A stretch of DNA of 64,000 bases from Haliotis cracherodii (taxonomy: Eukaryota), in assembly GCF_022045235.1 (NCBI RefSeq), contig NW_027266343.1, forward strand, positions 49,166,001 through 49,230,000. The letters run 5' to 3'. The position numbers were made by a program, and so were the translations under genes. Under the pieces are notes generated by a model. That model was given only the letters and a program-made list of their open reading frames with translations, searched no databases and was not told the DNA's origin. Below are positions 1 through 64,000 of this stretch, one piece after another (the stretch's first letter is position 1; each line of letters opens with the position of its first letter).

Positions 1-320
1 GGTGGAAACTGGACTTTTATAGTCCGTTAACTCTCTTGCCTCAGGAAGATGAGCCTAGTTCGGCAAGGGTGGAAACTGGACTTTTATAGTCCGTTAACTC
101 ACTCGCCTCAGGAAGATGAGCCTAGTTCGGCAAGGGTGGAAACTGGACTTTTATAGTCAGTTAACTCTCTTGTCTCGGGAAGATGAGCCTAGTTCGGCAA
201 GGGTGGAAACTGGACTTTTATAGTCAGTTAACTCTCTTGCCTCAGGAAGATGAGCCTAGTTCGGCAAGGGTGGAAACTGGACTTTTATAGTCCGTTAACT
301 CCCTTGCCTCAGGAAGATGA
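1..320. repeat. 67-bp tandem array (~4.8 visible copies, runs off the window start)
   Basis: Unit GGTGGAAACTGGACTTTTATAGTCNGTTAACTCTCTTGCCTCAGGAAGATGAGCCTAGTTCGGCAAG recurs at 1, 68, 135, 202 and 269. A single monomer also occurs at ~53318-53381. Confidence 0.95.
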
Positions 321-439
321 ACATTGCTGGGTACCTGATGCCAGCATTATGAAATAGTTAACACCAATAACGTATGCATGTGCTATATTATTCAACATTA
401 AGACCTTATCTGCTGCACACGGCTAGTGATGCCTAGCTG

Positions 440-870
440 GAGACATGGTTTCCCACATCTAGTGCAAACTTTATACCGAAGTTAGAGTGGAATTAATTAC
501 TGGTCTATCCCTGAATCCCCAAACTTTAGCCCCATAAAGTAATATAGGTTTTACCTTACTGTTAAACAATTTAATAAGTACAGTTGCAGATATATTTGGG
601 ACACTGTATTGTAATTCCTTTACAGAAAGTAGTGCCTTTTTTGTTTTTGAGGATACAGTCACTGTACATTTCGTCCATGACAACTGTGTAGAGACACCTA
701 GATAGTTGTAATAACGTGATGTTTTCATCTGTTTTCCATCCATGAACGTTGTTTCATAACTCCGTCGGTAACTACTGTTCCTTAACACTAGTATCTCCGT
801 CATAAACAGGTTAACCTGGAATACCCATGTGGTGTTATTTCTCAGGTTTGTCATCAATTTCAACGTCAGT
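440..870 (-). mobile_element. Degenerate non-LTR retrotransposon (LINE) ORF2 fragment, RT thumb / post-RT region
   Basis: ORF 471-863(-) contains YNYLGV...LIKLFNSKVKPILLYGAKVWG, which matches the YKYLG...LFxSxVxPxLxYGxEVWG signature downstream of LINE reverse transcriptases. Confidence 0.75.
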
Positions 871-984
871 CAGGGCTGGGCTGAATTCCTGTGGGTGATC
901 ATGTGACTCCCTTTGACATGTGACATCATTCCAGCCCCTGGGCGTGACTGGCGGTTACTTCGTCACTGTTAACACAATCATTAA

Positions 985-1290
985 TAAACAACTTGCAAAT
1001 CAAAGAAAAGTTCGCTCTTCATTATGTCTTGCTCCATCATCATAGGTTTCAGCTTCCTCTTCTTCTCTCGCACGGTCCTAGAGAAGTCTCCACTTATCCA
1101 CAGTCTAAGTCCTTGGTCTTGTTCGCGGCTGTGAATGTGTCACGTCTATGGTGATCATCCAGTATCAGCGCAATAATAGCCTTTCCATTTATTATTAGAT
1201 GAGCACGGTTGATGTCTGTTTTGAAGTCATCTAGATCAAGTTTGTTTCCAATAATCTCTTATAGTTGCCTCACAATCTTGGTACTTGACC
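985..1290 (-). mobile_element. Degenerate LINE ORF1 fragment
   Basis: The minus strand reads, with frameshifts, ...DINRAHL...KAIIA...LWISGDFSRTVREKKRKLKPMM. This resembles the RAHR...IIAKF...ISEDFSxxVRxxRxxL motifs of LINE ORF1p. Confidence 0.55.
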
Positions 1291-1554
1291 CACCAAAGAG
1301 ATTCACAAGAAGAATATGCCCTATTAGCACCCTAAGCTTACAAGGGCTGATTAGGCTTGGGACTCTTTACACAATCTTAGTAACAAATGTTATATCTGGG
1401 ATAACACTTTCTTAGTAAAGTAGAGATTCTTGTACATTATTGGGTTGAGTCCCATTCAAACCCACACCGCCAGAGTGAGGCACATAATCGCCAGACAATC
1501 TTAGTGCTAAAAAAGCTTTGTGAATAGGCCGCTTGGTGGTCACAATATGTGACC

Positions 1555-1667
1555 TGGATCCGCTGGCACAAAGTGATCTTAGCGCAAAGGTGACCGTAAC
1601 TCCCATACTTTAACATAGGCTTGCAATAGTTGTAGCACTAACACTGCTTTGTGCAAGTGGGCCCTGG
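1555..1667. mobile_element. Short PIF/Harbinger-like MITE
   Basis: Imperfect TIRs (GGATCCGCTGGCACAAAG / CTTTGTGCAAGTGGGCCC). Homologous to 29305-29417 and related to 1780-1966 and 31497-31605. Confidence 0.6.
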
Positions 1668-1779
1668 CTGATTGTGTGTCATTGCAGCCTAACATTGTTC
1701 TTTATGCTGCTGACCACCATTGCCACTCAATATTTATTTTCATTAAGGTTCGTTCTGTATACATACTGAGTGTCTGACT

Positions 1780-1966
1780 GGGCCCGTTCCACAAAGCAAT
1801 CGTAGTAGTAAGACGATCGTAACTCCCATACTTTAACATAGAATTACGACTGTCGTATCACTATGATCGCTTTGCGATCTTGATGCCATGTTGATCGTAA
1901 GGCTGTGATAAAGTATGGGAGTTACGACCAACTTAGCACTAAGATCGCTTTATGGAACGGGTTCCC
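1780..1966. mobile_element. Palindromic Harbinger-like MITE
   Basis: GGGCCCGTTCCACAAAGCAATC...GATCGCTTTATGGAACGGGTTCCC, with internal inverted copies of CGTAACTCCCATACTTTA. Confidence 0.6.
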
Positions 1967-2093
1967 GGTCCCTTATTGTCTGTTGTTATGCTACTGGCTC
2001 ATGCCGTCAGTCATTACAGGGGTAGACAACTCATTTAATCCAACAATTCCACCACTCAGCTTGTACTAGCAGCTCATCTAACACAAATAGTGC

Positions 2094-2213
2094 GTGAGTG
2101 AGTGAGTAAGGTTTTACGCCACTTTTAGCAATATCTCAGCAATATGTGGGGATCCAACCCGGGCCTTTGGCGTGACATGTGAATGCTTTAACAACTTTGC
2201 TATCCAACCACCA
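2094..2213 (-). mobile_element. tRNA-derived SINE family A, internally deleted copy
   Basis: (GAGT)n tail, TTTTACGCCACTTTTAGCAATAT and a degenerate tRNA head, all matching the full copies at 19302 and 41313. Confidence 0.8.
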
Positions 2214-2720
2214 TTTGTAAAACAAATAGATCGGGGGCAAAATTAAGTAAACCTTTGAATTACCTGGTCTTAGACTAGCAGATTAATGTCCGTGTCTAAT
2301 ACTACAAGGTCTGATCCTGTCTTGGTTATTTGCAAGCTGCCATGTTGATATAGCTGTGTTATTGTTGATTGTAACTCTGTCAATATTGCCATTTTGTTCT
2401 TTTAACAACTTGCATTGTTCCTGGCAGAAACAATTTGCATCAGCTCTGAAATGATGTATACAAAATGGGAAACCGGTTGGTCCCGTGATATAGGTGTAGT
2501 TTATCAGGTTATAAATCTGGACATGTTTCAAGCCTGTAAGGTATTTTATTTGTTATAATTAGAAATAGAGAATTTGAAATTTAAGTTTTTTTCTCATCTT
2601 ACAAAGCCATGTATTTTCTTTATAAAAGCACAAAAATAGGACAGTGGAATTTTATTATTATTTCAACCACTGACCTAAACAAAAATATGCATTAAGAATC
2701 ACCAGCACTGGTTTTTCCAG

Positions 2721-3075
2721 ATGAAAATGGCCACTTCCACATCAAGACAGTGGATCAGTATGAACGGGATAAGAGGACGGAGGCTAAAGTTCTACAAACC
2801 ATGAAGACTCACTCAAGTTTCGACAGCCCCCAACCAGTTGCAGCTAAACCAGTTGCAGCGAAACCAGTTGCAGTCAAACCAGTTGCAGTCAAACCAGTTG
2901 CAGTCAAACCAGTTTCAGCCACACCAGTTTCAGCCACACCAGTTTCAGCCACACCAGTGGCAGCTAAACCAATCCACCTCAAGGAGACGTCGGCCATTAC
3001 ATCTGAACACAAACCTGCCACGCCCGAGCCGATCCACTGGGTGAAGCTCAACCACGTTGCAGACAGTGGACATAA
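2721..3075 (+). CDS. PDZD7/whirlin-like PDZ protein, internal exon (linker with PVA(A/V)K / PVSAT pentapeptide repeats); upstream exons are outside the window
   Basis: Acceptor gtttttccag|2721 and donor 3075|gtaaga. Open frame xENGHFHIKTVDQYERDKRTEAK...HVADSGHK. Its phase-2 end joins in frame to 4967. Confidence 0.75.
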
Positions 3076-3557
3076 GTAAGACTTTCGCCACTGTTAGTTG
3101 AGTTTTGTTGAAAGTTCATTACAACATACATGACAATAGAAATATGACCACCTTATGACTTCTGCAGTATGCGTGTCTTCATAGACCATTTTGTTCTTTG
3201 TTTTGAGGATGTTCCTGTTCTTGTTTGCAGAACCGATGAAGAAATAACTAAACATTACAAATAGGCTTGTTTTGAAAAATAACATCATAACAGGTTTTGT
3301 TACATTGTTTATCAAATGTTTTTCTTCAGGAATTATAACAACTAGCTTTTGATATCACATAATGTTGGGGTATTTAGCTAATATCAACCCTGACAACTGT
3401 CTTATATCATATCTCTATGTCAGAATGATGAGATTTGATTGGTCCTTGTGATCTTGATTATCTAGTATGTATCCCGCCTTGTAGGGAATTAAATTTCTTA
3501 GCAGGAGAATATATCCCTTATACCCCGCCATGATCAGGTCAGGCTGCATGTAGATTT

Positions 3558-3819
3558 TTGGTTGGTTTGTTGTTTAACGCCGCACTCAGCAATATTCCAG
3601 CTATATGACGGTGGGCTGTAAATAATCGGGGCTGGACCAGACAATCCAGTGATTAATATCACGAGCATCGATCCACGCAATTGGGATCGATGACATGCAT
3701 AAACCAAGTCAGCGAGCCTGACCACCCGATCCCATTAGTCGCCTTTTACGACAAACATAGTCGCCTTTAACGGCAGGCATGGGTTGCTGAAGACCTATTC
3801 TTCCCGAAATCTTCACGGT
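3558..3819 (-). mobile_element. SINE-like family B (structured non-tRNA head), full length
   Basis: The reverse complement begins ACCGTGAAGATTTCGGGAAGAATAGGTCTTCAGCAACCC and ends GCTGGAATATTGCTGAGTGCGGCGTTAAACAACAAACC. Homologous to the copies at 13545, 54598 and 60019. Confidence 0.9.
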
Positions 3820-4126
3820 TTTTGAGAGGCAGAATAAATCCCTTATGCCCTGCTTCAAAGCAAAAAGCTGCACAATGTTTCTGAGTCATGAAAGTCATGT
3901 TTACTTTCAAATTTGAATTTGTTTTAATTCTTTTACAATGTCATATTAAAACATGTTGGTAAGATAAATTCGTTCCAGCTAGTGGAATAAAACCAAACGA
4001 GGGTGAAAAGCTGTCAATGAAGCAGATGGATATTTGCTATAAGCCATCAATGAAATAGACATATTTATGTGAACCATCCGTGAAATAGACAGACAGTTAT
4101 GTGATATGCTATCAAAGAAAAAGATA

Positions 4127-4546
4127 GTGAGCGAGTGAGTTAAAATTTAACGTCACATTGGCATTATTTCAATCATATAGCGACGAGAACAAGTTGATAT
4201 ATACACAATTTAGTCATGAATACAGCAGTGATATGGAGTTTAACATTGCATTCAAGATTATTGTACTTACATAAATAGCGACATGTGTGCGTGCGTGCGT
4301 GCGTGCGTCTGCTTGTACTAGTCTAGACTAATGTCAGTCTTAATGTGCCAGCCAACAGCTTAACATGGATACCCCACTCAGACACAGTATACTGACTCCG
4401 AGCCAACCAGTCCTTGTTTTAGCCCCTTAATGCCGAGCGCCAGACAGGGTAACAACATGTACCATCTTTTAGCGTAATTCGGTGTGACACGGATGGGATC
4501 CACTGTCCAGGCAGACGCCTTATCCACTAGACCATGGAGGTTGTCA
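4127..4546 (-). mobile_element. tRNA-derived SINE family C with V-domain-like core
   Basis: Minus strand: A-box TGGTCTAGTGG, core AAAGATGGTAC...CCTGTCTGGCGCTCGGCATTAAGGGG resembling the V-SINE domain, and tail GTGACGTTAAA...(CACT)n. A second copy lies at 27156-27478. Confidence 0.75.
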
Positions 4547-4966
4547 GGAAGAGAGACATTTACATGATTAATATTTGTTTTGGGATGGAGGTGTTGACAT
4601 TTTTAATGTTTTATAGAAAGTGTACAACACCATAATCACCTCTGTCTATTTGGTAGCCATTTGGCACGACCCAGTTGTAAATAAACTTCATGAAATAATG
4701 AAACTGTTTTGTTAAAGGAATGAAGAGGTGTGTCAAAACATTTCTTACATATCTGACCTGCCTAGAAGTAAACTGATGAGTAGAATGTCCTTGGAACAAG
4801 AGGACGGTCCTCTCTGTCATAGCCTTGTATTTTCCTCCCCGACATTGTGTATCAATATCTTCGACTCTCAGTTCACTTATGTGTGATAATGCTTTAAACT
4901 TTAATTACCTGGTACATGAGAAAACAATATGATGTTTAAATTACATATTACTTAATATTTTTTCAG

Positions 4967-5058
4967 ACGCACAATTCGGCAAATTTTCAATAATAAGGAT
5001 GGCATTCCACACCTAAATTCCACGGTTGTGTTTGTCCCTAAGCTAAAGAAAACTTTAG
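4967..5058 (+). CDS. PDZD7/whirlin-like protein exon (start of C-terminal PDZ domain)
   Basis: tttttcag|4967 and 5058|gtatgc, 92 nt (1+90+1). Encodes RTIRQIFNNKDGIPHLNSTVVFVPKLKKTL-G, i.e. PDZ betaA and the carboxylate-binding loop. Confidence 0.85.
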
Positions 5059-5707
5059 GTATGCTTTCCAAAATCTCTTGGAGTTGGGATAGCTTGGTTT
5101 TAGTCACGAAGTCCAGCTTTTCATAGAATAAAGAGTTCTTTTTGTATCAGTTTGTGGAATTACCTATGAGATAACCTTCCCTATCATCTCTGTTATGCCA
5201 GGGATCATAGAACGGTATCTGGTCCTTTGTTTCGTCTTACATCAGTGTAATCAGAATTGTTGGCTTATATTATACCTAGTGACAGGCACTACAGTTTGTG
5301 GTCTGTTTTGTCCTGCCCAGTAACGAGTTATCTCCCCTTGAATGAGGCACCATTTTAGCCAGTGAGCTGTTATTGACCAGTTGTCTTATCAAAACCTATA
5401 GAAGTCAGCGGGTTGGCCAGGATAGCCATTGTGACATCAAAGAATTAACTGATATTGTTTGTGACATATTTAATGTAAACTGAAATTTGATTTAATTGTC
5501 TTACAAAATTAGTTTACTGAAAATTAGTCTGTATAGTTTGTAGTGATGATCAGTGTGGGTACCGCATTGTCTGCATAATGTTGACCTGCCAGAGGAGTGG
5601 CTAGGATCACCACTTCTGTTAAGCCAATCACATGGATCCACCCCAAGCCATATCCATAACGCTCCTCCAAAAGAAGTCCCTATGTTTCTCAGGGTAGCTA
5701 GTGTATT

Positions 5708-5884
5708 CAGGGATGAGAAAGATATTTTCCTTTTCAGCTGAAACTTCTCTTCAATGGAGCGTGGCCCATAATTTGGGGGTGTTTATGGGGGTTCAGGGGG
5801 GCTTGGAAGCCATCAGATTTTAACAAATTTATGGTCATTAAAATTCGCGGAAATTCGCGGATCTGCAGAAGATTCTCACCCCTG
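5708..5884. mobile_element. hAT-like MITE
   Basis: TIRs CAGGGATGAGAA / TTCTCACCCCTG. The flanks share TGTATT (imperfect TSD). Confidence 0.55.
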
Positions 5885-6505
5885 TGTATTTGGAGGTTGT
5901 CTTTGATCAGTAGAACATGGTTTGACACATCTCTAATTCCTCTAACATTGTCATGATTTTGAAGTCAAAGTTTTTACACAATGGAAATCTGGACACAAGA
6001 GAACTCTTTTTCTAATGCTTTAAACAGGATTTGGATTTCTTACAACTAGAGAATTCTAGAGATTTTTCTTTGTAGATTTTTAGTATGAATTCCTGGGTTG
6101 TTGTTGTTGAAGTTTCAGTCAACGCCTTTCTTTGTTGTCTGTGTGACCTTCACCTTATTGACTGAACATTTTGGGTTTTTTTTACATAGTTTATAATCCC
6201 ATCATCGGCTGCTCATTAATCAGCAAAACACACAGGCATTGTGAAATTCTGTAATTAATGTATGTAATTTTCAAATAATCAAGATCAGATATTTGTGAAT
6301 GAAATTGTGCGGTGTTTTGCTGTTAAGAATGAGCTCCTACTTTCTGTAGTTTGCTTTTTCATAACATTTTACATTCGACCTACCCTTACATCATGTACTC
6401 ACGGCCATCTTATCCTGACATATTGATTTGGTTTCATCTCAGATCGCAATGTTTGCAAACAATGTTAACAGGTGGATTATCTTCCACACAATTATATCAT
6501 ACTGT

Positions 6506-6910
6506 TAGGGCTGGGACAGGTAACTCAGGTACCTGCGATGGATGGGTACTGAGTAGGACCCAGGTACCCACAGGACTACCCAGACCTGTTGTTAGTCACG
6601 TGATATATTGTTTAATGACAAAAATTATCTAAACCTATGGTTACACTACGTGTCACTAATGTTCACATTTCTTTCTGACTATGCACCCATTCCTTCTGAC
6701 TTTTATATGTTTGAATAAAACTGAAACTTCAATGTATGCATGACTAGATCGTTTTATACATGTATAATACATTTTGTCAGGGCTACGGTCAAACTATTTC
6801 CAATCGGACATTTTGTACCTATCTCTTGAGACCGACAGCGTGTACCCAGGTAGGGTTGGGTAATAGTGGATGGGTACCCGGGTAGTAAATTTGGATTCGT
6901 CCCAGCCCTA
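6506..6910. mobile_element. hAT-type MITE (TAGGGCTG...CAGCCCTA)
   Basis: TIR TAGGGCTGGGAC / GTCCCAGCCCTA and 8-bp TSD CATACTGT/CATACTAT. Inverted homolog of 41561-42367. Confidence 0.85.
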
Positions 6911-7060
6911 CATACTATAAGTCATCATTAGATGCAGCTTGTAAACTCAAGCATGTACATGCACAACTGAACTGCTTTTTGTTCAAGATGGTTTAACACA
7001 GCATATTTCTATATTAAATCAAACTGCTATGTCATATACAGAGCTATTTGCCCCTTTCAG

Positions 7061-7161
7061 GACTCCGCTTGAGAGGGGGCCTTATCGGTCAAGTTTTTCT
7101 ACCAGTTCGTATCGATGAGGTGCTCGTGGACAGTGCAGCTGCAGATGAAGAGAAACTCCAG
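7061..7161 (+). CDS. PDZD7/whirlin-like protein exon (PDZ core)
   Basis: cccctttcag|7061 and 7161|gtgact, 101 nt (2+99). Encodes G-LRLRGGLIGQVFLPVRIDEVLVDSAAADEEKLQ. Confidence 0.88.
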
Positions 7162-7454
7162 GTGACTTGTCTCTCTTTGCTATTTCAAATCAAATCCCAG
7201 CACAAGGGGCACAGTTTGGTTGGATTTGTCCCGTCGTAGGGTCCTGCAATTTGATATTTTGGATTTTGTGCAACCAAATAAATTGTACTCAAAAAGTCTC
7301 AACAACAAAAATTACACTTCACAAAAAAAGTTCATGCCACAAAAGAACATTGTTGCAAGGTGTTTTTCTTTTCTTTCAAATCAGGCTCATATGTTTATAT
7401 AAAAAATATCTTGTTTTGTTGCTAAAGGTGAAGTAAAATTTGATACATACTCCC

Positions 7455-7860
7455 ATGGGATAGTTGTATACATTTGGATTGTATACATGGGATAGTTGTA
7501 TACATCAGGGATTGTATACATGGAATAGTTGTATACATGGAATAGTTGTATACATGGGGATTGTATACATGGGATAGTTGTATACATGGGGATTGTATAC
7601 ATTGGGTAGTTGTATACATGGGGATAGTTGTATACATGGGGATTGTATACATGGGATAGTTGTATACATGGGGATTGCATACATGGGATAGTTGAATACA
7701 TGGGGATTGTATACATGTGATAGTTGAATACATGGGGATTGTATACATGTGATAGTTGTATACATGGGAGATTGTATATATGGGATAGTTGTATACATGG
7801 GGGATTGTATACATTGTAGTTGTATATATGGGACTTTGTATACTTGTATACATGGGACAG
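7455..7860. repeat. ~16-18-bp intronic minisatellite (GTTGTATACATGGGAT/GGATTGTATACAT)
   Basis: Direct inspection. It accounts for the spurious ORFs 7387-8006. Confidence 0.95.
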
Positions 7861-7916
7861 TTGATTAATGGGATGCAGATTTGTATAGACAGTGATGTAC
7901 GATGTCTGTATTTCAG

Positions 7917-8063
7917 CCTGGTGTGACGTTGATATCGGTGGACAGTCAGAGTCTGGGTGGCTACACTGTGGAGGACACAGAGGAACTGCTGGAGAAGGCA
8001 TTCCACAGCAAGGCCACGACCAGGATCAAGCTGGAGATCAACACGGACAAGCGTATGGCTTGA
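7917..8063 (+). CDS. PDZD7/whirlin-like protein, terminal coding exon
   Basis: tgtatttcag|7917. Encodes PGVTLISVDSQSLGGYTVEDTEELLEKAFHSKATTRIKLEINTDKRMA*. The assembled domain resembles PDZ3 of PDZD7/whirlin (LG.x.x.GG...LQ.G..L..VD...L...AF..K....I.L). Exact orthology is not established. Confidence 0.85.
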   Translation, partial: PGVTLISVDSQSLGGYTVEDTEELLEKAFHSKATTRIKLEINTDKRMA

Positions 8064-8342
8064 CTCACCTCAATGTGTGCTCATGAACAAACTGCAGCAG
8101 ACATCAAATATTATGTGGTCTTAAGGGCTTGGAAAAGTTACCGGTACAATGTGATTATTTTTCCCTGGTCAGTTGAAGATAGATTATATTCAGACACAGA
8201 CAAGCGTATGGCTTGACTCAGCTCAGTGTGTGCTGATGAACAAACTGTGGGACAACTGCAGCAGACATCAAATATTATGTGTTCTGAAGGGCTTGGAAGA
8301 GTTACCAGTAATTATATTACCCTGGTCAGTTGAAGATAGATT
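8041..8342 (+). repeat. ~150-bp diverged tandem duplication spanning the stop codon
   Basis: 8041-8185 and 8194-8342 share ACAC(G/A)GACAAGCGTATGGCTTGACTCA...CCCTGGTCAGTTGAAGATAGATT. Confidence 0.9.
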
Positions 8343-8481
8343 TGATTCAAACCTTTCTAAATGAGACTTGTGACACTGTGAACACCATTACATGGCTTAA
8401 CTGTTCTGCCTCTGTGTATCATGGCAACCAAGGTAAAGGTCATTTGAAGCATTCCATTATGTGACGCTATAGTGATTGACA

Positions 8482-8812
8482 TGTCATGAGGCATCAAGTG
8501 CCAAGGAACTTGTCATGAGGCATCAAGTGCCAAGGAACATGTCATGAGGCATCAAGTGCCAAGGAACTTGTCATGAGGCATCAAGTGCCAAGGAACATGT
8601 CATGAGGCATCAAGTGCCAAGGAACATTTCATGAGGCATCAAGTGCCAAGGAACATGTCTTGAGGCATCAAGTGCCAAGGAACATGTCATGAGGCATCAA
8701 GTGCCAAGGAACATGTCATGAGGCATCAAGTGCCAAGAAACTTGTCATGAGGAATCAAGTGCCAAGGAACATGTCATGAGGCATTAAGTGCCAAGGAACA
8801 TGTCATGAGGCA
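8482..8812. repeat. 29-bp minisatellite (~11 copies)
   Basis: Unit TGTCATGAGGCATCAAGTGCCAAGGAAC(A/T). Confidence 0.97.
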
Positions 8813-8917
8813 TACATTGTCAGGGCATGTGATATGTGATAGCATCCTGTCCAACAAGGTGTATACCTACCTACATGTTTAACCCTACCTAGTGTGTATA
8901 GTACTACAACCAGCCCA

Positions 8918-9620
8918 TCTGTGTCAACCCATGTGTCAACCAATCCTGTATGTGTGTTAAGCCATGTGTTAACCAGTTCTGTATATGTGTTAACCCATGT
9001 GTCAACCAATCCTGTATGTGTGTTAAGCCATGTGTTAACCAATCCTCTATATGTGTTAAGCCATATGTCAAGCAATCCTGTATGTGTGTTAAGCCATGTG
9101 TTAACCAATCCTGTATATGTGTTAACCCATGTGTCAACCAATCCTGTATGTGTGTTAAGCCATGTGTTAACCAATCCTGTATATGTGTCAACCCATGTGT
9201 CAACCAATCCTGTATGTGTGTTAAGCCATGTGTCAACCAATCCTGTATGTGTGTTAAGCCATGTATCAACCAATCCTGTATGTGTGTTAACCCATGTGTC
9301 AACCAATCCTGTATGTGTGTTAAGCCATGTGTCAACCAATCCTGTATGTGTGTTAACCTATGGGTCAACCAATTCTGTATGTGTGTTAACCTATGTGTCA
9401 ACCAATCCTGTATGTGTGTTAACCCATGTGTCAACCAATTCTGTATGTGTGTTAACCTATGTGTCAACCAATCATGTATGTCTGTCAACCCATGTGAGTA
9501 ATACTACCCTTCAACCATCTGTGTGTGTCAACCCACATGTCTGTCAACCAATGTGTGTCAACCTGTTCCATGTGTGTCTTCCAAACCATATGTGTCAACC
9601 ACATCATGGGTGTCAACCAA
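8918..9620. repeat. 33-bp minisatellite
   Basis: Unit CCATGTGTCAACCAATCCTGTATGTGTGTTAAG, degenerating after ~9500. It is the source of ORFs 8803-9652. Confidence 0.97.
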
Positions 9621-9764
9621 AGCATGTGTTGTCACTGCACACAGAAGTGTAACCCGCCCTGTGTGTGATCCTACACAGTGTAACAGTGTCAAGTTGTGTA
9701 CAGGTTCTTAGACTATGTTAGATACTGTAGTTAGAATTTACCCCCAGCAAACATGGATCATGGG

Positions 9765-10455
9765 CACATGTTACCATAGTGATGGCACATACAGTGGTCA
9801 TGTGTTACCATAGTGATGACACATTCAGTGCTCATGTGTTACCATCGTGATGGCACATACAGTAGTCATGTGTTGTGATGGTGATGAAACATACAGTGGT
9901 CACGTTTTACCATAGTGACGAAACATTCAGTGGTCATGTGTTACCATAGTGATGAAACATAGTGGCCATGTGTTACCATAGTGATGACATATACAGTGGT
10001 CATGTGTTACCAAAGTGATGACACATTCAGTGGTCATGTGTTACCATAGTGATGAAACATTCAGTGGTCATGTGTTACCATAGTGATGGCGTATACAGCA
10101 GTCATGTGTTGCCATAGTGATGAAACATACAGTGGTCATGTGTTACCATAGTGATAAAACATTCAGTGGTCATGTGTTACCATAGTGATGAAACATAGTG
10201 GCCATGTGTTACCATAGTGATGAAACATTCAGTAGTCATGCGTTACTATAGTGATGGCACATATAGTGGTCATGTGTTACCATAGTGATGAAACACAGTG
10301 GCCATGTGTTGCCATAGTGATGATGTATTCAATGGTCATGTGTTACCAAAGTGATGACATGTAGTGTTATTTGTTACCATAGTGACAACATATACAGTGG
10401 TCTTGTGTTTCCATAGTGATGACATGTATAGTGGTCATGTGTTACCATAGTGATA
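9765..10455. repeat. 33-bp minisatellite (~20 copies) containing an X-box-like core
   Basis: Unit CATGTGTTACCATAGTGATGAAACAT(A/T)CAGTGGT. Confidence 0.95.
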
Positions 10456-11345
10456 TGGAGGAACACTTGAAACAAAACACAAGTAGAAGGGATTAAGAAT
10501 ACGTACACCATAGGAAGACTCTATTTCATTGACCAGAAAATGTGTACCTATTTTGGGAGGGTACAAGCATTTCACACCAGTGAGAGAATCCACCTTCTTC
10601 AGCCAACCCACACCCCACACCAAGTTTCTGTTCTAGCCTTGGGTCCTATATAAGCCACTCGGGAACCACATTTACTCAATTCCAGAGACTGTGTGTCTGG
10701 TTTTCGCTTCGTTAGGTACCTGGGACCATTGTCAGAAAAATAAATCGTTATAGGTCGCGACAGAAATATTAAAGATGGCTCATCATTATTCCACTGCCGG
10801 AAAAAAAAATGAAAGATCATTTCATCTATCAGTATCTAAATATTTGTATTTGCTTGTTGGGGCTTTTCTTCATATTCAAAAAGGAATGCTACTCAGGTCT
10901 TTGAGATGTCTTTATTTATGTTATTTGTTGAAGACCAGAGGTGAAATCTTGTCATGTTTGGAGGTTTGAATCAGTGAATCAAGAGGTGGTTGAGTCTAGT
11001 GACGTCAGAAGTCATGAATCATGTACATGAATCATATGTAAATACATTCCATGTTAATTGAGATATCATTTATTGTCTTGAAAAGTGTGATGTATCATAC
11101 TAACAGGAAGATATTAATGACATTTACTCACCAAAGTTACGGATCATGAATATTTTGGGGATACTGTTATGAACTTGTGTGCTCAGTCTATAAATCCCCA
11201 AAATATTCAGGATCCCTGAAACATTTTGTTCAATGTGTACATATCATATATTTAGCCATGTGTTAGTGTGTAGTGTTCTGAGTTTGATATTGTCCTCATT
11301 AACTCAGCATATTACTGAACAGGTGCTTAAGATGAAGGTGCTGTA

Positions 11346-11359
11346 GTTACCATAGCAAC
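11346..11359. promoter_or_regulatory. Consensus RFX X-box
   Basis: GTTACCATAGCAAC matches GTTRCCATRGYAAC. Function is untested. Confidence 0.35.
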
Positions 11360-22133: not shown

Positions 22134-22303
22134 TAAGAATTGACCTTCACTTTGTGTGAGTTCATTGGAGTATGAACCTTCATAGAGTGAGGGCCAAACT
22201 GTATGAACGTCGGAGCTTGCGACGACGTTCATACAATGTTTTGCGCTCACTCTATGAAGGTTCATACTCCAATGAACTCACACAAAGTGAAAGCCAATTC
22301 TTA
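22134..22303. repeat. Near-perfect fold-back inverted repeat (~78-bp arms)
   Basis: TAAGAATTGACCTTCACTTTGTGTGAGTTCATTGGAGTATGAACCTTCATAGAGTGAG...CTCACTCTATGAAGGTTCATACTCCAATGAACTCACACAAAGTGAAAGCCAATTCTTA. Confidence 0.92.
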
Positions 22304-23453
22304 TAATTTTTTTATCACAATTTCTTACCTCAAAGGATGTAGGCCATGATCCTAACACAATTTTATTTAGTACGTATGACTTCATGTTTACACTGACAGC
22401 CATACAACAACCAACTATATCGCAGAGTATAATAGTTCCTCAAAAAGAGAGGTGACATGGGTGTATGGATGCACAACTTGCTCTTCAGAAACATCTTACG
22501 AAGCACATGTGTTCAAATCATATCTGCATTAGATGAGAAAGGTCTGTCAAGAACTACCTCAGTAAGTCAGTCACAATGACAGCGCGTCGTAATACATTTA
22601 CATCAAGTACAAGACGTCAAAATGGCCGACACGATAAACGTGACGGGAGAGATTTCCGAAGTTCTTAATGAACCTGTGGCGGTTACATGTGTTATTAATC
22701 AACTGGCCGATCATTGAAAGGTGAATAAAGATACTTCAAACATACACTAAGGTAAATTCAGAGATTGCTGCAGACGGTCAATATCAGCCTAGGCACGGAT
22801 CGAGTCGACACTACGATAGCTTAGATGTGCATTTCATCGTTTGTTTATTAGGATAGGCCGCAGCGAGGATATTCGTGAACAATCATGCAGTCACGTTCTC
22901 TGACATTTATCAATGTATACTGAAACGCTGAGACCAAGATTAAAGGTTCTAAATGATCAGAAAGAATGCTTATGCATGTTAGGGAATTCCCAGGGGTTTC
23001 CCCAGGAATGTGGAAGTAGTCTGTCAGTGTTTACGTCATTTCAAGAACACAGTCTCGTGAAAAACGTATGAACGTCAAATTGAGTCGTTCATACACTTAT
23101 GAATGTCAATTTCGCGGTCATGTGACTGACCTCTCGTCCAATGGAAAAGCCAAACATCGTGTAAACTTCAAATTAAAAAATTATATTTAGATAAGTGTAC
23201 CAGCTGATTACATAATCGGGTAACATCTAGCGCTTTGAATAGGCCTAAATGAAGGCAATATTCATTCAAAAACTGCATCATTATTTGAACTAGTACAGAA
23301 TTTGCAAGAACGAAATCTTTGTGACAAGAGACAAATACCATACATGTATATGGTCTCTGCTGTGACTGAGACGATTTGCAACTTGTATTGCATTTCAAAT
23401 TCAACAGTAAGATCCATTTGTAATTTTGTCATTTCATGTTAGATACAACGTAC

Positions 23454-23615
23454 ATTCTGACCCAGTCGAGTAACAACTTCGTTCTGTGCAAGTATGATAT
23501 CTCTCAGCTGATTCTGGACAATGATGTGTGACGGCAGAGACGACGGGTACGGATCACTCCCTCGGGTGGTTTCCCCTGTGACAACACAGTTGGCTTCCCT
23601 AACATCGGCAGCCAT
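23454..23615 (-). CDS. SPATA24: SPATA24 exon 1 (spermatogenesis-associated protein 24, coiled-coil; 213 aa in total)
   Basis: aagATGG start at 23615 and donor 23454|gtacgt, 54 codons. Encodes MAADVREANC...QNQLRDIILAQNEVVTRLGQN versus vertebrate DQLRDVIESQEELIHQLRN. All five exons join in frame. Confidence 0.92.
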
Positions 23616-23760
23616 CTTGAAATTCCCGCAATGACTAAAGGTGAAGGTCACCTTCGCGGTCAAGGACGTAACTTTGACAAGTGCGTGCCTGTTGCTAATG
23701 TAAACGATGCAGTAAAAATACATTGAGGGTGCCAGTGGAAGGCGTACCGGGACCTCTGTC
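23608..23760 (-). promoter_or_regulatory. Putative SPATA24 proximal promoter
   Basis: Locally CpG-rich. A YY1-type AAGATGGCTGC overlaps the ATG, and an X-box/forkhead-like GTTGCTAATGTAAAC lies at 23691-23705. Confidence 0.45.
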
Positions 23761-24166
23761 ACAGCAAATGTCAATGTTTTGACATAATGCAGTTTTGAGA
23801 CAGTATTTAGTTTGAAACAGAGAAACTAATAGTATGAGTTCGTAGTGATTATTACCAATACCAGAGCTATTAGATATCTATTTCCAATATCATAATTATG
23901 CCTTCTTAATTTGACCACAGGAATAAGTAGCTGACATTAACAATTAAAATGTTCAAAATGTGGAAAAAATTATGTTCAGCAACGTATTCCTGTGTTTTGA
24001 CACAGTGATTATTAATGTAGATGACTTATTTTAAAACAACAAATGTGAGAAAAGTGAGGATTGAAAATAGCAAAATTTTAGAAAAAATGTAACTAAAGTC
24101 AAAATAATACATGTAGATTTCTCTGTGTTTACAGGGCATGCAGAAATTGTTTCTGAATCAGATGAA

Positions 24167-24327
24167 TGAGAGAGTTGGAACTTTAGCTGCTTTTAGCAAT
24201 ATCCGAGCAATATCACAACAGGGAACACCAGAAATGGGCTTCACACAATATACCCATCTGGGAAATCGAACCGGGGCCTTTAGCATGAGGAACGGACACT
24301 TTAACCACGAGCCTACCCAACCACCCT
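24167..24327 (-). mobile_element. SINE family A
   Basis: Full body, with 13-bp TSD TGAATCAGATGAA. Confidence 0.88.
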
Positions 24328-25799
24328 TGAATCAGATGAACTGACATCATTATGTCCCCCACCACTGCAAATATTGGTGTTGATTCAAGTGTAGTATCAG
24401 TGTACTAGTCCCGACATTAAGCTCTCCAAATATCCAGCAAATATTGTCTCGTGTTGCTACTGTTTATATTGTTGCAAATAAAAAGAAAAACTATTGATGA
24501 AAATCGAGTAAATATTTTTCCATGTAAATACTGAAAAGTATTATTCATTCATGGAATTCATGTTGGTTTCATCAATCAATTTGTAAAGGGAAAGGTGTCA
24601 GTTTTCTCCTTGCCCTATATAAAAAACTCTTTTACATTTTTCACCCTAATAAAGTTTAACAAAAGTGTATTATATATAACAGGAAGTATATTCATGAAGT
24701 TCCTCACCTACCTCTACATTGAATGTAATTTTATTTAAATATACCATACACCAATTTATTGAGAAATCTTAATGTATCAATTTTCATCTATTTTAGTGGA
24801 GCATTTTTGACAGATTTGAATATTTATTTGGATTATCTCATTCTCATTCTGTTATTGTTTTGAAGATTTTTTAATACCAAATTAGTCTGTATATTCAGAT
24901 TTCAACTGAAAATAGTTTAATATAATTCCATATAGAAATAATAGGAAGATTTCGTAAACTTTCTTTAAAACAGTAATTATTTATCATGAACATTCTTTGG
25001 TGTGATTAACCCGAATTATTTTGAAAACAGGAAAACTGTCAGATTTCCTCAAACGTGTGTTGTGTAATTTAGGAGGGTATTTGTCTCAGTGATCAAATTA
25101 CATGTATCAACCACACCTGAATATTTTTTCTCAATATTTTAGCATGTTTATATCACTTGCATGCAAAGGTATTGATAACCTAAGACAAGTGTTGTGTGTT
25201 CAATGTCAGGATTATATCCAAGTAGCTAGTATAAAAGTGCATGTCACTTCTACTGCACAAAGTCAAGTTTCAAATATTCACCCCTCCGAACTAGATAACC
25301 CTCCCTTCTTAAAAACAGCCTACACTGTATGGATTGTTTCTCCTGCGTTATCAGCAGTGGATAAACAAAGACATGTAACTAAGCAATGACATGAGCTTTG
25401 ACCTGCTCCACTTCTTAATCACCCATTGTCTTAACATCTAATTAATTTGTCCTAATGCTATATGTGTAATCTCTTCTTAATCTGTGCTATTTATAACGAG
25501 GCTAGACTGGGTCTGGTTCTCTTTCAGGGAGATTATACAGGCACGAACCTGTCCTCTTGTTGATAATTCAATCCTCTACCTCGGGGCCTCAGTGGAGGAG
25601 TATTGAACCACGATTGATCCAAGTGATCGACTCTCGGACCGTATTCCTAGTCCAGGTGTCACTCCTACAGGTGTACTCAAGATTTCATTATAAGGTGACA
25701 GTCTCCATATTTGCTTCCTTGGGACGATATTTGTTCTTTGATTGCGGACTGTTGTTTAATGAGGCATGGCTTTGAGACGGATAACGGTTCCTAATTAGT

Positions 25800-26077
25800 G
25801 AGGAGGGTCATGTTGTGAAACATGAAAGACTAGGGGGAGTCCATGCTGATCTGTCTCGTTTGATTTGCGTGTCGGTAGAAGTCAGTATTTGGGATGGCCC
25901 AGACCTGTGCCAAGTGGACAGTAGAACAATATGACCACTGACTGGCCCCATGTCAAGCAGGGAGGAGTGAGGGGTTGGACTTGAAGGAATTCAAGTGTGC
26001 TTGTTATACTGTAAGGAGAGACGATTGAAGACAAAACATAGCTTATCTTCTTAGGTCTCCTTGAACAGAACTCACAG
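25800..26077 (+). other. Putative non-coding upstream exon of the KNDC1-like gene (5' boundary uncertain)
   Basis: GC-richer non-repetitive segment ending in a strong donor CAG|GTGAGA at 26077, followed by T-rich intron-like DNA. It would pair with the acceptor at 28032. Confidence 0.4.
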
Positions 26078-26684
26078 GTGAGATTTTCTGGATTTTTTGT
26101 TTATCTGTGTTTGTATTTATTGTCTGAAGTTATGTTTAATTTTTTTTTATTATGTTGATATACAGTATACAATGTGTTTCTTGTAAGATTTGGGAGTGGT
26201 ATTTGACATAATGTCTGTCATGTTTGTTCAGTCTCTTGTTTGTTCTCTTAGGTAGCCTGTTTGTGTACAGTGTTTGTGTACAGTGTTTGTGTACAGTGTT
26301 TGTAGTACAGTGAGGTTATTGGCACTGCTTTAAGTGCAGGTATATTATCAGTATGTAAACTGTGTTGTTAGTTCCTTTTGTGAGAATATAAATAATTTAA
26401 ACTATCTCATTTGAAAATGAATTAACAATTGATATTTCCCATGTGGTGACTAGTTATATGTTGTGTTGACAAACCTGTCATAAAGATGGATACCTCTCTA
26501 CCTGTGTTACACAAGGGCAGGAGGTGTACTTGTATTATCAGGGAACTGGTACATGTTTGAATAAGTGCTAAACAATACTGCTCCTACATGTTACACAATG
26601 TATATGTAAAAGATTCATCTTATAACTTAGTTGGTCCTGTACTGTATTCACACAACTTAGGTGAGACTTACTATAACATAGTTA

Positions 26685-27103
26685 CAAGGGCCTACCCAGA
26701 CTGGAGGGTTGGGAAGTTTACGTTAGATAGTTGATGGAGATCTTGTTGTTGGTGTAATATTTTTTATACTGCCTTATAATCAGGATATAAGGAAGTTGAT
26801 TTCATCATGCTTGTTTTACAGTAATACAAACATGATTTTCTATGAAAAAGTTAAATGGGAATATTAGATATGTTTGCAAGTCTGACATAACAAGGGCCTA
26901 CTCAGACTGGAGGGTTGGGAAGATTACGTTAGATTGTTGATGAAGACGTGTTATATGTGGATCTTGTTGTTAGTGTAATATTTTTTATACTGCCTCATAA
27001 TCAGGGTATAAGGAAGTTGATTTCATTATGCTTGTTTTACAGTAATACAAACATGATTTTCTATGAAAAAGTTAAATGGGAATATTAGATATGTTTGCAA
27101 GTC
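26685..27103. repeat. ~205-bp tandem duplication
   Basis: 26685-26882 and 26891-27103 share CAAGGGCCTAC.CAGACTGGAGGGTTGGGAAG...GATATGTTTGCAAGTC. Confidence 0.93.
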
Positions 27104-27155
27104 CAACGTTTCACCCCAAAAATCCTATTTGGACTTTATAAAAAAATTAAGGTGA

Positions 27156-27478
27156 GGTGAAATGGGGGTTAACGTCACATTTAAGATTATATGCGACATG
27201 CAAGCACATGTGTATGTGTCTGGTTGTACTAGTCTAGGCTAGTTTTATAGTGCTAGCACACTAAGATATCATGCAGTTTAACATGAATATGCCACTCAGA
27301 CACAGTATACTGACTCTGAGCTGACCAGTCCTTGTTTTAGCCCCTTAATGCCAAGCGCCAGGCAGGGTAACAACAAGTCCCATCTTTTAACATCCTTTTG
27401 TATGACATGGTCGGGGATGGAATCCCCGACCCTCGCTCTCCATGCAGATGATCCACCACTAGACCACAGAGGCTGTCT
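27156..27478 (-). mobile_element. SINE family C (V-domain-like)
   Basis: Homologous to 4127-4546 (CCACTCAGACACAGTATACTGACTC...CCAGTCCTTGTTTTAGCCCCTTAATGCC). Confidence 0.85.
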
Positions 27479-27669
27479 AAAAAATTAAGATAAACATGTT
27501 GGTTTCTGTCGTAAGGTTGAATTATTATTCTACTTGTAGTCATATGTTAGTCACCAGTCTCAGAGAGAAAGAGAAAAAACGATAGCTTGATGTTTGTGTT
27601 TATCTTATACATATTGTTTCATGACTAATGTCTTGTAACCTACATGATGTCTGGTATTTTATGATGCTT

Positions 27670-28003
27670 AGTATATGATAATGTCTAGGGTGTAATAATG
27701 TCTGGATATAGTATGTTATAATGCTTGATGTGTTATAATGTCTGGATAGAGTATGTTATAATGCTTGGTATGTGATAATGTCTAGATATGGAGTGTTATA
27801 ACCCTTGATATGTTATAATGTCTAGATATGGAGTGTTATAACCCTTGATATGTTATAATGTCTGGATAGAGTATGTTATAATGCTTGGTATGTGATAATG
27901 TCTATATATGGAGTGTTATAACCCTTGATATGTTATGATGTCTAGATATGGAGTGTTATAACTCTTGATATGTTATAATGTGTAGATATAGAGTGTTATA
28001 ATC
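27670..28003. repeat. 40-bp (23+17) minisatellite immediately upstream of the KNDC1-like exon acceptor
   Basis: Unit TGTTATAATGTCTAGATATGGAGTGTTATAACCCTTGATA. Confidence 0.92.
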
Positions 28004-28199
28004 CCTGAAAACATAACACTCTTCTCCTCCAGGATGGATCTGCAGCATGGAAATTTGATGTGTCGGTGAAGGTTCATCTGACTTTAGATTCCAGAAGTCA
28101 ACTGGCCAGAAAATTTCCAAAAGTATGATGGAAATATGCACTTTTTCCAAATAGAAAATAATTCAGTGAAATACTCAGTGTGATATCAGTATATCAAGC

Positions 28200-28437
28200 A
28201 TGGATCACCTACAAGCAATGAGCGAAGGGGTGGAGGAAGCGTTGTCCCTGTTGGAGGTGTTGTCTAGTCGGAATTCGTGTATCACAGAGCTGGAGGTATG
28301 GGCATTATGCAGAGAGTGTGCACTCACATTGGAGTACATGCAGAGTGAGCCTGATCTATACCAGGGGCTGTGCATCACCCCCGAAACTGTTGCCTTCGAT
28401 CAGACTGGGAGCGTTTGTTTTCTGGACCTCGGAATTG
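28200..28437 (+). CDS. KNDC1: KIND-domain protein, first coding exon (KNDC1/very-KIND-like)
   Basis: MDHLQAMSEGVEEALSLLEVLSSRNSCITELEVWALCRECALTLEYMQSEPDLYQGLCITPETVAFDQTGSVCFLDLGI closely parallels KNDC1 KIND1 (VSLADILSLR...EQEAWAVCLEC...LCITPDTLAFNTSGNVCF). In-frame upstream stop at 28167, acceptor ctcctccag|28033, phase-1 donor 28437|gtgagt. Confidence 0.88.
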
Positions 28438-29304
28438 GTGAGTTTCTTTCATTTTTTATTTATCTTAATTACGATATAGAACCATGTACTGGCAATCAAC
28501 TGTGCAGTGAGAAGTTGATGAAGAGTGAGTGAGTGAGTTGGGTTTAACAACACTTTTAACAGTATTTCATTTATATCACAGCGTGTCAGCTTAATGTGGG
28601 AGGAAAGCCCAAAACCAAAGCAGAAATATGTCCGACAAAGCTAACATTTCACTAGTCCCTGCGTAAGTGAGAGATTTATTTTAGAATCTCTGATGGTTCT
28701 GTGGTTTGTAGTAGAATGTCTAGAATGCTCAAGATGACAACACAGATGTATGACATCATTCCTGCCTCAATGCGTTCATGGACATGTCATTGTAAGATCA
28801 ATAATAAACAGAAATATGTCACAGACCGGATTATCTGCCCAAATCTGAATATACCAGGAAACTGAGTCTGAAATGTTGAAGTTCCTGCCAAAATGCAGCC
28901 TCTTACAATTTTCAAAAACTTTGATAAGTGTAAACAGCCCAACTTGGACCAAGAAATCTTGGTCAAAGTTTTCTTTGACCAAGTTGTTGATAAAAGTTTT
29001 TGATAGTGTAACGGGGGCTTTAGACATAAATGCTGAACATTGTACATAAAAAAGTTTGTTTTTTCTAAAAGAGTAATGTATTTTTAATCAAAATAAATTC
29101 TGAAACACACACACAATATTAGTAACGATCGATCGGTTTGAACAACATGCAGGACCTCGACTCTGATCTTTCACAGAGAGAGCAGTTCGTTCTCCATGAA
29201 ACTTGACTATGTAATTAACCTGATTTAATTCTGTCATGTTTGTGTCTGTGTACTATATTCGTGTATTGCAACACACATTAACATACCAACACACCACCAC
29301 ATAC

Positions 29305-29417
29305 CAGGACCCACTTGCACAAAGCGATCTTAGGGCTAAGATAATCTTAACTCCCATACTTTAACATAGGCTTACAATAGTCGTAGCGCTAAGATCGCTT
29401 TGTGCAAGTGGGCCCTG
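29305..29417. mobile_element. Harbinger-like MITE
   Basis: TIRs CAGGACCCACTTGCACAAAGCGATCTTAG / CTAAGATCGCTTTGTGCAAGTGGGCCCTG. Confidence 0.75.
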
Positions 29418-30315
29418 AACACACCAAGACCTTCAAATTATCTATCTTTTCAGTCAGCTATTCTAAAGCATGTAAATTATGCACTCTAGCTATTATTTTA
29501 CCTCGATCGTTTGGCCAAAACGTGATAGATTATTGCTATTACTGGGGGAGTATGCCCATCCATGCATGGGTGATGGTCTTGATTGGTGGGATCAGAGTAG
29601 CTAATGTTCCCATTGACACTTTGCATCGCTTAAACGTTGCTGAAATGTTAATCCATGATTATGAGGAGATTATCAGCTCTGTGTATTACACAAACGCCAC
29701 ACAGAAGTCGAAGATTATGTTACGTATAAATGTAAAGGGGTTCAAAATGAGGTCAGCTAATTACAACTTCAAACCAAGAAAATACCTTGACTGTTGCCTT
29801 ATGAAACACGTTTCAAGTTGAACATTTTCTTTTCAACAAATTGTTTTAACTACAACACTTCTAATCATATTTAATAACATTGAGAAAAAATATCATTTTA
29901 ACACATAATAATGTTATCCCTGACAATTAACTCATTGATAAAATATTCAATGAGGTTTTTTTCAACTTTGATAATATTCTGCTCAGATTATCCTCATGAC
30001 GTGAGCTCAGTTCATAAATTATTCACAGTCTCCCTAGTCTGTCTCACAGACCCTGGAGAAGGAATTAAAAAATGAATCCAACTCAAGTCTTGAATGATAT
30101 GACAAATCTAGACTGCCTCAGCTCTACGAAGCGTTGTCCTGGGCTCCATTTTTTATTTTGTAGATACATATTTTAAGATAAGATGACTTTATTCCTGGGA
30201 CTGCATGTCAGTCTATCTCCTTCTAAATCTTCTGTTCATGTTATTAGATAATTGCTTGTTCTGACTGCCTGGAGGAAATCTGTTCCAAATAGACAATTCG
30301 CATCTTGTTCTTCCT

Positions 30316-30490
30316 GTGAGTGAGTGAGTGAGTGAGTGAGTTGGGTTTAACAGCACTTTTAACAGTATTCCAGTTATATCGCGGCATGTTAGCTTAATGT
30401 GGGAGGAAAGCCCAAAGTGATGCAGGTCTGAGACGTTTACCACTTTGGTGAAACCCACGAGCACGGGTATGGTGCTGACAAACCTAGAAA
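30316..30490 (-). mobile_element. SINE family D, 5'-truncated
   Basis: (GAGT)n TTGGGTTTAACAGCACTTTTAACAGTATTCCAGTTATATCGCGGC...GACAAACCTAGAAA. Confidence 0.85.
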
Positions 30491-31022
30491 AAGAGGAAGG
30501 AGGTATCTTATAAGGTTTAAAATAAGACATCTCCAGCCTTTTCATATAATCAAATGAGTGTTTTAAGCTGGGCTAATATACAAGGCTGTGACAAAAATAA
30601 CCATGTTGAGTGAAATCATTTTAGTCATGGTACAATACATAGAGCAGAATAATAGTGATCCCTGATGTATACGAGCACGCCCTCACAGTCAGAGAGATAC
30701 ACCTGACTGACCTCTGACCTGCTTGAGTGAGAACACTGCAAGATAAACCCTGAGAATTGTGATTGCTGTATTCAGTGGTATGTTAATAAACACATCTACC
30801 TGTGGGATGTAGCTGGGATGCAGTAAAGGTAGGTAGGACAGTGATGTAAGGTTAGGCTGCCATCAGCTAGATCATTCTGATGATTGGTGGAGTCAAGAGT
30901 TTAATATCTATATTACATGTAGAAAAGTTGTGTAATTGTATCACTGTGTAATCATGATGACCTATACACTCACTAGTCTGTAGTGTTTCACAACTGTTAA
31001 CAGATCCCAGGATAGTTGAGAG

Positions 31023-31418
31023 TAGGGCTGGCTAAAAAGATTTATAATCTGAATTATCGTCGATGGGAAGAAATATTAACTAATATCAATATGAAAATTT
31101 TGTTATCGATAATATCTTTCACAAACTATTGGGAAGAAATAAAGTTTAAATTTACTGAAAAACACTTGTTATTGTCAATGACATGTCAATTGCTGATCAT
31201 GGAAGCAACAGTTATATATGTTAAATGTCCAGAAAGTTATCCATGCATAAATGTGTCACCACTCACCTTTCATGTGAAATATGTTGATTTCTTTCGGACT
31301 TTCTTTTCGGATGTTTTGGATGTTTGCTCAAAATTACTTCTCCAATATGTTTTGATAATTGATCGATATTTTGTTAACAATTATCAATCTCTATGATCTA
31401 TATCGATAGCCAGCCCTA
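31023..31418. mobile_element. hAT-type MITE
   Basis: TAGGGCTGGCTA...TAGCCAGCCCTA, TSD GTTGAGAG/GCAGAGAG. Same family as 19967-20492. Confidence 0.82.
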
Positions 31419-33235
31419 GCAGAGAGTCTTCCACTTGCGGATTCCACATAAAGTCATTAAGCTTGATCCACATACTTCTTGTTTCCCCATCACCTTGGTC
31501 CCCCTTCAAGGAGCGACTGGAGCGCTATGTATGTCGTAAGTCTATGTTTAAGTGTAGGAGTTACGATAATCGTTGTGCTGAGATAGCTTTGTGAAACGGA
31601 GCCCACTCAAACACTTTAAGAAAATGACGTTTTTACCTTGAATACATTTTGGACCTACTTTGTGTGTACATAATGCTATTGATTGTACCCTTACTCATCA
31701 CTCCTGGTTTTCACCCATGGTGTGACGAGCCCGGGTCTGATTTATACTGGTACATCAGTCTGCGACTTTAGCTTCTTATCGGATGCCCGAGTCTAGTAAA
31801 CATCCGTTTGGTCTTGTAAGATCAATAAAACTCACTCACTCACTCACTCACTCACTCACTCACAATATTCTGTCATGGTCAGTACTCAATACACTTTCGC
31901 TACCTTTGCTTAATTTGTCAAAATGACTCTCCTGAACAAGAATATGGGACAGATTTACACTTACACATGTGGAGTCATACAAGAAAACCCTTGACAGATT
32001 CAATCAAAACAGAAAACTGTTGTGAAGGAACTTTTAGCAGGGAAGATGTTTCCATAAGTGTCAAGACAGAGTGAGGGACGTCGTTATGCTGGAAATCATT
32101 TCCAGTCAAGTATTTGTGATTTTGCCACTTGTTCCAATGATGAAAGCACAACGTAATTTGGTCAGATGACCACTTTTTGTGTAGCAGCATTTGAACTGGA
32201 ATCATAATCAGGCTGTGCTGGTGAAGGCCCAGGGTAGGAATGGATTGGAGATATTATACCCTGGATAACCAAGGTTTCAACAGTTTTCAATAGTTTCATT
32301 CAGTTGGCAAAGTCTGAGAATTTTTGTTGAGTAATTACCTTTCCCCTTTAGCCATTAAGAACAGATTTCTTTTCTCTGTTGCACTGCCAATAACAATATT
32401 TGTTTGATGTGTCTAAATTGACAATTGTGTTTCATGTTTAGTCAAAGGATTTGGGTGATATCCAAGATGTGGCTGTAATTTGCTCAATTTAATTGTCCCA
32501 TCCTATTGTGGGGAAAAATTGTTCAAGTGTTTCAGTGCTGCATACAGAAGACTTGTTAATTTGTTTTTCCAAGATAATCACTGAACAATCAAATTATATT
32601 GAGGCTAAGTCAAGACCAGCTGACTCTATTGTTAAACAGCTTCTGTCAATAGGAGGCAAGATAAAAAAAATCATTTTACAAAGTTAAAATAAAGATTCAA
32701 GAACTTTTAACAAGTACGGTACTCGGAACTTATTTGAAATAGATGTAACAAATATTCAATAATATTGTTCCTGAGCCATGTCGTCTACTACTACCACTAC
32801 CACTACCACTACCACTACCACTACCACTACCACTACCACCAGCATCTCCTCACAAAAACAATCATACACATTAGTGATGTGTTAATTATTTATTATTGGA
32901 AGCATGGCAATTCAATAGTTAATTAGGTTTGTTTATATACGAAAATACATGTACTTCGGGAGAGTATTGATTGTGATGTAAACACATTGGGCTGAGGCGA
33001 CGATGTTCACTCACCTGTGACCGTCATCGTACATACATTGACGACTCAGGTTTAAGTGGGTAATTAGCACTAACGAAGTTACATTTAAATAATTAATTAT
33101 CAAGTGTGAAAGTACATTTCTCTGTGGCATCCCAACTGGATTGTGAGTAAATTTGTGTTAGTTTCCTGTCAAATCAATTTTGCCGTTCTGAAAGAGATGC
33201 TATGACTTGGCAGGTAGGTAATAGGTAGTCTATAT

Positions 33236-33615
33236 GTTACACTTGGGCAGAGTGTGTTATCTGTCAGGTATGGTGGACAATATATAACATTGAAGGAGGC
33301 ATGTGAAGCTGGACAATGTTTTCCTGGGAATAGTTCTGAGGAAAACAGCTTTCGTTGATGACTACGTTACACTTGGGCAGGGTATGCTATCTGTCAGGTG
33401 AGGTGGACAATATATAACATTGATGGAGGCATGTGAAGCTGGACGATGTTTTCCTGGGAATAGTTCTTAGGAAAACAGCTTTTTTTTATGAATACGTTAC
33501 AATTGGGCAGGGTACACTAGCTGTCAGGGAATCTAGACAATATTGATGGAGGCATGTGAAGCTGGATGATGTTTTCCTGGGAATAGTTCTGAGGAAAACA
33601 GCTTTTGTTGATGAA
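33236..33615. repeat. 130-bp tandem repeat, 3 copies
   Basis: GTTACA(C/A)TTGGGCAG at 33236, 33366 and 33496, with shared GGAGGCATGTGAAGCTGGA...GGAAAACAGC. Confidence 0.93.
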
Positions 33616-34245
33616 GCGTGACATGTACAAGGTCAAATGTGTTGTTGTGCAGTTTTAGTGTGTTAGATTATATCATATATATTTTGTTTCTTGAAACAAC
33701 ATGTTTCCATCATTTGAAAAGTACTGAGGACTACTACTATCACTTAAATGTTTTGTTTTTACTCTTTTAATTCAAGTTCATGGTCTTCGTGACAGTTATG
33801 TGAAGTGATTTTTAGTTATCAATACAACCAATAGTTAGTGTAATAATGGTTTGGCACATATTTTTCATGTTTAGTTTTCATAATTCTACGCTGAACTCAC
33901 AACTATATAGTTCAGACAAGTACTTTAAAGGGAAGGGTATTTATGATGTTGATAATGGCTACTACTTCTACAACAACTACTAATATTGCAACGGCTTAAG
34001 GTTAATAATTATGCAATGTAAATGAATTGTTAATCATAACATTAATATTGATCGTTTATTAATAATATTGAAACCCAATATTTTTAAGGTATATTTGACA
34101 AAGAATCAGTCCAGCCCAGCGTCATCAGGGCCACTTCACACATTCTGACAACAGCCTCATGACAAATACAGGGATTAAGGCACGCATTAAACATAATTGC
34201 CAGATTGGTGCTATTGTTGGCTGATACCAAGGCGATTGTTGTCCT

Positions 34246-34347
34246 GATTGTCTCCAATGTCTCTGAGGGTCATCCCTCAGTCATATGTTAATGACTGAAG
34301 CACTAATGTGCAACTTGACCATCTAAGTCATCAATCGGCTCAGTGCC

Positions 34348-34378
<31 letters not shown>

Positions 34379-34621
34379 CACACCCCTCCTCTCCACCACC
34401 CCACTCACTGGTGCATAGATAGAGAATCACTCCCATGTGTCTTTTCATATAATACATATCAACACAGTTCAATAACAGTATTAGACTTTGTGGTGACGAT
34501 ACATGTCCGAATACTGTAAGAGGATGAAATGTAAAGTTTATTACAAACAAAAATATATTTGCCCACATCTGGTTTTTGTGGTGTAAAATTAACAAAAGTA
34601 ATGACCAACAGCCACTATGCA
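34246..34621 (-). repeat. Inverted copy of 17157-17550
   Basis: Reverse-complement match to 17157-17550. Confidence 0.92.
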
Positions 34622-34743
34622 CAGAAATTTATAATATGGTAGCATTCTTATTAACTAAGCAATCCGTATTGATACGAGGGTGGATTGATAAAAGTTCTGA
34701 GCCTCTCTGAGAAAGAATTGTGTAATTGTGAAATCTTTTGTTT

Positions 34744-34967
34744 NNNNNNNNNNNNNNNNNNNNNNNNNNNNNNNNNNNNNNNNNNNNNNNNNNNNNNNNN
34801 NNNNNNNNNNNNNNNNNNNNNNNNNNNNNNNNNNNNNNNNNNNNNNNNNNNNNNNNNNNNNNNNNNNNNNNNNNNNNNNNNNNNNNNNNNNNNNNNNNNN
34901 NNNNNNNNNNNNNNNNNNNNNNNNNNNNNNNNNNNNNNNNNNNNNNNNNNNNNNNNNNNNNNNNNNN
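34744..34967. other. Assembly gap (224 N)
   Basis: Run of N. Confidence 1.
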
Positions 34968-35016
34968 GTTCCTGCATCCTCGTTTATCCTGAGTATTATT
35001 TGTTTCAAGAGATAGA

Positions 35017-36321
35017 GGGGTAGCCTAGTGGTTAAAGCGTTTGCTCTTCACGCCGAAGACCCGGGTTCGATTCCCGACATGGGTACAATGTGTGAAGCAG
35101 GGGTCCGGAAAATTTAAAATCCCAATCGGACATTTACATTTATGCCACGCCCCCTTCAAACAGCGTGTTTTAGTACGACTTTTTACACACAAATTACAAG
35201 TTGTTACGTATTCATAATATGATGAATTATGAATTGTTTCAATTTAAATTGTTTAATTCGCCGGACGATTAATAACAAATAATATCATTTTAGATATATA
35301 CGTTTGTTTCTGTTATAATAACGATCTGTCAACGTTGTGAACGGTCTAATTAATATTCATGAGTCTGCTCAAGTGCACGCGTTGTAATATTTGGATCGAG
35401 ACTATTATCCCACATTTGGTTATCACGTGACCTCACGGGAAGAGTTTTTTTTTTAAACTAAAGATTATTTAAAAACAAGACAGATAATATAATCATAAAT
35501 CCTAAACTATCGTTGATAGCAATAGTTATTTGAATACTTTTTCATCTGTACTTAATTATTGACCATAAAAGTTTTTGATAGCGATCGTCACAGAAAGCAA
35601 AATGGCGGTCAAACAAGATTCAATATACGACTAGCTACTGAAAACAATAAAATCTGCAAATCCTCATTGTATGTCAACCAAGTGAAAGTCGTTAGCCACG
35701 ACTTACAAAATGATCATTCAGACTTTGAGGGTTTGGCAGATCAGCTCGACTGATCTGCATCGGTCGACTGGCTGTCGTCACGCTTTCGCTTCTTGTCTGA
35801 GGTTACGTATCGTAGCATTGTGAGGATTATGAGGTACATCGATGATGCAAGGTATTTATGTACAGTTGTAAACACATTTTACTCAAATTAACAAGATGTT
35901 CTCAGTAATAAATCCTCGATTAATCAGTGTCAACTCAGTTTATTGCCTATTACAGTGATTGACCGATTGGACTATCATTCTAGGTACGATGTATTTACAG
36001 CAATCAAAACAAACAAAGCTTGTCAGTGTAGATAATCTTCATTGTGTTACAACTGCAGACAGAAATTGCTCAGTCCTAACTGTTGATCATGTCTGGTCAA
36101 AATTTAAGAGTGTCCGGACAATACTTTTTAAAATGTCCAGACAGAAACATTTAAATGTCCGGTAAGCAATATTTTAAACCGGACATTTGAGATTCCTAAT
36201 CGGACATGTCCGGCGCATATGACGGTTTCCAGACCACTGGTGTGAAGCCCATTTCTGGTGTCCCCCACCATGATATTGCTGGAATATTGCTAAAAGCGGC
36301 GTAAACCCACACTCACTCACA
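35017..36321 (+). mobile_element. SINE family A interrupted by a hAT element
   Basis: The tRNA head 35017-35097 resumes at 36240 (GTGTGAAGCCCATTTCTGG...AAAAGCGGCGTAAAC...CACTCACTCAC). Confidence 0.92.
35098..36239. mobile_element. Non-autonomous hAT DNA transposon (1142 bp)
   Basis: TIRs CAGGGGTCCGGAAA / TTTCCAGACCACTG, perfect 8-bp TSD GTGTGAAG, and subterminal CGGACAT/ATGTCCG repeats. No transposase ORF. Confidence 0.92.
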
Positions 36322-36856
36322 CAATTCAAGAGAGAGATTTATAGATAGTGATAAGATAGATTGAGATGGTCACATCAATTCCGAAATAAATCTTTGGCAG
36401 AGAGTGACTCGAGGGTCTCCTCACAGTAGAATACAGATTTAATACAATTGACATTCAAGGCTGAGATGCCCATGAAATGTTCCGTCTGTGGCACATACTT
36501 CTACCGCATATCATCAAAGACAATCTCCAGTTAGACAAGAGCCCCCAGGGTTGCTCTAAAGGTACCTCGGTGATTACAGATGTACATAGGTAAACTATTA
36601 CTTGCATTCACCATATGCCTGAGGCTGCCTGACATATATATGGCCGGTATTATAACCAATTACTGACCGGTCAAACGGGCCACCTGTTGCAGACCTTTGA
36701 CGAGCTTCCTGTTGCGTCAATGCCCTTGTACGATTATCAAGGCTTATACAGCACTTCTTAAACCCCTGTAACTAACTGTCATACATTTAGATGATAGCTC
36801 CTCTTTGTTTTGTGTGTGTATGGTTGATGTACATAGTTGCTGATGCACATTTGTAG

Positions 36857-37052
36857 TAGGGCTGGTACTGATGACTTGGGTACTCGGGTTGGGTGGGCCC
36901 GTCCTGAAAAGGATAGAGGTACCCACAGGACTACTCTGACCCATGGTTAGTCACGCGTCATATAGTTTAATGACAAAAGTGATCTAGAACTCCATGGTTT
37001 CACTTCAAATCACTAATTTTTGTATTTCTTACTGACTATGCATTCATTCCTC
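36857..37052. mobile_element. Truncated hAT MITE of the 6506-6910 family
   Basis: TAGGGCTGG...GGTACCCACAGGACTAC...GTTAGTCACG...TTTAATGACAAAA...CTGACTATGCA. Confidence 0.75.
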
Positions 37053-38598
37053 TTAAGTGTTTAATTCAGAAATAAATGAAGAGTGGGAGTTGTTTATCAT
37101 ACAATGAAACACTGCAGGGAGAATAAACCATGAGGGGCACAGACTTATGTACAAAATGTACAAGCTTTAAAAATATTTACCTAAAGTTTATTAATGATGA
37201 CTCCTGGAAGAGAATTTGATCTCACAAATGTCGGACAAGTCCATTTTACGAAAGGGTGGGTTAAATTTGGCATTTCCTGCATATTCTCACAATCCTCACG
37301 TGATTGTATGGACCTTTTCTCCTAATAACGATTGACATATCTCTCCCACTTTTGGATGCAACCCTTCAGTCACTGTGTTTATCTGCATAGCCCAGCTACA
37401 TGGGAAACAACTCTCCAGACACTTCCCTCTCAAATATAATGTACTACAGTATATCAAGTTGAGGCCGCGTATTCGTATCTCCAGAAATGACGTCATGATA
37501 GAACACACTATATTCTTCATTGTTCTTTTCGATTTATCATGTAGCTGTTTTATATTTAAGAAATAAACAATGAGTATATATAAAGATAAAGCTTCAGTCA
37601 TCTTCAGTGTATGTATGGCCAGATCATTTTATACATGTATCTAAACCTTGATTGTGTTATGTATTTAGCCTACTGACTTCTACACATTGACCAACAAAGT
37701 CTATAACAGAAGAAATTGATTAGTCGGCATTAATCTTTGTCCATCTTGCCTTCTGTTGTTGGATGTCCCAATGTGAATTTAATATCTATTCACACAAACA
37801 CATGCATTAAAATGAGATATCGACTGTGGTGAAACTACCATCAAACTATCTCTGTTGGAATCCTGTCCAAGTTTACATCATGTAGGAATCTATGTCAGTG
37901 TTTCTGTAGTGTAACACCTATAAGTGAAATGTCTTTAAGGTTATCCCACATCCGGGATATAACAGGTCACTCTGGTTCCACAGGCATCCCAGACATAGCT
38001 ACATGTCATCTGTCCCAGACACTGATGTTGAATAATATGGATATGTGCAACAGGTTTGAAGCCACAAGCAGATCAGGTTCCAACACTGGGTCACTGAAGC
38101 ATCCCAGGCATAGCTACATGCCAAAAGTGGTTCCAGCGGAGCTGATGAAGAGCCCCCTCCAAACCTCCGAAGAGTGTTCTTGAGATTGATATTTTATCAT
38201 AATGTGGTGTTGACATCAGTATAATAACAGTTACCTCCCTAGATATGTCAGGTGTCATCCACTGTCGTTTGTTGCATCTTCTTCCCCACCCCAGTTTATT
38301 GTCATCTCTTCAGATGTTAGCCTGTCACAGATGCTACTTTCCACAGCACTGCCTCCACTGCTCCCCACAGTCACAATGGACGTTATTCTGGTCAGGCTAA
38401 CCTGTTTGATTATCTTCACTGTCTCAGCAGAGTCTTTGATGTGTGCAGCAGCTTTACGGCTGCGATCTAACCATGGCAAATTTCTTCGTTATTTGAGGAT
38501 TATGTAAGAAAGTATTTTGGTTATTTTGGGTCAAATGTTACTTTCAAAATAGGGAGGGCAGGGTTAAAGCCCCCATCACACTCAGACACACAGACTCA

Positions 38599-38599
<1 letters not shown>

Positions 38600-38658
<59 letters not shown>
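38600..38658. repeat. (CA)n microsatellite
   Basis: Direct inspection. Confidence 0.98.
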
Positions 38659-38661
<3 letters not shown>

Positions 38662-39249
38662 AGTCAGTGACCAATGGTCTTGAGGTGATATTGATGATGA
38701 TGCCTGTCTAACTGATGATGATTATGATAATCCACATCATGATGAATGGATGTCGTCAGACAGAGGATAAGGATATTGACAAATTACCCCCGTTTTCCTA
38801 CCTGTCTCAGGTGTGTCACCTGTGTGAAGTTATATATCACAGAGTAATCAATTTCCTAGAGTACCTGTACATGCCTGTCATTAACACTCAGGTGTCATAG
38901 AGCTTGCTAGGAAATCTGGTAATTGGTGACATATGTCTCAATGGACATTCTCATTGCATTATATCAATTATAAACTTCTGTTACAAGAATGGTTTTATTC
39001 TATTTACCATATTTGCCTTAATCAGCACCCTGGGTGCTTAGAAAACTGTTAAAGTGGGGCTGCTTCTTAAAACCAAACACAAAGCAGTAGTGAGAAAAGA
39101 AGAGTTACTAGGCAATTATATGCCCCTTTTTCGCTGCTGTCATGTAAATATTTATATTTACCTGTGACAAGATTGAATATGTAGCATACACACCATGGAA
39201 CCTTGTTAGTTCCTCAGACCCTGTTGGTCTGGAAAACCATCCTCCTATT

Positions 39250-39335
39250 GCTTCACACATTTGTACCCATTTGGGGAATCAACCTCGGGTCTTTAGCTTG
39301 ACGAGCGAACACTTTAACCACTAGGCTACCCCAGC
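39250..39335 (-). mobile_element. SINE family A, head fragment
   Basis: GCTTCACACATTTGTACCCAT...GACGAGCGAACACTTTAACCACTAGGCTACCC. Confidence 0.8.
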
Positions 39336-40438
39336 ACTTAGTGGATGAACGAACGAACGATCGATCGAATGTTATTACATGCAGCTGTAACATTGCTCAC
39401 TGCCGCATTAAACAAATAACAAGCTTTTAGTAGACAGTGGTCACTGGCTTTGTACTCTTTCTTGAAAACCAATAAAAAATGTTTACAAAATAATAATCTG
39501 GTAAATTGACAAAAATGGGAAGTCCATGCTGACATGTTGGGATGTCATCATAAGTTGTTAATACATCGATGCCAATTATAACTATATGTTATAAATTTAT
39601 TATCCACAGAAACGTTTAGTTTTGTTAAAATTACAATGGTTAAAATGAACAATAGGAAGGCAGAATATTCAATTTTAAGTTGATTAGCATTAAGTTTAAT
39701 TTCTTTGACAGATATTTAGAAGTTGGAGTAATAAGTAAATATAAGAATTTATGGATGAACAACTTCTTTATTACAACTAAGAGCGATGTTTCAGTGTAGG
39801 TTCTAACACTGTTATCAAGTAAGTGATTACTTAACATTAAGTTGATTAATTGCAGGCCTCGATAGGACATTTGTATCTATTCACATGCAGATTAAGTAAT
39901 TTTGTTATTAATCAATATACCATGATACTTTTTCGTCAATATATTGATTCTAAACTTTCTAATTAATGACCCGTTCATTCTGACATGTGAAGTATATAGG
40001 GAATGTGTCCTCGTACATGACAGCTGACCCAGATTCAGCATAGGACTAGTCCTGGAAATGAGTGTGGTTCGTATGTTGCACTCAATCGCAACATGATCAC
40101 ACATGACTGGTGCTTTCGAATGAAATGACTACCAACATTCTACAGAGGTGATTGTCATTCTGGGTAGAAATACTCTGTTGTCTATTTGCAAATGTTTTAT
40201 TCAACTTTAGGCCATTTTAAATTAATTGTTTGATTTTCATCCAAATTGTTAAAAAATGTAAGGCAGGGGTCATTTTATTCTTTATATATTATTCTATATG
40301 AAAAACAAACTGTTCAAGATGTCTGTGTACAGGGTATCTGTGATTCGCATGAATCATGAACACACGTAGCAATTGTATTTGTCTGTTTACTTGGCCACAA
40401 TAAAATAATTTGAGGTGAGTGTTTGGTAGCGGTTGGTT

Positions 40439-40482
<44 letters not shown>

Positions 40483-41312
40483 ATCTTTACAACATGTCTT
40501 CAGATACTTGATCAAAGCACTTAACAATAATATTGATGAAAACATAATTGTCATTACTTAAAACTTTTTCCTCTACTATTATTTTGCAATTGTCAACAAT
40601 GGATCTGGCAAAATGCTGCTGCAAAAACACACAGAACTCAATTATGATAGATCTTGATAACAACTCATAGTAATAGGAATCTTCGGGAATCTAATTATCC
40701 AATGTAAAATGTACCGTGTACTTGAAAACGTGTCTGTAATACAATCTGTATTTAGTATACCAATATAACATAATATCTATCAATCAATATGAGAATACTG
40801 ATATATTTTTTATCAATGCCAGCCCAACTGACTGACAATATTGTGACGGTATACCAAATTAAAATTCATAGACTTAACCTGAATATAAATTTGACACGAT
40901 CAGTGACTGAAGTGTATGAATTATGAATATCAGTAAACAACAAGGGGCTTCTATACTCCACACAACGTGTGTCGAACTGGGAGTGTTTGGCACAGACATT
41001 GATCAGCGTATTGGTCCATACCAAAGATGTATATGTGTGTGCAGTGTGTCTTTCCAGTTCATCGAACCCAGGTCAAGGGGAAATATGACCCATTGGTGTT
41101 AGCCTAATGGTGGGTTCATTCAACTCAGAGCATTAGCCCTGTATGTTATGTGTCACCGATATTACCGTAAAGACACTAGTAGTGCAGACTTCTACTTACT
41201 CAAAAACTCAATGGAAAATGTAGAATTATATGCTTCATCTAAATCCTTTTCAAAAACATTATTACAACTTTGTTAATACTTCAAAACAGATATGATTTCT
41301 AAATAATTTATA

Positions 41313-41477
41313 GGGGCGGTCGGGTAGCCTAGTGGTTAAAGCGTTTGCTCGTCACGCCGAAGACACAGGTTCGATCCCTGACATTAGTACATTGTGTGAA
41401 GCCCATTTCTGGTGCCCCCCGCCGTGATATTGCTGGAATATTGCTAAAAGCGGCGTAAAACCATACTCACTCACTCA
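41313..41477 (+). mobile_element. SINE family A, full length
   Basis: A-box TAGCCTAGTGG, B-box GGTTCGATCCC, (ACTC)n tail and 14-bp TSD CTAAATAATTTATA. Confidence 0.95.
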
Positions 41478-41560
41478 CTAAATAATTTATAAATTTGCAT
41501 TTATATAAGTATTGTCTGTTAATGTTAAGCTTTATATAAAGATATGTTCATTGTTTCTAT

Positions 41561-42367
41561 TAAGGCTGGGACAAGTCTAAATTTACTACCCGGGTACCCG
41601 ACCCCCTATTACCCGACCCTACCCGGTACCCACTCAAGTTGGGTACAAAATGTTCCCTTGGGAATTTTTTTACAGGAGCCCTGGCAAAAAGTATTTAGAT
41701 ATAGTATGTAACGATCTGAAGTTGACTAAATCTTTGTCTTTACTCAAATGTAGCGGCCATAAAATTTCCGAGTCCCGTGATGGGATTCGAACCACGGACC
41801 TTCTGATCAGAGGTCGGACGCCTTGTCCACATGACCAAAGAGGTTAACCCCGTCAGCAAGCTGACAAGGTAAGGATGTCATCTGTGGGATGACTCCACGC
41901 CCTGCTACATACTCCCCCGTCAACAGAAGGCACGTCCCGGGCCGCATAGTAGGGTACTGAGGCTTATTTTGCTCAAATTTGATATGAACGTGCTCAGCCC
42001 CACGTTGGGCGCCAATGTAGCGGCCATAAAATTTCCGAGTCCCGTGATGGGATTCGAACCACGGACCTTCTGATCAGAGGTCGGACGCCTTGTCCACATG
42101 ACCAAAGAGGTTAACCCCGTCAGCAAGCTGACAAGGTAAGGATGTCATCTGTGGGATGACTCCACGCCCTGCTACATATAAAAATCAGAAGGAATGTGCA
42201 CTTAGTCAGAAAGAAATACGAACATTAGCGACTTGTACTTAACTCTAACCATAGAATATTATTGTTATTGCCATAAAAAATATATCACATGATAACCACG
42301 GGTGGGTTACCGGGTCCTATTCAGGACCTACCCGACCCGAGTACCTGAGCTACCCATCCCAGACCTA
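41561..42367. mobile_element. hAT-type MITE hosting a TRIM
   Basis: TAAGGCTGGGA...TCCCAGACCTA with perfect TSD GTTTCTAT. The flanks of the TRIM align with the uninterrupted copy at 6506-6910. Confidence 0.88.
41749..42176 (-). mobile_element. TRIM (miniature non-autonomous LTR retrotransposon) with tRNA-derived LTRs
   Basis: Two identical 161-bp LTRs (41749-41909 and 42016-42176) with TGTAGC...GCTACA termini and a 106-bp interior. Minus-strand PBS TGGCGCCCAACGTGGGGC (42014-41997, tRNA-Lys) and PPT ACGGGGGAGTA (41920-41910). Each LTR carries a tRNA-Arg-like A/B-box cassette. Confidence 0.95.
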
Positions 42368-43109
42368 GTTTCTATGATAAAAAACACTTCTGAAATGTGA
42401 TCATTAATTATTTATTGTCATACAAACAACTGAAATTCAAATATTATTATAACTTTTTTTAGCTAAATAATAGAATAGACTTATTACGGTAGTATGAGTA
42501 GACTACTGTATTGCCTGTTCCACAACCGTTAAATGTGCTGAAATCACTATTTTGATTACGGAGTTACCTACCCTTCTGAATGTGGTACACGCTTAGGTTT
42601 TCTTTGATGAGGTTAAGAGGGGACTTTTTTTAATGATACTGCTATCAGATTTTATATCTTTGAGGTATAACGTCTATTTCCAATGAAAACAAAATAACAA
42701 ATTGTTTGATATATTCAAGGGATTAAAAGAAATCTCTATCTACAAAAAGCTATTCTAGCTATTCTGATATTTTTAAGATATGAAAGTAGATTAAATGGAT
42801 TTACAATTTAAGGCATGTACAGTTAGAACTCGTTCAAACATGAAAACTTTGTGTATAGAAGCCAATTCGAATTTACTAATTAAAATCTAGTAATAAACAT
42901 TAAATGGCTTTACAGTTTACAACTTACAACTTACAGTTTCCTGTATCCATCCAAGCTAGCAAGAACTTAAACTGCTATTCTCCGGCTCAAATCTGTCTTT
43001 ACTTAAAAGTGGTTTTTTTAGCACTTATATATATTATTTATATTAACACAAAAGATTTTCATTAATAGATGTCATTGATTATCCAAAGTAGTAACACTGT
43101 CCACTATTG

Positions 43110-43252
43110 CATATCATGAGGCAACGTTGATCGATGCTCATGGTGTCAATCACTGGATCGTCTGGTCCAGACTCGATTATTTACAGACCGCCATCATATA
43201 GCTGGAATATTGCTGAGTGCGGCGTTATACAAACAATCAAACAAACAAACAA
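43110..43252 (+). mobile_element. SINE-like family B, 3' part
   Basis: GATCGATGCTCATGGTGTCAATCACTGGATCGTCTGGTCCAGACTCG...GAGTGCGGCGTTATACAAACAA. Confidence 0.88.
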
Positions 43253-44038
43253 TCATTGAGCAAACAGATTGGCGATCTCTGTCCCATGGATGGATGGATG
43301 AATGGATGGACTTGTATAATGAGCCGCTGGCCTCATTAGGGAATAAACAATATAACTATTAACACCTGCCAAGGTGTATTTCTAGACAGTAGAGTTTAGA
43401 AAGTTTTGAATGAAATTTGCAGTGAACTGCATTGATCATCTCCACATACCTGTGCACACCTGGCCGCCAGGTGTACTGCAACAGTGTTACCTGTGTTTAA
43501 TGGTCTCTAGCCAGGTATGTTCAGATTTAATGTTGGTTTTCAACTATGATCTTCATCAGGAAAGCTTCAGGTGGCTTCATTGATATATAATTGATGGCCG
43601 GGAGTGAGATTCTTAGTGTTGTGTACAACGTAGTCCCATATAGTGTCAGCTATTTACTTCACAAACCAGCGTTCAGATAAACATACTAAAAATAGACTTT
43701 CTGAACAGTGCGACACTATGTTATATCAACCTGTTCTGAAAAGAAATTCTCAAAGCTGATTGTGTCATTGAAAATATTCTAATTTCCATATATATTACCC
43801 AAAAGAAGTTAAGAAACCTGATTCTTTCATAATACAAAAGTTAATCTGCCAAGGCTTGGCATGACACTCACTGATTTACTATAGTAATATATACATTGGG
43901 TTTTCTTTAAATTCTTTTGAGTTGTTTATATTACTTCAAAAAGTTATAGACTCAAAAGCAGTAGAACATGAATGACAATAGAAAATGTAACTTACAAAAT
44001 ATTAATTTATCTTAAGCCATTTAGTACTGACTTAAGTG

Positions 44039-44283
44039 ATATACTGATGGACATGATGGAAATTAATAAAGGAACGTTTAGTTTTAGAGACAGTAAATTG
44101 ATATGCCATCATGGGCTCCCAGCCTTGTCTACCAAATACACGTTGGAAACAATGCACACAAACACATCTCAACATTTGATTCTGACGTGTTGAATTTGTA
44201 GGCGCGCTATATCAAATGTACTGACGGCAAAGCTTATTTCCCTGTATGTGTCATTGTTCCCTTATTTGTTTCCATTAGTATAC
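44039..44283. mobile_element. Tc1/mariner-like MITE; inverted homolog at 62747-62964
   Basis: TATACTGATGG...TTTCCATTAGTATA termini, with an interior shared with 62747-62964. Confidence 0.75.
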
Positions 44284-44762
44284 TTGTGCTGAAAAAATGG
44301 TGTTCATTTTCTTGAGCAGCTTTGAATAATCCTGTAATGACAACTGATGAAAACCTGGCTCAGGAAAGTCATAAAGTTATTGACTTCCCATGCAATTGAC
44401 AATGTTATCAGCTAGACTTGACCTCTCACTGTTACAGTAATGTGTTATGGAATAGGCCCCACAACCATTAAACTGCCTGCTCCTGTGATTTATACATGGA
44501 TATACAACCAACCTTTCATGATACACACCACCCTTCTGTTCCAGCAGGCAAAGAGTTCAATATATTTCACCTGGGTGGATATTAAACTTTCCCCGTATTT
44601 AGCTTCATATTATACACGAGTACAACCCGGGTTTCCTGAGGTCACACTGACTTGCCTGTAGATAGAGAGTTGTGTTTATATTAGACTTGACTTGGTCCAG
44701 TCTCCCTTTTTGAAAAGAATGTTCTGTTGAAATAAAATATGATAGTGTTATTGATGTTGAAT

Positions 44763-45172
44763 TATAGCTGAGTATCATCTGGTATCTTGCGATACGATTC
44801 GTATCACGAAACAGACTGTCGATACTACTGCACACCACATCATATAGGAAGAAATGATGAAATCTTTGAAATACAACTCTAAAACCGCTATCTCCATTCA
44901 TTTATGTATTGATATCTCAAAAACTTTAACAAAGAAAACCACAAGAACAAAACAGGTTCAAATGAAGGGATGGTTATTAAATGTAAGTCGGCACATCCTC
45001 AGCTATCAAGTCCTTGTGTTCTGCCATACTTAAAGGTGGCGCTGTGCTACTTCTGCCATTATGGGAGGTAACTCTGTTTGTTCCTCTTCTAGTTATTGGG
45101 TATCGCAATCTCACAAACTGACAATTGAAATATCGATGATATCATAGGTATCGGTGAATTGTTGCAGCCCTA
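44763..45172. mobile_element. hAT-type MITE
   Basis: Right end CAGCCCTA, degenerate left end TATAGCTG, perfect 8-bp TSD TGTTGAAT and subterminal CGATAC/GTATCG motifs. Confidence 0.75.
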
Positions 45173-45614
45173 TGTTGAATGGAAGATACTACAAGATTAA
45201 ACACAGTTGAACAGTTTGAATTCATTTTCAAACATTACCATAGTCTCATCAGCAGTGCCAGTACTCTTATTTCTAGTGGAAGCCTAAGCATGTCTATATT
45301 GATTCAAGAAAAGTGGCCTTATTTTTTTCCAAATATGATGTCCTAACTGTAAACATTATGGAGGGAAGTTTTCAAGTAGGAATGGATAAAGTTACATTTC
45401 AATATTTTTCATCCATATAACTTTAATAGTTTGCAGGAAATTGTTGACTAAATCTCATCGATTGATAAATGACGTTTTAATGATTAATGATTACTAAAAC
45501 TCTTCCTCATGCTGCCTTTGTCAAGCATGAAAAAATTAATTTGTGGCAATGATACAGGACCATGTCTTCATGTGAGTAGAAGTTGTACTGTTTTCAGGGG
45601 CTGTATAGTGTAAA

Positions 45615-46392
45615 TACAGGTGATTAGGAGCTATACGGCTCCATCAGGTTCTATATTATCAATAGAAACACTAGGTGATTAGGAGCTATATGGCTCCATC
45701 AGGTTCTGTGTTATCTTTATACATGCTAGGTGATTAGGAGCTATAGGGCTCCATCAGGTTCTTATTATCAATAGAAACATCAGGTGATTAGGAGCTATAT
45801 GGCTCCATCAGGTTCCATATTATCTATATAAATGCCAGGTGATTAGGAGCTATATGGCTCCATCAGGTTCCATATTATCTATATACATGCTAGGTGATTA
45901 GGAGCTATACAGCTCCATCAGGTTCCATATTATCTATATACATGCTAGGTGATTAGGAGCTATACAGCTCCATCAGGTTCTATATTGTCTATATACAAAC
46001 TAGGTGATTAGGAGCTATAAGGCTCGATCAGGTTCTATTTTATCTATATAAACACCAGATGATTTGGAGCTATACGGCTCCATCGGGTTCTATATTATCT
46101 TATACATGCTAGGTGATTAGGAGCTATACGGCTCGATCAGATTCTATTTTATCTATATAAACACCAGGTGAATAGGAGCTATACGGCTCCATCAGGTGCT
46201 ATATTATCCCAATACACGCTAGGTGATTAGGAGCTATACGGCTCCATCAGGTGCTATATTATCCCAATACACGCTAAGTGATTAGGAGCTATACGGCTCC
46301 ATCAGATTCTATTTTATCTATATAAACACCAGGTGATTAGGAGCTATACGACTCCATCAGGTGCTGTATTATCTATATACACGCTAGGTGAT
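45615..46392. repeat. 55-bp minisatellite (~14 copies)
   Basis: Unit AGGTGATTAGGAGCTATACGGCTCCATCAGGTTCTATATTATCTATATACATGCT, with an internal GGAGC...GCTCC hairpin. Confidence 0.96.
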
Positions 46393-46769
46393 ATAGTTCT
46401 GTTTGTTATTCTGGAGCAGCAGTGTGCGCCTGAACAACATGCAAGTCCAACAATCTCCGTGTCCCGTGTTACTATCTGTGTCAAATGTTTTGATATCAAA
46501 GCACCAACTCTGACTTTGTTCAGGAAGTATCAGATGGATGATATGGGATGTAACCCAACTTTAGGGCTGTTAACTTCCGCAATAATTTCATGTGGATATT
46601 GTTCAAACTTGCATTTGTTTCAAAACAGTAGTCCAATTAAGATTAATTTCTTCTGACAATATGTACCATGTAATGTACTCAATTCACCCACCCGAACCCT
46701 TCCCGAATACATGTTACATTTATTCATCACACTCATACACACATACATAGACACACACACCAAGTTGTG

Positions 46770-60575: not shown

Positions 60576-62746
60576 TGTAATCATGGTCTTCCAATTTCTA
60601 AATGCCTATAAAAGACTTTATTAAAGTGTCTGTACCTCAGTATTTCTGAATTGTGTCCAAAAAGCAAACTGACCTTGTTGGACATCTGACCCAAAGGTGT
60701 AAAGGTCATCATTATTGCAGCATCTAAATATCACAGTGCGGGATGACAATCTACCTATTGTATAGCATAGTTCTGAGATGGTCGAACCTATAGGGCACCG
60801 GTTAACGTTTTTGTGACCGCCGTTTTGGTCAATCAGGTGCAAAGTGTGGGCAGTATGATCAAAAGACAAGAATGTTTGTAAATGTGGAAAATGATCACCC
60901 TTGAGTATTTACATTCAGTAGAGAAGCAAAGTTTGTGAAAGCTCCTACGAGTGTTAAGTTTGATTGCGGGAATTTGTTTAGGGTTGTCTATTTAGACTTG
61001 AGTGTGTTCACGACTTGCGCTTCAAACACTGTCTCTAACAATACGACCATGACAGAATTAGAGGAATTCTCAAAGGTCAGGTGCAATATAATCCATCAGG
61101 GGACAAACTATTGTGGTTGAGGCGGTCGAGAAAGTCACCTTTTGTTGGGATCTGTTCACATTCTCATCATTGACGTTTATTTCTGAAGTGGGCGGGCTCC
61201 CAATTAAGACTGCAGGAGAAAGGAGTGTGACAAGCCAATATATACGTTTCAGCTCGGGGCACGGCTTGTGTGGTTGAAAAATATTTCAGTAAGTAGATCT
61301 TTTTTCTGTTGTTATTTTCTGAGAAAGTATTTTTTATATCAATATAAATATTTTTCAATACATTTGTATATTTAAGGGTAAACAGACAATGCTTGAAAGT
61401 TTTGATGCATGTTCTACACTGAACGGTACTCTTTAATTCCAGAAAGTGTTTTGTCATATATTTGCGATTGTTTATTATTTTTCCTCGATATGCATATTCT
61501 TACGCTGATTTCATGTATTGGTTTCTCAGACGTAATTCTCAGACGTAATTCTCAGATGTATTTCGTTCTATCAGATACATACATGTAATTAAATGTGTTC
61601 ATTGACCAGTGAAGACAATGTAATATATATATGATTTAATCAGATTTATAGCTATGTACTATTTGTTGTATTGACAGACCAGAGAAGGCAATGAAAACCT
61701 TTATACATTTTTATGAAATGAATTTATAATGCTTCTATTGTGTTCACTCTTTAGTGAATATTTAAAATCAATATGATAAGTCAAGGCCACATTTTCCCAT
61801 AAATTATTCCACTTTCCTCATCCTGTAACAAGGCCAAATGCAAGAAATGAAACTTTTATTTACCTGTCTAAGAATATTACTCACTCACCCATCACTCAGT
61901 GCTTTCCTGAGTGGAATGTGAACTATATTTTCCCTTTGCCACAAAATAAATATGTGTATGTTTGGTTCAAGCATACTATACTTATAATATATGACATTAA
62001 TGCACCTCTCCATTACTTGATGAACTGAATTGTGAAAGCACTAGTTATATAAAAAGAGCAGTTTAGGGTGACATTATGAGCATTGTGGGTGCCCACTCTT
62101 CCAGCTGATTGGACAACTACTGTAGGTTAATGTACTATTACCCGGACTGCAGATCATGACTTGTGCTTGAAGTATGCTGATTAGGTGTAACAATAAGTCA
62201 GCACAGCATGACTTAAACTGTTTTTAAAGTTTATTACCTGTCTGAAACTGTTGTTGTTTTCTGGAGCAAGCTATTTTAAACATGATGTTATTTAAGTCCA
62301 CCTTGACTTGAGGAAAGCTGCCCATGTTGAATGTATGTTAAACAGTGGTATGCATGAAGTATATACTGTATATACAATGTAGCAAGTTGTTAGGCCATAT
62401 TAAGGAGTTAACACAATGTTTTCTCAGTTTCTGAGACATTATATTCAAAAAGTTCCAATTCAAGAATAGTTTTTGTGGAAAATTCTTGCTTGACAAAGAG
62501 AGTATGTTTGACTTATTTGAAGAATACTTTAAAAAAAAGAAGATTTTTGCGTTTATCATGTTAACCCTGTAATGTAATGTTATAATGGGGTTAACACACC
62601 ATTAAGATAAGACTTGAGATAATGAAGGCCACCATCACTCATGTTTATAGGGTCCCATACCTTCTGGTCATGTGAGGTCATTCTGTTATTTCCTACCTGC
62701 TGTTATATATTTCGTGGGAATAAATATTTATTTTTTGAAGAGATGA

Positions 62747-62964
62747 TATACTGACGGAAAGACATAAGGGAACAATGACACATACAGGGAAATAAGTTTT
62801 ACTGTCAGTACGTTTGAAATAGAGCACATACAAATTCAACACGTCAGAATCAAATGTTAAGATGTGTTTGCGTGCATTGTTTCCTACATGTATTTGGTAT
62901 AAGACTGGGAACCCATGATGGCATATCATTTTACTGTGTTCCCTTATTTATTTCCATCAGTATA
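62747..62964. mobile_element. Tc1/mariner-like MITE
   Basis: TIR TATACTGACGGAAAGACATAAGGGAACA / TGTTCCCTTATTTATTTCCATCAGTATA. Confidence 0.8.
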
Positions 62965-64000
62965 TCATGAAGTGAGCAAGTGCTACCAATACAAGTTGCA
63001 TGCATTAGTATGTAGAAATAATATTCCTGTCTAAAACTAAGTGTTCCTTATTTATCTTTATCAGTATAAATACCAGGGGTGTCACACTGTGACGATTATC
63101 AATGTGTGGCTCCATCACTAGTCTACACCTGTCCCATTGCTATATTATGTTCATGTATTGATTCATATCTTAATTCTGTATTGACTTTCACAACGTAATG
63201 TTTGTACTCGCCTGACCCAGTGACTACTCAGTGGCTTACAATGCTGCCTGTCATGAAATATAGGGCTAGATGTTATTCTGTAATATAGTATTTTATAACA
63301 AGGCTAAATTAGCAATCACGCCAGTTATACACAAACTGGTTGATGACGCTGGCCTCTTGTCAGCCAGGCCACGAAGGCAGAACAAATGAATCTGTGTTTC
63401 AAGGTTTTAGTGATTGATATAATTAAAGATGAAATCACAAAAATGCTCCTCTTGCAGAAAAAAACAGAAATTGTTGAAAATTCAGTGCTAAACAAATTTA
63501 TACACCCATGTTTGATGGTGGCTAAAAATGAAACGCAGAAGAAATGGTTATTCGATGGTGATGTATTTGATACTGTTATCATAGTTGTGGTTTGGACTTA
63601 ATATTTGTTTCGGGAACTGTATCGGTCTAGTAATGTCTTGATAACGTTTGCAATTTTGAAGTCAAATTCAGTTTTCAAGTGTGTGCCTTCTTTTGTCAGG
63701 CAGTTTAATACATACATATGCTTCCCAAGTCCAAGACATTCATCCCATAATTGACCTCAGTTGTTGCTTGTTTAAAATTTCAAAATATAATTAACACTCT
63801 TCTATTTCCTACTTTGTCTTTTCAAAAATTAAAATGATGAAAGCAACTCCAGAAGTTGATTGATATGGGAAGGGATTCAACTTTTTGACTTACCCAAGAA
63901 ACATACTTTTTTCATCTTAAAGGTTCGTCTTATCTTGTGTTTCTCCCTGCAGATCTTTAGGGAGATGGCTTGCAATATTATTTTTTTGCCATTTTGTTTA

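What the first reader, a model, noticed from the sequence alone, without database searches (positions are those of the whole stretch)
41749..42176. Young miniature LTR retrotransposon whose LTRs are built around a tRNA-Arg gene (Pol III-driven TRIM)
Seen: two 161-bp LTRs identical by eye (TG...CA, 6-bp terminal inverted repeat), an 18-nt tRNA-Lys PBS one base from the 5' LTR, a PPT, and only 106 bp of non-coding interior. On the minus strand each LTR carries TGGTCATGTGG (A-box)-ACAAGGCG-TCCGA-CCTCTGA-TCAGA-AGGTC-CGTGGTTCGAATCCC (B-box). This is a decayed tRNA with TCT (Arg) in the anticodon position, preceded by two small hairpins (GTCATC/GATGAC and GTCAGCTTGCTGAC) and followed by a T4 tract just before the LTR end. 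Known: plant Cassandra TRIMs carry 5S rRNA in their LTRs. I recall that tRNA-bearing molluscan equivalents have been named Ajax, so the class may be described even if this family is not. Inference: the element uses one tRNA as promoter and a different tRNA as primer, borrows RT/integrase from a Lys-primed autonomous partner, and must read through the T4 terminator in its 5' LTR. Identical LTRs imply recent activity.
Basis: partly seen in the sequence, partly recalled or inferred. Interest (0 to 1): 0.85.

Follow-up and report, generated by a model that had tools for sequence, protein, structure and literature searches.

The report
Abalone mini-retrotransposon with tRNA-Arg-like LTRs
This is a real, very recently active 428-bp non-coding LTR retrotransposon of an abalone genome whose repeats carry a decayed tRNA-Arg-like promoter module. 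It is a new family of a class described in 2024 under the name Helenus, so it is a solid but not surprising find.

Summary
There are two 161-bp LTRs that are 100% identical (TGTAGC...GCTACA), an 18-nt tRNA-Lys-CTT primer-binding site one base after the 5' LTR, a polypurine tract and a 106-bp interior. All lie on the minus strand.

The family is large and young. About 1,300 LTR cores and 450 interiors were counted. Several loci carry 100% identical copies, 24 of 27 sampled copies have perfect 4-bp target-site duplications, and tandem LTR-interior arrays occur. The window copy itself has no duplication.

The LTR module fails Rfam and ARAGORN tRNA detection. It nevertheless aligns without gaps to the genome's own tRNA-Arg-TCG (38/52, z=13) and equally well to a SINE head.

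The class is published as Helenus (Kojima 2024). That paper lists molluscan Helenus only in pteriomorph bivalves, and this genome is an abalone.

One locus joins an LTR to a full retro-copied mature tRNA-Lys. A low-copy Ty3/Gypsy element shares the PBS and the 4-bp duplication, making it a candidate partner. Pol III transcription remains untested.

The scan had already reported an old copy of this family elsewhere in this genome (s1-831976).

The parts
42016..42176 (-). 5' LTR (161 bp), TGTAGC...GCTACA
   Evidence: 100% identical to 41749-41909; same unit in >40 scored genomic copies.
41997..42014 (-). Primer-binding site, 18 nt complementary to the 3' end (with CCA) of tRNA-Lys-CTT. One spacer base (42015) separates it from the LTR.
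   Evidence: sequence; at locus L086 the same LTR end is followed by a complete reverse-complement tRNA-Lys-CTT.
41910..42015 (-). Non-coding internal domain (106 bp)
   Evidence: 446 genomic matches to its 31-mer at up to 3 mismatches.
41910..41921 (-). Polypurine tract GACGGGGGAGTA abutting the 3' LTR
   Evidence: The same ...GGGGGAGTA end is seen in 12 published Helenus interiors.
41749..41909 (-). 3' LTR (161 bp)
42042..42110 (-). tRNA-Arg-like module in the 5' LTR (LTR 67-135). The same module lies at 41775-41843 in the 3' LTR.
   Evidence: gap-free alignment to the genome's own tRNA-Arg-TCG; 38/52 identical, z=13 against 1000 dinucleotide shuffles. Not detected by Rfam or ARAGORN. No cloverleaf forms.
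42094..42104 (-). A-box-like TGGTCATGTGG (also at 41827-41837)
   Evidence: It matches TRG-Y and YGG of the Helenus box A but has T where the consensus has C (TRGCY).
42050..42060 (-). B box GGTTCGAATCC, a perfect consensus (also at 41783-41793)
   Evidence: The spacing to the A box is the same as in the real tRNA-Arg gene, because the alignment has no gaps.
42028..42031 (-). T4 run, the only run of four or more T on the sense strand of the element, 12 nt before the LTR end (also at 41761-41764). Putative weak Pol III terminator and R/U5 boundary.
   Evidence: The genome's real tRNA-Arg gene is followed by T5. T runs at this position are seen in several published Helenus LTRs.
42119..42132 (-). 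Palindrome GTCAGCTTGCTGAC about 14 nt upstream of the tRNA-like module (also at 41852-41865)
   Evidence: By eye, published bivalve and nemertean Helenus LTRs have a palindrome (CTAGCC...GGCTAG) at the same place.
42144..42160 (-). Hairpin GTCATC-CCACA-GATGAC in U3 (also at 41877-41893)
   Evidence: Function unknown.

Best explanation
The element is one copy of a high-copy, recently active family of terminal-repeat retrotransposons in miniature (TRIM) in an abalone (Haliotis) genome. It belongs to the class named Helenus / TRIMp3, meaning TRIMs whose LTRs contain a tRNA-derived A-box/B-box module.

Shown here: it has two LTRs, a tRNA-Lys-CTT PBS and a PPT, and no coding capacity. The family integrates with 4-bp target-site duplications, forms solo LTRs and tandem LTR-interior arrays, and has copies identical at different loci. 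tRNA-Lys really is joined to the LTR end in one aberrant cDNA relic.

Inferred mechanism: RNA polymerase III starts a few bases upstream of the A box (about LTR 62-66) in the 5' LTR. A fraction of transcripts read through the weak T4 run (LTR 146-149), continue through the PBS, interior, PPT and 3' U3, and terminate at the T4 run of the 3' LTR. That gives an RNA of about 350 nt with a terminal repeat R of about 85 nt and a U5 of 12 nt. The RNA is packaged and reverse-transcribed from tRNA-Lys, then integrated by the proteins of an autonomous Lys-primed Ty3/Gypsy element. The best candidate is a low-copy family at C1:41.11 Mb. It has the same 18-nt PBS plus the next three bases, a similar U3 terminus (TGTCGCAGG versus TGTAGCAGG) and the same 4-bp duplication.

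The tRNA-like module does not encode a tRNA. It derives from tRNA-Arg-TCG, or from a SINE head descended from it, and serves only as a promoter.
For: Structure.

Family size and youth: one search gave 1,781 first-look candidates, and the 40 scored were all 95-100% identical over full length. Searches counted 1,305 LTR cores and 446 interiors. In one search, 20 of 31 adjacent LTR pairs differ by 0-1 bases.

Transposition: perfect 4-bp TSDs in 24 of 27 copies. Tandem arrays are seen.

tRNA relationship: (z=13 to own tRNA-Arg-TCG; z=2.5 to the tRNA-Lys control). The anticodon position reads TCG in the older copies.

Primer: an LTR plus complete mature tRNA-Lys-CTT chimera at L086.

Partner: gag-PR-RT-RNaseH-IN order, PBS identity over 21 nt, a 4-bp TSD TACG/TACG and about 8 loci at 91-100% identity.

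Class: Kojima 2024, PMC10886601. That paper reports animal Helenus with 4-bp TSDs, bivalve families using tRNA-Lys PBS, Gypsy partners, and lengths of 311-1263 bp.

By direct reading, the LTR sense strand contains no TATA box and no AATAAA signal, which fits a Pol III unit rather than a Pol II unit.
Against: No transcript evidence was obtained. Three small-RNA libraries of a related label gave 0, 14 and 3 reads on both strands, and the contig run is of unknown molecule type.

The module is not recognised by the Rfam tRNA model even at E<=10 on 161 nt, nor by ARAGORN. It does not fold as a cloverleaf.

The A box deviates from TRGCY.

A T4 run only about 85 nt downstream of the presumed start should stop many Pol III transcripts.

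The partner assignment rests on the PBS, a 9-nt terminus and the TSD length only. The inspected Gypsy copy has a broken reading frame.

The window copy has no TSD.
Confidence: 0.8

Rival explanations
1. It is an ordinary Pol II-transcribed (or host read-through-transcribed) TRIM. The tRNA-Arg-like stretch is an inert relic of a SINE or tRNA-pseudogene insertion into an ancestral LTR and plays no part in expression.
For: There is no tRNA model hit. The module is as similar to a SINE head as to the tRNA. The A box is imperfect. The T4 run would abort Pol III early. No small RNA signal was found. Sequence variation among 96 copies is no lower in the A and B boxes than elsewhere, although post-insertion decay is expected to be neutral either way.
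Against: The B box is perfect and the A-B spacing is tRNA-exact. The module is in the sense orientation, upstream of the PBS. The LTR has no TATA or AATAAA. The same layout (palindrome, A box, B box, T run near the LTR end) recurs in independent published Helenus families. The only T4 of the sense strand lies where an R/U5 boundary must lie.
Confidence: 0.17
2. The LTRs are functional tRNA-Arg gene copies that the element spreads, so it acts as a tRNA gene amplifier.
For: An Arg anticodon (TCG or TCT) sits at the right place, and a terminator-like T4 follows about 11 nt after the module.
Against: There is no acceptor stem, the T stem is broken, and position 33 is C rather than the universal U. 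ARAGORN and Rfam find nothing and no cloverleaf forms. The genome already has more than 400 matches to the real tRNA-Arg-TCG core in tandem arrays.
Confidence: 0.02
3. It is a single local duplication or an assembly artefact, not a mobile element.
For: The window copy lacks a TSD.
Against: More than 1,300 LTRs lie on many chromosomes, with different 4-bp TSDs.
Confidence: 0.01

Closest known systems
Helenus (TRIMp3), Kojima 2024, Biology 13:119 (PMC10886601); bivalve families such as Helenus-1_PiIm, Helenus-2_ArIr and Helenus-1_PeMa
   Same: It is a TRIM with a tRNA-like A/B-box module in the sense orientation in each LTR. [quoted passage not shown] The size (161/106/428 bp) falls within the bivalve range, for example 160/105/425. 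Tandem arrays occur and a T run lies near the LTR end. By eye, Helenus-1_PiIm also has an Arg-like ...ATCAGAAGGTTGCGAGTTCGA segment and the CTCTTTGG motif before the A box.
   Different: None of the distinctive 12-15-mers of this LTR or interior occurs in the 2024 consensus file, so it is a separate family. The host is a vetigastropod, whereas the paper lists molluscan Helenus only in pteriomorph bivalves. The module is more decayed than usual, with no tRNA-model hit.
[quoted passage not shown]
   Same: The same concept applies: a non-autonomous LTR element whose LTR carries an internal Pol III promoter. Tandem arrays are known for Cassandra.
   Different: Their promoter is 5S-derived (box A, IE, box C) and their TSDs are 5 bp. 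No 5S match was found here.
tRNA-Arg-headed molluscan SINEs (MESC superfamily; Matetovici et al. 2016, PMC4758252) and the SINE found here at L021:1013-1072 and L007:3020-3080
   Same: They have a head derived from tRNA-Arg with A and B boxes. The LTR module matches the SINE head better than the tRNA in the acceptor/A-box part and in the variable-loop/T-stem part.
   Different: SINEs have no LTRs, PBS or PPT and are mobilised by LINEs. Similarity to the SINE stops at the end of the head.
biv-TRIM (Satovic et al. 2019, PMC6934838)
   Same: It is a miniature LTR element of molluscs.
   Different: biv-TRIM has no recognisable PBS, and that paper describes tRNA similarity only in the inner domain, not in the terminal repeats.

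Membership tests
Helenus / TRIMp3 | Short (<1000 bp) non-autonomous element with two LTRs and no coding capacity | tested here: met
   428 bp in all: 161-bp identical LTRs and a 106-bp interior.
Helenus / TRIMp3 | PBS next to the 5' LTR and PPT next to the 3' LTR | tested here: met
   An 18-nt complement of the tRNA-Lys-CTT 3' end lies one base after the LTR, and GACGGGGGAGTA lies before the 3' LTR. The LTR-tRNA-Lys chimera supports the primer identity.
Helenus / TRIMp3 | tRNA-derived sequence in the LTR with conserved box A (TRGCY...YGG) and box B (GGTTC) | tested here: met
   Gap-free alignment to the genome's own tRNA-Arg-TCG, z=13. GGTTCGAATCC is perfect and YGG is present. Box A reads TGGTC, with T in place of C. 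Caveat: Rfam and ARAGORN find no tRNA.
Helenus / TRIMp3 | 4-bp TSD (animal Helenus) | tested here: met
   24 of 27 sampled copies have perfect 4-bp TSDs. The window copy itself has none.
Helenus / TRIMp3 | Transcription from the internal Pol III promoter | tested here: inconclusive
   Small-RNA runs gave 0, 14 and 3 reads. The contig run is of unknown molecule type. This is also unproven for Helenus in the literature.
A published Helenus family (2024 consensus set) | Sequence identity to a listed consensus | tested here: not met
   Six LTR or interior 12-15-mers are absent from DataS1. Only the generic PBS and PPT words match. Repbase and Dfam could not be searched.
Ajax / Cassandra | 5S rRNA-derived promoter in the LTR | tested here: not met
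   No 5S rRNA match at E<=10 on the LTR. The module aligns to tRNA-Arg instead.
Functional tRNA-Arg gene | Cloverleaf recognised by tRNA models | tested here: not met

The most novel reading that the evidence does not exclude
This would be the first Helenus lineage documented in a gastropod, and it is not an independent invention. Its LTR shares the layout of bivalve, brachiopod and nemertean Helenus LTRs: TGTAG terminus, a palindrome, GGG(A/T)-rich CYCTTTRG-YTCA box A, box B, a T run and a CTACA terminus. That would make Helenus one ancient lophotrochozoan TRIMp3 lineage that is still transposing in abalone. With a low-copy Gypsy partner and a genomic LTR-tRNA-Lys cDNA relic, the system could test directly whether Pol III can make the genomic RNA of an LTR retrotransposon.
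Probability: 0.3. Interest if true: 0.5.

Novelty: new member of a known kind. Interest (0 to 1): 0.33.

Why it matters
It adds a very young, abundant family to a class described only in 2024, and in a molluscan class where the describing paper lists none. About 1,300 LTRs carrying A and B boxes are potential TFIIIC or Pol III binding sites and tRNA look-alikes, which abalone genome annotation should mask. The identical copies at different loci suggest ongoing activity. That activity could provide insertion polymorphisms for population work in a species that other notes of this scan call the black abalone. The family offers a small, traceable template for the still untested idea that Pol III can produce the RNA of an LTR retrotransposon. 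None of this overturns current understanding.

Tried and rejected
1. ARAGORN and Rfam (gathering-free, E<=10, on 2 kb and on the 161-nt LTR alone) found no tRNA in the LTR. The only tRNA-like hit nearby is an unrelated SINE at 41324-41382.

2. The RNA evidence is no test of expression. Three 2026 miRNA-Seq raw-read runs gave 0, 14 and 3 reads on both strands. One contig run of unknown kind covers the element but cannot show start, end or strand.

3. The first partner searches used the PBS with a TACA or CA LTR end. They returned only mutated TRIM copies, mostly CpG-decayed PBS. The partner candidate appeared only when the TRIM's own terminus was excluded.

4. I tested for lower variation in the A box, B box and T4 run among 96 LTR copies. 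There was no clear difference, and the test is uninformative because post-insertion decay is neutral.

5. I considered whether the missing TSD of the window copy reflects recombination between elements at two loci. This is rejected, because both flanks are adjacent parts of one host repeat.

6. I considered whether the LTR-tRNA-Lys chimera is a recurrent product. It is not: one place in the genome.

No alignment against them was run.

8. Organism names of the sequencing runs are coded, so the seven labels that hold the element could not be named.

Full report
**Observation**

Window 41749-41909 and 42016-42176 are 161-bp direct repeats, 100% identical, beginning TGTAGC and ending GCTACA.

The element reads on the minus strand:
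- 5' LTR at 42176..42016.
- One spacer base at 42015.
- An 18-nt primer-binding site, TGGCGCCCAACGTGGGGC, at 42014..41997.
- A 106-nt interior without coding capacity.
- A polypurine tract, GACGGGGGAGTA, at 41921..41910.
- 3' LTR at 41909..41749.

On the sense strand, each LTR carries these features:
- Hairpin GTCATC/GATGAC at LTR 17-33.
- Palindrome GTCAGCTTGCTGAC at LTR 45-58.
- A-box-like TGGTCATGTGG at LTR 73-83.
- An anticodon-arm-like palindrome at LTR 92-108.
- A perfect B box, GGTTCGAATCC, at LTR 117-127.
- The only T4 run of the whole sense strand at LTR 146-149, 12 nt before the LTR end.

**A real, mobile, young family**

A search of the window's own assembly (1.18 Gb) gave 1,781 first-look candidates. 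The 40 that were scored were all full length at 95-100% identity, on many chromosomes.

Pattern counts gave 1,305 places for a 33-nt LTR core and 446 for a 31-nt interior word, both at up to 3 mismatches. The reversed control patterns gave no hits. LTRs therefore outnumber interiors about 2.9 to 1, which implies several hundred solo LTRs.

Tandem LTR-interior-LTR-interior arrays with up to four LTRs occur.

Of 27 independent full-length insertions, 24 have perfect 4-bp target-site duplications, all different from one another. At least four other loci carry copies 100% identical to the window copy, two of them with perfect TSDs. Of 31 adjacent LTR pairs, 9 are identical and 11 differ by one base. 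The family has clearly transposed very recently.

**The window copy is atypical in one respect**

Its flanks are caaa and tata, so it has no duplication. Both flanks are adjacent parts of one host repeat, which has a paralogue at window 6506-6910. Relative to that diverged paralogue there is no duplication and perhaps a 2-nt loss. It is therefore not a recombinant between elements at two loci. How it was inserted is unexplained.

**The tRNA-like module**

ARAGORN finds nothing. The Rfam tRNA model gives no hit even at E<=10 when only the 161-nt LTR is searched.

However, the genome's real tRNA-Arg-TCG gene aligns to LTR 67-135 without a gap. That gene was found through a pattern search, which uncovered tandem arrays with a 307-bp period. 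Local alignment gives 38 of 52 identical bases. The score is 24, against 7.7 +/- 1.2 for 1,000 dinucleotide shuffles (maximum 14; z=13). A tRNA-Lys control gives z=2.5.

The head of an abundant SINE of the same genome matches the LTR equally well (z=12-14). The SINE matches better in the acceptor/A-box part and the variable-loop/T-stem part. The tRNA matches better in the anticodon arm. Matetovici et al. 2016 reported tRNA-Arg-derived heads for molluscan MESC SINEs, including Haliotis.

Among 96 LTR copies, the third base of the 'anticodon' is T in 62 and G in 25. The G copies are older, with a median of 6 mismatches against 1.5.

The module cannot be a tRNA. It has no acceptor stem, a broken T stem and C at position 33. 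Its fold is no more stable than that of shuffled sequence.

**Primer and partner**

At locus L086 (C45:18009197), a 5'-truncated LTR ends in ...GCTACA-T. It continues into a complete reverse-complement tRNA-Lys-CTT that includes the post-transcriptional CCA. This is what one expects if DNA synthesis copied the whole primer tRNA. It is genomic evidence that tRNA-Lys is the primer actually used. Only one such place exists in the genome.

PBS-anchored patterns that excluded the TRIM terminus found one multi-copy non-TRIM family. The copy at C1:41110300-41118300 has these properties:
- It encodes gag(PNMA-like)-protease-RT-RNaseH-integrase in Ty3/Gypsy order, in five open pieces.
- Its LTR begins TGTCGCAGG (TRIM: TGTAGCAGG) and ends GTGACA.
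- A TTA spacer follows, then the same 18-nt PBS plus the next three bases.
- A copy on C67 has a 4-bp TSD, TACG/TACG.
- About eight loci exist at 91-100% identity, including a 100%-identical tandem pair.

This is a plausible source of the proteins that mobilise the TRIM, but the link is circumstantial.

**Mechanism**

Shown here: the structure, mobility, TSD length, primer identity, and the tRNA-Arg/SINE-head ancestry of the module.

Inferred: the A/B boxes drive Pol III from about LTR 62-66. Some transcripts read through the T4 run of the 5' LTR and stop at the T4 run of the 3' LTR. For comparison, the real tRNA-Arg gene uses T5. This would define an R of about 85 nt and a U5 of 12 nt.

The LTR has no TATA box and no AATAAA, which fits this model. 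The absence of other T4 runs in 267 nt is not statistically remarkable.

RNA data did not help. Three small-RNA libraries gave 0, 14 and 3 reads, and a contig run of unknown molecule type cannot show ends.

**Comparison with the literature**

Kojima (2024, PMC10886601) named TRIMs with tRNA-like LTR sequences Helenus. Those with a 5S promoter from nemerteans are Ajax, and together with Cassandra they form TRIMp3.

Animal Helenus make 4-bp TSDs. Bivalve families use tRNA-Lys among other primers. Gypsy elements are the proposed partners. Sizes such as 160/105/425 bp (LTR/interior/total) are listed.

None of the distinctive words of this LTR or interior occurs in the published consensus file, so this is a different family.

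By eye, published lophotrochozoan Helenus LTRs share this element's layout: palindrome, CYCTTTRG-YTCA box A, box B, T run, CTACA end. Helenus-1_PiIm also has an Arg-like segment.

**Host**

The genome has Egg_lysin (PF01303) genes over the curated cut-off. Other agents of this scan call it black abalone.

Kojima lists molluscan Helenus only in pteriomorph bivalves. His screen was seeded from Repbase, so gastropods were not excluded by test. Papers held in the library that mention Helenus do not report a gastropod family. Repbase and Dfam could not be checked.

The element's 31-mers occur in runs under seven coded organism labels.

**Earlier work in this scan**

An old copy of the same family was already followed up elsewhere in this genome, with the same conclusion (s1-831976). 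I reached the classification independently from the literature and the genome searches.

**Verdict**

This is a confirmed, well-characterised new family of a known class. The Pol III step is unproven. Interest is modest.

Noticed in passing
L086:1371-1581 (G000:C45:~18009065-18009275): A 5'-truncated LTR of this family is followed by one T and a complete reverse-complement mature tRNA-Lys-CTT with CCA. It looks like an integrated cDNA in which synthesis copied the whole primer tRNA. It is unique in the genome.
   Followed up: partly
L031-L042 (G000:C1:30.24-30.28 Mb): A tandem array of tRNA-Arg-TCG genes with a 307-bp period. More than 100 units are listed, and the tRNA core pattern has 414 matches genome-wide. 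One unit reads TCA and is called tRNA-SeC by ARAGORN. Each gene is followed by a T5 run.
   Followed up: partly
window 41749-42176 flanks; paralogue at window 6506-6910: The TRIM sits inside a roughly 400-bp host repeat (41561-41748 plus 42177-42367). It has no target-site duplication, although both flanks are contiguous in the paralogue. The insertion route is non-canonical or unexplained.
   Followed up: partly
window 41313-41479 (also 19304-19470, 59383-59550, 24163-24326 and many loci): A very abundant SINE of about 168 bp whose head scores 26 bits on the Rfam tRNA model, just under the gathering score. It is unrelated to the TRIM.
   Followed up: no
L021:850-1095 (-), L007:3000-3245 (+), L015:2545-2790 (+): A second SINE family whose tRNA-Arg-like head resembles the TRIM LTR module (CCTCCGTGGTCTTGTGG...GAAGGTCCGGGGTTCGA). 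Its body is shared among the three copies. It may be the source lineage of the LTR promoter.
   Followed up: partly
L088 (G000:C1:41110300-41118300) and C1:41118195-41124175: Two 100%-identical Ty3/Gypsy interiors lie in a tandem LTR-interior-LTR-interior arrangement. The LTRs contain their own 306-348-bp internal tandem duplications, so LTR length varies between copies (about 390 bp on C67 versus about 900-1000 bp on C1).
   Followed up: partly
G000:C7:25190671-25249396: Four exon-sized matches to the Egg_lysin family, grouped about 7-9 kb apart in two clusters some 50 kb apart (possibly lysin and sp18). They were used here only to place the genome among abalones.
   Followed up: no
L045:1367-2700 (G000:C2:~35549240-35550575): Two LTRs of the family lie in inverted orientation about 1 kb apart. 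The first is followed by the PBS and then by unrelated sequence. This is a rearranged or chimeric copy.
   Followed up: no
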